From an uncultured Candidatus Poseidoniales archaeon (lineage in GTDB: Archaea; Thermoplasmatota; Poseidoniia; Poseidoniales; Thalassarchaeaceae): DNA of 60,821 nucleotides. Below, piece after piece: positions 1 through 60,821 of the stretch (the stretch's first letter is position 1; each line of letters begins with the position of its first letter). Both the position numbers and the translations under genes were made by a program. Under the pieces are notes generated by a model. That model was not told the origin of the DNA. It made no database searches and was given only the letters and a program-made list of their open reading frames with translations. The DNA lies in NCBI GenBank assembly GCA_902530535.1, contig CACAAP010000005.1, forward strand, positions 1-60,821. The letters are read 5' to 3'.

Positions 1-2358
1 TCTGAAATTGGCACTGGCCACTCCTAGGCTCTGCTTGACCATGGCTGTTCCACCCGTAACCCTTGGTGTTGAGTTGTGTTCAGGATACGGGACTAGGGAG
101 GCGCAAACGCCCATAATGAGTTGGGGGTCTATCTCTACGTGAGTGAACACCAGAACCGTATGATCCTTTTTCTCTTTCCTCTTGAGGGCGTCCATGTTTT
201 CTTGGTAGTAGTTTAGTGGAACCTTGAATTTCTCTGTCTTTGACCCGCCGTTGGGCATAGTTACTTCTGCAGACACCTCGGCATGGGATATTCCATGCTC
301 TCCAAGGTTGGTCCACTCTACATTCGCTGGATTTATGGGGCGTTTGTTCTTTGGGGAGACTGACGGTAAATCGAAAGGTCTTGGAGCTATCAAGAGATCT
401 TCTTCTTCTTCGGCATCTACCCATTCTACAACCCCTCCAGAGACAAGGTCTGAGAATGTGATCTCGCCCGATTCTAATGCTTCCAGGTGCATCTTGGTAA
501 TTTGCAGGCTACCATGATCGATTATGAGAAGTGGTCGTAGCATTCTACCCCTATCGGTGTTGATGAAAACGTCACGATTCTCATGGTCATGCCTGATGCT
601 AACCTCTGGTCTAATCCTACCTGATCTGCGTCTCCTCTTGAATTGGCTTACTAGCTTGTGTGGCCTCTTGTGAAGGCCGAAGATATCTCCGTTAACATGT
701 ATCCTAGAGCCGTCTGCCCAGCCCTCGGGATTATCGTCTACTCCAGCTTCCTTCAAAAGTGCCTTGACATCCTCTTCGGGGACTTCCTCTGAGACGTCTA
801 TCATTTGTGCTGCATTCTTTACAAGGCCGCAATTTTGCCCCTCGGGAGTCTCGTTGGGACACAGCCTGCCCCACTGTGTAGGGTGCAAATCTCTTGCCTC
901 GAAATGGGGCTGGCTTCGAACGAGCGGGCTCGTGACCCTCCTCATGTGAGACAGTGCAGACAAGTATGTCGTCCTATCAAGGAGTTGACTCACTCCTGAC
1001 CTCCCCCCGACCCAGTTTCCTGTTGCAAGGGCATGCATAATCTTGGTTGTAAGGACGTCAGGACGAAGGCACGAAGAAATTCTTAGTTCCCTCTTCCTGT
1101 TGTGGTGTCTCTCCAATTGGTACTTCAAGTCTCGAGCCAGTTGTTGAAGGCTTACCCTGAAGAGATCCTCCACGAGATCGCCGGCTAGACGGACACGCTT
1201 GTTTGCGTAGTGATCCTTGTCATTGGGATCCTTATCCATGATGGCCATCTCTAGAACTTGTCTAGCAATACGGCCTAGGAAAATTGCTTTCTTCTCCCTA
1301 TTATCAAATTTCGATCCTAAGTGAGGCAGTAGTTCGTTATCGAGTAAGTTTTGGATTCTCGATTCTCTGTACTCCTTCTGCTGACCTGCTGCGAACTTCT
1401 TCTCCAGCCAAGCTAGGGCCTCCTCAGATGTGTCGACACCATACTCCTCATTATCCCTAAGATCGTTGAGGTTAGCAACAGTGTACTTCATGGCCTCGGG
1501 AGGTCCTGCAATGGAGGCGAAGATATCCATATCCTTGGCTACTCCAAGTGCTCTCATCAGGAGTACCAGAGGAATGGGAGTAGTTCCAGCACTAGGAATC
1601 TTTACCATTAGCATTCCATCTCTTCTCTTTTCGACGTTTAGTGGCTTCCTTACGCCGTCTTTCTGAGAGAATATTTTCGCAACCTGGGTTTCATGGGCAT
1701 ACTTCTTGTTCTTCTCTACCGTTACCCTGTTTGGAGCGAGATCCTCCATAGAAATCAAAACTCTCTCGGTCCCGTTGATAATGAAGTAACCCCCGGGATC
1801 AAGAGGATCTTCACCGTACTTTCGTAGAAGTTGTGTATATCTCTCCGAATCCTCAGTGGAAGTTTCGGGGGTGAGTCGTCGATTCTCATCTGCATGGTTT
1901 GGGTTCAGGTTGCACCTAGCTGATCTAACCATTATCGGCAAATTCCCTATGTGGACGCTAGTTTCCTCCTGGAATCCCATCTCAGATCCAGGAGATGGGG
2001 GCAAATCGTCACGAAAAATCTTGAAGTCTAGATAGACGGGTGAGAAGTAAGTAAGCTTCCTAAGTCTGCATTCCATTGGAGTTGCATGGTGTTCTGCCCC
2101 GTTGGCCTCCTTAATTGTGGGCCTGCCTAGCCTGAGATTCTTCAGTCGAACAATAATTTCTTTATCCAAAAGATCGAGTTTGACCAATCCTCCCTCGTCA
2201 TCTTCTACTGGTTCGTCACTACCAATCCTAATGTTCCGCACGATTCTCTCCATCCTACTCTCCTTACCGTCTCCGATAGGGATGCAGTCGTTGTACGAAG
2301 CAAGTTGGTGATTCACTAGGCTTCTATGCTTGAAATAACTCTCAACAATCTCTCTCAA
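1..2358 (-). CDS. rpoB: DNA-directed RNA polymerase subunit B (unsplit RpoB), 3'-truncated by window edge
   Basis: Not in the ORF track because it runs off the window. Manual translation: TTG start at 2358 after a GGAGG SD, N-term LREIVESYFKHRSLVNHQLASYNDC. Motifs GGYFIINGTERV, RDLHPTQWGRLCPNETPEGQNCGLVKN, VEWVDAEEEE, THVEIDP, PYPEHNSTPR; B''- and B'-type motifs lie in one frame. Confidence 0.97.
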   Translation of the reverse strand, partial: MREIVESYFKHRSLVNHQLASYNDCIPIGDGKESRMERIVRNIRIGSDEPVEDDEGGLVKLDLLDKEIIVRLKNLRLGRPTIKEANGAEHHATPMECRLRKLTYFSPVYLDFKIFRDDLPPSPGSEMGFQEETSVHIGNLPIMVRSARCNLNPNHADENRRLTPETSTEDSERYTQLLRKYGEDPLDPGGYFIINGTERVLISMEDLAPNRVTVEKNKKYAHETQVAKIFSQKDGVRKPLNVEKRRDGMLMVKIPSAGTTPIPLVLLMRALGVAKDMDIFASIAGPPEAMKYTVANLNDLRDNEEYGVDTSEEALAWLEKKFAAGQQKEYRESRIQNLLDNELLPHLGSKFDNREKKAIFLGRIARQVLEMAIMDKDPNDKDHYANKRVRLAGDLVEDLFRVSLQQLARDLKYQLERHHNRKRELRISSCLRPDVLTTKIMHALATGNWVGGRSGVSQLLDRTTYLSALSHMRRVTSPLVRSQPHFEARDLHPTQWGRLCPNETPEGQNCGLVKNAAQMIDVSEEVPEEDVKALLKEAGVDDNPEGWADGSRIHVNGDIFGLHKRPHKLVSQFKRRRRSGRIRPEVSIRHDHENRDVFINTDRGRMLRPLLIIDHGSLQITKMHLEALESGEITFSDLVSGGVVEWVDAEEEEDLLIAPRPFDLPSVSPKNKRPINPANVEWTNLGEHGISHAEVSAEVTMPNGGSKTEKFKVPLNYYQENMDALKRKEKKDHTVLVFTHVEIDPQLIMGVCASLVPYPEHNSTPRVTGGTAMVKQSLGVASANFR

Positions 2359-2370
2359 TTAAATTCCTCC

Positions 2371-2958
2371 TTATGCGCTCTCCACTATTAGCCTGAATGC
2401 CACTGATTGTCCTGCGGATCTGCTGTATCGAACGACCTTGACAACTCTATTTGCTAGCCATCCAGCAGGAAGCTCATCGTTCTCAGATTCTTCGACCTCC
2501 TTGATAACCTGGATTGCAGGATCGGTAATCAGTATTTTAGGCAGGAGTTCCTTTGCGAGCCTGTCCTTTCCAAAGGCATCATCCGTTCTGAGCCCCCATG
2601 GCTCAAGAATCTGTGCTTCATCCTCTATTGGGACTAGTTCATGATGAGGTACGAGCACATGGTTAAGCACGTTGAATCTGTAGTCCCCAGTAGGGATGTC
2701 CTCGTCCAGAAGTGCCTTGCGGGAGATAGTGATTCTGTTACTCTTACTCCTCTTACGAGAGCCTACGTGTTCACTAATCACGCCCATGATATGCTCAAGT
2801 TCCGAGACACCGTCCTCAAGGCCGACTTTTTTTGCAACCTGCTCCCTGGACATTCGCTTTATTGCATCCAGATTTGCGTCGTCCGCCAACTTGTGTGCGT
2901 GATCCTCCGGGATCCCCAGCTCTATCAATCTCTTTTTTGTTGAGCTCTTTACTGCCAT
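2371..2958 (-). CDS. rpoH: RNA polymerase subunit H (Rpo5) with ~90-aa N-terminal extension
   Basis: C-terminal FNVLNHVLVPHHEL...LPKILITDP...VVKVVRYSRSAG..AFRLIV; directly upstream of rpoB. Confidence 0.92.
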   Translation of the reverse strand: MAVKSSTKKRLIELGIPEDHAHKLADDANLDAIKRMSREQVAKKVGLEDGVSELEHIMGVISEHVGSRKRSKSNRITISRKALLDEDIPTGDYRFNVLNHVLVPHHELVPIEDEAQILEPWGLRTDDAFGKDRLAKELLPKILITDPAIQVIKEVEESENDELPAGWLANRVVKVVRYSRSAGQSVAFRLIVESA

Positions 2959-3004
2959 GACTCTTCCCCCGCCCAGAAAAACGAGGGCCTGAGAAGCCGT
3001 CAGG

Positions 3005-3078
3005 CGGGCCTGAGGGGATTCGAACCCCCGGCCACCGGGTTAAAAGCCCGGCGCTCTACCTGACTAAGCTACAGGCCC
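3005..3078 (-). tRNA. tRNA-Lys (anticodon UUU), intronless, CCA not encoded
   Basis: Reverse complement GGGCCTGTAGCTTAGTCAGGTAGAGCGCCGGGCT-TTT-AACCCGGTGGCCGGGGGTTCGAATCCCCTCAGGCCCG folds as a cloverleaf. Confidence 0.97.
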
Positions 3079-3272
3079 ATGGCTGATGCTGGGCTATCCT
3101 CCGACCATAGGGGTCTTCAAAAGGCTTGCGTATAGCAAAGCTCTCGCAAACCAGCGAGGCGTCCGGGGGGTCGGCTCGTATCTCATTAGTTCGCTTACGA
3201 CATAAAGGTTGTTGAAGTCACGAATAGCCAGTTAACACAACAATTTTGTCTCTAAACGAGTTGAAAAAAATA

Positions 3273-4616
3273 ATGACGAAGACCAAAGTCTCATTGGAAG
3301 GAATTGGGGAGTGGGAGATATTCTCACCTCGGACAGTATATCCTCCAAGGGAGGATTCGTTATTACTATGCAGAGTCATTTCAGAATTTACCCCCATTCC
3401 AGGAGTAAAGGCCCTAGAAATTGGATGCGGATCAGGAATAGTTACTATGGTCTTAGCGACTCTTGGTTGGAAAGTTTCAGCTTGCGACTTGAATCCATTT
3501 GCAGTTTCGGCTACAAGGGGCAATATGGAGAATAACGGAATTCCAGGAAGTCATAGAATTATCGAATCTGGCGTAGGAGAAAATTTAGCAGTCCCAGAGG
3601 GAACAGGATTAGTGATATGGAATCTCCCCTATCTTGAAAGAGGAGATGAGGACGATGAATTTGAGAAAATAGAGGAAATTGCATGGTCTGAAATTCCAGG
3701 GAAGGGTTGGGGCGGAGAGCTACTAAATTTCTTAGATTCCCAACATAATGTGAATGAGTTATTGGCATTGATGGTAATGAAGACAGAACCCGAGGGAAAA
3801 AGCAAGGTCGTTGACTGGGAACGAAGAGGTTGGACATCCCGTACACTTGGTTCGGAGAGATTTGGGGAAGAAAAGATTGAGATTGTGGCTTTTTGGAAGA
3901 CCGGAGCGGGACACACTCCAACTATTATTGATACTTGCTCTTCGACAATGGAAGAAGTGATGGAAATATCAGGTGGAGATTGGGTGAGAGTCATGTCCAA
4001 GATTCAGACGAATGGGAGAGGGAGGAAGAAATCCCAATGGATCTCAGAGGAGGGCGGGGTTTTCGCCACATGGAAATTAGGGTCGCAACTAATTGACGAG
4101 TTCTCTCCGGGAATAATCCAAACTAGTGTTGGAGCTGTTGTTTCCACGGTTCTGGAAGCAGAAATGAAGTGGCCGAACGATATCCTTAACAGAAAAGGAG
4201 AGAAGATGGGAGGGGTCCTTGTAGAGTCTTCGAATGACGAAGGTAGCGGGGTTCGAATTGGGATTGGGATTAATCGATTTGGTTTTTCTAGAGAGGAGGA
4301 AATTCTAGGTTGCGGATGGGAAGAGACCCTCGGTGACGTCGATGCGAAGGAGGTTTTCAACAAAATAGATAGGGGGATTTCTTCTATTTTCGAAAAGACA
4401 GGTTTCTTGCCTCTCCCAAGCAAGGATAGCCTGGTCATCCAATCTTGGAAATCTCTATCAAAATCTCTATCCAGAGGTGTTGCTGTAAGACTGGGCAACG
4501 AAGTAGTTAGACCCTCGGGATTGAACGAGTTGGGTGAGCTACGGGTTACTGGGGGGTCTATTGGAAGTGTAGATATTGGGGATCTAGACATAATTGAGTG
4601 GTTAGGCTACAGGTAG
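3273..4616 (+). CDS. Fusion: HemK2/PrmC-like SAM methyltransferase + biotin-protein ligase (BPL/BirA catalytic domain)
   Basis: N-term VYPPREDSLLL, LEIGCGSG, WNLPY (NPPY-like). C-term SSTMEE, QTNGRGR, KWPND, KMGGVLVES, IGIGIN. ATG at 3273 preferred over TTG 3246. Confidence 0.85.
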   Translation: MTKTKVSLEGIGEWEIFSPRTVYPPREDSLLLCRVISEFTPIPGVKALEIGCGSGIVTMVLATLGWKVSACDLNPFAVSATRGNMENNGIPGSHRIIESGVGENLAVPEGTGLVIWNLPYLERGDEDDEFEKIEEIAWSEIPGKGWGGELLNFLDSQHNVNELLALMVMKTEPEGKSKVVDWERRGWTSRTLGSERFGEEKIEIVAFWKTGAGHTPTIIDTCSSTMEEVMEISGGDWVRVMSKIQTNGRGRKKSQWISEEGGVFATWKLGSQLIDEFSPGIIQTSVGAVVSTVLEAEMKWPNDILNRKGEKMGGVLVESSNDEGSGVRIGIGINRFGFSREEEILGCGWEETLGDVDAKEVFNKIDRGISSIFEKTGFLPLPSKDSLVIQSWKSLSKSLSRGVAVRLGNEVVRPSGLNELGELRVTGGSIGSVDIGDLDIIEWLGYR

Positions 4617-4900
4617 GATTTCACACGTTCCCTTACTAGTCTAATCTTTCCAGAACTAGTGATAGTTTCAAATCCGGAATTCTCATTCAGTGTTGCTAGA
4701 GCCTCTTGATAGTCGGATAGAGATATCTTGAGTATGGCAAATGTTCTTTTGCACTGTTTCTCTAAATCAAATAGTTGCCATTCTAGCCCCTCCAGACTTT
4801 CTGCTAGGAGTTTCTTCAAACTATCTCTTTGGATCGATTGATTTACCTGGATAGCAACCCACCTGTGTTTACCCCTTGCTGCCTTTTTTGGCCTCGGCAT
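4607..4900 (-). CDS. rnp2: Ribonuclease P protein Pop5/Rpp14 family
   Basis: 97 aa, basic, KHRWVAIQV ... TITSSGKIRLVRER pattern. Confidence 0.72.
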   Translation of the reverse strand: MPRPKKAARGKHRWVAIQVNQSIQRDSLKKLLAESLEGLEWQLFDLEKQCKRTFAILKISLSDYQEALATLNENSGFETITSSGKIRLVRERVKSYL

Positions 4901-4931
4901 GGTATCCCGAAGGGGTTTACCTTAACCAATA

Positions 4932-6164
4932 GTGGGTTCACGCAGATGTGTGAACAACGGTACTCATGAAGACCTTCGCAAGTCTGAAAGCGCGTTTACA
5001 ATTTTCTCTGACCCTTCAACTCTCCCCCATATCGCCTTACTCGTGATATTATCAGGTTCACTGTATGGTGCAATGAGTATGGATGTATTCGGATCGGAGA
5101 GCCAAGGCGCAGCAATATTTGTCTCTCTATCACTATCGTACATGGTTGCGGCATTGATTCGTCCCAGCAGACTGGGAAGATTCCTACTTACAGTCGAAAG
5201 CAATGGTGAAGGAGTACTAAAGAGGAAATACCTAACAAAAGGTGTGATTAAGACCCTACCCGTTATTGCCCTAGCAACCTTAATCTGGTACGGCTTTAAC
5301 ACCATTCTAAACAAAGAAAATTTGAACGATTTGAAATTGATTCTAGCAATGATGTTCATTGCAATGTCGTTGTTTCAGGGACTTACTCTGACTGTAGGTT
5401 CTATTGAGTACGGGAAGAAAATCCGAGGTCCGCCCAGAGATAGTAGATCTGGAGTTTATCCAACGCTATTTAGAATATTAATTTCTTTACTTTTACTCAC
5501 ACCTCTAGTTTGGTGGTTTGGATATGGCGCTGTTAATCCCTCAAATGCGAATTTCTCGACCAACTTGGTGTGGTTCATTTTCCTGATCACAATTGTTTTT
5601 CTGGGAGTATTTATGGAGCGTTATACCAAATCATCCAGAGAGGGGGCGGAAGTAGATGGACTAGCTCGAGATAGAGCTTATTTTCTTATTTTCATCACTT
5701 CCTGCTGGCATCTTCTAAGTTCATGGAGAAGGGCTCCATTCACCGTAGATCAGTCTTCAGTCGGCCTCTTTATTGAAGAGAGCATTCTGATGTCAATTAC
5801 TATCGTTTTGGCAGTTTGGTCATTGTCAAAGAAAGGTCATAAGAGAGGTTGGAGAATTTTCCAAGGGCAATCAGCAATTTTCTGGGGAGTGTGTTTCGGA
5901 CTTGCATATTGCGGAAGTGTGTCTTCCTTGACTGTGCTTTCCGAGGGCAGCCTAATGACCACAACTGCTATCGGACATGCTATCACTGCAATTGTGATGT
6001 TAGCGATGTGTCCAATCGCGCTCTCTCGTGTAGGGCTATCCGAGGAATTAGAGGCACAACTTGGGGCTTCAGAGCATTCACTGACTCCTGAGGAAGAGCC
6101 TCATTTCCAACCCGCTGGAGTTGAGGAATCTGTTGAGAATGATATTGTTGAGATAGTTCACTAG
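4932..6164 (+). CDS. Polytopic membrane protein, unknown function (start uncertain)
   Basis: 410-aa ORF with about 10 hydrophobic segments and an acidic C-tail. Confidence 0.7.
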   Translation: MGSRRCVNNGTHEDLRKSESAFTIFSDPSTLPHIALLVILSGSLYGAMSMDVFGSESQGAAIFVSLSLSYMVAALIRPSRLGRFLLTVESNGEGVLKRKYLTKGVIKTLPVIALATLIWYGFNTILNKENLNDLKLILAMMFIAMSLFQGLTLTVGSIEYGKKIRGPPRDSRSGVYPTLFRILISLLLLTPLVWWFGYGAVNPSNANFSTNLVWFIFLITIVFLGVFMERYTKSSREGAEVDGLARDRAYFLIFITSCWHLLSSWRRAPFTVDQSSVGLFIEESILMSITIVLAVWSLSKKGHKRGWRIFQGQSAIFWGVCFGLAYCGSVSSLTVLSEGSLMTTTAIGHAITAIVMLAMCPIALSRVGLSEELEAQLGASEHSLTPEEEPHFQPAGVEESVENDIVEIVH

Positions 6165-7066
6165 AGGCCGCTAACAACGGCTACAAGCCGTAATCTTCCA
6201 ACTAAATCATCGCTTGCTCTAGCACCAAGAATAACCTGGCAATCCTCATCTAGGGTTGATACGAAGGCCTCTGAAACCATGTTCAGGTGACCTAGCGTCA
6301 TATCTGGTCCCCCCTCCACTTGTATCATACATCCTTTGGCCCCATCGATCGATATCTCTGATAGGGGTGAGTTTCTTGCCATTCTAACGACCTCGTCTGG
6401 ATCTGAAGTAGCCCCATTACCGACTATCAATGTCGCATTACCTGGCCTACCAACTATTGTTCGAAGGTCCATCAGATCGAGATTCATCTTCCCGACCCTG
6501 GCTAGAGTTGTAACCAGACCTTCGATTAATTCCCCTATCCATTCGGACCCCATCTTCCAGTCAGATTGACGATGCCTGGCCTGCCAGGCAAGTCTCTCAA
6601 GGCTGACTCGAATGCACAGATCAGAGTTCCTCTCTATTGCGGGAATGGCCTTGTCTGCAATAGCGGAACGTAGAGGTTGTTCGGCAAAGGGCATTCCAAC
6701 AATACTGATGACAAGGCTTCCTGCCTCTGAGGATCGAGCAGCAATTTCTGCGGCCGCTCCGGAACCAGTTCCCCCTCCTAAGGCGGCAAGGATGATTACG
6801 AGTTCCGAGTTTTTTAGCATCCCTTGGATGTTGGCTACTCCCTCGTTGAGACGATGTGCTGCCAAATTTGGCAGTGCGGCTGTTCCATTTCCACTTCCTG
6901 ATGCATCCAGATGAAGGCAATGGGCTTCAAATTCAGAAGAGAAAGAAGATTCATCAGCGTCAATAAGCAATAACTCGGAGAGTTGTTGACACCTCCCATG
7001 TGCACGTGAGGACCACTTGCAACCTATTCCACCGACGCCCACAATTAGTATGGAGCCTGGTTCCAT
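6161..7066 (-). CDS. Divergent FtsZ/tubulin-family GTPase
   Basis: IVGVGGIG, LGGGTGSG tubulin signature, T7-like MNLDLMD, C-terminal GAKGCMIQVEGGPDMTL...VILGA...VVSGL. Confidence 0.85.
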   Translation of the reverse strand: MEPGSILIVGVGGIGCKWSSRAHGRCQQLSELLLIDADESSFSSEFEAHCLHLDASGSGNGTAALPNLAAHRLNEGVANIQGMLKNSELVIILAALGGGTGSGAAAEIAARSSEAGSLVISIVGMPFAEQPLRSAIADKAIPAIERNSDLCIRVSLERLAWQARHRQSDWKMGSEWIGELIEGLVTTLARVGKMNLDLMDLRTIVGRPGNATLIVGNGATSDPDEVVRMARNSPLSEISIDGAKGCMIQVEGGPDMTLGHLNMVSEAFVSTLDEDCQVILGARASDDLVGRLRLVAVVSGL

Positions 7067-7100
7067 GGATTCCGAACCGAGGTAGCCAGTTTATATTGTT

Positions 7101-7406
7101 CTAATCGTAATCCAAATATCGTCGGTATCTTCTTCTTTCATCTCTTGCCCAAGCATTTTCTGGTTCCAGCAACAGTACCTTGTCGTAGTACTCAATGGCG
7201 ATCTCGAAATCTGAGAGGTGCCTTCCATTGAGGTGCCCGAGTACATTCAAGGCCGGGATACATTTTGAATCAAACTTAATCATTGAAAGAAGAATCTCCT
7301 CAGCTTCGCTAATTTCCATGGATTCCATCTTATCCTCTGCCTCCTCAAGTTGAGTGATTTGTTCGGGACTGAGTGAGTAGGTATTCTTCCACCTTGGGGA
7401 GGCCAT
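7101..7406 (-). CDS. Small TPR-repeat protein
   Basis: ALNVLGHL...AIEYYDKVLLLEPENAWA TPR pattern; ATG 7406 likely start. Confidence 0.75.
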   Translation of the reverse strand: MASPRWKNTYSLSPEQITQLEEAEDKMESMEISEAEEILLSMIKFDSKCIPALNVLGHLNGRHLSDFEIAIEYYDKVLLLEPENAWARDERRRYRRYLDYD

Positions 7407-7460
7407 GATTGTGCACGCAAGACTAGGTGTTTGAAATTTTTTGAAAAAGAGCATTATGTT

Positions 7461-7477
7461 CGGCCCCGTAGGGGCCG
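7461..7477. promoter_or_regulatory. Perfect GC-rich inverted repeat CGGCCCC-GTA-GGGGCCG in a divergent promoter region
   Basis: 7-bp perfect inverted repeat about 10 nt upstream of TATA-like TTAATAT (~7488), in front of the Rieske/cyt b operon. Confidence 0.35.
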
Positions 7478-7541
7478 TAGTGGAACGTTAATATCCCCCT
7501 TTTTTCTGGGTCAAATGTAGCAGATGCTAGGTGAACGAAAG

Positions 7542-8345
7542 ATGGCATCTAGACAGAAGACACTTGTTCTAATCTTAGTATCAGTATTTGTTGCAGGGTC
7601 TGGTGAGGCTTTGCATAGTGGTGTCGGAGGAAATGCGAATGGCCAAGGTGAGGTTTCCATCGCTGGGTGCACCTGTCATGCAGAGGAGCCAGACAATTCT
7701 GTTACAGTGATTATCGATGGAGTTCCTTTCCACTATGCACCGGATACCTCCTACGAGATGAAGCTACAGCTAATTGGAGGGCCTGAGGCAAATCTTGATT
7801 CGCATACTGCCGGATTTGCCATGAGGGTCAGTGAGGGGTCGCTTGGCGCATCGGAAGGATTCGAGTCAATGGTCCAAAATTGGGAAGGAGATGTGACCAC
7901 CCTAACACACACCGATGCAGGATCGAGAACCTCCGATAGGTCGTGGATGTTTGTTTGGACGAGTCCGTCTGAAGGTTCGGGTTCAGTGGTTTTCAATGTT
8001 GCAGGGAACTCAGTAAATGGGGATTTAGCCCCATCTAGTCTAGACCGTTGGAATCGCCTTACTGCCAGCATTGACGAAGGTGAAGACAATGGAAGGACAA
8101 AAACCGTTTTCTCAGGAAATGGGGACATAAACCCCCCAGCCCCAGTTGAAGGAAAGAAAGACATTCACAAAATGGGAGCTAAACTCCTAGCCCACTGGTT
8201 GGGACTCCTTGGATTCGGAGCAGTAATGCTGGTTATTTTGTTCTGCGGGCTATTCCTTAGATACGGATTCTCCAGGCATTACAAGGGTAGAAGTAACCTA
8301 CTGAAGCTAAGAATAAAACATCTTAGAAGAGGCGATCAACTATGA
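7542..8345 (+). CDS. Secreted, C-terminally membrane-anchored reeler-like (choice-of-anchor V-like) protein with CxCH motif
   Basis: SD AGGTGA then ATG 7542; signal peptide ending GEA; GCTCH; reeler-like AGFAM, LTHT, WMFVWTSP, VVFNVAGNSVNGD; C-terminal TM plus basic tail. Confidence 0.75.
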   Translation: MASRQKTLVLILVSVFVAGSGEALHSGVGGNANGQGEVSIAGCTCHAEEPDNSVTVIIDGVPFHYAPDTSYEMKLQLIGGPEANLDSHTAGFAMRVSEGSLGASEGFESMVQNWEGDVTTLTHTDAGSRTSDRSWMFVWTSPSEGSGSVVFNVAGNSVNGDLAPSSLDRWNRLTASIDEGEDNGRTKTVFSGNGDINPPAPVEGKKDIHKMGAKLLAHWLGLLGFGAVMLVILFCGLFLRYGFSRHYKGRSNLLKLRIKHLRRGDQL

Positions 8346-8791
8346 AAGACGATACGGTAATGAGGCTTTTGCGACAAGTAAAGTCCGGAAAGGTCAGCGT
8401 AGAAGATGCCAGAGTGGCTCTTGAAGATGCCGCGCTGACGGAAGAGTCCTTCGAAGCAGCAGTCAATCATGGAGTATTCAACGAAGTGAAGCCCGGGACA
8501 ATTGTAAGAGCTAGTCTTGCACCTTCCGGGGATTCGTGGCTTATCATAATGGTAGGACTATGGGGGATTCTTTGGACTCTTTATTGGGCGGGAGCCCTAG
8601 CATACGGACTATACCAACACTGGGATCAACAACTGCTCGCATTCAATCTGGCAATGACTCTTCTCACACTAATAATCATGGGGATTGTGTATCTAAAATA
8701 TGTACTTCCAGACGTGATAATTGTCAAGCATAGGAGAAACAAGTACATCACAAGTCACGATACAAACTCTTGGAAAAAGTATGAGGTCTGA
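8342..8791 (+). CDS. Small 2-TM membrane protein, probable accessory subunit of the Rieske/cyt b operon
   Basis: ATGA overlap with upstream gene; short helical N-term (LLRQVKSGKVSVEDA); two hydrophobic helices. Confidence 0.7.
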   Translation: MKDDTVMRLLRQVKSGKVSVEDARVALEDAALTEESFEAAVNHGVFNEVKPGTIVRASLAPSGDSWLIIMVGLWGILWTLYWAGALAYGLYQHWDQQLLAFNLAMTLLTLIIMGIVYLKYVLPDVIIVKHRRNKYITSHDTNSWKKYEV

Positions 8792-8793
8792 AA

Positions 8794-9642
8794 ATGGCAA
8801 GGAAATTCAAGCTACGTCCTATCTCCTCTGAGGATGATGCTATTCACGAGAGGAGCGGCGTAATAGACAGAAGAGAGTTCATGAGGCTTTCTTTCAATAC
8901 AGCAGCCGGATTGATTACTACAGCCTCACTAGGCAGTGTGGGGTTCGCTTCTTTCCTAATGGGCCAAGCGGAAGGAGGTACTTCGGACTCTTCCATAAAA
9001 TTCTATGTCCCCAAGGGTTCAGACGTGTGGTACAATAACATGGACAAGCAGCCCATGACGCTACAATCTTTCGTAGACGAGTCCGCAAACACAACTACTG
9101 GAATGGTTGGAGCTGCAGGACTTTGGTCCGGCTTACCCATCATAGCCACATACCTCCCTCACGAGGAAAACAAAAACAAGCCATTAGAAGCAGACACCCC
9201 CAGATTCCAAATGATGGATGGATACACCGCAGGTGGTGCATACGTAGGATCCGGCTATGAAATCGAAGAAAAAGAGGAATTTGCATCATTGAATATTCAT
9301 GATAACCTGATCATTGTTTTCGCCAGATGCCCTCACTTATGCTGCATTCCTGGGTGGCAATTGGTGAGTAACGACTTCACTGCGGATAGCTGGCTCCCTG
9401 GCGGAACTGACACAAGTGGAAACAAATCGTTCTGCATCTGCCACTCTAGCAGGTACGACCACACTGTAATAGAGAAGAATACTGCTAGAAATAGATCCAA
9501 TGGACAAGAGTTTGACTTCATAGGAGTAAAGAAGACCGGTGGGCCTGCTCCGTACGGCATACCACTGATTCCGTTTACAGTAAGTGGCGGGGTCATTGAG
9601 GCGCTTCCAGATTTCATGGACTGGTACACATTCTGCGGGTAG
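8794..9642 (+). CDS. Rieske [2Fe-2S] protein with Tat signal/anchor (PetC/QcrA-like)
   Basis: DRREFM twin-arginine motif; CPHLCC and CICHSSRY cluster motifs; GGPAPYGIP. Confidence 0.95.
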   Translation: MARKFKLRPISSEDDAIHERSGVIDRREFMRLSFNTAAGLITTASLGSVGFASFLMGQAEGGTSDSSIKFYVPKGSDVWYNNMDKQPMTLQSFVDESANTTTGMVGAAGLWSGLPIIATYLPHEENKNKPLEADTPRFQMMDGYTAGGAYVGSGYEIEEKEEFASLNIHDNLIIVFARCPHLCCIPGWQLVSNDFTADSWLPGGTDTSGNKSFCICHSSRYDHTVIEKNTARNRSNGQEFDFIGVKKTGGPAPYGIPLIPFTVSGGVIEALPDFMDWYTFCG

Positions 9643-9651
9643 GTGAAAAAT

Positions 9652-10524
9652 ATGATTCAATTCTGGTTCCTATGGATTTTCATAGCTTTCGTTGTCGTAA
9701 TTGTCGCCTTCACACTGAGAAGAGAAAGGGACGATATGCCAAGGAAGGACATCTTGAGAGCTGTAGAGACAAATGCTGGTAGCATGGGTCTAGCCGAGAA
9801 GTTGTTCCTGTGGGCTTTCTCTTGGCTAGACACCAGATTCAGGATCCAAGACTACTGGGGCATGAGCAAAGACTCCTACTACAGCATGCATCGTCAGATG
9901 CCTTTGACTCATGCAGAGAAGTACAAACTGAGAATAATTTGGTATTGGTACCCGCTCTACTGCTTGGGCGGAATTTCATTCCTGGCATTCATCATCTTGG
10001 TGATTACTGGCACCATTCTAGGATTCTACTATGTCCCGGGAGGCGATTTGGACTCTGATCCGACACCGGCCTATGCATCGATGGAGTTCATCATGCTAGA
10101 GTTGCCTTTCGGATACATCATCAGATCTATCCACCATTGGGGAACGCACTTCTTCGTTGCGGCAGTTTTCCTACACATGTGCAGAGTCTATTTCACTGGG
10201 GCATACAGAAACCCCAGAGAACTGAACTGGTTGATCGGAGTCGCTCTAATGTTCTTCTCGATTTTCTTCGGTTACTCGGGATATTTGCTGCCCTGGGACA
10301 GTTTGGCCTTTGGGGCGGCCACCATCGGCATCAACATGGCCATGGCCACCCCGCTAATTGGGGAGTGGGTGGCTAATGCTATGTTCGGAGGGACTACATT
10401 GACGGGCCAGACAGTAGTGAGGATGTACTTCCTACATGTGTTCGTACTGCCGCTGATTGTTACTGTACTCATTCTAGCACACCTATTCATTGTGTGGGTA
10501 CAGGGAATTGCGGAGCCGCACTGA
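9652..10524 (+). CDS. Cytochrome b6-type subunit (PetB/QcrB-like)
   Basis: SD AGGTGA; LYCLGGISF, IRSIHHW...FLHM, PRELNWLIG, SGYLLPWD, FLHV-(14 aa)-LAH, C-term QGIAEPH. Confidence 0.96.
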   Translation: MIQFWFLWIFIAFVVVIVAFTLRRERDDMPRKDILRAVETNAGSMGLAEKLFLWAFSWLDTRFRIQDYWGMSKDSYYSMHRQMPLTHAEKYKLRIIWYWYPLYCLGGISFLAFIILVITGTILGFYYVPGGDLDSDPTPAYASMEFIMLELPFGYIIRSIHHWGTHFFVAAVFLHMCRVYFTGAYRNPRELNWLIGVALMFFSIFFGYSGYLLPWDSLAFGAATIGINMAMATPLIGEWVANAMFGGTTLTGQTVVRMYFLHVFVLPLIVTVLILAHLFIVWVQGIAEPH

Positions 10525-10533
10525 GGTGATTAG

Positions 10534-13347
10534 ATGGGGATAATAGAGAGATTTGGAAGAATTGCGGATACCTATGTTAGCGAGAAGGAGCAGCTCCTAG
10601 GGGCGGAAGAGGAAAGGAGGAGGGTGCATACTGGCCATGGTTTCTGGCCGACGGAAGTTCTCAGGGACACTATCATTTTCGCTTCGATAGTGATGGTAAT
10701 AGCATTCTACTCGTGGATTATTCCCCCTCCTCTGCACAATGCAGCAGATCCGTATGCTCAGGCAGGCTTCGTTTTCCCGGATTGGTACGTTCTATTCTCA
10801 TACGGTTACCTAAGATGGGGCGAGTATTTGCCTCAATTCGACATCCCTGCTGGCCCAATAGGGGAGTTCTTTGGTCAGCCAATCGTGTCATGGAACGCTG
10901 GAGTATGGGGGGCGATGATCACTGGGCTCCCAGTTGCTATTCTTGCACTGCCACCTTTCATCATTGGAAAGAGAGAGAAGAGAGGGGTAGAGGACCCCTG
11001 GTTCGCCACTGCGGGAGCCGTTTACCTTGCACACGTCTGGTTCATTTCTGTATTCTCGATTAATATCTTCCTGGAGATGTATGGCCAGAATCGTAGTGAT
11101 TACTGTTGGGCCGGGTCTCATGGGACCTTCTTCTGCGGTACTCAACCCCCATGGACTGCTGAGGTATTCAATGCGGTTCCATGGATCCTCACAGGGGTTT
11201 TCATCTTCGTCGTACTATACTTCTCGGTGAGGAAGTTCCTGATAGGGCCGATGGGCTCCAGGCTGACTCCAGTTCTTGGCAGACAGATAGCCGTAGGGTC
11301 TGTGATAGCCACCGTTCTCCTATGTACAGTTACTTGGCCGGTCTACGAAAACGGATTCTGGAAGCAGAGAGGTCTGGGAACAATGGGATTCTGGGAGTAC
11401 CAGTATGATGCCAAGCTCGTGGAGTTGGATGGAATAAGGGGACAGCCGGGAGATACCCTAATCCATGTGGATAAGGGACCTGTATGGGACGAGTGGGAGG
11501 ACGAATGCCTCCCATACGAGCAAACGAGCTCCCTGTCTGTCTGGGAAACTATGGAAGAGGGGACGACGCATGCTGAATGGTGTATTTTGCCCGCAAAACA
11601 TTTTGTGAACTGGGGAATTTACCAACCAACTCGTAGCCAGATAGTAGACTTCAGCGGGGTTAACGGTCATGCCGACACCCAAACGTCTAGGAATATTGGG
11701 GCGAATGAAATCATCTACCAAGGAGCAGAGGATGGCAGTCCGATGTCAATTTCTGAGTCTATCCAGTTCGAGGTTGAGGACCTTGGCATATCCAAGGTTC
11801 AAACTGACATAGGTTGTAACTTCAGAACTACAGTAAGAAATGCTGGTGAGCACTCTCAGAGCCTGACTCTAACAGATGATTCTGGCCAGGAGCTTTGGTC
11901 CAACTCGGGCTCCACCTGCGAATCAGGAACAATGTACCTGGATTCTGGAAGATCCTACACGATTTCCTTCACTACCCTGTCCGAGCAGGTCAATGACTCG
12001 GTCACAATGATTTCAGACTTCTCAGCAGTTTCCTATCAGCCTCTACTGCTCAACGATGATGGAACTGCACTAATCAGATCAGAAGTCAGCCTCAGCGATG
12101 AGGAACTGTCATCGATGTCGGTCACAAATCCCACCTACAAGAAGAATCCAAAGAGTCTCGATGCCAAGCTGATCTACTCGATGTTCATACCATGCCTAGG
12201 AGTAGGGGCTCTTGTTTTCATGCTCCTCAGGAGCATGGCTCGTGGATACGAATGGGAGATGAACAAGTGCTATGGGTGCGATTTATGCGATGATGCCTGC
12301 CCTGTGAGGTTATTCAATGCTGGAGATAAACTGAACATAATCTACAACACCTGGAATAACGAAGACGACGGAGTCCCACTTTACTCGTGCCTTACCTGCA
12401 CCGCCTGTACAAATGCCTGTCCACAATTAGTCGACTACGACTCATATATTGACATCAGAAGAAACCTTGTCGTAGGTGGCCCTCCTGCTACGGAAATCCC
12501 TCACACAGTGCTGCAAGCAGTACTAGCTGCTGAAGCAGAAGAAGACGCGGACGACTCATTCATCCCTGTGGAGGAGTACCCGTTAGACTCTAGCATAGGT
12601 TACTATCCAGGATGTGTAGACTACATTGACCAAGAGATGGTCTTCAGTCACGTGAACAAGGGCACGATGGATCTCGGAGATGCCACAACTTCCGCGTTCA
12701 CGATTTTCGAGGAGATGGGCGAGGATGTGACATACCTGGGTCGCGACTTCCTGAAGTGCTGCGGGCATGACCAGAAATGGCAGGGGATGAGTGAGGTCTT
12801 CGAGAAGTTGAAGGCTTACAATCAAAAGAAGCTCGGAGAGAGTGGAATAGAGACTCTAGTAACTTCTTGTGCTGAGTGTTTCAGAACCTTCGCCTTAGAC
12901 TATGAGTTAGATGAGATGAAGGTAATGCACACCACAGAATTCCTCGTGGAGAAGGGTTTCGACATGGGCTTGAAGTCAAATGATGAGGTCACCGTAACTT
13001 ACCACGATCCATGCAGGCTGGGAAGGCAGATGAATATCTACGACGAGCCGCGGGATCTGGTAGGTTCTGTAGAGGGAGTGAATCTAGTGGAAATGGAACA
13101 CACCGGAGAAGACGCCCTCTGCTGTGGGGTCTCCAGCATGATGTCATGTAACGAGAACAGCAGGGCACTAAGGGTCCAGAGATTCGATGAAGTAAGGGAA
13201 ACAGGAGCAGAAATCATGCTGACATCCTGTCCAAAATGTGTTGCTCATTTCGAGTGTCTTAAGTTCGAGGGAGATCCAAGACATGACTTCGAGATTCTAG
13301 ATGTTGTAAGCTTCCTGGCTAGGCAGATAGAAGAGTCCAGAGGGTAG
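10534..13347 (+). CDS. Cytochrome b6f-type subunit IV fused to an extracytoplasmic domain and an HdrD-like (2x[4Fe-4S] + 2 CCG) Fe-S oxidoreductase
   Basis: N-term FWPTEVLRD, AADP, FPDWY (PEWY motif). C-term CYGCDLCDDACP, CLTCTACTNACP, YYPGC, KCCG, SCAEC, YHDPCRLGR, LCCG, SCPKC. Confidence 0.93.
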   Translation: MGIIERFGRIADTYVSEKEQLLGAEEERRRVHTGHGFWPTEVLRDTIIFASIVMVIAFYSWIIPPPLHNAADPYAQAGFVFPDWYVLFSYGYLRWGEYLPQFDIPAGPIGEFFGQPIVSWNAGVWGAMITGLPVAILALPPFIIGKREKRGVEDPWFATAGAVYLAHVWFISVFSINIFLEMYGQNRSDYCWAGSHGTFFCGTQPPWTAEVFNAVPWILTGVFIFVVLYFSVRKFLIGPMGSRLTPVLGRQIAVGSVIATVLLCTVTWPVYENGFWKQRGLGTMGFWEYQYDAKLVELDGIRGQPGDTLIHVDKGPVWDEWEDECLPYEQTSSLSVWETMEEGTTHAEWCILPAKHFVNWGIYQPTRSQIVDFSGVNGHADTQTSRNIGANEIIYQGAEDGSPMSISESIQFEVEDLGISKVQTDIGCNFRTTVRNAGEHSQSLTLTDDSGQELWSNSGSTCESGTMYLDSGRSYTISFTTLSEQVNDSVTMISDFSAVSYQPLLLNDDGTALIRSEVSLSDEELSSMSVTNPTYKKNPKSLDAKLIYSMFIPCLGVGALVFMLLRSMARGYEWEMNKCYGCDLCDDACPVRLFNAGDKLNIIYNTWNNEDDGVPLYSCLTCTACTNACPQLVDYDSYIDIRRNLVVGGPPATEIPHTVLQAVLAAEAEEDADDSFIPVEEYPLDSSIGYYPGCVDYIDQEMVFSHVNKGTMDLGDATTSAFTIFEEMGEDVTYLGRDFLKCCGHDQKWQGMSEVFEKLKAYNQKKLGESGIETLVTSCAECFRTFALDYELDEMKVMHTTEFLVEKGFDMGLKSNDEVTVTYHDPCRLGRQMNIYDEPRDLVGSVEGVNLVEMEHTGEDALCCGVSSMMSCNENSRALRVQRFDEVRETGAEIMLTSCPKCVAHFECLKFEGDPRHDFEILDVVSFLARQIEESRG

Positions 13348-13351
13348 GAGA

Positions 13352-13684
13352 ATGACCAAGATAGGTGACGTCCTGAAGAGAAGGGCTGTTGAACAGTCAA
13401 GAATTAGGATGCAGCTGAACTCGGTTAGAGCTGAGGAGGAAGCTCTGCTGAAAGGAGGGGAAGACACAGTTGCCTGGGTAAAGGAAGAGTTGTGCATAGG
13501 TTGCGATCAGTGCACAATAGTATGTGATGACGATGCTATAGAATTGTACGATACGCCGCTGCTCAGTCCTTTAATGGACGTAGACGTAAATAAAAAGGCA
13601 AAAATTCTGAGGGACCCTTGCACTGGATGCAAGATTTGCGTTCTAGCATGCCCCACCGATGCGATAATAATGATTGACAGGTGA
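13352..13684 (+). CDS. 2x[4Fe-4S] ferredoxin with N-terminal helical extension
   Basis: CIGCDQCTIVC and CTGCKICVLACP; AGGAG SD. Confidence 0.92.
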   Translation: MTKIGDVLKRRAVEQSRIRMQLNSVRAEEEALLKGGEDTVAWVKEELCIGCDQCTIVCDDDAIELYDTPLLSPLMDVDVNKKAKILRDPCTGCKICVLACPTDAIIMIDR

Positions 13685-13688
13685 TTGA

Positions 13689-13973
13689 ATGGGGAATGAT
13701 GATCCAGTCAGATTCGGGGCAGAGTTTGGCCCTCATAGAACCAAGAGAGCGAGTGGGGTTTCATTATCAACCTTCAAGACCCTCGTGTGGGTTTCAAATC
13801 TTGGTGGTCTATTCCTATTCGCAATTGGAATGGAGTTGATGATAAGGGGGTCATTCTGGTTCGGAATCTCTTGCATAGTAATTGGAGTGGCTATTGCACT
13901 CTTCCCTTCGAACTATGAGATAGTAGGAATGGAGGAATTGGGCGAAGGATGGGGGATGGGGGAAGAAGAATAA
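13689..13973 (+). CDS. Small 2-TM membrane protein
   Basis: AGGTGA SD; two hydrophobic helices; operon spacing of 4 nt. Confidence 0.7.
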   Translation: MGNDDPVRFGAEFGPHRTKRASGVSLSTFKTLVWVSNLGGLFLFAIGMELMIRGSFWFGISCIVIGVAIALFPSNYEIVGMEELGEGWGMGEEE

Positions 13974-14243
13974 ATGATAGGGACGCTATTCCAGAACAGA
14001 GTCTGGAATGAAATCAAAAAAATCCCCGTGGGCCAAACCAGGACATACAAAGAAATCGCAGTTTCTATCGGAAATCCTGGATCATCAAGAGCTGTTGCCA
14101 ATGCTTGCGCAGCCAACCCAAATCCAATCACAGTACCATGCCATAGAGTAATTCGTTCTGATGGTAGACATGGAGGATACAGTGGACAGGGCGGAGATTC
14201 GGGGAAGAGTGCCCTAATTTCATCGGAAAGGGAATTGAGCTAG
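13974..14243 (+). CDS. ogt: O6-methylguanine-DNA methyltransferase (MGMT/Ogt, minimal catalytic domain)
   Basis: IPVGQTRTYKEIA, RAVANACAANP, PCHRV active site, GGYSG. Confidence 0.9.
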   Translation: MIGTLFQNRVWNEIKKIPVGQTRTYKEIAVSIGNPGSSRAVANACAANPNPITVPCHRVIRSDGRHGGYSGQGGDSGKSALISSERELS

Positions 14244-14353
14244 AAATACTTTATGAAAACCGCGAAAGATGCTATTGAAGCTATTGCCCAAATAAACATG
14301 TATGTACTCTGTTTCAGAGGAGATTTCCATAAATCTGAATCTTGTTCACTCAT
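14240..14353 (-). CDS. Putative 37-aa single-TM microprotein
   Basis: Manual translation MSEQDSDLWKSPLKQSTYMFIWAIASIASFAVFIKYF*; fills the intergenic gap and its stop overlaps the ogt stop. Confidence 0.5.
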   Translation of the reverse strand: MSEQDSDLWKSPLKQSTYMFIWAIASIASFAVFIKYF

Positions 14354-14403
14354 ATTATGACTCCGGGATTTGAAATTAGAATGTAAACATGACGGGAGCA
14401 AAA

Positions 14404-15048
14404 TCACAGCAGTGGCAATAGGAGCACTAGGCCGCAGAGAGGGAAAAGAACCATTGTCGCATTGTCGTCAATTACCTTCGATGAGGGCAACTCACCAAGG
14501 ACGGTCAAAGGGGCTAGCAAGATTGCTACAATTAAATCAGTACCAATCCAGAAATGACAACCGAGCCACACGCAGTAAGAAACAACTAGTCCAGCGATTA
14601 TTGCCAATCTAAGGTCCCTCATCTTCCTCTTTACCTCGCCCATTGTGGGGTCGACTAGAGTCATGCCAAGGACAATTGGGGCTCCATACAACCCCGCCTC
14701 CATTCCGTCTCCTTCTCCCTCAGGAGAAATTAGCAAGGCCAATGCTACTGCAAAGGCTCCCCATGCTAGCGCGGAAATCTGTCTGGACTCGTATTCTCTC
14801 TGGCCCACAATAACAATTCCTGTTCTAAGTCGTATAGCCTCAATAACAAGAATCAGAATACAAACTACGCTAACGAACTCCCTCATCTCTAGAGAGAAAA
14901 TTGAGGATAGCTCTTCTCCGTGGACATAGTATAGATAGGGTATACAAGCCATTGAGATGTGTGTAAGTCTTCTGAAAGCATGCCCACCAAAACCCCCAAT
15001 TGAATGATTTACGTGATCTACGAATAAGTCGTTTTCATCTGATGACAC
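14404..15048 (-). CDS. CTP-dependent polyprenol (dolichol/phytol) kinase-family membrane protein
   Basis: FRRLTHIS N-motif, DP..G, IDDNATM C-motif, multiple TMs. Confidence 0.65.
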   Translation of the reverse strand: MSSDENDLFVDHVNHSIGGFGGHAFRRLTHISMACIPYLYYVHGEELSSIFSLEMREFVSVVCILILVIEAIRLRTGIVIVGQREYESRQISALAWGAFAVALALLISPEGEGDGMEAGLYGAPIVLGMTLVDPTMGEVKRKMRDLRLAIIAGLVVSYCVWLGCHFWIGTDLIVAILLAPLTVLGELPSSKVIDDNATMVLFPLCGLVLLLPLL

Positions 15049-15933
15049 TTACAAACCACCATCTCTAATGGATGAAACCAATATTTCGATGGCCTCTCTA
15101 ACGGTTATAGAACCGTCACATAGTTCGGAGATGATATTGTCTATTTCAGGATGGGAAACTAGAATCGAATCCCATTCAGAGATTAATCTCTCCATCATCA
15201 TCATCTTTACTCGTGTATTCTGAGGTTCGCAGTTCTCAATGATCTCAATAAGTTCCTGTATACCATGTCCATCTTTTGCAGAAACTAGGACAACCTCGCG
15301 ATTGTCATCGCTCGCGAGACTTAGTGACGAACGTATATGCTGTGCTGCTGAAGATGCCCCTGGCAAATCTGATTTGTTAACGGCAATTACATCAGCCAAC
15401 TCAAGAATCCCCGCTTTCTCTGCTTGTATGATGTCCCCCCTATCCGGGCCGTCAACAAGAAGTAGCCGATCTACCAAGGCAGCTATTCTGAACTCAGACT
15501 GTCCAGTTCCTACAGTCTCAACAATTATTCGAGTCCATCCGCATTCAGAGAGTACGCCACATATCGGCCAAAGGATAGGAGAAATGGCACCTGGAGTTTT
15601 GCCAGAGGGTATAGACCTCACAAACACGTTCTCTCTCAAGTCGTCTCCCTCCATTCTGATTCTATCAGCAAGCAAAGAGCCACCAGATAACGGAGAAGTT
15701 GGATCTAGGGCAATTACGGCGACGCGTTCACCTGAAGATGCCCATTTCCTGACCATCTGTCCGATAAGAGTTGATTTACCCGATCCAGGAGGCCCCGTGA
15801 CTCCGAGAATCCACCCTGCCGTGGAGTTGATACTTGGGGGGTCAGCGGATTCAGAAATTGCAGAAATGAGCATTGATAGGCTTCTTCGATCGCCTAATTT
15901 TGCTGATTCCAATAGATCACTGATGTCAGTCAT
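15049..15933 (-). CDS. meaB: Methylmalonyl-CoA mutase-associated GTPase MeaB/ArgK
   Basis: GVTGPPGSGKST, DPTSPLSGGSLLADRIRM, VETVGTGQSE, IQAEKAGILE, NKSD; ATG 15933 overlaps the upstream stop. Confidence 0.93.
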   Translation of the reverse strand: MTDISDLLESAKLGDRRSLSMLISAISESADPPSINSTAGWILGVTGPPGSGKSTLIGQMVRKWASSGERVAVIALDPTSPLSGGSLLADRIRMEGDDLRENVFVRSIPSGKTPGAISPILWPICGVLSECGWTRIIVETVGTGQSEFRIAALVDRLLLVDGPDRGDIIQAEKAGILELADVIAVNKSDLPGASSAAQHIRSSLSLASDDNREVVLVSAKDGHGIQELIEIIENCEPQNTRVKMMMMERLISEWDSILVSHPEIDNIISELCDGSITVREAIEILVSSIRDGGL

Positions 15934-16366
15934 TCCAATTCCATCCCGAATCGTCTCCGACTCCAACTGGATTTCCATTTTGTTTTCGAATCAGAGCCTC
16001 ATTCAAGAAATCCAAAACATCCGAAGTGGGAGTTCCGGGACCGAAGACTGCTCTGACACCCGATCGAAATAGGGCTTCTATATCTCTTTCCGGAATAATG
16101 CCTCCTGCGAAAACAATTACACTTCCTAGTCTATTCTCTATTAGCTGCTCGCAAATCTTTGGAATTAGAGAATCATGTGCCCCAGAGAGCGTGGATAGAC
16201 CGAGAACTTCTGCATCTTCGTCGTTTACAATTCGTACAATCTCCTCTGGAGTCTTTCTGAGGCCTGTATAGATGACATCATGCCCCCCATCTCTCAATGC
16301 TCTGGAGACGACTTTTGCTCCTCTATCGTGCCCATCTAGTCCAGGTTTGGCAATCACAATTCGCAT
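15926..16366 (-). CDS. Methylmalonyl-CoA mutase C-terminal cobalamin-binding subunit
   Basis: MRIVIAKPGLDGHDRGAKV (DxHxxG), GLSTLSGAH, GGIIP, FGPGT. Confidence 0.95.
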   Translation of the reverse strand: MRIVIAKPGLDGHDRGAKVVSRALRDGGHDVIYTGLRKTPEEIVRIVNDEDAEVLGLSTLSGAHDSLIPKICEQLIENRLGSVIVFAGGIIPERDIEALFRSGVRAVFGPGTPTSDVLDFLNEALIRKQNGNPVGVGDDSGWNWND

Positions 16367-16466
16367 GTTTATGTAAGATGCAAGTGGTAATATGACTTCA
16401 AGCAACCGCATATGAAATTCTATTTTCTCAGGAATGCTCATGTGCGGCCTATTCCCATTCCCCCTC

Positions 16467-18020
16467 GTGAGTGGAAACTCTGACAAGATTGACGAGCTTA
16501 GGCGTCGGAAGGCGAAGTCTCAATCAGGAGGAGGCCAAAAGAGGATTTCGGCGCAACACGCTAAAGGAAAGATGACTGCGAGAGAGAGGATCCAGGAATT
16601 ACTAGATGAGGACTCATTCACAGAAGTTGATGCTTTGGTAGAGCACAGGTGTAGAGACTTTGATATGGATAGGAATGTAATCCCTGGAGATGGAGTAGTT
16701 TGTGGTTATGGCACCATTGATGGAAGATTAGTTTACTGCTTTGCTCAAGATTTCACCGTATACGGTGGCTCCCTAGGTGAGATGCACGGGCTTAAGATAT
16801 GCAAGATTCTAGATATGGCATTGAAAACAGGAGCCCCAGTAATTGGTCTGAATGATAGCGGCGGTGCAAGGATTCAGGAAGGGGTCGCCAGTTTGGGTTC
16901 CTATGCGGAGATTTTCTTCAGAAATGTGAGATCTAGTGGAGTCATCCCTCAGATTTCTGTCATCATGGGCCCATGTGCCGGAGGAGCAGTATATTCGCCA
17001 GCGATTACAGATTTCGTTGTAATGGTTGAAGAGACCTCTCACATGTTCATTACTGGCCCAGAAGTTATCAAGACCGTTACGAATGAAGAAGTAGGATTCG
17101 AAGATTTGGGGGGGGCAACCACACATGCAACAAAATCAGGAGTAACTCACTTCACAGCAAAGGATGACCATGTAGCATTGGACATAGTTAGGGAGCTTGT
17201 ATCACTAATTCCATCCAACAACCTAGATATTGCCCCTTCAATTGAGACTAGTGATCCTCTCGAGAGAAGTTGTGATTCTCTGGACTCCCTTGTTCCCGAC
17301 GATCCCAGTCGACCATACGACATGGGCGAGGTGATTCAGGAGGTTCTAGACTTGGATAGTTTTTTAGAAATTCAGGATGGTTTTGCTCCGAATATAATTA
17401 TTGGACTAGGTAGGCTTGGGGGGCAGTCCATCGGAGTTGTGGCAAACCAGCCAATGCATCTAGCAGGTTGTCTAGATATCGATGCGTCAGTTAAAGCAGC
17501 AAGATTTGTGCGCTTTTGTGACGCATTCAACATCCCACTGTTGACTTTTGTTGACGTTCCCGGTTTTCTACCCGGTGCTAGCCAGGAGTGGGGGGGCATA
17601 ATCAGGCATGGTGCCAAACTACTCTATGCATTCGCAGAGGCAACAGTTCCCAAGATGACAGTTATCACAAGGAAGGCGTATGGAGGTGCCTATGATGTGA
17701 TGTCATCTAAGCACATAAGAGGAGATTACAACATTGCTTGGCCGACTGCTGAACTTGCAGTTATGGGTGCAAAGGGGGCCGTGCAAATTATTCATAGGAG
17801 AAGAATAGATAGTTCCAAAAATCCCGAGCAGGAGAGGCAGAGGCTAGTTGACGATTACGAGGAGTCATTTGCAAACCCATACAAGGCTGCAGCATTGGGT
17901 TATCTAGACGATGTTATCGTGCCTTCTGAAACTAGGTCTGCCCTAGTCAAGGCATTGGGTGCTATTCTGGAGAAAGAAGAGCCTAGGCCCGAGAAGAAGC
18001 ATGGAAATATCCCGTTGTGA
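16467..18020 (+). CDS. pccB: Acyl-CoA (propionyl/methylmalonyl-CoA) carboxyltransferase subunit
   Basis: [61 protein letters not shown]; GTG 16467 likely start. Confidence 0.93.
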
Positions 18021-18024
18021 GAGC

Positions 18025-18222
18025 ATGAGTGTTGGGGAATTAGAGTCTGAGGAAATAGTCGCAGTTATCTCAGCAGTACTATTGAGCGGCGAATTGGGAG
18101 AGGCAATTGCTCCTTCTAAGGGGAGAGAACCTGGGAGTAACTGGTCTGTTTCCCACAGAATGATGGCATCGGGAAACTCCTCATTGCTGAACTCCAAATC
18201 AAGTAGGAGCTCTAAGAGGTGA
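18025..18222 (+). CDS. Small acyl-CoA carboxylase epsilon/delta-like subunit
   Basis: EEIVAVISAVL...SNWSVSHR pattern; lies between the carboxyltransferase and biotin carrier genes. Confidence 0.6.
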   Translation: MSVGELESEEIVAVISAVLLSGELGEAIAPSKGREPGSNWSVSHRMMASGNSSLLNSKSSRSSKR

Positions 18223-18638
18223 GTAGTTTGTCTGAGAAGAGGAAAGTAACTGTTAATGGAGTAGAGTACGAAATGGATATTCAATTCGATAATGGGAAAT
18301 GGGAGGTTTCCATAGATGGAAATGTGTACGAAGTCGAGATAGATCAAGAGTCGGGGCGAGGCCAGCGGAAGAAGCGGGATTCTAACAGAGGAGGAGCGCC
18401 GAGTTCAGGACTTATTTCATCAGCGATTCCAGGAAAAATAGTGTCGGTACTAGTTTCCGAAGGTGATAAAATAGACAGTGGTAGTGTAGTAATTGTACTC
18501 GAAGCAATGAAGATGCAAAACGAAATTAAGGCCGGCATTGATGGGAAGGTTGAGAAAATCATGTGCAAACCGGGGGAGAGAATTGAGGCGAATGTACCTC
18601 TGATGGAAATTGTGGACAGTAAAAAAGAGGGTGAATGA
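18219..18638 (+). CDS. Biotin carboxyl carrier protein
   Basis: VTVNGVEYE N-term; SAIPGKIV; LEAMKMQNEI biotinylation motif. Confidence 0.95.
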   Translation: MSSLSEKRKVTVNGVEYEMDIQFDNGKWEVSIDGNVYEVEIDQESGRGQRKKRDSNRGGAPSSGLISSAIPGKIVSVLVSEGDKIDSGSVVIVLEAMKMQNEIKAGIDGKVEKIMCKPGERIEANVPLMEIVDSKKEGE

Positions 18639-18868
18639 TGGCTACTTGCGATTTCGATGATTGCTCTTCCAAAGCAACACTTGTTAGCAGGCTGTCTCCT
18701 AATGGTTATCTTGTCTCAAGCGGAAAGAAGGCATATTCTTTCAGAGAGGCATACGAACGATTCAACTATTGCAAGGACTGCCATGATAATCTCATGAAAG
18801 AAGCCTGGGACAGAGTGAGGAGTTCTGGTTCAAAAAATGAGGATCACGTTGCCCCGACTGCGGTTTAG
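18635..18868 (+). CDS. Small putative zinc-finger protein
   Basis: CDFDDC ... YCKDCH; ATGA overlap with the BCCP gene. Confidence 0.6.
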   Translation: MMATCDFDDCSSKATLVSRLSPNGYLVSSGKKAYSFREAYERFNYCKDCHDNLMKEAWDRVRSSGSKNEDHVAPTAV

Positions 18869-18906
18869 AGCGGCATGTTCATCGAACACCTCGCTCATTG
18901 GGATTC

Positions 18907-20130
18907 ATGAGAAGTTACGTCAGTCACCTAGAATGCGCATATTCGGGAGAGAGGTTTGATCGTGGAATCGTCCACACGATATCCACAATAGGGAAGCCGA
19001 TAGTCGTAAAATATGATTTGGAGAGACTATCTAAGGAGGTCCCCAGAAGTTCTATCGAAGATTCGAAAAATCCCGGTTTCTGGAGGTATTCGCCACTTCT
19101 ACCTGTAAAATTCGAAGAGAACATGGTCTCTCTTGGAGAGGTAATTACTCCTTTGATCAGACTTGAAAATCTCTCTACCATTTTGGGATTCGAGGCTGAA
19201 TCAGTTTTCATCAAAGATGAGTCAAGACTCCCTACTGGGTCATTCAAGGCTAGGGGACTTGGTATGGCAGTCTCAATGGCCAAAGAATTAGGAATTAGGC
19301 ATCTTTCAATTCCAACCAATGGGAATGCTGGATCTGCCTTGGCAGCATATGCATCCAGAGCGGGGATACGTTGCACAGTTCTTTGTCCGGACAATACTCC
19401 AGAAATCAACATAAGGGAGACACAGATTCAAGGAGCTTCGACCCATATTGTTAATGGTTTAATCGGCGAGTGCGGAAGTATAATTTCAGAGGGAATGGAA
19501 GAGATAGACTGGTTCGCAGTGTCGACTCTGAAAGAGCCTTACAGAATCGAAGGCAAGAAAACCATGGGTCTTGAGCTTGCTGAGCAGATGGATTGGAATC
19601 TTCCTGATGTAATATTCTACCCCACGGGAGGGGGGACTGGAATTATTGGAATGTGGAAGTGCTTTCACGAGTTGAAAGAGCTCGGGTGGATCGACTGTAA
19701 ATTACCCAAGATGATATCAGTACAGTCGACAGGATGTGCGCCAATAGTCAAGGCATGGGAAGAGGGTAGAGAATTCGCAGAATTCTGGGAAAATGCGGAG
19801 ACGATCTCCTCTGGCATTAGAGTACCATCGGCTCTGGGTGACTTCCTGATCTTGGATGCTGTAAGATCATCAGGAGGATTAGCGATGGCAGTATCTGACG
19901 AGGAGACTTTGGAAATACAGGAGCAAGTTGGAAAGAAGGAGGGTTTGCTCCTATGCCCAGAGGGTGCTGCAGTGGTAGCCGCGTACCGAGAATGTATCAA
20001 GACTGGGTCAGTCTCAACGAATGATTCTGTAGTCCTTTTCAACACAGCGACGGGGCTGAAATATCCAATGCCAGAGGTTGTTTCTTCAATTGATAAGAAT
20101 AATGTTGATTACACTATATTCTCTAAATGA
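18907..20130 (+). CDS. thrC: Threonine synthase (PLP-dependent, fold II)
   Basis: KDESRLPTGSFKARG, PTNGNAG, EPYRIEGKKTMG, YPTGGGTG, NTATGLKY. Confidence 0.85.
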   Translation: MRSYVSHLECAYSGERFDRGIVHTISTIGKPIVVKYDLERLSKEVPRSSIEDSKNPGFWRYSPLLPVKFEENMVSLGEVITPLIRLENLSTILGFEAESVFIKDESRLPTGSFKARGLGMAVSMAKELGIRHLSIPTNGNAGSALAAYASRAGIRCTVLCPDNTPEINIRETQIQGASTHIVNGLIGECGSIISEGMEEIDWFAVSTLKEPYRIEGKKTMGLELAEQMDWNLPDVIFYPTGGGTGIIGMWKCFHELKELGWIDCKLPKMISVQSTGCAPIVKAWEEGREFAEFWENAETISSGIRVPSALGDFLILDAVRSSGGLAMAVSDEETLEIQEQVGKKEGLLLCPEGAAVVAAYRECIKTGSVSTNDSVVLFNTATGLKYPMPEVVSSIDKNNVDYTIFSK

Positions 20131-20785
20131 GTCCCAGTGCATCCTCTATCCTATTTAATTCCGGGCCGGTTGATCCTGAGCCAACTAACGCGTGTGTATC
20201 GCTAGCACAGCATCCAGCGCCAACGAACGGGGAGCCAAAGGTCACAGTTCCGACCATAACAGGGGCCTGCATTGCTTCCTCTATCGCCTCTGCTTCTGCA
20301 CTCTTAACGTCAGGATGAATCAGGACTCCGTTGTTGTTTGCCACCATCATGCTTCCAACAGTTCCATGGCCTGCTACCTGAGAGCGAATTGCTGTCACGG
20401 ATAACACGTCTGAAATCATCTCCGCTCCAGCAACCGGGATTGTCGGACTTACTATGGCACCTTTGTCATTACATTCGATTAGATTCCCAGCGGCATTGAC
20501 TCCGCTCTCCAGAATTACCACATCTCCGAAGCTGGATAATTCGTCCAAGTCATCCTGTGTTGCAATATCTGCCACTGCCACTCCCTTCTTATTTCCGCGA
20601 ATCAGGCTCCCCAGGAGGGCAGATCCGCCGATTGTAATCCTATGAGATTCCATATCAAATGATGACTCGATCTCTTTTGCTATCTCGTCTTCCAATGTAC
20701 TGGGTATGAATAGTACATCCCCGACGACACTTAGGTAAACTCCAACTTGAGAGTGTCCGAGTATATCACCGGTGGAAATTGGCAT
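20123..20785 (-). CDS. eif6: Translation initiation/anti-association factor aIF6
   Basis: True start MPISTGDILG at 20785 (AGGTG SD); GSLIRGNKKG, GNLIECNDKG, VANNNG, GTVTFGSPFVGAG, TGPELNRIEDAL. Confidence 0.92.
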   Translation of the reverse strand: MPISTGDILGHSQVGVYLSVVGDVLFIPSTLEDEIAKEIESSFDMESHRITIGGSALLGSLIRGNKKGVAVADIATQDDLDELSSFGDVVILESGVNAAGNLIECNDKGAIVSPTIPVAGAEMISDVLSVTAIRSQVAGHGTVGSMMVANNNGVLIHPDVKSAEAEAIEEAMQAPVMVGTVTFGSPFVGAGCCASDTHALVGSGSTGPELNRIEDALGLI

Positions 20786-20845
20786 CTTGACACCTGAATT
20801 GACAACGTCTATCGTTAAAATTTTGTTGCGGGGAGGTGAAGGAGA

Positions 20846-20967
20846 GTGGCACAGCGACGGTCTTTCCCGTGGGCTTTCGCACCACAGTACCGGAACCGAC
20901 GCAGGAGGGCTTGACTTCCGGGTTCGATATGGGGCCGGGTAGGACCCCTCCGCTATGGCCGTGCACA
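20846..20967 (-). rRNA. rrf: 5S rRNA (ends approximate)
   Basis: Reverse complement GCACGGCCATAGCGGAGGGG..CCCGGCCCCATATCGAACCCGGAAGTCAAGCCCTCC..GTACTG..GGGAAAGACCGTCGCTGTGC. Confidence 0.95.
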
Positions 20968-20985
20968 ACTCTTCCTTCGAATGTG

Positions 20986-21018
20986 AATTGATATGCTCTT
21001 TTGGACAGAGACTCACAT
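20986..21018 (-). other. 3' arm of the 23S pre-rRNA processing stem (bulge-helix-bulge)
   Basis: Transcript AUGUGAG-UCUCU-GUCC-[AAA]-AG-A-GCAUAUCAAUU is complementary to the arm at 23943-23975. Confidence 0.8.
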
Positions 21019-21039
21019 GTAGTGTGTATCTCGAAATTT

Positions 21040-23920
<2,881 letters not shown>

Positions 23921-23942
23921 TTATTTCTTATTGTACTCACTA

Positions 23943-23975
23943 ATGTGAGGCCTCTGGTGTCCAGGCATATCAATT
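23943..23975 (-). other. 5' arm of the 23S pre-rRNA processing stem (bulge-helix-bulge)
   Basis: Transcript AAUUGAUAUGC-CU-GGAC-[ACC]-AGAGG-C-CUCACAU pairs with 20986-21018. Confidence 0.8.
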
Positions 23976-24157
23976 CTGGTTTCTCGGGCCACTACGTCTC
24001 CCCGCAGGGCGCAGCAGCCTCAACCACTTACCCTGATAGGCAATCTATCAGAGCGCACAAAGCAGGCTTGCGACCAACCTATGGTATTTGAACAAGACGG
24101 GAGACTAGCCACATCGGACAAAGCAGAACAACAGTGCAAACTAACGAAATATTGGAG

Positions 24158-24370
24158 TTATGGGGCGTGATTTATTCCATATGGTATGCGTATTTCTTCA
24201 AGCAAATGAGGAGCAAACTCAATCCCGTATGGCAAATCAAATTCTTCGTATCTGATGTCATCTTCTTGATTTTCAAGAGTTTTTTGATTATGGCCGCAAG
24301 CCGGACATATTCCGATTTGAAGTAGTTCCATCCCACAAACAGCGCATGTAGTGATTATTGGGTCCCCCAT
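24158..24370 (-). CDS. Small zinc-ribbon protein
   Basis: CAVCG...CPACG, plus a duplicated PYGI(E/N)xAP motif; 4 nt downstream of the permease. Confidence 0.65.
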   Translation of the reverse strand: MGDPIITTCAVCGMELLQIGICPACGHNQKTLENQEDDIRYEEFDLPYGIEFAPHLLEEIRIPYGINHAP

Positions 24371-24374
24371 CTAC

Positions 24375-25982
24375 TCACTCCAACTCATAATCAATCTTCG
24401 ACTCTCTTGGCGGTGGTCCGTATATCATCGGCGTGAGGGATAAAGATGCCAACATCATCACTCCGATGATAGTTGCCGGAATAAGCCCATTATCCCATTG
24501 AATTGCGTACCTGACAACGCAGTAAACTGTCGCCAGTGCTACACTAAGAAGCATTATTGGATAACCTGTTTTGAAGAATCGATTGAAAGATATGTCATGA
24601 CCAGATTCCTCCGCGAGTCCTGCAGCAACAACGTTAGCAGAAGCCCCGATTATGGTGCCGTTTCCACCCAAGCATGCTCCTAGTGCCAATGCCCATGCAA
24701 GAGGTCCAAGTTGCAAGCCTAATTCTGGATCTTCTGCTAGCTTGATTACCACAGGAACCATAGTAGCCGTGTACGGTATGTTGTCAATAAAAGCCGAGGC
24801 GATCGCGGACACCCATAGTAGCAGAAGTACAGAAACCATCAGTCTATTCTGCTCTGAGGCTCCCTTTATCGTATCAGAAATTCCGTCTGCTATAGTGTCA
24901 ATCATTCCCATGTTCTCAAGACCGTGGATCATGATAAATAATCCAGCAAAGAAAATTATTGTTGTCCATTCGACTCCATCTAATTGTTCCTCTACATGGT
25001 GCGGGGAGGTTACCAAAAGCATCAGAATGGCACCTCCCAAGGCTATTGTAGCGACGGTCAGTAAGGGGTGATGGAATGCGGAGTGAGCGAAGAATGAAAT
25101 GATGACTAATGCTAAAATCGCACCTGATTTCTTTAGCAATTTTACATCCTTGATACCATACCTCAGCCTCAGTAAGTCCACGTTTCGATGTTTCTCTCCG
25201 GATAGTCCATTGGATTCCAATTTAGATAACAACCAGAAGGAAGGGGCCATCGCGATTACCACGGCTGGTCCAACATGGATGATGAAATCTAGGAACGTAA
25301 TACCCTGATCTGCTAAGCCGGTTCCAGATAGGGCCTGTGCAGATAGTTGGGCACCGATTATAATGTTCGGAGGATCCCCGATTTGTGTTGCTGCTCCTCC
25401 AATATTAGAAAACATCACTTCTGCTATAATGAGTGGCACTGGTTCTAAGTCCAGGACCTTAGCTATCTGTATGGTAACTGGAACTATTAGCAAAATCGTC
25501 GTAACATTGTCTAGGAAAGCGGAAAATACGGCTGTAATAGTACACAGTATTACGGAAAGCCGCCATATGGAACCTCCACTAAGAGCATAAGCTTGCACGG
25601 CAGCCCACTCGAAAACCCCAGTTTTCCCCAGTATGTCGACTATTACCATCATACCGATCAATAATCCGATTGTTTCCTCATCTATCCAGGTAACGATAGT
25701 TCCAAGGTCGGGCCCATCACCAATGACATGTAGAGTTACAACAGCCGCTACCCCGCCGAGAGCGGCAGCAAGAGCTCGGTGCACGACCTCGAAAATAATC
25801 AGTGTATAGACTGCGATTAGAATGGCGAAAGATGCAGGCACTGCCCAGCTAGGCATCTCTGGTGGCTCCCACATTCCAGAGTTAGAGGATGCAGCCATGA
25901 CAGACGGTAAGAAAATGGTTAGCAACAATAGGAGGTAGGCCGCCAAAGTAATGGGACTTCTTGCTATCCTGAAGACATTCAT
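24375..25982 (-). CDS. ArsB/NhaD (ion transporter superfamily, P-protein-like) permease
   Basis: SAFLDNVTT, SNIGGAATQIGDPPNIII, SAFIDNIPY, LGGNGTIIGASAN. Confidence 0.9.
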   Translation of the reverse strand: MNVFRIARSPITLAAYLLLLLTIFLPSVMAASSNSGMWEPPEMPSWAVPASFAILIAVYTLIIFEVVHRALAAALGGVAAVVTLHVIGDGPDLGTIVTWIDEETIGLLIGMMVIVDILGKTGVFEWAAVQAYALSGGSIWRLSVILCTITAVFSAFLDNVTTILLIVPVTIQIAKVLDLEPVPLIIAEVMFSNIGGAATQIGDPPNIIIGAQLSAQALSGTGLADQGITFLDFIIHVGPAVVIAMAPSFWLLSKLESNGLSGEKHRNVDLLRLRYGIKDVKLLKKSGAILALVIISFFAHSAFHHPLLTVATIALGGAILMLLVTSPHHVEEQLDGVEWTTIIFFAGLFIMIHGLENMGMIDTIADGISDTIKGASEQNRLMVSVLLLLWVSAIASAFIDNIPYTATMVPVVIKLAEDPELGLQLGPLAWALALGACLGGNGTIIGASANVVAAGLAEESGHDISFNRFFKTGYPIMLLSVALATVYCVVRYAIQWDNGLIPATIIGVMMLASLSLTPMIYGPPPRESKIDYELE

Positions 25983-26014
25983 TGTGCACTCCTCTGATAT
26001 GATGAATATGAACG

Positions 26015-26296
26015 CTACTGGCCACTGGCCTTACAAAATACTGCAACATTGCCTCTTTGAAATATCACAGAAGAGTTAGATTCTTCTGCAATCCTTGTGA
26101 AAATCTGTGTTCTATCATCCTTATTCGAGGCTATTCCTTTGTTTATTTTGAGTTTAACAACGGTCCTTTTTTTCAGTTGGTTCTCTAATTCAGAGATCAA
26201 ACTGGTATTAACTCCATCTTTACCGATTCTAATGGAGACTTCCAATGACTCACTTTTTGCCAATTTAACCAAATGTGACAGTGGTCTTTTCTTCAT
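26015..26296 (-). CDS. YhbY/CRM-domain RNA-binding protein
   Basis: IRIGKDGV...ELENQLKKRTVVKLK...RGNVAVF. Confidence 0.85.
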   Translation of the reverse strand: MKKRPLSHLVKLAKSESLEVSIRIGKDGVNTSLISELENQLKKRTVVKLKINKGIASNKDDRTQIFTRIAEESNSSVIFQRGNVAVFCKASGQ

Positions 26297-26622
26297 TAGC
26301 AATCACCATCTATATCCAGAATCTCGCGATTCACTCGCCCACACCTAAGGCATGTTCTGAAAATAACTTTTGATGTCACTCTAATCCTAGATGTTTGTCC
26401 TGGTAATAGAGATTTCTTGCAAGACCGACAAATCATTTTTTTTACTTCGCGGCTTGATCTTTTTCCGTGTTTCTTACCAATAGCCAGAATGTGCCTAGCA
26501 ACCGTGTCGGAGGTTTGCGAATCGTTAGGTAGAGATCTTGCGAATATTTTCTCAAGGAATTCTACGGATTCCGTCGCTTGTTCATTTTTATTGGGCCTTA
26601 TTCGTCGACTACGTCTGGCCAT
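26296..26622 (-). CDS. rnp4: Ribonuclease P protein Rpp21
   Basis: KKMICRSCKKSLLPG..RIRV...TCLRCGR; adjacent to YhbY as usual in archaea. Confidence 0.85.
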   Translation of the reverse strand: MARRSRRIRPNKNEQATESVEFLEKIFARSLPNDSQTSDTVARHILAIGKKHGKRSSREVKKMICRSCKKSLLPGQTSRIRVTSKVIFRTCLRCGRVNREILDIDGDC

Positions 26623-26632
26623 TTTTTCGACC

Positions 26633-27256
26633 TCAAAGATATGACAATATCTTAGAAATGGATCTTGCCACTTCTTCAATGGGCCCAGTCCCTTCTACGG
26701 AGTATAGTATTCCTTTTTCCATGTACCATTCGCCAAGTGGCTTTGTTTGTTCGTGGTAGGATGATAGCCGCGTCCTAACTGTTTCCTCATTGTCGTCCTT
26801 CCTCTGGATAAGACGGTGTGCGATTTCAGGAGGAGGGGGTTTGAAACTGACATGGTAAATTTCGCCAGTTTCGGGATCCATCCTCCTTCCTACAATCCTG
26901 TTTACTATATCTTCATCGGGAACCTCTATGGAGATAACGGTCGATACCTCAGTAATTGATTCAAGGGCCTCTGCTTGAGGAATTGTCCTGGGAAACCCAT
27001 CGAATAAGACCCCATTGCTAGCGTCTGATTCATTCATTCTGTCTTTAATTAGTCCAATAATCACATTATCTGGTACTAGTTGTCCTGACTCCATATATTT
27101 CTTAGCCTCTAAACCGAGTTCATTCTCCTTGGATAGAGCCAATCTAAGCATATCCCCGGTTGAAACCTGTGGCTTACCAGTCAATTCTACAATCTTATCG
27201 GCCTGAGTCCCCTTTCCTGCTCCAGGAGGTCCGAACAGCACTATTGAGCCTGTCAT
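26633..27256 (-). CDS. adk: Adenylate kinase (bacterial-type, LID-containing)
   Basis: FGPPGAGKGTQA, STGDMLR, DGFPRT, QRKDDNEETV. Confidence 0.96.
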   Translation of the reverse strand: MTGSIVLFGPPGAGKGTQADKIVELTGKPQVSTGDMLRLALSKENELGLEAKKYMESGQLVPDNVIIGLIKDRMNESDASNGVLFDGFPRTIPQAEALESITEVSTVISIEVPDEDIVNRIVGRRMDPETGEIYHVSFKPPPPEIAHRLIQRKDDNEETVRTRLSSYHEQTKPLGEWYMEKGILYSVEGTGPIEEVARSISKILSYL

Positions 27257-27295
27257 GAATTTATGGCGCGAGAAGTCACAGAAAAATGAACCGGC

Positions 27296-30200
27296 TCAGG
27301 GACCGTTCTGTTCCCACCAGAGATGCCCATATGCTACCCATTGTTCCATTGACCACCCATCTGGAAGTCCGGTTATTGGTAGCGGCATCGCTCCTTCGGG
27401 AACTTGGTGAGTGGGGAGAGTGGGTACAGTTGCCTGAAGCGTATCATTAATCTCTGACTCTGAGACCCCCCCAGTAACAACGTCCCCAGTGGTGTAGGTA
27501 TCGAGAGCAGCTGCTCTTCTTTCTTCCTTGGTACCTGCCTGGAGAGCTGATCCTCGTGGAATCAATTCTTCATCTGAATCAACTGGGGAGAATTCCTGTC
27601 TGGCCCTAATCCCAAGTGAGATTAATGCACCCAATGCAACTACGAACAGTACTGCTAGAGTCCAAGCTGGGAGGCCTAAAGTTTCGAACAATCCAGAAAT
27701 TCCTCCTTGATTTGAGGATTTAGACTTGCTAACATCAACAATAAAGGACGAGTTAGTAAGAGTTACCATGCTGTCTTGAGATGTTGAGTTGGCATAGAAT
27801 CGCAACTGAGTGAGTCCGTCCTCTGCCGATTTTCTAGGGCTTATTGAAACTATAATTTCGTAATGTTCCCCTGGTTCTAATTCGTCTGCTGGCCATTGGT
27901 ATTTTACAGTCCAACCATCGAGTTCTTCATGGTTGATGAATATCGGAGATTTAGTGTTGCCCTTGTTTTGTACTTCCAATACTAGAGGTGTTTCCTCTCC
28001 CTCGGCAATTCCCTGAATGCTGGAGGTTTCAGATTGAACTTCCAGCCAAACTGAGGGTAGAACCATTACATCCATATCTATTGTGATTGTTTCAGTGGAT
28101 AGGCTGGGCGACGTAGACTGGATTATCACTGGAACCTTATGCGAGAGAGTCCCGGAGGGGGTGCCGCTAGGCAACTGTAGTGCGATATTGACTACAGAGT
28201 CCCTATTCATGTCCATGGAGAAAGTGCTGCCTGTCAGGAAACCTCCGGACCAACCATCAGGAAGAGTGCCGAGTGTGAGTTCAATCAACAGCGGTACGTT
28301 TCCCGAATTATGCAAGAAAATATTGGCATTCCCATCTCGCCCCAAAGAGATTGAGAATCCTTCTTCGGCCTGAACATCTAGAGTTGTGATCTCTTTTACT
28401 TCCAGAACCGTCGCATTCGTGACGATATTGTCGTCTAAAGTAGTCTTGATAGTGACTGTGTTTTTGTCGCCTTTTTCTGAAGCTAGGGGAACAATGGTCC
28501 TGATAATTATTATAGATTCTGAACCAGGAACGATATCTGTTTGTATTGTTGTGGCCTCTCCTAATGGAGGGTCTTCACCGGACAGATAAACCTGAATTGG
28601 CCAAGTATTGCTAGATGATAGTGCCCTTACGTCGAAACTTAGTGGAATGTTTCCCCTATTGTAAATTGTTAGTATTGTAGAAATTGTGTCTCCATTTTGT
28701 ACAGCGCGAGATTCAGTTATGGCTACGGGCCCAAATTCGTTTCCTTCCATATCTGAAATCTGAGTTGAGAATGCCCTGCTCTCTAGAACTTCGACTGTGG
28801 CGGTCTCCGTAGTTTGCAGATTTGGGTCATTGACCGAAGTTGTGATGCAAGTTACTAGATTTGTATCTCCTGCGAGGATTCCAGATGAGGCTGGTGGGAC
28901 CTTTACACGAATCGGAACAGGAACGAATTGGAGCCTACTAAGCGGACCAATTGTTACTTCGGGAACCTGACTGCTTCCTACGTGAACTATCCATCTATCT
29001 TCTGTTTCACAAGAAATTCCGTATTCAGTGGGTCCATTGCCTATGTTCCTAACCGAGAGGGTGAAAAGTGCGAATTCATTTGGTTCGGCTCCTAGATCTT
29101 CTGTCCCAGCGGGAACCGTGTAGAGTCCTTCGACCCTGTCGATATCAACAGAAAGACGAACAGAATGCGAAATTGTTGGTGCCATCTTGTCGTATAGAAT
29201 GAGGTCGGTAACAAAATGGCCGGGAAGTGCGAATCTACTCTCTACGTCAGCATCTTCATCTGTCAAATTCAGAGAAATTAGGACTCTGTCTCCGGACTCT
29301 CCGGATGGAGACAGGACCCAGGGTCCTGAATCGCTAAGTGTCTCTGACCACTCATCCTGAGGAGACGACATGATTCCAGAATCGCCTATTTCCTGGACTG
29401 CAGAAATCGAAAGTTCCACAGTGGTCTCCGAAGTTCCCTCGTTAAGTAGCTCCAACTGGAAGTTTGCCCAGCTCTCGGTACTGGGGTTGATGTCCCTATT
29501 CTTAGCAGACTGAGACTCCACGAAATCAGTAGGATAAGACCCATCTTCCATTAGGGGGATGATTCTTACACCAATCTCTGTAACGTTAAATTCTAGATCG
29601 AAGATGTTGTTATTCATCCCGATGGTCTCGTCATTCAATTCATCCACTTGAGAAAGGTAATCTAGGGTTAGTCTAACCAAGTGAGTCCCAGTCGACTGGA
29701 ATGAGTGGTAAATGGAGAATGTCTCGATCTGCCCGCCCGGTAGTGAGGGCATTGAGTATGTCCCTATTTCGTTTCCATCTGTCACATCTTCAAGAGAAAT
29801 TGAGTACTGTCCGGTTGGTGCTACAGCCTGATTTATCCATGAAAGTTGCATGGAAATCGTGTCCCCCTTTAGAGGACTGGTTTCTGAACTGAAAATTGAA
29901 TTGGGAACTACGGTTAAGTCGGCCTCTTGCAACTCAATTGCGTTGGAAGAAAAAACCAGTGAGAAGTCTTGAGAAAAGCCTCCGGAATGTCCTATCTTGA
30001 CTGTCCAAATTCCTGGTTCAGTAGAAGCAATTCTGACCCTCTCTAGGTTGTTCAAATTATCGATATTACCCATTGACTGGCTAAAACCGCTAGCGAAGTC
30101 GTTACCGTTGAATTTCTCTCCCGAAGGTGAAGTTACCACTAAGTCTAGATTGTTGACTAGCCGACTTGTATTTTGGTCTGCTGATACAGATCCTTCCCGA

Positions 30201-32056
30201 TCGTTCCAAGACAGGGTTGCATCAAGTGCATTATTCCCAGAGACTTCGAAGGTATAGATAAAACTATGACCGGGAAGAAGATTTCTATCTTGATCCAAAA
30301 ATAGCGTTTGATTTATTCCGTTGCTTTGGGGAAAGATACTGTTTGAGATGTTTAGTTGTCCCCAACCCTCTCCTGAGTTTGGGACATTTAACTCTCCAAT
30401 ATCTTCGGCACCGTTAACGAGTATTGCCCTGATCAGATCAGAGCTTGGAGATGTAAGTCCGACTTCCTCTCTTAGGAATTGCCGCGCCATTGCTGAAGCA
30501 CCTGCGACCACCGGGGCAGCCATAGAAGACCCGCTTAGAGTCATATAGAGTGGAGTTGTTCCATCCGTATGCATCGACTCTGAGCAATTCCCCCCTGTAG
30601 TTAGGCCAGCCTCTTGGGCTCTAGCAGAGCAAATCATAACACCCGGTGCAACCAATTCGGGCTTTATTCGGCCATCGGAAGTAGGTCCTAGTGATGATTC
30701 GTCAGAGACCTGGCCTGGGGATTCAGAACCAAATGCACCTGTTGTGGAAGCACCGACAGTGAGGGAGTTCTTTGCCGTGCTCGGAGATGCGACACCCGAG
30801 TTGGACATATCTCCCGATGAGAAGATTACTAACATCTCCGGATAGTCGTTCGCGAACAAATCAATTGATCTGGAATCCGAAGTGTACTCTCCGACCAGGC
30901 TCTCGCTCCCCCAACTATTTGTGTGGATATTTGCATCGTTTAGGAAAGAGTGTTCGAACATATCGTACAGAGACCCCCAGCGTGCGAGTATACCAGAACT
31001 ATCCACTTCTAACTGGTAGAAATGAAATGTGGACTCGGGAACAATACCCGTAGAATTTGAGTCTCCCGTCCCGTCTCCCAGGAGAGTGGCGGTAACATGG
31101 GTTCCGTGGCCACTATTGGAGTCAGCACCAGAACTGTCTGGACCAAATAAGTTGTAGATCGGATTTCTGAGACGATTCCCGAAGTCTCCGTGATCTACGT
31201 CAAGGCCGGTGTCTGAAATTCCTATGACTTCTCCCTCTCCACGTAAATCTAATTCCGATAGTGATCTTGCATAGTCTACTCCTGAGATTATACTAGCATT
31301 TGAATTGTGTATTGTCAGGACAGGACCCATCTCCACCCTTAGAACGCGGGAATCGGTAGCAAGAGAGGAGATTAGAGATGTTTTAGCGGATCTAATCTTA
31401 CATAGATATTTGTCGCAGTGAGACTGCAGATGTAATTCTCCCGTTTTCTCAAAAAGTTCCCTTTCAAGATTCGATTGGTCGTCGGGAGAGTTAGAGGGAG
31501 AAGGAGTGATATCGAGGTCAATTAGGGTCCCATCGAGATCCATTAACGGGTAAAGTGAATTAGAAATCTTCCACATCGCTGGAAACTGACCGACCCACCT
31601 AACTTGATTCAATTCTTGGATGGATTCGATTTGGTCGCCTGTTCTCCATGGTTCAATGCTAATGACGACGGAATCATCTGGAAAATGATCAATGATCTGT
31701 ATTCCCAGAAAATTTAACGAGTCCTCCAGTTCCTGTAGGTCGGAGCTATGTGACTGTACGATGAATAGACTTCCATCATTGGATTCGGAGAGGCCAATCT
31801 TTTCCCATTGTCCTGCTGGAGGGGATTCAGTCAGAGGATCGAATTTTCCGAATGGTGAGTGGATTAATCCTGAAGCCTCACTAATTGGATGATCGCCAAT
31901 TGATGGGTTATGAAGAACTACCCAATTATTTTCTGTTGTGGGCGAGGACATAGATTGTGCCCTTTCCACATCGATACTTTCCATTGAAATTGTAGAAGAA
32001 ATGGGTGAAAGCAAGATCAAAGAAACTGCAAAGTAAATTGCTTTTGTAGAAGTCAT
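27296..32056 (-). CDS. Large membrane-anchored S8 (subtilisin/KP-43-like) serine peptidase with Ig-like/CARDB repeats
   Basis: Signal peptide; SDTGLD, GHGTHV, TAKN, GRIKPE, SGSSMAAP; beta-rich repeats; C-terminal TM and Trp-rich tail. Confidence 0.9.
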   Translation of the reverse strand: MTSTKAIYFAVSLILLSPISSTISMESIDVERAQSMSSPTTENNWVVLHNPSIGDHPISEASGLIHSPFGKFDPLTESPPAGQWEKIGLSESNDGSLFIVQSHSSDLQELEDSLNFLGIQIIDHFPDDSVVISIEPWRTGDQIESIQELNQVRWVGQFPAMWKISNSLYPLMDLDGTLIDLDITPSPSNSPDDQSNLERELFEKTGELHLQSHCDKYLCKIRSAKTSLISSLATDSRVLRVEMGPVLTIHNSNASIISGVDYARSLSELDLRGEGEVIGISDTGLDVDHGDFGNRLRNPIYNLFGPDSSGADSNSGHGTHVTATLLGDGTGDSNSTGIVPESTFHFYQLEVDSSGILARWGSLYDMFEHSFLNDANIHTNSWGSESLVGEYTSDSRSIDLFANDYPEMLVIFSSGDMSNSGVASPSTAKNSLTVGASTTGAFGSESPGQVSDESSLGPTSDGRIKPELVAPGVMICSARAQEAGLTTGGNCSESMHTDGTTPLYMTLSGSSMAAPVVAGASAMARQFLREEVGLTSPSSDLIRAILVNGAEDIGELNVPNSGEGWGQLNISNSIFPQSNGINQTLFLDQDRNLLPGHSFIYTFEVSGNNALDATLSWNDREGSVSADQNTSRLVNNLDLVVTSPSGEKFNGNDFASGFSQSMGNIDNLNNLERVRIASTEPGIWTVKIGHSGGFSQDFSLVFSSNAIELQEADLTVVPNSIFSSETSPLKGDTISMQLSWINQAVAPTGQYSISLEDVTDGNEIGTYSMPSLPGGQIETFSIYHSFQSTGTHLVRLTLDYLSQVDELNDETIGMNNNIFDLEFNVTEIGVRIIPLMEDGSYPTDFVESQSAKNRDINPSTESWANFQLELLNEGTSETTVELSISAVQEIGDSGIMSSPQDEWSETLSDSGPWVLSPSGESGDRVLISLNLTDEDADVESRFALPGHFVTDLILYDKMAPTISHSVRLSVDIDRVEGLYTVPAGTEDLGAEPNEFALFTLSVRNIGNGPTEYGISCETEDRWIVHVGSSQVPEVTIGPLSRLQFVPVPIRVKVPPASSGILAGDTNLVTCITTSVNDPNLQTTETATVEVLESRAFSTQISDMEGNEFGPVAITESRAVQNGDTISTILTIYNRGNIPLSFDVRALSSSNTWPIQVYLSGEDPPLGEATTIQTDIVPGSESIIIIRTIVPLASEKGDKNTVTIKTTLDDNIVTNATVLEVKEITTLDVQAEEGFSISLGRDGNANIFLHNSGNVPLLIELTLGTLPDGWSGGFLTGSTFSMDMNRDSVVNIALQLPSGTPSGTLSHKVPVIIQSTSPSLSTETITIDMDVMVLPSVWLEVQSETSSIQGIAEGEETPLVLEVQNKGNTKSPIFINHEELDGWTVKYQWPADELEPGEHYEIIVSISPRKSAEDGLTQLRFYANSTSQDSMVTLTNSSFIVDVSKSKSSNQGGISGLFETLGLPAWTLAVLFVVALGALISLGIRARQEFSPVDSDEELIPRGSALQAGTKEERRAAALDTYTTGDVVTGGVSESEINDTLQATVPTLPTHQVPEGAMPLPITGLPDGWSMEQWVAYGHLWWEQNGP

Positions 32057-32117
32057 TCGCTTTTCGGATGCTAGGGCCTCTTTTGACTATTGACTCTTTC
32101 CGGGCTGGCCAAACATG

Positions 32118-33158
32118 TCATGTAGAATAGTAAGTACTGATGGCTGAATCGGTCTTTTCGGCGGATTTCCTCCAGTCTTCTTCAACACCCATTAGTGCCC
32201 TGATGCAATCTACATTTTCCGGGATTACGTCACTCTCTTGATGTATGGCTTGAAAGTAATACAGGCGGTCTCCCACAAGTTTCACCCCATCCTCCCAAAC
32301 GAATATTTCGTGCAAGTCTCCCCACTTCCTACCTATATCTCTGGCCATCTCCATCACCTCTGCAGTCGTGGGGATTCTATCATCGGCACCATTCATGATG
32401 ATCACCCTGGGAGTGTTCGACCACATTTCGATTATCGACTCAGTAGATAGACCGTGGCCCTTTGGTAAATCTGCAATAATACAGTGAACATGCATTATTG
32501 TGGTGGGAACTGCGACCGCAAGGCTGTTTATCTCAATCTCGGGTTTTACAGTCATGACATCGGGCCCATGATGGCTAGGGACCTTGAGAACGGGTTTGAT
32601 AGCATTAATCGGACCCTTGCCGGAGTCTCCTGGATCAGCCGCACGCCTCACCATTGTACACTCTACTTTCAACGAGCCACAGTGCTCGAATAGGGGTACA
32701 AGTGTTCTAGATAGGCCAGTAGTATTGCAAGAAACTACTCTTGTTCCCTCGGCATTCAAATTCTCCTTATGATTAGCGGAAGAAGTGTAAGAGAGACCGG
32801 TGAGATTGTGTTTTTCTCCTCCTTGGAAAATATATTTTACTCCTGCAGAGCGATATTTCTCTAGGTTCTCAGAACCCAATTTACCAGGAGCGCAATCCAC
32901 AACCACATCCGCGATCGAAAGCAAATCGGATAGCCCCCCAGTGCAACCGTACCCCTTTTTCTCAAAGAGGGATATGCTTTCTTTATCGTCGAACGTGCAG
33001 TAAAGGGGGAAGCCTTTCTTTATTGCCAGTTCACAACCGAAGCTCGGACCGGTCTTGGTAACTCCAACAACTTCCATGTCATCTTGTGCATCTACCGCAT
33101 CTGCTACTCGCTTACCTATCGTTCCGAATCCATTAATTGCCACTTTTATGGTTCCCAT
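32118..33158 (-). CDS. gap: Archaeal (type II) glyceraldehyde-3-phosphate dehydrogenase
   Basis: NGFGTIGKRVADAV, FQGGEK, VVSCNTTGL, PSHHGPDV, QAIHQESDVIPENVD. Confidence 0.96.
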   Translation of the reverse strand: MGTIKVAINGFGTIGKRVADAVDAQDDMEVVGVTKTGPSFGCELAIKKGFPLYCTFDDKESISLFEKKGYGCTGGLSDLLSIADVVVDCAPGKLGSENLEKYRSAGVKYIFQGGEKHNLTGLSYTSSANHKENLNAEGTRVVSCNTTGLSRTLVPLFEHCGSLKVECTMVRRAADPGDSGKGPINAIKPVLKVPSHHGPDVMTVKPEIEINSLAVAVPTTIMHVHCIIADLPKGHGLSTESIIEMWSNTPRVIIMNGADDRIPTTAEVMEMARDIGRKWGDLHEIFVWEDGVKLVGDRLYYFQAIHQESDVIPENVDCIRALMGVEEDWRKSAEKTDSAISTYYST

Positions 33159-33313
33159 TATCGAATCCCCATGTTGTTGCCTATGAAGTTCCTAGTCTGA
33201 AGGATGCCTATGAACATAGCGAATTCGGGAAGAGTCAATAATGGGTCGCCTCCTTCTGATTACAGAGTATTACAAAGGGGAGGACCAAAGTGAAGGAGTT
33301 GGCAATAAAGAGT

Positions 33314-34831
33314 ATGAAACTCAATAGAGATCTGGATAGATACGTTGAGCAGGCTCTCGAGCAAGGTAGGCCAGTGAAAATTGGATGGGGAAGAGCGGGA
33401 GACGAGAGGCCGAAGGATGGAGAGTTTGGCGTACTAACGCACTTGCCAGAAGGGGCCAAGGTACTATGTCTGGGCAATCTAGGGCCATTAGTAGGAGCTG
33501 CAAATAGAGGTGGAACCCTAACTCTTAGAGGAAGTACTGGTTCAATGGTGGCTGCATTTCATGTCAAAGGAAAGACGGTGATTGAGAAGGATGTAGGAGA
33601 TAAAGCTGGATTTGGGATGCAAGGGGGAGAAATAACCATCCAAGGCTCTTCTGGTAGTGAAACAGGTTCAGCCATGGGCGGAGGAGTCTTATTGGTCAGA
33701 GGACATGCGGGAGACTATCTGGGTTCTAGTATGTCTGGAGGAGCTGTAATTGTTATGGGTTCAGTAGGATCAGATCCTGGAACCGGAATGACTGGAGGGA
33801 GGATTATTGTCTCGGGGAGCTGCCCTCCCCCGCCCGATGGTGTAGAGATGAGATCGATAAAGAAATCGGAAATCAAAGAATTCTCAAAAATCTTAGAGCC
33901 TATGGGACTTGAACTAAATGAGGATGCATTGGTTCTAGAACAGGGAGAGATAATTCATGGTGAAGATAGGCTCCCGGAGTGCTCGATCCTAGAAGGATTT
34001 GAGAAGATTTCCTTGCACCCAAATGAAGACTCTCTGGCAGACAATGCCATACTGGATCACTATACTCTTCTTGTACAGAATGACTCAGATTCTGAAGGCG
34101 CGCTACTTGAAATTCCCTGGCTAATTAGCTGTCAGACTACAGTGGGTTCAGAAGAGTGGGGCGAGGTGTCGGCGCCAGCAATTGTTCGCTCCGAAACCAG
34201 GACTAACGACCTGCTTCTAGTGGGTAAGAAAGAGTTCGCAGAGTCAATCGACTTTGTGAGAAATTGCTCTGGACTAATTTTGGATATTACTGATTTTCCT
34301 GGGCTTAATGACTCAGAAATTGAGGCTATGGTGATTTCCCTGAGAAGTAGGATGGATAATAATGCAATAATTCTACTTAGGGGAAGGATTGACAGAATTG
34401 AGAGGGTGTTCAGATTAGTGATGGACTTGGAACTAGACGGTGCAGTAGTTATCTGTTCAACTCCCAGTGGTTCCAGACTTGCATCTTCCCTCCCGAAGAT
34501 TGGCCTTGCATCGAAGGCAATGGGGATTAGTGAGACAGGTAAGTTCGTGATGCTGGAGATCGACTTTGAGCCGGAGGCCAAGGATATGCTAATCGCTGTA
34601 GCATCTGGTTGTACTGCGATAGTTTCTCCCCATATGGGTGGGAGCGTGCATTCAAAGATTGAGGATCTTGGAAAGGAAATACGAGGTTGGATGAGAGACA
34701 TAGGAGTTGATCGAATAGATAGGATTGGAAGGAGGAATCTCAGAGCCAACGACTATGATACTGCTGCAATATCCGGACTGAGGCTTGTGGGATATGAACG
34801 TCCTCTGAAAATGTGGTTAGAACTAGGGTGA
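33314..34831 (+). CDS. GXGXG (GltB-C/FwdC) beta-helix fused to a degenerate glutamate-synthase FMN-domain-like region
   Basis: Repeated GxxMxGGxxxxxG units; C-term IGRRNLRANDYDTAAISGLRLVG typical of archaeal GltB2-like proteins. Confidence 0.7.
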   Translation: MKLNRDLDRYVEQALEQGRPVKIGWGRAGDERPKDGEFGVLTHLPEGAKVLCLGNLGPLVGAANRGGTLTLRGSTGSMVAAFHVKGKTVIEKDVGDKAGFGMQGGEITIQGSSGSETGSAMGGGVLLVRGHAGDYLGSSMSGGAVIVMGSVGSDPGTGMTGGRIIVSGSCPPPPDGVEMRSIKKSEIKEFSKILEPMGLELNEDALVLEQGEIIHGEDRLPECSILEGFEKISLHPNEDSLADNAILDHYTLLVQNDSDSEGALLEIPWLISCQTTVGSEEWGEVSAPAIVRSETRTNDLLLVGKKEFAESIDFVRNCSGLILDITDFPGLNDSEIEAMVISLRSRMDNNAIILLRGRIDRIERVFRLVMDLELDGAVVICSTPSGSRLASSLPKIGLASKAMGISETGKFVMLEIDFEPEAKDMLIAVASGCTAIVSPHMGGSVHSKIEDLGKEIRGWMRDIGVDRIDRIGRRNLRANDYDTAAISGLRLVGYERPLKMWLELG

Positions 34832-34835
34832 ATTA

Positions 34836-36590
34836 ATGCCTACCCTGGACTTCAAACACTCTATTCTCGAATTTGTACAGAAGATCAATGGAATTGACCA
34901 CAGATGGGAAGAATGGTCAGATTGGCTCCCCGACATTGGTTGCCCCGTTGATAGGAATGACGAACAGTCGGTAGAAGTAGAGGTGTTTCCCGATCGTCCA
35001 GACCTACTAAGTCATGAGACAATGAGTAGGGCATCCAGGTCATTCCTTTGTCTAAGTGAGGAAGATGCGGACATGGCGGTAACAACGGGCGAAATTTCTC
35101 TCACAGTTGATCCTGAACTGGAAAGTGTGAGGCCTGTTGTAATGGGAGCAGTTGTTAGAGGCGTAGATACTGGTTCTGATTCTGATGAAAAGGGAGATTT
35201 CATCCAGAGTTTGATGGACCATCAAGAAAAGTTGCATATGACACTTGGGAGAAAGAGGAGATTCGCTTCGATTGGAGTCCATGACCTAAATACACTCAGA
35301 CCTCCATTTCGAGTAACAACTGTGTCGTCAGAATTTTCTTTCACTCCTCTAGCTAGTATGGAGGAGATGAGTATTGAGAAAATACTTACAGACCATCCCA
35401 AGGGAATAGAATATGCCCACCTTATGCAAAATCTGAAGGAATTTCCGATAATTCTGGACTATGATGATAAGGTGCTATCATTCCCCCCAATAATCAATGG
35501 AAGTCACACCACAGTAAGCGAAGAAACTACTGACTTTTTCATTGATGTAACGGGTTGGGACAGAAGAGCGTGTGAAGCATCTCTACTACTTGTCTGTCTG
35601 TCTATGTCTGAGAGAGGAGGAGAGATTGAGAGTATCCAACTAAATGATACCGACGGAGAGCAGTATTTATCTCCAAAAGGAGAAGCCATAATTCATCGAG
35701 TTCCCGACAGTCTAATTGAGAAAATTCTGGGAATAAAATTGAGCTCAGAAGATTTGTCATCTTCAATCAAAAAAATGGGCGGTACATTAGAAGAAAGTCG
35801 TACCGTTACGGATGGGCCTAACCAGAGGGGAAGGTGGTCGGACTGTGTAGTTGGAGAGGTTGAGCATCTAATCAAAATGCCTCGATGGAGGAGCGACATA
35901 ATGCACCCAGTTGATATTGTGGAAGATATCGCGATAGGTTTCGGTTTCCAGAATCTTCCACTGAAGCTTTCTACGACACATCTAGATGCACTCCCATTGA
36001 ACCGCTCTAACCTGAAGAGAAGAGTTGGCGAGAGCATGAGGGCGTGCGGTCTGCAAGAGGTACAGAGCCTGACTCTTTCAAACGAAAGAGACCAGTTCGA
36101 TAATGTTAGATGGCCAAATGAAGGATATGTTACAGAGATTGCAAATCCAATAACATCAGATCATACTCTTCTAAGACAATACATCCTGCCCTCACTACTA
36201 AGGCTGCTTGCAGCCAATCGCCATCATGAGCTACCACAGAGGGTTTACGAACTAGGAGACGTTATCCGTGATTCGAAGAACTTCCTAAGAGCGGCGTGGG
36301 CGTGTGCAGAAGTAGGCAGTGGATTCACTTCTTCAAAGGGCATTGTCCAGGCCCTTCTTCGAGATATGGGGGCGATTCAAGATGATGTTGAATTCAGGCC
36401 GACAGATTCTGAGGATGGACCATGGATAAGTGGAAGGGGGGGCCATGTTTTTATTCGAGACGAGAAGATTGGGGAGTTCGGAGAGATTGACCCGAAAGTG
36501 AGCGGCTTTTTCGGAATTAAATCTCCAATTCAAGCGGGAGAGATTGACTTAGAGGCAATATATAGGATAGTCCCTGATCCAATATCCTAG
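34836..36590 (+). CDS. pheT: Phenylalanine-tRNA ligase beta subunit
   Basis: PDRPDLLS, QEKLHMTLGRKR, SIGVHD, SFPPIING, RSDIMHPVDIVEDIAIG, IANP, GEFGEIDP. Confidence 0.95.
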   Translation: MPTLDFKHSILEFVQKINGIDHRWEEWSDWLPDIGCPVDRNDEQSVEVEVFPDRPDLLSHETMSRASRSFLCLSEEDADMAVTTGEISLTVDPELESVRPVVMGAVVRGVDTGSDSDEKGDFIQSLMDHQEKLHMTLGRKRRFASIGVHDLNTLRPPFRVTTVSSEFSFTPLASMEEMSIEKILTDHPKGIEYAHLMQNLKEFPIILDYDDKVLSFPPIINGSHTTVSEETTDFFIDVTGWDRRACEASLLLVCLSMSERGGEIESIQLNDTDGEQYLSPKGEAIIHRVPDSLIEKILGIKLSSEDLSSSIKKMGGTLEESRTVTDGPNQRGRWSDCVVGEVEHLIKMPRWRSDIMHPVDIVEDIAIGFGFQNLPLKLSTTHLDALPLNRSNLKRRVGESMRACGLQEVQSLTLSNERDQFDNVRWPNEGYVTEIANPITSDHTLLRQYILPSLLRLLAANRHHELPQRVYELGDVIRDSKNFLRAAWACAEVGSGFTSSKGIVQALLRDMGAIQDDVEFRPTDSEDGPWISGRGGHVFIRDEKIGEFGEIDPKVSGFFGIKSPIQAGEIDLEAIYRIVPDPIS

Positions 36591-36784
36591 TTCACATCTT
36601 CGTCTTTAGAGAGAAGTTTCATCGCGTTCAAGAACTGCTTGTTCTTCAGATGGCTTTTGTCATCCTTTTTTTCTTCTTTCTTTCCAGATTTTTTCTCATA
36701 CTCAACCACATTCCTCATGTAATTCGTACGAGATACTTTCGATTTCGAAGTTTTCCTCTTCTTGAAGGGCCATATGGGTCCCAT
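36587..36784 (-). CDS. Small basic hypothetical protein
   Basis: 65-aa Lys-rich ORF filling the gap between pheT and rnhB; its stop overlaps the pheT stop. Confidence 0.5.
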   Translation of the reverse strand: MGPIWPFKKRKTSKSKVSRTNYMRNVVEYEKKSGKKEEKKDDKSHLKNKQFLNAMKLLSKDEDVN

Positions 36785-36875
36785 GTGCCGTGAGCGGAGA
36801 GTGATGACATCATATTTTCCCTATTTTGAGTCACGAAACAGTAGTTTTCATGGAATTAGTTCTATTGGAGTGGGC

Positions 36876-37613
36876 ATGCTTGCACGGCACATAGGGGTGG
36901 ACGAGGCCGGAAGAGGCCCTGCCATAGGGCCACTAGTTGTTTCAGCGCTAAATATTCCTGAGGGAGACAGATCGATTCTCAAAGATTTGGGAGTCGATGA
37001 TTCGAAGAATCTGACTAAAAAGAATAGGGATCTCCTGTATAAGGAGATTTTATCATGCGCTGAATCATTAGATTGGACCATTGGTTTGGTACTTTGTGAT
37101 GCAAGAAGAATAGACGAGTGGATGGATGACGGGAGTCTGAATTCGTTAGAGGTGCTCCTCTTTTCCGAAGCAATAGGAGATGCGGCTGAACCGGGGGAGA
37201 GTCTAGAGATATTTCTCGATGCCTGTGACGTTGATGCAGAGAGGTTCGGTAGGATGGTGTCCAAGACTCTTGGAGATAGTTGGCATGGATGCAAGATTTA
37301 TTCAGAGCATAAGATGGATTCCAGAGATGAAGTGGTTGCTGCAGCAAGCATCATTGCCAAAGTAAGTAGGGACTCAGCAATGGAAGAGCTGTCACAGGAA
37401 TTGAATATTGATCTAGGTTCTGGATATCCCTCGGACCCCAAGACTAGGGGAGCCCTAGAGATATTGTGCGAGGAAGAAGTTCTTGCGGATTGTATCAGAA
37501 GAAACTGGGCGAATGTAAAGAGAACCTGGAGCAGGAGGCACAATCGTCCAATTCAAACAAGAGCGAATGAACGAACCGGAGTGTTTCAATCGGCTCTAGA
37601 TGAATGGGAATAA
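36876..37613 (+). CDS. rnhB: Ribonuclease HII
   Basis: GVDEAGRGPAIGPL, DDSKNL, AAASIIAKV, GSGYPSDP, C-terminal PIP-like QSALDEW. Confidence 0.95.
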   Translation: MLARHIGVDEAGRGPAIGPLVVSALNIPEGDRSILKDLGVDDSKNLTKKNRDLLYKEILSCAESLDWTIGLVLCDARRIDEWMDDGSLNSLEVLLFSEAIGDAAEPGESLEIFLDACDVDAERFGRMVSKTLGDSWHGCKIYSEHKMDSRDEVVAAASIIAKVSRDSAMEELSQELNIDLGSGYPSDPKTRGALEILCEEEVLADCIRRNWANVKRTWSRRHNRPIQTRANERTGVFQSALDEWE

Positions 37614-37657
37614 TAAGAACGGTGAAATGTAACCAATGTCTGGTTCAGATGTAAAAT

Positions 37658-39367
37658 ATGACTGAGGAGGAAGTTTTCGGTCTGGAAGATCGAGATACGG
37701 TTCGTAAGTATGCATTACAGAACGCTATAGAGTACAGCGGCAAAGGACAGTCGGGAAGCGTTCTCGGTAGGGTCCTTGCAGAGAGGGAACAACTGAGATC
37801 CCGTGTAAAGAGCCTACTATCGTTAGTAGAGAAAGAAGTCACAAGAGCTAATTCTATAGCTCGTGAAGATGGAATCGAAGGGGTTCGGAAAGAGTTGGAG
37901 AGTTTTGCTCCAGAGGCTCTAGATAGGGAGAGGCATCAGAAAAATGAGGGTTTGAGGGATCTTCCAGGAAATACATCAGAAGTAATCCTTAGATTCGCCC
38001 CTAATCCCAATGGCCCTTTATCCATAGGACATTCAAGAGGAGTGGTTATCAATTCCCTGTACGCAGAGAAATACCAAGGCAAAATAGTACTCAGGTTTGA
38101 TGACACCGATACTAAGGTAAAACCTCCAATGGTTGATGCCTATGGTTGGATAGAAGAAGAGTTCGAATGGATGTCAGGAAAGGCTGCAGATGTGGTGATT
38201 AGAGCTAGCGAAAGGATGCCAATCTATCTCCAACACGCTGAGAAGATGTTGATTGGGGGTTTTGGCTATGTTTGCAAATGTACTGCTGAGGATTTTCGTG
38301 AGTTCAGAGTTTCAAAGACTGATTGTCCATGTAGAAATAAGTCGGTCCAGCAGAACATGGACGATTGGGGGAAAATGAACTCTGGAGAGATTGATGAGGG
38401 AGGCGCAGTTGTTAGGGTAAAGACCGGAATGAATCTGCCGAATCCCGCTTTGAGAGACTGGCCCGCACTAAGGATTCAGCATTCCCCTCATCCTATAGTC
38501 GGTGACAAGTACATGGTATGGCCTCTGTTAGATTTTCAAAGCGCCATTGAAGATCATCTGCAAGGAGTAAGTCACATCATCAGAGGAAAGGATTTGATGG
38601 ACAGCACAAGAAAGCAGACTATTCTTTACGAACACTTCGGTTGGGATTATCCTGAGCCATTGTATTGGGGCAGAGTGAAGATCCATGAGTTTGGAGGTTT
38701 CTCTACCTCTGAGATGTCTTCATCCATTGATTCGGGGAAATTCTCGGGATGGGACGATCCGAGGCTCCCTACACTCAGAGCAATGCGGCGTCGCGGATTT
38801 GATCCTCGCTCCCTAGCAGAGCTTTGGGGAGAGGTTGGCCTTACTCAGAAGGACATCTCAATCTCACTGAAGACATTGGAGTCATTTAATTCTAGAATAA
38901 TAGACGGGGACTGCGAAAGAAGAGTTTTCGTCTCGAATCCGAAAAGTCTGGATCTTAGTGCCAAGAATATCCCCTCAAGAGTAATGATGGCAAGACATCC
39001 AGACGGCGAAATAGAGGGTTTCAGGGAGTGGGAAGTCGGGATGACTGTATCAATTCAAGATAGTGACTATGTCGAAGGAAAGCTGAGGCTGAAAGACTTC
39101 GCCGATATCATGATCTCAGGTTCATCTGCAACCATAGAGTCGGTTGATAGGAGCGATGACCGGAAAATAGTACATTGGATTTCAGAGAAGTTGGCCTTAG
39201 AAGCTATACTGTCAGTACCTGATGGCGAGGAGATTTCTGAGGTAAAGGGGGTTCTAGAGGACTTTGAACTGAAAGAGGGCGAAGTATACCAACTTGAGCG
39301 AGTCGGTTTTGCTAGATTCGAGGGGATTCAAGGAGGGATTGCAAGGCTCCTATGGCTACACAATTAG
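37658..39367 (+). CDS. gltX: Glutamate-tRNA ligase (archaeal)
   Basis: RFAPNPNGPLSIGH, RFDDTD, IRGKDL, GWDDPRLPTL, QLERVGFAR. Confidence 0.96.
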   Translation: MTEEEVFGLEDRDTVRKYALQNAIEYSGKGQSGSVLGRVLAEREQLRSRVKSLLSLVEKEVTRANSIAREDGIEGVRKELESFAPEALDRERHQKNEGLRDLPGNTSEVILRFAPNPNGPLSIGHSRGVVINSLYAEKYQGKIVLRFDDTDTKVKPPMVDAYGWIEEEFEWMSGKAADVVIRASERMPIYLQHAEKMLIGGFGYVCKCTAEDFREFRVSKTDCPCRNKSVQQNMDDWGKMNSGEIDEGGAVVRVKTGMNLPNPALRDWPALRIQHSPHPIVGDKYMVWPLLDFQSAIEDHLQGVSHIIRGKDLMDSTRKQTILYEHFGWDYPEPLYWGRVKIHEFGGFSTSEMSSSIDSGKFSGWDDPRLPTLRAMRRRGFDPRSLAELWGEVGLTQKDISISLKTLESFNSRIIDGDCERRVFVSNPKSLDLSAKNIPSRVMMARHPDGEIEGFREWEVGMTVSIQDSDYVEGKLRLKDFADIMISGSSATIESVDRSDDRKIVHWISEKLALEAILSVPDGEEISEVKGVLEDFELKEGEVYQLERVGFARFEGIQGGIARLLWLHN

Positions 39368-39449
39368 TGAAGTTGAATTTCGTTTAAACTGGCATATTTT
39401 CATTGAAAGTTTGCGTGGCATTGAAGGGGCCAGTCCGAATCAGAGTACT

Positions 39450-41459
39450 GTGGAAGGCGCCAGGTCAAGATTCGCAGTCATTTTTTCCTCGATCATGATA
39501 ATGGTAGTTTTTTCTCCCATGATGGCTAGTGCCCAAGAGAGCAATGACTGCTGTGAATCTCCGGATGAGTTCGATCTATTCTTAATCGGAGACGCAGATA
39601 GTGGGCAACTGACCCCATTCTCTAATGAATTAGAGGAGGAGAAGTCCATGGAAGTGACTTCATCGGTTTTTGGCGAGGTTGAAATCGGTACCTGGATGAT
39701 TGTTTGGGGGGAATCGGGGAGTTATTCTTCGGGAACCTGGACTTTCACCATCCCATATGAAGTGAAGGACTCAACCGGGGTATCTGCGAACGCGACAGTT
39801 GTAGTAAAGGTCGGTGGAAACACCTACGAAAGCTCGGGGCAGCTCCCGGCAGTTTATCTCAGCGAATCGGGTGAGCTTTCTATTCCAATAGAGGTTCAAG
39901 ACGGTCAATTCTCTAAAAATGACAAGATCGAAATCACATTCTCAGTTAGGAGTATGATTTTTTCAAATCCAGGGAGTGAATCTGGAATAAACTTCTACTG
40001 GGGCTCAGAAGAGTATGCGGCTGCAATGTCCATGTCATTCCCGCTAGTAAATGTGGAAATTCGTGATGCTAGTGTCAAGGGAAGCCTTGTTTTCTTTCCA
40101 GTTAGACTGAGTTCTGGCTTCGGGGACAGGATATGGACTTCTTCATCTGGTGGTCTAATGGTTCAGAATGTTGAAATCGCAGAAAGCCCGATTGTTAACT
40201 CTAATGAAGACTGGGTGGATGTCACATTTGTTTGGGATCCGAGTGAGAGCAACGGAGGTTCGGTTAGGACGGATTTCCATATTTCTCTTCAGGGCTCACT
40301 AGTAATTGAAGCGAATAAAATTCATGATATTACGCTCGGCCAAGACACAGGAGACAATAGCTGGTATCCTGAGGAAGAGCCTCCCCGGACTGGAGGCTCG
40401 GGACTTGATGTTGAAATCAACTGCAGATATGACGGCAACTCGATCGAAAGAAAGACTACCATATCATTCGACGGTGCTATGTCTCAATGGATGAGATGGG
40501 GGCTAGACAATATTGGAAATAAGAGTCTGGGGTCAAACAGTTGGTGGAGGAATCTGAACACATTTTCAGATCAGGTTAGCTCTTCGGAAAAGCAGAACGG
40601 GAGAGTGGACAACTCAGAGCTATCGGCCTTAGAAACCCATCTTAGAGGCTCGAAGACCGATCTTAAATCATTCCTTTCCAGTGGGTTGATGGTTGATCCA
40701 GAAGCTGTTTTTGGTGTGGATCCAGTCAACTTCGGACCTTTGGAGATTAGTATAGACTTGGGGGCTTCTAGAGCATTTAATTCGGACTCTATTTCACTAA
40801 GAGTTTCGTCGACATACTACGTCTCCGATAGTGGCTCCAGACAAGCACTGATTGAGGATTTTGTCAGACCGGGAGGCTATGATTTCTGGGATAAGGTGGG
40901 ACTCTCATTCGAGATAAGAACAGGAATGCTTTCTGGTTTCGGAGGGATATACCTAGACAATGAAGAGATAGACTATACACATAGGAGGTGGATATTGATG
41001 GAAATTATCACTATGGAGAGTTCCGATATCGAATCCGAGACAGACTTCAGAATGGAGTTTGGCGCCGAAAACGCGCTCCTCTTCAGTCCATTGATATCTG
41101 CAATGATTTCAGTATTCGCTCTTTGCTTGGCTCTAGGAATTGGTATGGCTCTAACTAGGAGGAGGACAAGAGCACCAAGTATGATTATGATTGGAGTTTT
41201 GGGCGTTCTATCGCTATCCATTTACTGGTTCGGTTTACCTATGCCAATAGTTCTAGGGGTTGTTAGTTCCAGTATACTCCTTGTTTTCCCCGCTTCAGTA
41301 ATTTCTCCGGTTGTTGAAGATGCGGGAGTTCAGAGAAATACGAATAAGGGCGGAATGGTGAGATGCCCTTCGTGTGGAAAGAAAGTTCCTGTAGAGTCGG
41401 ATATTAGGCCACTGAGGATTGATTGTCCTGCATGCGGAAGCACTCTACGGATCGAATAG
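39450..41459 (+). CDS. Secreted/membrane protein: signal peptide, large extracellular region, ~3 C-terminal TMs, terminal zinc ribbon
   Basis: GTG 39450 likely start (the ORF-track start overlaps gltX); ends CPSCG...CPACG. Confidence 0.7.
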   Translation: MEGARSRFAVIFSSIMIMVVFSPMMASAQESNDCCESPDEFDLFLIGDADSGQLTPFSNELEEEKSMEVTSSVFGEVEIGTWMIVWGESGSYSSGTWTFTIPYEVKDSTGVSANATVVVKVGGNTYESSGQLPAVYLSESGELSIPIEVQDGQFSKNDKIEITFSVRSMIFSNPGSESGINFYWGSEEYAAAMSMSFPLVNVEIRDASVKGSLVFFPVRLSSGFGDRIWTSSSGGLMVQNVEIAESPIVNSNEDWVDVTFVWDPSESNGGSVRTDFHISLQGSLVIEANKIHDITLGQDTGDNSWYPEEEPPRTGGSGLDVEINCRYDGNSIERKTTISFDGAMSQWMRWGLDNIGNKSLGSNSWWRNLNTFSDQVSSSEKQNGRVDNSELSALETHLRGSKTDLKSFLSSGLMVDPEAVFGVDPVNFGPLEISIDLGASRAFNSDSISLRVSSTYYVSDSGSRQALIEDFVRPGGYDFWDKVGLSFEIRTGMLSGFGGIYLDNEEIDYTHRRWILMEIITMESSDIESETDFRMEFGAENALLFSPLISAMISVFALCLALGIGMALTRRRTRAPSMIMIGVLGVLSLSIYWFGLPMPIVLGVVSSSILLVFPASVISPVVEDAGVQRNTNKGGMVRCPSCGKKVPVESDIRPLRIDCPACGSTLRIE

Positions 41460-42305
41460 TCATATCTGGCCTATTGAGACAAGCAAATCTGCAATCTCGT
41501 TAGCTGCTTCTATAGGTTTTTTTCTATCCCAAAATGAGTTGGCCCTGAAAATCTGAGATGATAGATCTGAGTCCCAATTTGGAGCAATTACGCAATGCCA
41601 GAGAAGTTCCTCGACTCTAGTCGTTGAAGGAGCCTTTGAGTTGAAAATTGGCATAGCCAGTTCTCCCATTATTCGTTCTCTTTTCTCTAAATTGGAAGTT
41701 TGCCAAATATCAGTTGCTCTCCAGAATTCGGTATCTTCAATCCAAGGGTAATTACCAGATTCGGGAGACTTTACCTCAGTCACAGGAACTACTCTAATTA
41801 CTCCTTGTTCAGAAAGATAGTCTCGGAGGAAGGAGTAAACTGGATCGTATGCCCTATCAAGTGAGTCGCCAATCCAATTCCCTGACAGAATCCAAGGTCT
41901 CAACCTTCTGAGCCTTTCACTGCTGGGATTGATCTCAGTTGCAAGAAAATGCGCTTGTGCTACAGTGCATAGTGGTCCCTTCCTGGAATCTCCGGAACTA
42001 CCCCTAAGCCCTTCAACGACGAACTCGGAGATTACAATGCCGTTATTCGGGGTGCTTCCTTTACCTGAGTCTTCAGCGACACGCACGAATGTCTCTGAAT
42101 CTGGACTTTGATCTGTGAATCTCCTACGATAGGGAAGTCCCGAATCAAGAAGTGCGGCCTCGATGGGAGCGAGAGTTAATGCCCCCCTGATATTTGGTTC
42201 AGAAATTAGAAGTATCTTCTTCTTTCTATTACAAACTTCTCTAGCAAAGTTACGAAATGGTTCCCTAATAGAAGAGAAAACGTCCAGCTCTGATATATCT
42301 CCCAC
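41460..42305 (-). CDS. Hypothetical protein, possibly degenerate DHH/RecJ-like
   Basis: Position downstream of rps15; N-term KKILLISEPNIRGAL resembles DHH motif I lacking its Asp residues. Confidence 0.5.
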   Translation of the reverse strand: MGDISELDVFSSIREPFRNFAREVCNRKKKILLISEPNIRGALTLAPIEAALLDSGLPYRRRFTDQSPDSETFVRVAEDSGKGSTPNNGIVISEFVVEGLRGSSGDSRKGPLCTVAQAHFLATEINPSSERLRRLRPWILSGNWIGDSLDRAYDPVYSFLRDYLSEQGVIRVVPVTEVKSPESGNYPWIEDTEFWRATDIWQTSNLEKRERIMGELAMPIFNSKAPSTTRVEELLWHCVIAPNWDSDLSSQIFRANSFWDRKKPIEAANEIADLLVSIGQI

Positions 42306-42342
42306 AATGTCTCGATAGAGAGGGAGTACAAATCTCTAGTGA

Positions 42343-42798
42343 TTACTCGACCATGAGCCTTAGTTGGTCCCTCTTGTAGATCCAATCTGAGTCAATCTGA
42401 TCGTTGTCCCTGTAGTATCTAGAAAGACGTCTAATCTTGGATTCGCACAGTTCTAGCTGCCTTCTATTATGGATATCCTTGGAATTCTGAGACAGGTGGT
42501 CAATCAATCTCAGAGCCCTCCTCATTAGGCTCATGAGATCTTCCGGAAGCTTTCCAGACTTGCCCAGTCTCTCCAGAGTTTGGGAAATTCTTTCCCCGGT
42601 CACCAGTCTTACGTTAGGAACTCCATGTTTATCCCTAAGTATGGTGCCAATTGATGCGTTTGAGTTTCCTTCTTCTGAGAGTTGAAGAATTAGTTCCTCG
42701 ACTTCCTTCTTATCAGAATTTGACCACTCTGGAGGAGTCTGAGAATGGGGTTTGCTGGAACCGCTGGCCCCCTTTCCCTTACTGTGCATCCTAGACAA
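42343..42798 (-). CDS. rps15: 30S ribosomal protein S15 (uS15)
   Basis: SRMHSKGKGASGS, IGTILRDKHG, PEDL, ESKIRRLSRYY; TTG start. Confidence 0.96.
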   Translation of the reverse strand: MSRMHSKGKGASGSSKPHSQTPPEWSNSDKKEVEELILQLSEEGNSNASIGTILRDKHGVPNVRLVTGERISQTLERLGKSGKLPEDLMSLMRRALRLIDHLSQNSKDIHNRRQLELCESKIRRLSRYYRDNDQIDSDWIYKRDQLRLMVE

Positions 42799-42870
42799 TT
42801 GTATTCCTCGGAGCCCGGCGACCTGCTGTCCCTCTTTAACCGCTACGCCATGAATGGCATTGTTATTGGA

Positions 42871-44649
42871 TCAAAGCCTATGTCTCGACTTTGCCAGTTT
42901 TCCTGGTCCAAATGGCCATTCCCACCCTGGTGCAACTGCCCTAGCAGAGCCTAGAAGTTCACCTTCCTGAATTACAGCTAATTCGTCGCTCAAAAGGATA
43001 GAGGGGTCATAATCCTTAATCATGTTCGGGAAGATATCCCCTGTCCATTCAATTTCAGGAATAAGTTCTACTTTCCTTAGTATACCAAGGCTCAACAGAT
43101 TCTTGAGGCTAGCCTTTGAGAATAGGAATCTACCCCTTCGAGGGTCCCATTTTGCCATCTGTTCTCCATCTTTCGAGATGGTGAAGATTGGTGGTCTTCC
43201 TCGTATCTGACAACCATCTATCCATTCATCTGAGCCTAATTGGAACCTAGATATAGATTTCAGCTTCTCCTCTCTAGGGCTGAAATCTAATTCTCCAGAC
43301 TCATTTTCGAACGAGGAAGATACGGCGTCCTTCAGTCTAGCTAGGGAGTCCCTTGACCCCGCTGATTCCCCCTTCCTAGTATCGATTTCATTTATTCCAT
43401 CTAAGCCGGTTTCTATTCCGGAGTGATTTACAATAGAAGAATAGCCAACCCTTTCAATGAGTCTACTTAGCATCTGTCTGATTATCGATAGTTCATCTTC
43501 ATCCCAATCTCCCGTTACAGGGATGTCGTAGTGTGCTGCAGGCCATATATCCTCCAAGTCCCTAGGAACTAATCCCAGAGGGGATGTGACCATGACCTCA
43601 TGCACTCTACGATTGCCTATCGATTTCCTAAACCTAGAATGGCTTTTTGATAGCCTGTAGGGCTTCTTAGCCGAACAAGGAAGTAATACCAAAACGTCTC
43701 TCATTCTCATAGGGGGCTCATATTTCTCCGAAATCTGCTCCCTCCAAAGACGGATTGTTACATCGTTCCTACTTTCGAATGAGTGACATCTTAGTTGTGT
43801 TCCAAACTGTACAGAGCTTTTTGTGAAACCTAGGTTCCTAGATTTCTCGAGAGTAATTTGATCATGCCGCCTAAGATGCTCCACGGACCTAGGACTAGAT
43901 TTACTCTGAAGTTCTGCTAACTCCCTCAATGAACCTGTCCTAATTGCAGACCTAGTGGATGAAATTGCATTCACCCACATTTGGCACTGCGAGTCCATTG
44001 AACAGTCCTCCTTGGTTGAAGGCTCGGGGAGTCTTGGACCGGATTCAGTCAGTAGTACTCCGAGTGATGAGGCTTGTCTGGATCTAGCCAGATCAAAAAC
44101 GTCTACCCCCATCCAGGAAAGTAGTGCGCAATTGTCAGGGCCCGATATCCCAGGGGCCCAAATCAACGAAGATGGGAAGTGGGTTCTGGTGGTAAAGAGT
44201 GCTGTTTCAATCAATCCAGGATTTTTAGAAAGCTGTGAGGCATCCATTAATGCGATTATGGAAGGCTGAAAGTTCATTTTTAGCAAGGATGAATCATGAT
44301 GCAATGAGCTCCAAGTTACTGGTAAAAACTCAGATCCAGAGGGGAATTCGCCAGAGTTTGACTCAATTAGGCTGGGTGGAAGGGATAATCCCTGGGAAGC
44401 TGCCCATGTGTCTTTTCTATCGAAAGGATAGCACAATTTTGAACGTGTAGATATTTCCATTGAAGAAGGAAGGACTGAGTTATCTAATTTCAGATTCAAC
44501 GGAGCGATTGAGATTGGTAATTCGGGGTCATTTTCGCCGACGATAAGACAGGGGGAATATGATTCGGGAGAATTCCTGTCTCCAATAGAGAATAGTCTGG
44601 AGAACCTATCTCTAGAGATAGTGCTCCTAGCTAGGGGCCGCTCTTCCAT
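42871..44649 (-). CDS. arcS: Archaeosine synthase subunit alpha (TgtA2)
   Basis: MGVDVFD, LLPCSAKKPYRLSKSH, TSPLGLVPRDLE..PAAHYDIPVTGDW, C-terminal PUA-like domain. Confidence 0.88.
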   Translation of the reverse strand: MEERPLARSTISRDRFSRLFSIGDRNSPESYSPCLIVGENDPELPISIAPLNLKLDNSVLPSSMEISTRSKLCYPFDRKDTWAASQGLSLPPSLIESNSGEFPSGSEFLPVTWSSLHHDSSLLKMNFQPSIIALMDASQLSKNPGLIETALFTTRTHFPSSLIWAPGISGPDNCALLSWMGVDVFDLARSRQASSLGVLLTESGPRLPEPSTKEDCSMDSQCQMWVNAISSTRSAIRTGSLRELAELQSKSSPRSVEHLRRHDQITLEKSRNLGFTKSSVQFGTQLRCHSFESRNDVTIRLWREQISEKYEPPMRMRDVLVLLPCSAKKPYRLSKSHSRFRKSIGNRRVHEVMVTSPLGLVPRDLEDIWPAAHYDIPVTGDWDEDELSIIRQMLSRLIERVGYSSIVNHSGIETGLDGINEIDTRKGESAGSRDSLARLKDAVSSSFENESGELDFSPREEKLKSISRFQLGSDEWIDGCQIRGRPPIFTISKDGEQMAKWDPRRGRFLFSKASLKNLLSLGILRKVELIPEIEWTGDIFPNMIKDYDPSILLSDELAVIQEGELLGSARAVAPGWEWPFGPGKLAKSRHRL

Positions 44650-44711
44650 CGGCTGTCGATGGAAGCATTTCGCTTGAAGGATTCTAAGACCTAGTTGTTC
44701 TCGCGATAACG

Positions 44712-45812
44712 ATGGAGGGGCGGCATTTCGCGATTTCTATAGCAATATTTGCGATGATTTCCTTGACAAAAGGTGCTGTTGCTGATTCGGAGTTTCTGAT
44801 TGAAGAGAACTTAGACTCGCCTGCAACAATATGGGGTTCAGACGGAGTAGGAGATAATTGGATTATAGTGCCAGAAAATAATTCAACCATTCTAGGAACC
44901 TTCGAATTGAATGACTCTGTTGACCTGTATGCGATTGAGATTTCATCTTCAAACTGGACAACAATTAGATTCTCTGTATCTGGGAACGACTCGGTGAGCA
45001 TTAGCATACAAAGACTCAATCAAAGTACTTGGTCAATAGAAGAGTATGCCAACGAAGACATTGGCGAGATTTCACTCGATCAAGGATTCCATGCAATAAG
45101 GCTGGAGAGGCTAGGAAGTTACGAGGGGGAAGTGGATTATCGATTCATCATTAGGAACATGGGAAACTTCGATGAATCGGGAGAGTATGTGAATCTGGCT
45201 TGGATGTTCGCTCCTTTCTATGTATTCGCTGGTTTTTTCCTTATCCTCCCAATGCTGATAGTTATCTGGTGGAATAGGGAAAATATCCTAACTTCGTCCT
45301 TTAGAAGCAGCGAATTGGAAGAGAATGAGATACAGGTTTTGAGTTTACTGAGGGAAAGATTCTCCGCCGATAGGGGTAGCGTGGATTTTGAGGAAATTAA
45401 TGCAGCACTTTCAACTCTAGGCAGAGACTCTTGGAATGCAATTTCAGAAGAGTTCGGAAAACCTGAGATAAGACATTTTACGGAAAATATAGATATTTCA
45501 TTGTGGCGAGTGAAAGGGGGTTCCGGATCATTTCTAATCGGAATTAAGACAGATCGGTCGAAATGGGAAATGGCGGCGATTAGAATCAACACTCCTCTTG
45601 GTGAGTCGATAAAAATTGACAGTGTCGTTCCTGAAATGATGTTCCAGGAGGATGAAATATACCTTGGAAATCTGGAAGAGGGAACTACGACCTTTATTCG
45701 GTTAGAAGTTCTTGGTAAGGCTCCGGAGGCAGAAATACACATCTCCGGAATAGTTGAGGGGAGTCCGATTGCAGCAGTTCCAGCAAAGACCATAGCAATG
45801 GAGGAAGAATGA
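44712..45812 (+). CDS. Hypothetical single-pass membrane protein
   Basis: Signal peptide, beta-rich extracellular domain, central TM, cytoplasmic domain. Confidence 0.7.
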   Translation: MEGRHFAISIAIFAMISLTKGAVADSEFLIEENLDSPATIWGSDGVGDNWIIVPENNSTILGTFELNDSVDLYAIEISSSNWTTIRFSVSGNDSVSISIQRLNQSTWSIEEYANEDIGEISLDQGFHAIRLERLGSYEGEVDYRFIIRNMGNFDESGEYVNLAWMFAPFYVFAGFFLILPMLIVIWWNRENILTSSFRSSELEENEIQVLSLLRERFSADRGSVDFEEINAALSTLGRDSWNAISEEFGKPEIRHFTENIDISLWRVKGGSGSFLIGIKTDRSKWEMAAIRINTPLGESIKIDSVVPEMMFQEDEIYLGNLEEGTTTFIRLEVLGKAPEAEIHISGIVEGSPIAAVPAKTIAMEEE

Positions 45813-45814
45813 CT

Positions 45815-46957
45815 CTAGCGACCCCTTCTAGAGTTGGCTTCTTCCCTAATTCTCTCTTCTATTGGAGGAATTGATTCTTCAAGTTCCGCTCTGATTTCTT
45901 TGATCTTATTCTTGAGAGAACGAGTAGTCTTTTTTGGGGATTGAAGTCTGAGAACTACAGTAACTGAACCTCTTCTGGAAGAGTTTCCATTGAAGGGCAA
46001 GCCCCTCCCAGGAATGGTGATTGTTTCGCCCGGATTAGAGCTAGGAGGGACCTTTATTGTCAGATTTTCAGAATCGATGTGGGGTATCTCTACTGTAGTT
46101 CCCAGTGTTAGATCAGCGAAACTCAGTGGAAGTGCCATTAGAAGATCCGCCCCGTCTCTTTCGAACCATTGGTGTTTTTCTACATCTATCTCGATGTATA
46201 GATCTCCTGGATATCCGTTTAGAGAGTTTGGAGCTTCGCCCTGTCCGCGCATTCTGAGACGATTGCCCGATGTGATTCCCGGACTAACAGAGAATTTTAC
46301 CTGAATTGACTGCAATGATCTACCGTCTCCCTTACATTCGGAGCAGGGGTCAGTGACAAGCCTCCCGGAACCCCTGCATGGTGCGCAATCCTTCCTTACT
46401 CGTTGTCTGAATGGACCGATCATCGAAATCTCGTCTATCCTGCCCCTTCCCTCGCAAGAGGGGCAAGTTCTAGATCCGCCTTCGATATTTGATCCGGAGC
46501 CATTGCATGAAGGGCAATTCTTCAGTACTTCAATTTCTATATCATCATCCATACCATCCATCGCAGCCTGAAACGGGACTGAATGTCTGACCAAGAGGTC
46601 GGATCCATGTGATCTGTCTTGCTGCTGACCACCGAAGAATTGACTGAAAATTGATTCAAAACCTCCTCCGAATAGGTCATCGAAGTTGATATCTACTCCC
46701 TGAAAGCCACGAGATCCGAATGGGGATCCTCCTGGTCTTTCGTGCCCAAAGACATCGTACTTCCTCCTTTCTTCTGGATTGGAAAGTATTGCATATGCCT
46801 CTTGGATCTCCTTGAACATAGATTCTGCCTCGGGGTCATCGGGGTTCTTGTCTGGGTGGTATTTTCTAGCCAATGAACGAAATGACTGTTTTATTTGGTC
46901 CTCAGAAGCATCCTTGGAAATGCCAAGAACATCGTAATAGTCTCGCTTACCAGACAT
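45815..46957 (-). CDS. dnaJ: Chaperone DnaJ
   Basis: RDYYDVLG, HPD, G/F region, four CxxCxGxG repeats, GDLY, C-terminal domain. Confidence 0.95.
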   Translation of the reverse strand: MSGKRDYYDVLGISKDASEDQIKQSFRSLARKYHPDKNPDDPEAESMFKEIQEAYAILSNPEERRKYDVFGHERPGGSPFGSRGFQGVDINFDDLFGGGFESIFSQFFGGQQQDRSHGSDLLVRHSVPFQAAMDGMDDDIEIEVLKNCPSCNGSGSNIEGGSRTCPSCEGRGRIDEISMIGPFRQRVRKDCAPCRGSGRLVTDPCSECKGDGRSLQSIQVKFSVSPGITSGNRLRMRGQGEAPNSLNGYPGDLYIEIDVEKHQWFERDGADLLMALPLSFADLTLGTTVEIPHIDSENLTIKVPPSSNPGETITIPGRGLPFNGNSSRRGSVTVVLRLQSPKKTTRSLKNKIKEIRAELEESIPPIEERIREEANSRRGR

Positions 46958-47002
46958 AGGCCCGACTTGGGCCCCGAAAGGAGTCATATCAACCGTTCCC
47001 CA

Positions 47003-47761
47003 TCAATTCATGAAAGAACCACATGATGTGCAATAATCTGAAACTGCGTCGTTATATGTAGAGCATGATTTACAGAATCTTGTTTTCTTTTGTGTACCAT
47101 CTGGAATCACCCACTGAGAGCCTCCAGCAGAGCTAAACGATTGAGAAACATCGATTCTCTCTTTCGTAATGGATTGTTTTTTCTTTACTTCTTGCTTCTG
47201 CATTTCCGCTCTCTTGTTTGCTGATTTATCGACCAAAGAAGAGAAGAAATTTGCTACTACCTCCCAAATTTTTCTCTCGGGCAATTTTTGTTCGTCCTTT
47301 CTTTCCTTGATGATTTCAATTCCGTCCACAGAAATAGAATATTCAGAGTCCTCTTCATTGTGCTCTAATTCTTCCAATTCTCTATTTAGTTGTCCTATAC
47401 TACCTTGCATCCTCATCCTCGAGTGTGAGGCCTTTCTCCCTTTGAAGTCAGAATGCGCCCTGGCCTCTAGCCTCTGAATAGCCACTTCTCCCTTTTCCCA
47501 TAGGCCCTTATCTTCCATTTTATAGGTTCTAGACAGAGCATCAATGGCCTTAGAGCGGCGGAATTCGTGATCATGGACTCGCGAGTACCTAAAGGCCAGA
47601 ATTATCCCAATTGCCGTGGCAAAAAAATGAATCATGATTTGCCCTAAATCGTCATTTGCAAGGGCTTCATCGAGTTCAGGAGATAGGATCCTGAATGCAA
47701 TTACTATGATATTTGGAATCATAATTAGTGCAAGTGAGACTAGGCCAGAACGTTGGACCAT
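47003..47761 (-). CDS. Hypothetical membrane protein (2 N-terminal TMs, C-terminal zinc ribbon)
   Basis: ATG 47761 likely start; ends CKSC...CTSCG. Confidence 0.7.
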   Translation of the reverse strand: MVQRSGLVSLALIMIPNIIVIAFRILSPELDEALANDDLGQIMIHFFATAIGIILAFRYSRVHDHEFRRSKAIDALSRTYKMEDKGLWEKGEVAIQRLEARAHSDFKGRKASHSRMRMQGSIGQLNRELEELEHNEEDSEYSISVDGIEIIKERKDEQKLPERKIWEVVANFFSSLVDKSANKRAEMQKQEVKKKQSITKERIDVSQSFSSAGGSQWVIPDGTQKKTRFCKSCSTYNDAVSDYCTSCGSFMN

Positions 47762-47850
47762 GGACAATCGTGAGTTGAAAGTGGTTTGAATTTTCGTGAA
47801 AAATGGACAAGTCTGGTTATCACTATTAATGCCCAGCAATTCGGCAGAGT

Positions 47851-48339
47851 ATGGAACCCAAGGTGCGTGTTTCTACATTAATCCGAAGTCATGACGATCC
47901 CGACAAGGTCAAAGACTCGGTTACATCTATCTTTCCTGACTGGGAACCTAGTAATTTCCCAGAGAAATCTTCATTTCCTGTGACAAGAAGTACTGAGGTT
48001 ATTTCTGCAGAAATACAGTCTATTGATGACCTTATATCGATCCTAAGGGAAAATAGAGTCCTAGACACGGCACTGGATGCCATGGCAATGAAGGCCCATG
48101 AGGGAGGGACGGTGTTCTATCTCTCTAGACAATCTGCCTCTATTGGGAAGGTTTCCTTCGTACTCGAGGGAAATGCACTTGGAGGATTGATTGAAGTCAC
48201 ATTGGATGGAAAGGACATAGAGATATGGCTGGAGCAACAGACTTGGCACATTGGAAGAGAAAGAGTCCCTAGGGAAGTAGGTGACGAGTATTCTATGGAC
48301 CCCGATGGAGATGCCTCGGAATGGTTCCAATCATCATAA
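47851..48339 (+). CDS. UPF0201/DUF54-like RNA-binding protein
   Basis: DDPDKVKDSVTSIFP, RENRVLDTA, FYLSRQSASIGKVSF, LGGLIEV pattern. Confidence 0.7.
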   Translation: MEPKVRVSTLIRSHDDPDKVKDSVTSIFPDWEPSNFPEKSSFPVTRSTEVISAEIQSIDDLISILRENRVLDTALDAMAMKAHEGGTVFYLSRQSASIGKVSFVLEGNALGGLIEVTLDGKDIEIWLEQQTWHIGRERVPREVGDEYSMDPDGDASEWFQSS

Positions 48340-48469
48340 TGTGCATCTAGTCTAAGTACGAACCCCTGGATATATTGTCCCACCTGGCATCGTACCAGTT
48401 GTCCATAGTTCTCATCTTCAGGTTTAGAATAGTCGGCAAATTCATGCCCTCGTAATATTCGCAGGTATT

Positions 48470-48802
48470 GTGGCGGAAGAGTACGTGGTCCAGATTGAGA
48501 CCTCTGAAAAACAGGTTTTCAGGCCTATTGGGGTCGTATCTGCAATCTGGAGTGAGCTTAGCGGTGGAATCGGACCATGGGGAGCAGTAAGGCCCCTATT
48601 TGCAGTAGCACTCTCACTAGTTCCTTTCCTATTCCTTGGACAGCATTTCAACAGGCAGCACAGAAAGGCTGGAGAGTGGTTCTTAATCCAGTTTCCATTA
48701 ATCCCTGCCTTTCTCTGGCCATTCTTATTCGTATGGTCCATTGCTGATGCTTGGTGGATCTCTAGTGGGATTGTAGCTTCATCTCAGAATAACCTTGACT
48801 AG
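48470..48802 (+). CDS. Small membrane protein
   Basis: GTG start; hydrophobic, LGQHFNRQ..K...F...WSIADAW pattern. Confidence 0.65.
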   Translation: MAEEYVVQIETSEKQVFRPIGVVSAIWSELSGGIGPWGAVRPLFAVALSLVPFLFLGQHFNRQHRKAGEWFLIQFPLIPAFLWPFLFVWSIADAWWISSGIVASSQNNLD

Positions 48803-49278
48803 AAATCATCTCTAAGAGAAAGTGGACTGAAAAGAGCACCTGGACTAGAGACACTGGAGAGTTGTTTCCTTATTTCGAATTCCCAATCTCTAAGTTCCTG
48901 TAAGGCTGGAACAAATTCCATTTGGCTCTCATTCAGAATTGTCCTAACCATCGTATCTAAAATGTCCATTCTGTCGTTATCTACCCTATCAATTAACTTC
49001 TCTAGGGGAAATGACTCGATTCCAGGGAGTTCGATGTTGTCTTTGTCAGAATCGACTGGTAATGGATTCAAGATAGCCGGTGGAAGTTCCTCCCCAGCTA
49101 CTTCTGCGGCATTCTCGAGAGATTCTAGCACAATTCTGATGTATTTTGAGACTACCAGTGCGACCTCGATTATTGGCATACTTAGCTGATTTGTTAGATG
49201 GGCCATATTTTCTCTGAGGAAAAGCAATTTCTCGTTCACCTCCGAGTTCGGAGTAGGAACGGCCCTCCCTTCTTCCAT
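48799..49278 (-). CDS. Hypothetical acidic helical protein
   Basis: ATG 49278 likely start; continuous ORF downstream of the giant protein gene. Confidence 0.65.
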   Translation of the reverse strand: MEEGRAVPTPNSEVNEKLLFLRENMAHLTNQLSMPIIEVALVVSKYIRIVLESLENAAEVAGEELPPAILNPLPVDSDKDNIELPGIESFPLEKLIDRVDNDRMDILDTMVRTILNESQMEFVPALQELRDWEFEIRKQLSSVSSPGALFSPLSLRDDF

Positions 49279-49315
49279 GATATTGTGAGGAGGCGGTAGC
49301 AAATGAAATGTAGAG

Positions 49316-52300
49316 TTAAGAAGTTCTGTCATCATAGCGAATTGGCGATCCGCTATTCCCCCTTATTCCATCCAACAGGTCATCGTCTATCTCGAAGAAG
49401 TCGTTCAACCAATCCCCATCTGTATCCCAATTCGTAGGATCTGTACCATCTGCGACCAAATCACCGTCAATATCCAGAATCCACCAACCATAGGCATACT
49501 CACCTAGGCCAATGTTTGGAAGATGGAAACGATCTCCTGCAATCCTGTTGAACTCGTCGGTCCATGCCCCGTTAACCATGGTGACATCGTTACTAGAGTT
49601 CACCTCCTGGTATGAAACATCATTGTCGTCGATTATTAATGCATAGAGCATATCGTTGTCATTTATTCTGTTAATCCTGAGGTAATTTGAGTCGGCTGTA
49701 TTGGATCCTGAACAAGTTCCAAGGAGAGTCTCACGAAGTTGCCACCACTCTTCGACATCTTCACCTGAGCAGTCAAAAAGAGCTGATGCCCTAACTATGG
49801 AAGGAGAGGAAAGGGTAGCGTTTACAACTGCGTAGTATTCCTGGAAGTTGTTGTATGGGACATAATCACAGACGCCCCCAGAGCACTCCCATTCTCCATC
49901 ATTATCCGCATCCTGAGTAGCATCGCTAGGGTCTGTAGCATCATGAGTGAACCATGTCCAATCTAATTGAGGCCTGGTAATCTGTCCATCGGAGAACTGG
50001 ATGGGCTTCCAATTCTGAGGCGTCACTTCAATCCACTGAACCTGAATTTTCAAGAAAGAAGACCAATTATCGTTAGTCTCGTTCCAACCCCTGTGGAACT
50101 CATAGAAATCTGGCATCATGTCTCCATCTGTGTCATTATCCAATGGATTTGTTCCATACTTGAACATCTCTCTGCCATCTGAGAGGCTCATGTCTTGGCG
50201 ATAGTCTACGACTACTCCATTGGCAATAACGGGCGTCATCATTACAGAGTCTGAGTCGGAATCCGGATCCAGCGGCCCTGTTCCATTTCTGTATTCCATA
50301 ATATTGGTGAAATAAAGGGAGTTGCCCCCGTTTCCAAACTGCTGATCATCTGAAAATGGAGAAAAGGTCCTATCCTCCCAGACACCCTGAATTGCTGGAG
50401 TATCTAGAATATCCCTATCCAACCAACCGTCTGCATCTGGGTCATAATCGACATCTAGGGGATTCAATGGGTTTAGGGACCAACGTAATGAGTTTACAGG
50501 TAGAATCTCTGAATATACTGAATAGCAGTATTCCCAGCCATCTAGCATCCCATCTCCATCGGAGTCGCTGTCTGTGGGATCACTGATGCCAATCAGAGAT
50601 CTGTTGAAGTTATCGGGGTCTTCTTGGTTAATCAGCCCCATCTTCTCAGACGATTTCAAGCTCTTTGTAGAGAATATTGAGTAAAGCCGATCCCATGCTG
50701 CTGAATTGGACAGTCCCTCCTCCTCAATTAGCGCATTTACAGTGTCTCTTCCGTATGATACCGCAGTAGTTCCATTTGGAACGTTCCCAATCTCTAGCCT
50801 CTTTCCATACCACCTAGAGTCGAACTCGGCTAGATTGTCGAATGACTCCGAGTCAGAAATCTCCCCATCCCCGTTGCAGTCGAACGAATCCTCATCGGAA
50901 TCAAAATCTACATCAGTGTCGGTGAGGGGATTCATTGTCCATTTGTTCTCCTCGAGATCCCATTCAGAGAACCAGTACTCATACCCATCAACCATTCCAT
51001 CCCTGTCAGTATCAGGATCCTTGGGGTCAGTTACTCCGAATATTGCTTGTAGCATCGGCTTTGCTGGCATCCCTGACTTCCATTCTAGGTACTGGTTCAT
51101 TCCAAGGTCAGCCCTTCCCTCTTTACTGAATAAAATCCTAAAAACTCTATTTTCGAAGGCTAAGTTATCGATTTCCCGGGCTTCATCGCCAAAGGTTGGT
51201 ACGCCCAGCGGATAGGTTTCCCCATTTATCGGTAAGTTGGATGTTAGATTCAATTCTACCAAGTCTCCGACCCCATCTCCATCCGAGTCATACCCGCCCT
51301 GATTTGGAACTAGGGGGTTTAGTGTCCATACTGAGTCAGTAGAGTTCCAAGTGGTGAAAATAACTTCTATCCCATCTAACAACCCGTCCCCGTCAGTATC
51401 AGGGTTGTTGGGGTCTGATGAAGTACCTGTTAACCCAGACTGTTCTGCCGTCAAAAAATGGCCAAATGATAGTGACGATTCTGCACCGATCCAAGGAGTC
51501 TCGACAAGAGCTCCGGCCGCGTCGGTCAAGTAGAACTGAGGAGATGAGATGGAGGGGTCTGACTCACTTACTTCGCTATCAATTGAATTATACTCTTCCC
51601 AATTTGACATTCCATCCAAATCTGGATCGCCTAGTCCGTCACCTCCGTTAACTGGATTTAGGGTCCAGTCATCATCAAACAAACTCCACCTGGCATGGAA
51701 AATCTCCCAACCATCTGGCATCCCATCGTTGTCCGAGTCTGAATTTAGAGGATCTGCTGAACCGATATCCTCTGTAGGTAGTCCAACCCACAGTGACAAG
51801 TAGTATTCACCGGTCCTCTCGCCGAATGCCTCATTTGCCAGACCTTGCCATGAGTGATGGGGCAAGGAGGAGGTGAAATTATCAGGATATTTCATTCCAG
51901 AGTGAGTTGAGTCCTGTAGAAGGATTTCTGATTTCATGTGATATTCTAACCAGTTAACAAAGGCCTCTTCTTGTTCAATGAATCCGTTTTTGTTTACATC
52001 GAAACCATCGCCATCAGGATTCTTTAGTGCGTCAGAGCCATTCATTGGATTTATTCCTGAACTAGATGAGGGCCAGTTGCAGGAGTATCTTGCCTCCCAT
52101 CCATCTGGTAGTGAGTCTCCGTCTGAGTCGACTTGATTGGGGTTAGTAGGAGTCCAATTTAATACTGAATCGGGAGACTCCCCATGAGATTGAATTCCCG
52201 TAAGTTTCGATCTTTCCCTCAGCCTCTCCCACTCGTACTCACAAAGATTTGTCAGACCGTCACCATCAGCGTCTTCGTTCGCATCATCTGGGTTATTCGG

Positions 52301-55030
52301 ATCCAAAGTCCAGTCGTTTCCCCCGGTATATACGTCCCCTATCCATCTCCTATGCTTTATTTCCCATCCGTCCGGCATCCCATCGCCATCCGAGTCGGGA
52401 TTGGTCGGATCAGTGGGCAAATCACTCCCACCACTGGATCCGGTCCCAGTCCACCCCCCCATGTGGACATCTGATGCAGATTGGCCAAGGACAGAATCGC
52501 AGAGATATTGTTGATTGAGATAATGACATTCAAAATTAGTGGGTTCTAGGAACCATCCCCAGTATTCCTCGCCATCTGTTAGACCGTCTCCATCAGTGTC
52601 TGAAACTCTGGGATCTGTGCCATTGTGCCCGTATTCAGAGGGAGCTGTGAAGCGATATTCTTCCAAATTACTCCAGTATCTGTCAAATCCGAAACCTATT
52701 CCGACGCCAATAGACACTCCATCTGCGTCATTATCTCTTGAGCCATCGAATGGGTCTGTTGGATCCAGACCGTAGGCAAACTCCCAACCATCTGGCATCC
52801 CATCTAGATCAGAGTCATGTGAGTGTGGATCCATTGGCGCGATATTCATGAATCTCCCCGGAGATATTCCAGCGAAAATCCACATCTCCCCATCTCTCTG
52901 CAGTGATGCCAGTGTGGTGACAAGGCCAGGTATGTCAGTCTGATTCAGCATAGTTCCAAGTATTCCATCCGAATCACCCTCCAAGCACCAAGTTCCATCC
53001 ATTGATCCAAGCACTATCGTCCCATCTAGGGGCAATATTGCTCTGACGTCGTTTGAACCAGATAGAAGGCCGTCCAGATTTAGCATCCTTTCATTGCTGA
53101 TGGACTCTCTTGGTTGAGAGATAAATAGATCCATGGTAATCTGATGAAGTCCCCCCCCCATGCCCAGCCAAACATCATCTGAGCCACTGTTTGACTCTTC
53201 AACAACTATGCTATTGACAACTGCGGTCTTTCTCGAATCAAGTATGTCAGGATTAACGAATTCATCAGCATTGTTGGAAGTAAAAACCCACCAGGGGCTA
53301 CCGATATCCTCAGAGGCATCTGTTGAGTTCCAGGCAATTAATCCGAAGTCGGTCCCCACTAGGAGAATCGGGGTTCTACCGAAAATCTTAGCCTGAGCGA
53401 TTGATTTTACCGTTGCCTTAGCATCTTCAAGAAGCGAAAAGAGAGGTTCTATTGCTGAAATCTCCGATTGAATAAGCGTTGACTGTTCCTCAGAGAATGT
53501 AACCTTCCAGACTTCTTCGCCAATTAGTAGGATCCCCAAGTCAATAGACTCTGATTCTATTGGGTAAATTACTGAGATTTCACCAATCTCATTAGTAGTC
53601 ATTGACTCCATTATCGGTATTCCGTTTTCCATTATAATTGAGTGAAAACCGATGTTTGAACCCAGTAATAGGAAATCGAGACCTCCTACTGAATTTCTCT
53701 CCATCACATTGATCTCAAGTCCGGCCGGCATTCCAAATGATGAGGAGGTCCCCCTAAACGGATCAAGAACTGTAATTCCATATTTGCTCCCAATTACAAG
53801 CCTCTCTCTTGGTTGGTCGGGTATGATGCTGTGAACGGAAGAGTCAGTGATTCTGATTGCAGTAGAGTGATCGAAACTAAGCGTGTTGCCATGATCTGAA
53901 AATATCTCGAAGCCCCTTACACCGGGGACTACGCTTGCCCTATCATCGAAATCCACCATATATTCTTCGTAGTTACTGAATGCCTCTCCCCACTGAGAGG
54001 TATCAATTGTTACATCCTGTGTAACAAAACCATCTCCGTCAATATCCCATCCATCGAAGTCAGAGTCTATCGTGGCATCACTAGCATTCAATGGATCTAG
54101 CCCATATTGGGCCTCCCAGCCGTCAGGAATACCGTCTCCAATTATCTCCAATTGCGACGGAGTTAGTTCATCCCAGAAGAAATAGTCAGAGTCTGAAAAT
54201 CTCGGATCGCTCCCCATCCAACCAGATTCGCCCGTTGGCCTCTCAATCTGGTCCTGACAAGAGTCCTCGGTAAGACCCTCAATTTGCCCCCAGCACCACA
54301 AGCCGTCTCTTTCAGTAACCCAGTCATCAGGAGTTCCAAACAAGTATTCCTCTACGTTGGTGAACATTTCTCCCACATCTATTTCCCCGTCACTATTGAA
54401 GTCGAATCCATCTCCACAACCCCAACTAAAGTCGGCCTCACATCTATCGAAATCTATGTTCACGTCACTTGGATCTAGAGGGTCAAAATACCGGCATTCC
54501 CAGAAATTATTGGGATTAAGTGGATCGTTTGGGTCCTTTTTGTAGAGTCCCCCTAATGTACACATGTGTACTTCATAACCATCAGGAAGTCCGTCGCCAT
54601 CGGTGTCAGACACCCTTGGATCCAAGTATTCCCTTAGCCCGGATTTGGTTTCTTCGGGTGGTTTTCCTGTTAGCGTGTTCCTCTCCTCGAAGCAGTTATC
54701 CAGGGTGTAAGGCCAGCAGTATTCTTGTAACGCGGTCAGACCATCTCTATCATGATCAGTTGAGTTGTCTGTAGAGTCGGATGGATTCAGCCCAGATATG
54801 GCCATCTTCATTCCAGACAAGTCAATCTCAACTGATTCACCAAAGATAACCTCGTATAGATCGGGGACTAGGTCGCCGTCCTGGTCTGTAACGGGCGATT
54901 CTGTACCCTCAGCCTCATTGGGATTTGTGGATGAAACCGGAGATTGTGGTCTTGTCTGTGAAACAAAAGCAAGGCTAGAAAAAATCAGCAGGGAAACTAG
55001 CAATGCTGTCTGCTTCCTACGCATTCGCAC
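49316..55030 (-). CDS. Giant (1904 aa) secreted protein with >20 DxDxDG calcium-binding (TSP3-like) repeats and a central beta-rich domain
   Basis: N-terminal signal/anchor; recurring D[ST]DxDGxxDGxE...[DN]P motifs; very acidic. Confidence 0.85.
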   Translation of the reverse strand: MRMRRKQTALLVSLLIFSSLAFVSQTRPQSPVSSTNPNEAEGTESPVTDQDGDLVPDLYEVIFGESVEIDLSGMKMAISGLNPSDSTDNSTDHDRDGLTALQEYCWPYTLDNCFEERNTLTGKPPEETKSGLREYLDPRVSDTDGDGLPDGYEVHMCTLGGLYKKDPNDPLNPNNFWECRYFDPLDPSDVNIDFDRCEADFSWGCGDGFDFNSDGEIDVGEMFTNVEEYLFGTPDDWVTERDGLWCWGQIEGLTEDSCQDQIERPTGESGWMGSDPRFSDSDYFFWDELTPSQLEIIGDGIPDGWEAQYGLDPLNASDATIDSDFDGWDIDGDGFVTQDVTIDTSQWGEAFSNYEEYMVDFDDRASVVPGVRGFEIFSDHGNTLSFDHSTAIRITDSSVHSIIPDQPRERLVIGSKYGITVLDPFRGTSSSFGMPAGLEINVMERNSVGGLDFLLLGSNIGFHSIIMENGIPIMESMTTNEIGEISVIYPIESESIDLGILLIGEEVWKVTFSEEQSTLIQSEISAIEPLFSLLEDAKATVKSIAQAKIFGRTPILLVGTDFGLIAWNSTDASEDIGSPWWVFTSNNADEFVNPDILDSRKTAVVNSIVVEESNSGSDDVWLGMGGGLHQITMDLFISQPRESISNERMLNLDGLLSGSNDVRAILPLDGTIVLGSMDGTWCLEGDSDGILGTMLNQTDIPGLVTTLASLQRDGEMWIFAGISPGRFMNIAPMDPHSHDSDLDGMPDGWEFAYGLDPTDPFDGSRDNDADGVSIGVGIGFGFDRYWSNLEEYRFTAPSEYGHNGTDPRVSDTDGDGLTDGEEYWGWFLEPTNFECHYLNQQYLCDSVLGQSASDVHMGGWTGTGSSGGSDLPTDPTNPDSDGDGMPDGWEIKHRRWIGDVYTGGNDWTLDPNNPDDANEDADGDGLTNLCEYEWERLRERSKLTGIQSHGESPDSVLNWTPTNPNQVDSDGDSLPDGWEARYSCNWPSSSSGINPMNGSDALKNPDGDGFDVNKNGFIEQEEAFVNWLEYHMKSEILLQDSTHSGMKYPDNFTSSLPHHSWQGLANEAFGERTGEYYLSLWVGLPTEDIGSADPLNSDSDNDGMPDGWEIFHARWSLFDDDWTLNPVNGGDGLGDPDLDGMSNWEEYNSIDSEVSESDPSISSPQFYLTDAAGALVETPWIGAESSLSFGHFLTAEQSGLTGTSSDPNNPDTDGDGLLDGIEVIFTTWNSTDSVWTLNPLVPNQGGYDSDGDGVGDLVELNLTSNLPINGETYPLGVPTFGDEAREIDNLAFENRVFRILFSKEGRADLGMNQYLEWKSGMPAKPMLQAIFGVTDPKDPDTDRDGMVDGYEYWFSEWDLEENKWTMNPLTDTDVDFDSDEDSFDCNGDGEISDSESFDNLAEFDSRWYGKRLEIGNVPNGTTAVSYGRDTVNALIEEEGLSNSAAWDRLYSIFSTKSLKSSEKMGLINQEDPDNFNRSLIGISDPTDSDSDGDGMLDGWEYCYSVYSEILPVNSLRWSLNPLNPLDVDYDPDADGWLDRDILDTPAIQGVWEDRTFSPFSDDQQFGNGGNSLYFTNIMEYRNGTGPLDPDSDSDSVMMTPVIANGVVVDYRQDMSLSDGREMFKYGTNPLDNDTDGDMMPDFYEFHRGWNETNDNWSSFLKIQVQWIEVTPQNWKPIQFSDGQITRPQLDWTWFTHDATDPSDATQDADNDGEWECSGGVCDYVPYNNFQEYYAVVNATLSSPSIVRASALFDCSGEDVEEWWQLRETLLGTCSGSNTADSNYLRINRINDNDMLYALIIDDNDVSYQEVNSSNDVTMVNGAWTDEFNRIAGDRFHLPNIGLGEYAYGWWILDIDGDLVADGTDPTNWDTDGDWLNDFFEIDDDLLDGIRGNSGSPIRYDDRTS

Positions 55031-55194
55031 ACCCCTGTGTAAATCCCGACTTCAGAGATTTATCATGGTGATGGAGCGTCGTTCGGACATATCACGATGG
55101 GAAGGGTGGAGAAAAGTGCTGTAGGGGGAAATCGAGATTATTATGTGATGAGGACGGATTTGTTCAAAGAGCGCCTCGAGGCAGGCACTCAATT

Positions 55195-55998
55195 ATGGGG
55201 ATTGGCATTACTCACCTCGGTTCAGGAAGTCGTGGAAATGCTACCTTAATTTCCTCAGGAGAGTACAATGTCCTGGTTGATTGTGGATTCAGTCTAAGAC
55301 AGACTGAGAAAAGGCTCAGGATAGCAGGATTTGATCCGAAATCAATAGATTCGATTGTCGTAACTCATCATCACAAGGATCATTCTGGATCTGCGCTAAA
55401 TGCATCGAAAAAATGGTCTTCTGTTCTGCACTGTAATGGCGGAACCGCCTCAAGGATGGGACTAGAAGAGGGCGAGTTCGCAGAATTCGGGAGTCTGGAA
55501 AGAATTCAGTTTTCGCCCAATTTGAGTATGCTAGCTATACCTGTACCTCACGATGATGCAGATAACGTAGCATTGGTTGCTAGCGATGGGAACGGCGAGA
55601 GAGCCGCGATTGTAACCGATTTAGGGGAGGCCCCAGATGACTTAGTCAAGCATCTCTCGAGTTGTAATCATATTTCCATAGAGGCTAACTACGATCATGG
55701 GAGGCTCATGTCTGGACCTTATCCTGATTCCCTGAAGAGGAGAATCTCAGGAAGAGGGGGTCACCTTTCCAATAGTCAAGCTGGAGAGGTACTTCTTCGT
55801 TCAATGAATAAGGACCTGAGGAGCATTGTTCTTTGCCACCTCTCGGAGAGTAATAACGCACCCCACCTTGCTGAGAGTGAGGTCCTTCTAGCTATAGGGG
55901 ACGAGTTCGAAGGAAATATCTCGATCTCAAAACAATTGGGCCCAGAGTTCAGCTACTGGACAGGTCAGGAAGAGCCCAGCAAAATTCTGGCTTCTTGA
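55195..55998 (+). CDS. MBL-fold metallo-hydrolase (YycJ/WalJ-like)
   Basis: LGSGSRGN, VDCG, THHHKDH, VPHD, TDLG, EANYD, GHLSN, HLSESNN. Confidence 0.9.
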   Translation: MGIGITHLGSGSRGNATLISSGEYNVLVDCGFSLRQTEKRLRIAGFDPKSIDSIVVTHHHKDHSGSALNASKKWSSVLHCNGGTASRMGLEEGEFAEFGSLERIQFSPNLSMLAIPVPHDDADNVALVASDGNGERAAIVTDLGEAPDDLVKHLSSCNHISIEANYDHGRLMSGPYPDSLKRRISGRGGHLSNSQAGEVLLRSMNKDLRSIVLCHLSESNNAPHLAESEVLLAIGDEFEGNISISKQLGPEFSYWTGQEEPSKILAS

Positions 55999-58527
55999 CT
56001 ATCTCCCCATTACAGCCCTGTGGACTGAGTTCTGGACTTCCTTCATCCTTCCAACTGCTCCGAGCTCCCTGAATAGAGACAGCGATCTCTGGAGATAGTT
56101 CATCCTCTGAGATCGATCGGATTCGACTTCACCCAGTCTTGCCAGTAACTCTCCCTGCAGCATTCTAAAGTCATTTGACTCGGCTACGGCTAGACCGTTT
56201 AGGTAGTGCTCTGCTGCTTCCTCCCTTCTACCTGCATCGATCAAAACCTGACCGAGTAGCATCTCTACTTCCACTGTACTTTGTGGATCATTCTGATCGG
56301 ATAGGGTGTCCAGTGCACCCGAGTAGTGTAGAAGTGCTAGGTCATTATCTGAAATTTTTGCGTAGTATCTCCCAAGAACCGCTCTTGATCTAGCGTGTAG
56401 GAAATCCTGATTGGAGTCCTTGGTATTCTCATAGGCAAAAAGAGCATGTTCCCTTGCCCTATCTAGCTCGCCCATCTCAATAAATGCAGAGGCCAATCTA
56501 ATTCTAGCCTCATTTAGTTCCGGATCTTTCTCTTTGTCCAGAAGATCCTCGACATTCCCATAGACCTCGAGTGCGCGTCGAGAATCCCTCCTCCTACGGA
56601 AAATATGACCCATATTATTGTAAGTCCTAGCAGCACCTACTGCGTCTCTAATCTCAATCTGAATCTTGAGCGCGTTCCTGTGCAGCTCGAGAGCATCGTC
56701 CATTGCACCTCTCTTGACGGCTATGTCTGCTCTGGCTGATAGTAGACGGGCTAACTCGGAGCTTGGCATGTTAGCGCCAACGTGCTTTGTTGCAGCGTCG
56801 TATTGCTCCTCTGCTTCGTCCCACCTTCCCTGAATAGTCAGTATATCTCCCTTCAGTTCTCTGATTAGTCCCCGACTCTTTGAATCGAAATCACTGCTTT
56901 CCAGAGAGTTGAGGATTGAGAGAAGTTCTGTGTGTCCAGAACTTACTAGGCCATGTCCTTCTGTAAGCAAAACCTCTGCTAGACCCTCTTCATCTCCAGT
57001 CTGACTCAAGTGGTGAATGAACTCTATTCGATCTGCAGCATCGTCCATTTTCCCCCGATACCATTTCACTGCTGCAGCATGGAGATCTGTTTTCATTTCA
57101 TGGTCCATGGATCTGAGTAAGAACTCCCTTACTAGATCGTGGACATCAAAATTTTCTGCATCTGACTGTCTTGCTAGTCCCTTTTCTACCAATTCATCTA
57201 TCAGGTCGACGCTTCCCTCGATTTGATGGATTGCTTGGATAGGAACTGGCTCTCTGAAAACCGCAATTGCCCCTAATAGGCGTTTCTCGGTTCCTGAAAG
57301 CCTACTGAAAATCTCCTTCTCCACAAATGCCTCTAGTGTGGCGTGAAAGGTCTCAGCAACATTGCCCCTATTGATTAGTTCAAGAATTAGTGGGTGCCCC
57401 CTAGACAACGAGTAAATATGCATAAATTGATCAGAATCCATCTTTGGCATGGCCGTGAGAATCTGTCTGCTGGACTCCTCATCTAGTCCCTGAAGAGGCA
57501 TGACCAGGGTTACGATATTCCCAGATTGGTCGGATTCGGGGACTACCATCCTGAATGATCTGGAGAACATCACGAGTCCCACTTCATTCAAAGAGTGAAT
57601 TCTTAGAGTGAGTTCCCTCAAAATCGAGTATAGCGTCTCATCGCCAACTTTGTGCAGATCGTCTATTACAATCAGTGACGGAGATTCGGATAAACCTGCA
57701 GAGATTAGGTTCACGGCCATACTAGTCTGAGGAACTGGGGTTGAAGCCAGATAGTCAGACAGATCGTTATGTCCAACCGCAGAGAGCCACTCGGCACATG
57801 CCTCAAGAAAGGCCCTAGATCCCTCCCAGTCCTGACACCTATGGTAAAGGAGGTTTCTCCGGTGTGTAAATCGGTCGAGAATCTTGGTAGAAAGTGAGGT
57901 CTTCCCAATTCCTGCAATCCCTGGGACCAGGATTGATGCCGACTTGGCTTCGAGGAGATTGGCCATTACGTCCAATTCTTTCTCCCTACCATAGAATCTC
58001 CTCGTTCTAGGAAGATCGTTTAGGTAAGAAACAAGTTGTTTCTCGATGTGTTTGGAAAGGTCCCTCTCAACCAATTCGGATGAAAGTCCTGACAGGTCAA
58101 TTGTCCCTGAATCGTCCATGTATCGAAGCATGTCCACATGTCTAAGTGGGAGTTCAGATGACTCGATTGCGTATGCAAGAGTTGTAGATTCAGAGCGGCC
58201 ATCTGAATGAATAACTCGTACCTTGTTCTCAGATATCCTAGACCAAATTTCATCTGCAACCTTGGCACCCTCATCAGTTAGGAAGTAGGCTTTCCTCTTC
58301 CTAGAGACGCCGGTGACATGCGCCTGGCGTTCGACAAGATGGCCGGCCTCTTTCATCCCAGATATTGCCCTCGGAACATTTGATCTCGCAATGGAGACCG
58401 CATTTGCTATGCCCATCTGGGAAAGTGCGAATGGGACTTCGACTTTATCCGTATGATCTACATAGTCACTTAGATGTAGGAATATCCTCTCCTGTACCCC
58501 GGGTCGTGAAGAAGTGCCCGCTGTCAT
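55999..58527 (-). CDS. STAND-class NTPase: N-terminal winged HTH + NB-ARC-like ATPase + TPR repeats
   Basis: wHTH (SQMGIANAV..RSNVPRAI..KAYFLTDEG); FYGREKE; Walker A GIAGIGKT; Walker B IVIDDLH; GHPL; VHDLVRE; TPR array. Confidence 0.88.
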   Translation of the reverse strand: MTAGTSSRPGVQERIFLHLSDYVDHTDKVEVPFALSQMGIANAVSIARSNVPRAISGMKEAGHLVERQAHVTGVSRKRKAYFLTDEGAKVADEIWSRISENKVRVIHSDGRSESTTLAYAIESSELPLRHVDMLRYMDDSGTIDLSGLSSELVERDLSKHIEKQLVSYLNDLPRTRRFYGREKELDVMANLLEAKSASILVPGIAGIGKTSLSTKILDRFTHRRNLLYHRCQDWEGSRAFLEACAEWLSAVGHNDLSDYLASTPVPQTSMAVNLISAGLSESPSLIVIDDLHKVGDETLYSILRELTLRIHSLNEVGLVMFSRSFRMVVPESDQSGNIVTLVMPLQGLDEESSRQILTAMPKMDSDQFMHIYSLSRGHPLILELINRGNVAETFHATLEAFVEKEIFSRLSGTEKRLLGAIAVFREPVPIQAIHQIEGSVDLIDELVEKGLARQSDAENFDVHDLVREFLLRSMDHEMKTDLHAAAVKWYRGKMDDAADRIEFIHHLSQTGDEEGLAEVLLTEGHGLVSSGHTELLSILNSLESSDFDSKSRGLIRELKGDILTIQGRWDEAEEQYDAATKHVGANMPSSELARLLSARADIAVKRGAMDDALELHRNALKIQIEIRDAVGAARTYNNMGHIFRRRRDSRRALEVYGNVEDLLDKEKDPELNEARIRLASAFIEMGELDRAREHALFAYENTKDSNQDFLHARSRAVLGRYYAKISDNDLALLHYSGALDTLSDQNDPQSTVEVEMLLGQVLIDAGRREEAAEHYLNGLAVAESNDFRMLQGELLARLGEVESDRSQRMNYLQRSLSLFRELGAVGRMKEVQNSVHRAVMGR

Positions 58528-58581
58528 GGAAACTCAACTCTTGGACTCACTCAATAATGTTAGGAGGACATGTGACTCCGA

Positions 58582-60821
58582 TTATTCCTGAAAATCTGGA
58601 TCCGGGACCCATTCCTCTGAATCGGGATCCCACAGCCACCCGGGATGGTCGTCATACCTTTCTAGTCCTCTTTCTTCATCAGTATTTTCATTTGATTCTC
58701 CAGACCACCATTCTTCTCCTTCTGGAATCTGAGCAGGTTGCTTTGGCTGCTCATCTTCTTCGACCTCTATGCCAATGAATCCGCTGAAGAATGCCAGCAC
58801 CACCAGAGCTACAAGTGTCAATCCGGCCATTCCTAAGATTAACACCATGTTAGAAGAGTCTGCAGTAGGCTCTCCCTTGGAGATAGGAGTCACTTCAGTA
58901 TTTTGGCCAGCATATGAGAATTCGGGAATAGAGGATTCTCCTTTGATTCTCGAGGCGGGGACTCCGAGTTCCCAAGTTCCATCTTCCTGAACAACTGTGG
59001 TGTTTACTGGGTTTCCTCCTATTGATACTGAGACTTGCTTTCCTGGTAGTCCGATTCCTGAATATATCGCAATTCCGTCCAAATCTACCCAAGTCTGGTT
59101 AGGCTCTTGAATAGTAAATTCTAGAGGAAGGACCCGGAATGTGACCGGTAGGGAGTTTGCCTTTGAGTCCCATGCATCTGTAGCGATGAAAATAACATTA
59201 TTCAGTGTCCATGCATCCATATTCTCCTCGTAGAATAGCATATCAGCCGGATCATACCGGGCTATCCCATCAGTACCGACTCCCACAACGAGCGGAAATA
59301 TGTCATCGGAGTCAATGGATGGATCATTGTAAACTGAGATGAACTGGATGTCATTATCAATATCCGAGAAATATTCTTTCAAATCTATCTCCACAGTTGT
59401 GCACTTGTCAACCGAAATCGATTCGGTATCGCAATAGAGGATAATCTCGCTATACCAATCGGCTTGGGCGAACTCTGGTTGATTATTGCCTACGTTAGGA
59501 GGGTTGTCGGCAGTGATTATCACATCGACCCAACTGCTGTAGTCTATGCCATCATATGAGCGGAATCTCAGTTGATACTCGGCGTCATGTCTAAGTTGAG
59601 TAGTATCCCAATTTATCTCCCACTCGCCTTCTTCAGAAAACTCTCCTGTGCTTGTTTCATGTACTGTGACGTAGTCGTTTGAAACGTCCTTTACTTCCAG
59701 ATCCACTCTGGTAACCCCTCCATCGAAGTCTCTAGCCACTCCACTAAGCAAAGTGTCCGCTGAAGAAGAAACACGCGTCCCTGACACGGGTTGGTTTACG
59801 CTAATCGTAGGCTGGCTGTTTCTGTTATCTATTGTTAGAGTGAGAGTTACGGGCTGGCACTCGTCAACTTCACCAATACAGAAGTCGGAGTCCGATGCCC
59901 AAATTGTGAATGTATAGGTTGTTAGTTCTCTAGGCCTAGTGCTGAAATCCCATTCCCAATCCCAAGTCCCGTCTTCATTTGTCTGGACTGGGCTTGTAAC
60001 CTGGTAATTGGGGCCAGATATGTCCATGTACACCAAACCGATGTCACTGTTGCAGTCATCTGGACACCCGTATGGGTCCTGGGCATATCCATCGAAAACT
60101 ACGGAGCCTTCGTCATGTGACGAAAATGAGCTAGGAGACGAGACGAATACTGTGGGGGGTTGTGTGTTTAGTTTGACTGTCCTAGATACCACTGTGCTGT
60201 AGTCTATCCCATCGAAGGCTCGAAATTCGAAGGTATAGTCCCCCTCTCCTGCCAAACCCGTCATGTCAATGCTGTAGTACCATGAGCTGAAGGGTCTGTT
60301 GAATCGGGTTACTTTCCCCTCGTCCACCCCGCTAGTGTCAATTGCATATTCTGCACTCTCCCATGATCCTGTAAATGGATTTCTGACCTGAACTTCGTGC
60401 ACGTATCCGCCTTGATCCCATTGTGCCCTTTCATCAGTAGGATAGCTATTGGCTAGAGTCCCATCGTGTGCGCTACCTGTGATATTGACTATTCTTCGGA
60501 AGGAGTGCCCCTCTTCCTGTGTAACAATTACCGTGGGTGCCTGATTCTCGAGGTGAGCTGTCTCTTGCAGGGAGTTCTCTTCAAGTGTGAATTCCCCAGA
60601 ATAGTAGCCATATCCGAATCTATAAGCGGTATATCTGTACAAAGATAGTTCCCTTGTTCCTGCGTTGTAGTCGCAACTGGGGTCATCTGTATCAATTATC
60701 AGATCACCGTCATTGTCAATTCCGTCCGAGCAAGAGTCCTCGTACTCGTCATCAGCGAAGCCATCCGGATTGTCCCCCCCACCTAGTCCTCTGAAGTCTA
60801 AATGGAAGTTAGAAGGAAGTG
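58582..60821 (-). CDS. Large surface protein with tandem Ig-like domains, C-terminal TM and Trp-rich tail; 5'-truncated by window edge
   Basis: Frame stays open from 60642 to the window end (LPSNFHLD...CSDGIDNDGDLIIDTDDPSC); repeats NxxPTxxV..P, G.A.D.DG, YTFxxRAxDG; TM near the C-term. Confidence 0.85.
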   Translation of the reverse strand, partial: LPSNFHLDFRGLGGGDNPDGFADDEYEDSCSDGIDNDGDLIIDTDDPSCDYNAGTRELSLYRYTAYRFGYGYYSGEFTLEENSLQETAHLENQAPTVIVTQEEGHSFRRIVNITGSAHDGTLANSYPTDERAQWDQGGYVHEVQVRNPFTGSWESAEYAIDTSGVDEGKVTRFNRPFSSWYYSIDMTGLAGEGDYTFEFRAFDGIDYSTVVSRTVKLNTQPPTVFVSSPSSFSSHDEGSVVFDGYAQDPYGCPDDCNSDIGLVYMDISGPNYQVTSPVQTNEDGTWDWEWDFSTRPRELTTYTFTIWASDSDFCIGEVDECQPVTLTLTIDNRNSQPTISVNQPVSGTRVSSSADTLLSGVARDFDGGVTRVDLEVKDVSNDYVTVHETSTGEFSEEGEWEINWDTTQLRHDAEYQLRFRSYDGIDYSSWVDVIITADNPPNVGNNQPEFAQADWYSEIILYCDTESISVDKCTTVEIDLKEYFSDIDNDIQFISVYNDPSIDSDDIFPLVVGVGTDGIARYDPADMLFYEENMDAWTLNNVIFIATDAWDSKANSLPVTFRVLPLEFTIQEPNQTWVDLDGIAIYSGIGLPGKQVSVSIGGNPVNTTVVQEDGTWELGVPASRIKGESSIPEFSYAGQNTEVTPISKGEPTADSSNMVLILGMAGLTLVALVVLAFFSGFIGIEVEEDEQPKQPAQIPEGEEWWSGESNENTDEERGLERYDDHPGWLWDPDSEEWVPDPDFQE

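What the first reader, a model, noticed from the sequence alone, without database searches (positions are those of the whole stretch)
10534..13347. Subunit IV (PDWY) fused in-frame to a complete heterodisulfide-reductase-like module on the predicted cytoplasmic side
Seen: one 937-aa ORF. It has a PetD-like N-terminus (FWP, ADP, PDWY) and six hydrophobic helices, then two ferredoxin motifs (from nt 12268) and two CCG domains with all five Cys each (C-X47-CC-X35-CxxC and C-X35-CC-X34-CxxC). With the N-terminus inside as in PetD, six helices put the Fe-S module in the cytoplasm, consistent with basic RSMAR after the last helix. That is the side of the Qi/heme cn site. Established: two intact CCG motifs bind the non-cubane [4Fe-4S] pair that reduces CoM-S-S-CoB in HdrB. 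Inference: a quinol-linked disulfide reductase/thiol oxidase for an unknown low-molecular-weight thiol in a presumed non-methanogen, or an electron-entry module.
Basis: partly seen in the sequence, partly recalled or inferred. Interest (0 to 1): 0.9.

Follow-up and report, generated by a model that had tools for sequence, protein, structure and literature searches.

The report
Complex III subunit fused to HdrD
In a Marine Group II archaeon, the small membrane subunit of the respiratory Rieske/cytochrome b complex is fused to a heterodisulfide-reductase-like iron-sulfur module on the cytoplasmic side, which probably wires ferredoxin-type carriers to the complex's hemes.

Summary
ORF 10534-13347 (937 aa) encodes a subunit-IV-like part (PDWY), six hydrophobic helices, two 4Fe-4S motifs and two complete CCG motifs.

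It is predicted to lie outside the cell.

The gene sits in a tight operon: Rieske, cytochrome b6 (CLGG motif), the fusion, a 110-aa 2x[4Fe-4S] ferredoxin, and a small membrane protein.

A match to the fusion was found in 200 of 201 Poseidoniales genomes searched. Shorter fused forms, and forms split after the ferredoxin domain, occur in Marine Group III, other Thermoplasmata and Geothermarchaeales.

The CCG modules of all these form one clade, sister to Methanosarcinales/ANME HdrD. The window protein keeps the HdrD motif signature. However, 11 of 21 relatives in the same operon context have lost one distal-cluster Cys, as the electron-transfer enzymes EtfD/EMO have.

The neighbouring ferredoxin is predicted to dock on CCG domain 1.

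Best reading (about 0.45): a cytoplasmic Fe-S arm that exchanges electrons between ferredoxin-type carriers and the b6/cn hemes, probably as an entry point. A true disulfide reductase remains possible (about 0.2).

One paper noted hdrD-like and rnfB-like genes beside complex III in soil Thermoplasmata. I found no description of the fusion itself.

The parts
7524..8345 (+). First operon gene, 273 aa. It has an N-terminal hydrophobic segment, a 'choice-of-anchor V' domain, an invariant GCxCH motif (CxCH, not the canonical CxxCH heme c motif) and a C-terminal TM helix. It may be the partner of the Rieske protein on the outside; function unknown.
   Evidence: NCBIfam NF041895, E 3.7e-23. No Pfam hit. 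No CxxCH; GC.CH is invariant in the window protein plus 11 Marine Group III-type homologues. Syntenic in 11 of 29 related loci.
8342..8791 (+). Small membrane protein, 149 aa, DUF7318-like.
   Evidence: PF24002 E 1.7e-5, 25.3 bits, below the 27-bit cut-off. Homologues sit upstream of the Rieske gene in related loci.
8794..9642 (+). Rieske [2Fe-2S] protein, 282 aa, divergent.
   Evidence: TIGR01416 E 7.8e-8, below cut-off. Motifs CPHLCC at residue 179 and CICH at residue 214.
9643..10524 (+). Cytochrome b6-type subunit, 293 aa, four-helix type. It has the heme cn Cys motif CLGG and b6-type His spacing.
   Evidence: PF00033 E 6e-42. NF002990 cytochrome b6 E 2.9e-56. CLGG at 107, H164-x13-H178 and H265-x14-H280.
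10534..11088 (+). Fusion protein residues 1-185: subunit IV-like part with helices E, F and G and the PDWY motif in the outside loop after helix 1.
   Evidence: phmmer of residues 1-280 finds relatives that pass the PF00032 cut-off. A profile that includes the window hits cytochrome b C-terminal halves (E 1.4e-18) and b6f subunit IV (E 2.8e-13) in the PDB. PDWY is present in 121 of 121 Marine Group II sequences.
11089..11349 (+). Residues 186-272: an outside loop with two conserved Cys (191, 201), then helices 4 and 5. This part is specific to Poseidoniales.
   Evidence: Absent from six short fused relatives in alignment A1. Hydropathy. Cys 191 and 201 are kept in 121 of 121 sequences.
11350..12168 (+). 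Residues 273-545: acidic domain predicted to lie outside the cell. It has a beta-sandwich core (~388-506) and four conserved Cys (325, 350, 428, 462). Function unknown.
   Evidence: Composition. AlphaFold2 models. Foldseek gives only generic GOLD/MAM/CBM-like sandwiches, E ~1e-5. It is the least conserved part, mean identity 0.57.
12169..12237 (+). Residues 546-568: helix 6. It returns the chain to the cytoplasm and aligns with the fourth (last) helix of the short fused forms.
12238..12513 (+). Residues 569-660: HdrC-like 2x[4Fe-4S] ferredoxin domain. It starts about 10 residues after helix 6.
   Evidence: Fer4_8/9/10 at 575-631. Eight Cys kept in 121 of 121 sequences; mean identity 0.94.
12514..13347 (+). 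Residues 661-937 plus the stop codon: HdrB-like module with two CCG domains and ten Cys. Motif signature CCG / CAEC / CCG / CPKC.
   Evidence: PF02754 E 2.4e-22. Foldseek hits: EtfD 9ojn E 9.7e-15, LutA, HdrB 5odc_B E 1.2e-6. Motif table. Tree.
13352..13684 (+). 2x[4Fe-4S] ferredoxin, 110 aa, with an N-terminal helix. It starts 4 nt after the fusion's stop codon. Predicted to bind CCG domain 1.
   Evidence: Fer4_21 E 7.3e-12. rnfB TIGR01944 E 3.1e-11, 43.2 bits, below the 68.7-bit cut-off. Synteny. Complex prediction score 0.84 against a best control of 0.00.
13689..13973 (+). Small membrane protein, 94 aa, no family hit. It always follows the ferredoxin gene.
   Evidence: No Pfam or NCBIfam hit. 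Follows the ferredoxin in 11 of 11 sampled genomes of the own family and 3 of 7 of the other family. Weak homologues in L048, L058 and L068.

Best explanation
The ORF is the subunit IV of a Marine Group II (Poseidoniales) Rieske/cytochrome b6 complex. It carries an HdrD-derived iron-sulfur arm on the cytoplasmic (n) side.

Shown by the calls:
- Helices 1-3 are the E-G helices of subunit IV, with PDWY at the outer quinol site.
- Two further helices and a beta-sandwich domain are inserted.
- Helix 6 brings the chain back inside. Within about 10 residues it continues into two cubane [4Fe-4S] sites and two CCG (non-cubane cluster) domains.

Inferred, by analogy with HdrDE and with the solved EtfD/EMO enzymes: the cubane pair lies next to the membrane and links to the n-side hemes (bH, and heme cn bound at CLGG of cytochrome b6). 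The non-cubane pair lies at the far end.

Predicted: the 110-aa 2x[4Fe-4S] ferredoxin encoded 4 nt downstream docks on CCG domain 1 and lengthens the wire.

Inferred, with direction uncertain: low-potential electrons enter through this arm and reduce quinone at the Qi/heme cn site. One likely source is ferredoxin reduced by the 2-oxoacid:ferredoxin oxidoreductases that these archaea carry. The quinol is then oxidised at Qo. Ferredoxin oxidation would thus feed the Q cycle directly, which resembles ferredoxin-dependent cyclic flow proposed for b6f.

Confidence by layer: architecture and topology about 0.9; arm acts as an electron wire between ferredoxin-type carriers and the hemes about 0.6; direction is entry about 0.45.
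For: Architecture.

Operon: the genes are 4-9 nt apart or overlapping, and include a b6-type cytochrome with CLGG.

Conservation:
- A match in 200 of 201 Poseidoniales genomes, 61 of 61 high-quality ones and 24 of 24 genera.
- The order Rieske / b6 / [subunit IV-Fer4(-CCG)] / ferredoxin is kept in Marine Group III and Thermoplasmata loci.

The arm's far end varies while its context stays. Of 21 subunit-IV-associated CCG modules, 11 lack one Cys of CCG domain 1. The variants are CSG in 4 of 4 Marine Group III-type, CAEG in 3 of 3 soil-type plus P0188, and CVG/CTG in P0157, P0171 and L047. CCG domain 2 is complete in 21 of 21.

The same positions vary in EtfD and EMO, where solved structures show that the non-cubane clusters transfer electrons (passages read in PMC13083937, and bioRxiv 10.64898/2026.08.18.745454).

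The neighbour is always a low-potential carrier:
- a 110-aa ferredoxin in Marine Group II, present in 11 of 11 sampled genomes of the own family;
- a Flavodoxin_1+ferredoxin fusion (L045, L052) or polyferredoxin (L053) in Marine Group III;
- a ferredoxin with a tail in soil Thermoplasmata.
A ferredoxin ORF follows in 19 of the 24 split loci. Four of the other five end at or just after the CCG gene, and L056 has only tblastn fragments of it in two frames.

Docking: score 0.84, best of 3 controls 0.00. That mark was reached by 58 of 80 solved complexes and 2 of 110 mismatched pairs; these counts hold only roughly because my own alignments were used. The runs agree in at least 81% of contacts and the partner's pLDDT is at least 80. 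The ferredoxin's N-terminal helix and its cluster loops (47-52, 98-103) touch residues 652-738, 872-877 and 908-912.

A ferredoxin source exists: POR_N is present in 59 of 59 high-quality Poseidoniales genomes.

The ETF route has its own enzyme. A paralogue, L002:484-2472, matches EtfD 9ojn_A at E 2.2e-101 and has CSG/CPHC motifs.

Diamond et al. 2022 (PMC9038741, passages) proposed the same entry role for unfused hdrD-like and rnfB-like genes beside complex III.

Contigs from RNA libraries of three studies cover the operon. One 5073-nt contig spans 8794-13783. The tool warns that this does not by itself show transcription.
Against: - In Marine Group II itself the module looks fully HDR-like. 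All ten CCG Cys are kept, in 121 of 121 sequences at nine positions and 120 of 121 at C782.
- The signature CCG/CAEC/CCG/CPKC is identical to 5 of the 11 Methanosarcinales/ANME/Methanoperedens HdrD rows. The other six differ only at one non-Cys position (CSKC).
- There is Glu, not the blocking His of EtfD/EMO, at residue 781.
- The own genome showed no POR_N hit, although it is only 75% complete.
- In the second Poseidoniales family the ferredoxin gene was convergent in 3 of 7 sampled genomes and not within ~1.7 kb in 4 of 7.
- The direction of electron flow rests on thermodynamic reasoning only.
- The complex prediction is a model's confidence, not a measurement.
Confidence: 0.45

Rival explanations
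1. The arm is a true heterodisulfide-type reductase or thiol oxidase. Electrons from quinol, passing through the low-potential b hemes, would reduce an unknown low-molecular-weight or protein disulfide at the two non-cubane clusters, as in HdrDE. The reverse reaction, thiol:quinone, is also possible.
For: - Ten CCG Cys are kept in 120 of 121 Marine Group II sequences.
- The motif signature equals that of methanogen HdrD, with no blocking His.
- The module clade is sister (SH-aLRT 94) to Methanosarcinales/ANME-2/Methanoperedens HdrD.
- The window module is 40-44% identical to those HdrDs.
Against: - 11 of 21 relatives in the same operon context lack a CCG domain 1 Cys. One of the lost positions corresponds to the bridging Cys that the HDR mechanism uses, according to passages.
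- MCR_alpha was found in 0 of 16 genomes of the genus. No CoM/CoB-type substrate is known for these aerobes (own knowledge).
- A dedicated ferredoxin is predicted to sit on CCG domain 1. A substrate-reducing site would not need it.
Confidence: 0.2
2. The arm is an electron exit. Bifurcation at the Qo site would send one electron to the Rieske branch and the other through bL/bH/cn into the arm, to reduce ferredoxin or flavodoxin. This is oxidant-induced reduction, as proposed for anammox Rieske/cytochrome b complexes that make NAD(P)H.
For: The same wire and the same ferredoxin or flavodoxin partners fit this reading. The abstract of PMC12954380, seen in the listing, states that such a role has been proposed for anammox complexes.
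Against: Electrons moving to the n side work against the membrane potential, and ferredoxin potentials lie far below typical bH values (own knowledge). These heterotrophs already make reduced ferredoxin: POR_N is present in 59 of 59 genomes.
Confidence: 0.12
3. The arm accepts electrons from electron-transferring flavoprotein (ETF), like EtfD/EMO, linking beta-oxidation to the quinone pool through complex III.
For: The best solved match by both sequence and fold is EtfD 9ojn. The genome has acyl-CoA dehydrogenase, EtfB and EtfA genes. No Fer4_ETF_QO was found, in a genome that is 75% complete.
Against: The genome has a separate full-length EtfD-type protein, E 2.2e-101 to 9ojn_A over both the membrane and soluble parts, with CSG/CPHC motifs. 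The window module lacks those EtfD motifs. Its conserved neighbour is a ferredoxin, not ETF.
Confidence: 0.06

Closest known systems
HdrDE, the membrane-bound heterodisulfide reductase of Methanosarcinales
   Same: The cytoplasmic module has the same domain order (2x[4Fe-4S], then two CCG domains), ten Cys and the same motif signature. It is 40-44% identical and forms the sister clade. It is attached to a membrane b-type cytochrome system.
   Different: The membrane partner is not the NarI-like HdrE. It is subunit IV of a Rieske/cytochrome b6 complex, and it is covalently fused. The host genus shows no mcrA. A dedicated ferredoxin subunit is present. Relatives lose a distal-cluster Cys.
EtfD / EMO (ETF:(methyl)menaquinone oxidoreductase; PDB 9ojn)
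   Same: A single polypeptide with a membrane domain followed by an HdrD-like arm. It is the best solved match (E 2.1e-21 by sequence; Foldseek E 9.7e-15). In EtfD/EMO the non-cubane clusters act in electron entry from a cytoplasmic carrier.
   Different: The membrane domain differs: five-helix NarI-like in EtfD against subunit IV here. The window protein has Glu rather than His in the CxxC of CCG domain 1, and a full Cys set. The genome carries a separate true EtfD-type gene.
Cytochrome b6f / b6c-type Rieske/cytochrome b complexes with split cytochrome b and heme cn
   Same: A four-helix cytochrome b6 with the CxGG motif and H-x14-H spacing, followed by a separate subunit IV gene with a PEWY-type motif and preceded by a Rieske gene.
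   Different: Subunit IV has three extra helices, an outside beta-sandwich domain and a ~370-aa Fe-S arm. No cytochrome f or canonical cytochrome c gene lies in the operon.
hdrD-like and rnfB-like genes beside complex III in Ca. Angelarchaeales (Diamond et al. 2022, PMC9038741)
   Same: The same gene neighbourhood and the same proposed role as a ferredoxin entry point (passages). My soil Thermoplasmata loci show this arrangement.
   Different: The passages I read describe these as separate neighbouring genes. They do not mention any fusion to subunit IV, the split after the Fer4 domain, or Marine Group II. Supplements were not readable.
Anammox Rieske/cytochrome b complexes with extra cytoplasmic redox subunits
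   Same: A Rieske/cytochrome b core with an added n-side redox module proposed to handle low-potential electrons (abstract of PMC12954380 in the listing).
   Different: The added module there is an NAD(P)-linked flavoprotein (recalled, not checked here), not an HdrD-type arm.

Membership tests
Cytochrome b6f subunit IV / cytochrome b C-terminal domain (PF00032) | Sequence match to the family model | tested here: inconclusive
   There is no PF00032 hit on the window protein at E <= 0.1, and only a weak phmmer hit to b6f subunit IV 7r0w_J (E 0.53). Relatives found with residues 1-280 (E 1e-17 to 1e-4, 30-42% identity) pass the PF00032 cut-off, for example P0181 at 48.7 bits and P0203 at 44.4 bits. 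A profile of the window part plus 14 of them hits cytochrome b (E 1.4e-18) and subunit IV (E 2.8e-13).
Cytochrome b6f subunit IV / cytochrome b C-terminal domain (PF00032) | PEWY-type motif in the outside loop after the first helix | tested here: met
   PDWY at 82-85. It is invariant in 8 of 8 fused relatives and in 121 of 121 Marine Group II sequences.
Cytochrome b6f subunit IV / cytochrome b C-terminal domain (PF00032) | Encoded directly after a four-helix cytochrome b6 gene, with a Rieske gene nearby | tested here: met
   Cytochrome b6 ends at 10524 and the ORF starts at 10534. The Rieske gene lies at 8794-9642.
HdrD (subunit D of membrane-bound heterodisulfide reductase) | Two cubane 4Fe-4S motifs followed by two CCG domains with five Cys each | tested here: met
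   Conserved in Marine Group II.
HdrD (subunit D of membrane-bound heterodisulfide reductase) | Groups with characterised-lineage HdrD in a tree | tested here: inconclusive
   It is sister to, not inside, the Methanosarcinales/ANME/Methanoperedens clade (SH-aLRT 94 and 95). This was a quick search on 50 rows and 248 columns, rooted on a single EtfD-like row.
HdrD (subunit D of membrane-bound heterodisulfide reductase) | Works with HdrE (NarI-like cytochrome b) in a CoM/CoB-using methanogen | tested here: not met
   The membrane part is subunit IV-like. MCR_alpha was found in 0 of 16 genomes of the genus; the control rings in 2 methanogens.
HdrD (subunit D of membrane-bound heterodisulfide reductase) | Heterodisulfide reductase activity | not testable with these tools
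   Needs the expressed protein and an assay.
EtfD / EMO | NarI-like heme b membrane domain fused to the HdrD-like arm | tested here: not met
   Only residues 615-905 match 9ojn_A. The paralogue L002:484-2472 matches over both the membrane and soluble parts.
EtfD / EMO | His in the CxxC of CCG domain 1 and an incomplete distal cluster Cys set | tested here: not met
   The window has CAEC and CCG. The own EtfD-like paralogue has CPHC and CSG. These features are as described in the passages.
RnfB (for the 110-aa ferredoxin neighbour) | Score over the family cut-off, and the rest of the Rnf complex present | tested here: not met
   TIGR01944 scores 43.2 bits against a cut-off of 68.7, over the Fer4 part only. 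Tully 2019 (passages) reports that Marine Group II lacks RnfACDEG.

The most novel reading that the evidence does not exclude
The complex is a quinone-based electron-bifurcating machine with a cytoplasmic outlet. Oxidation of quinol at Qo, pulled by the Rieske/oxidase branch, would push the second electron through bL/bH/cn into the HdrD arm. There it would reduce a cytoplasmic disulfide or the bound ferredoxin. In that case one of the ocean's most abundant archaeal groups would make low-potential reductant directly from its respiratory chain.
Probability: 0.12. Interest if true: 0.9.

Novelty: new variant of a known kind. Interest (0 to 1): 0.72.

Why it matters
Poseidoniales are among the most abundant archaea of the surface ocean (abstract of PMC6336850, seen in the listing). 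Their 'complex III' has been described only as non-canonical (PMC6336850, passages).

A Rieske/cytochrome b6 complex with a covalently attached Fe-S arm on the heme cn side would be a natural case of electrons being exchanged between cytoplasmic ferredoxin-type carriers and the Qi side of a b6-type complex. This idea has long been discussed for chloroplast cyclic electron flow but never seen hard-wired (own knowledge).

It would also explain two things. One is the orphan 'RnfB' reported in Marine Group II genomes. The other is how these heterotrophs may reoxidise ferredoxin.

Finally, the finding links methanogen HdrD, EtfD/EMO and Rieske/cytochrome b complexes in one evolutionary picture: the same arm has been plugged onto three different membrane anchors.

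Tried and rejected
Assembly or gene-calling artefact: rejected. The best 150 matches from the order are open frames without stops.

Fe-S module on the outside: rejected. The helix count is even, K/R-rich loops lie on the N-terminal and C-terminal side, and the middle domain is acidic.

First operon gene as a c-type cytochrome: I first read CTCH as a heme c motif. It is CxCH, not CxxCH, and there is no CxxCH in the window protein or in 13 relatives. Rejected.

Ectodomain as a cupredoxin or other redox fold: Foldseek gave only generic beta-sandwich hits. No support.

ETF link: made unlikely by the separate EtfD-type paralogue.

Own-genome searches for NuoF (PF01512) and POR_N (PF01855) found nothing. 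The genome is 75% complete, so this is no evidence of absence. POR_N was then found in the order.

Literature: eight searches found no description of a subunit IV-HdrD fusion. Only the one sentence in PMC9038741 on neighbouring genes came up. PMC11237513 (archaeal fusion survey) mentions Hdr subunit fusions in its text. Its supplementary tables, and those of the other papers, could not be read and may list this fusion.

The read-laying result comes from contigs of RNA libraries. It cannot rank expression, and gaps in cover mean nothing.

The tree was a quick search with SH-aLRT support only. Several short fused rows have long branches: P0188, P0171 and L004.

Full report
**What is there.** The window carries one ORF at 10534..13347 (+), 937 aa. 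Two CxxCxxCxxxCP motifs start at residue 579, which is nt 12268. There are two CCG motifs with five Cys each and the stated spacings. Pfam finds CCG (E 2.4e-22) and a 4Fe-4S dicluster domain (575-631), but does not call Cytochrom_B_C at E <= 0.1.

A hydropathy scan gives six segments. The K/R-rich loops lie at the N-terminus, at 146-155, at 233-251 and after helix 6. This means N-in and C-in, and the AlphaFold2 helices agree. They form an acidic, non-hydrophobic domain between helices 5 and 6, so it is predicted to lie outside the cell.

**Is the N-terminus subunit IV?** A full-library phmmer search with residues 1-280 found only 92 proteins at E <= 0.001 among 1.84 billion representatives. 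The distant ones (30-42% identity) carry PF00032 above its cut-off. A profile built from the window part plus 14 plain relatives hits the C-terminal half of solved cytochromes b (E 1.4e-18) and b6f subunit IV (E 2.8e-13).

The upstream gene is a four-helix cytochrome b6 (PF00033, E 6e-42). It has CLGG at residue 107 and H-x13-H / H-x14-H spacing. A Rieske protein with CPHLCC and CICH motifs precedes it. So the homology holds, by transitive and profile evidence rather than by a direct Pfam call.

**The organism and spread.** Source names of close homologues point to Marine Group II (Thalassarchaeaceae, Poseidoniales). A search of 201 genomes of the order found a match in 200, in 61 of 61 high-quality genomes and in all 24 genera. 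The 150 best matches listed are open frames without stops. Nearly all are 910-990 aa and cover the whole query; five are shorter pieces, several at contig ends.

Among 121 Marine Group II sequences, the following are kept in 121 of 121: PDWY, the eight ferredoxin Cys and nine of the ten CCG Cys. C782 is kept in 120 of 121. The Fer4 part is the most conserved (mean identity 0.94) and the outside domain the least (0.57).

**Relatives with other architectures.** The distant hits include proteins of 543-789 aa with Cytochrom_B_C + Fer4 + two CCG domains. They lack helices 4 and 5 and the outside domain. A scan of species genomes found the gene in Marine Group III, several Thermoplasmata MAG groups and a Geothermarchaeales MAG.

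Of 29 such loci, 5 have one fused gene and 24 are split. The split always falls after the Fer4 domain. It gives a subunit IV-Fer4 gene (341-440 aa where starts are clear) and an adjacent, often overlapping, CCG gene. The membrane anchoring of the Fe-S arm through subunit IV is therefore the conserved feature. The HdrC/HdrB-like junction is the variable one.

**What the arm resembles.** The best solved match is mycobacterial EtfD (9ojn; E 2.1e-21 by sequence, Foldseek E 9.7e-15). LutA and HdrB follow.

In a tree of the CCG region (50 rows, 248 columns, quick search), all 21 subunit-IV-associated modules form one clade (SH-aLRT 95). It is sister (94) to the HdrD of Methanosarcinales, ANME-2 and Methanoperedens. 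The window protein shares their signature CCG/CAEC/CCG/CPKC. It differs from the genome's own EtfD-type paralogue, which has CSG/CPHC/CPFC and matches 9ojn_A at E 2.2e-101.

The passages read from two structural papers say that the non-cubane clusters in EtfD/EMO transfer electrons rather than catalyse. They also say that a His blocks the substrate site and that the distal cluster lacks one Cys. By these marks the Marine Group II module looks like HDR.

However, 11 of the 21 modules in the same operon context lack one Cys of CCG domain 1. The variants are CSG, CVG, CTG or CAEG. CCG domain 2 is complete in 21 of 21. A function shared by the whole clade therefore cannot depend on a complete distal cluster.

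**The partner.**
- In the window, a 110-aa 2x[4Fe-4S] ferredoxin starts 4 nt after the fusion's stop codon. A 94-aa membrane protein follows.
- This pair follows the fusion in 11 of 11 sampled genomes of the same family. In the other Poseidoniales family it is convergent in 3 of 7 and not within ~1.7 kb in 4 of 7.
- In Marine Group III-type loci the neighbour is a Flavodoxin_1+ferredoxin fusion (L045, L052) or a polyferredoxin (L053). In soil Thermoplasmata it is a ferredoxin with a Pro-rich tail.
- A ferredoxin ORF follows in 19 of the 24 split loci. Four of the other five end at or just after the CCG gene, and L056 shows only fragments of it.
- The complex prediction for residues 565-937 with the ferredoxin passed. 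The score was 0.84 and the best of 3 controls 0.00. The mark was reached by 58 of 80 solved complexes and 2 of 110 mismatched pairs; these counts are only rough because my own alignments were used. The runs agree in at least 81% of contacts and the partner's pLDDT is at least 80. The ferredoxin's N-terminal helix and both cluster loops touch CCG domain 1. This is a model's confidence, not a measurement.

**Mechanism.** In HdrDE and EtfD/EMO the cubane pair lies next to the membrane and the non-cubane pair lies distal. Here the first cubane motif starts about 10 residues after helix 6. The most economical reading is a wire: ferredoxin clusters, non-cubane pair, cubane pair, then the n-side hemes of cytochrome b6.

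Poseidoniales carry 2-oxoacid:ferredoxin oxidoreductase genes in 59 of 59 high-quality genomes. They are reported to lack the Rnf complex except an 'RnfB' (PMC6336850, passages). I infer that this 'RnfB' is the ferredoxin described here, which scores 43.2 bits on the rnfB model, below its cut-off.

Entry of ferredoxin electrons at the Qi/heme cn side would feed the Q cycle. Diamond et al. 2022 proposed this entry role in one sentence for unfused hdrD-like and rnfB-like genes beside complex III of Ca. Angelarchaeales (PMC9038741, passages). The direction of flow is inferred, not shown.

**Rivals.**
- A true disulfide reductase is kept at about 0.2, because Marine Group II retains every HDR-type residue tested.
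- An exit for bifurcated electrons is kept at about 0.12.
- An ETF link is kept at about 0.06, because a separate EtfD-type enzyme and EtfAB genes exist.

**Expression.** Contigs from RNA libraries of three studies cover the operon. One 5073-nt contig (95% alike) spans from the Rieske gene into the 94-aa gene, with no insertion or deletion in the fusion ORF. Pieces at least 99% alike cover 9797-13494. The tool warns that DNA can be present in such libraries.

**Novelty.** Eight full-text searches found no description of the fusion. The gene neighbourhood in one soil lineage is in print. Supplements were closed and may hold more. I rate it a new variant of known kinds: an HdrD-type arm, known on HdrE- and NarI-like anchors, here mounted on a Rieske/cytochrome b6 complex and universal in an abundant marine group.

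Noticed in passing
window 7524-8345 (+): The first gene of the operon encodes a 'choice-of-anchor V' domain membrane protein. It has an invariant GCxCH motif (not CxxCH), kept in the window protein and 11 Marine Group III-type homologues. It may bind an unknown cofactor and stand in for cytochrome c1/f.
   Followed up: partly
window 11350-12168 (+), protein residues 273-545: Poseidoniales-specific outside domain with a beta-sandwich core and four invariant Cys. The fold search gives only GOLD/MAM/CBM-like matches. A relative (P0174) has a Laminin_G_3 domain after subunit IV. The cytochrome b6 genes of L004 and L047 are fused to Big_5 or cupredoxin+Big_7 domains.
   Followed up: partly
L041-L055, L066, L072 (Marine Group III-type loci): In these loci the cytochrome b6 motif is SLGG instead of CLGG (the heme cn Cys is lost). 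The neighbouring CCG gene has CSG instead of CCG. This is one lineage, so it counts as one event; it may or may not be linked.
   Followed up: no
L003:4795-9561 and L014:7629-12075: In a Geothermarchaeales MAG and an unnamed archaeal MAG, the short fused gene is followed within ~1-1.5 kb by a ~1010-1024-aa HdrA-like flavoprotein (Pyr_redox_2 + Fer4). L003 also has a second HdrD-like gene, and L014 an HdrC-like gene.
   Followed up: partly
G000:C19 (L002:484-2472) and G000:C18 (L088:963-3928): The same genome has a full EtfD/EMO-type protein (662 aa, E 2.2e-101 to 9ojn_A) and an acyl-CoA dehydrogenase-EtfB-EtfA cluster. This suggests an actinobacterial-type ETF:quinone link in Marine Group II.
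   Followed up: partly
window 13341-13352; L090-L094: In the window the ferredoxin gene starts 4 nt after the fusion. In several relatives, and in one RNA-library contig (X2), about 340-350 extra bases lie between the two genes. Their content was not examined.
   Followed up: no
window 13974-14243 (+): An 89-aa ORF consisting only of the DNA-binding domain of O6-methylguanine-DNA methyltransferase (PF01035, E 9.2e-31). It starts right after the stop codon of the 94-aa membrane protein.
   Followed up: no
window 6161-7066 (-): A 301-aa FtsZ/tubulin-family ORF (Tubulin E 5.8e-18, FtsZ_C E 1.3e-16). This is short for FtsZ.
   Followed up: no
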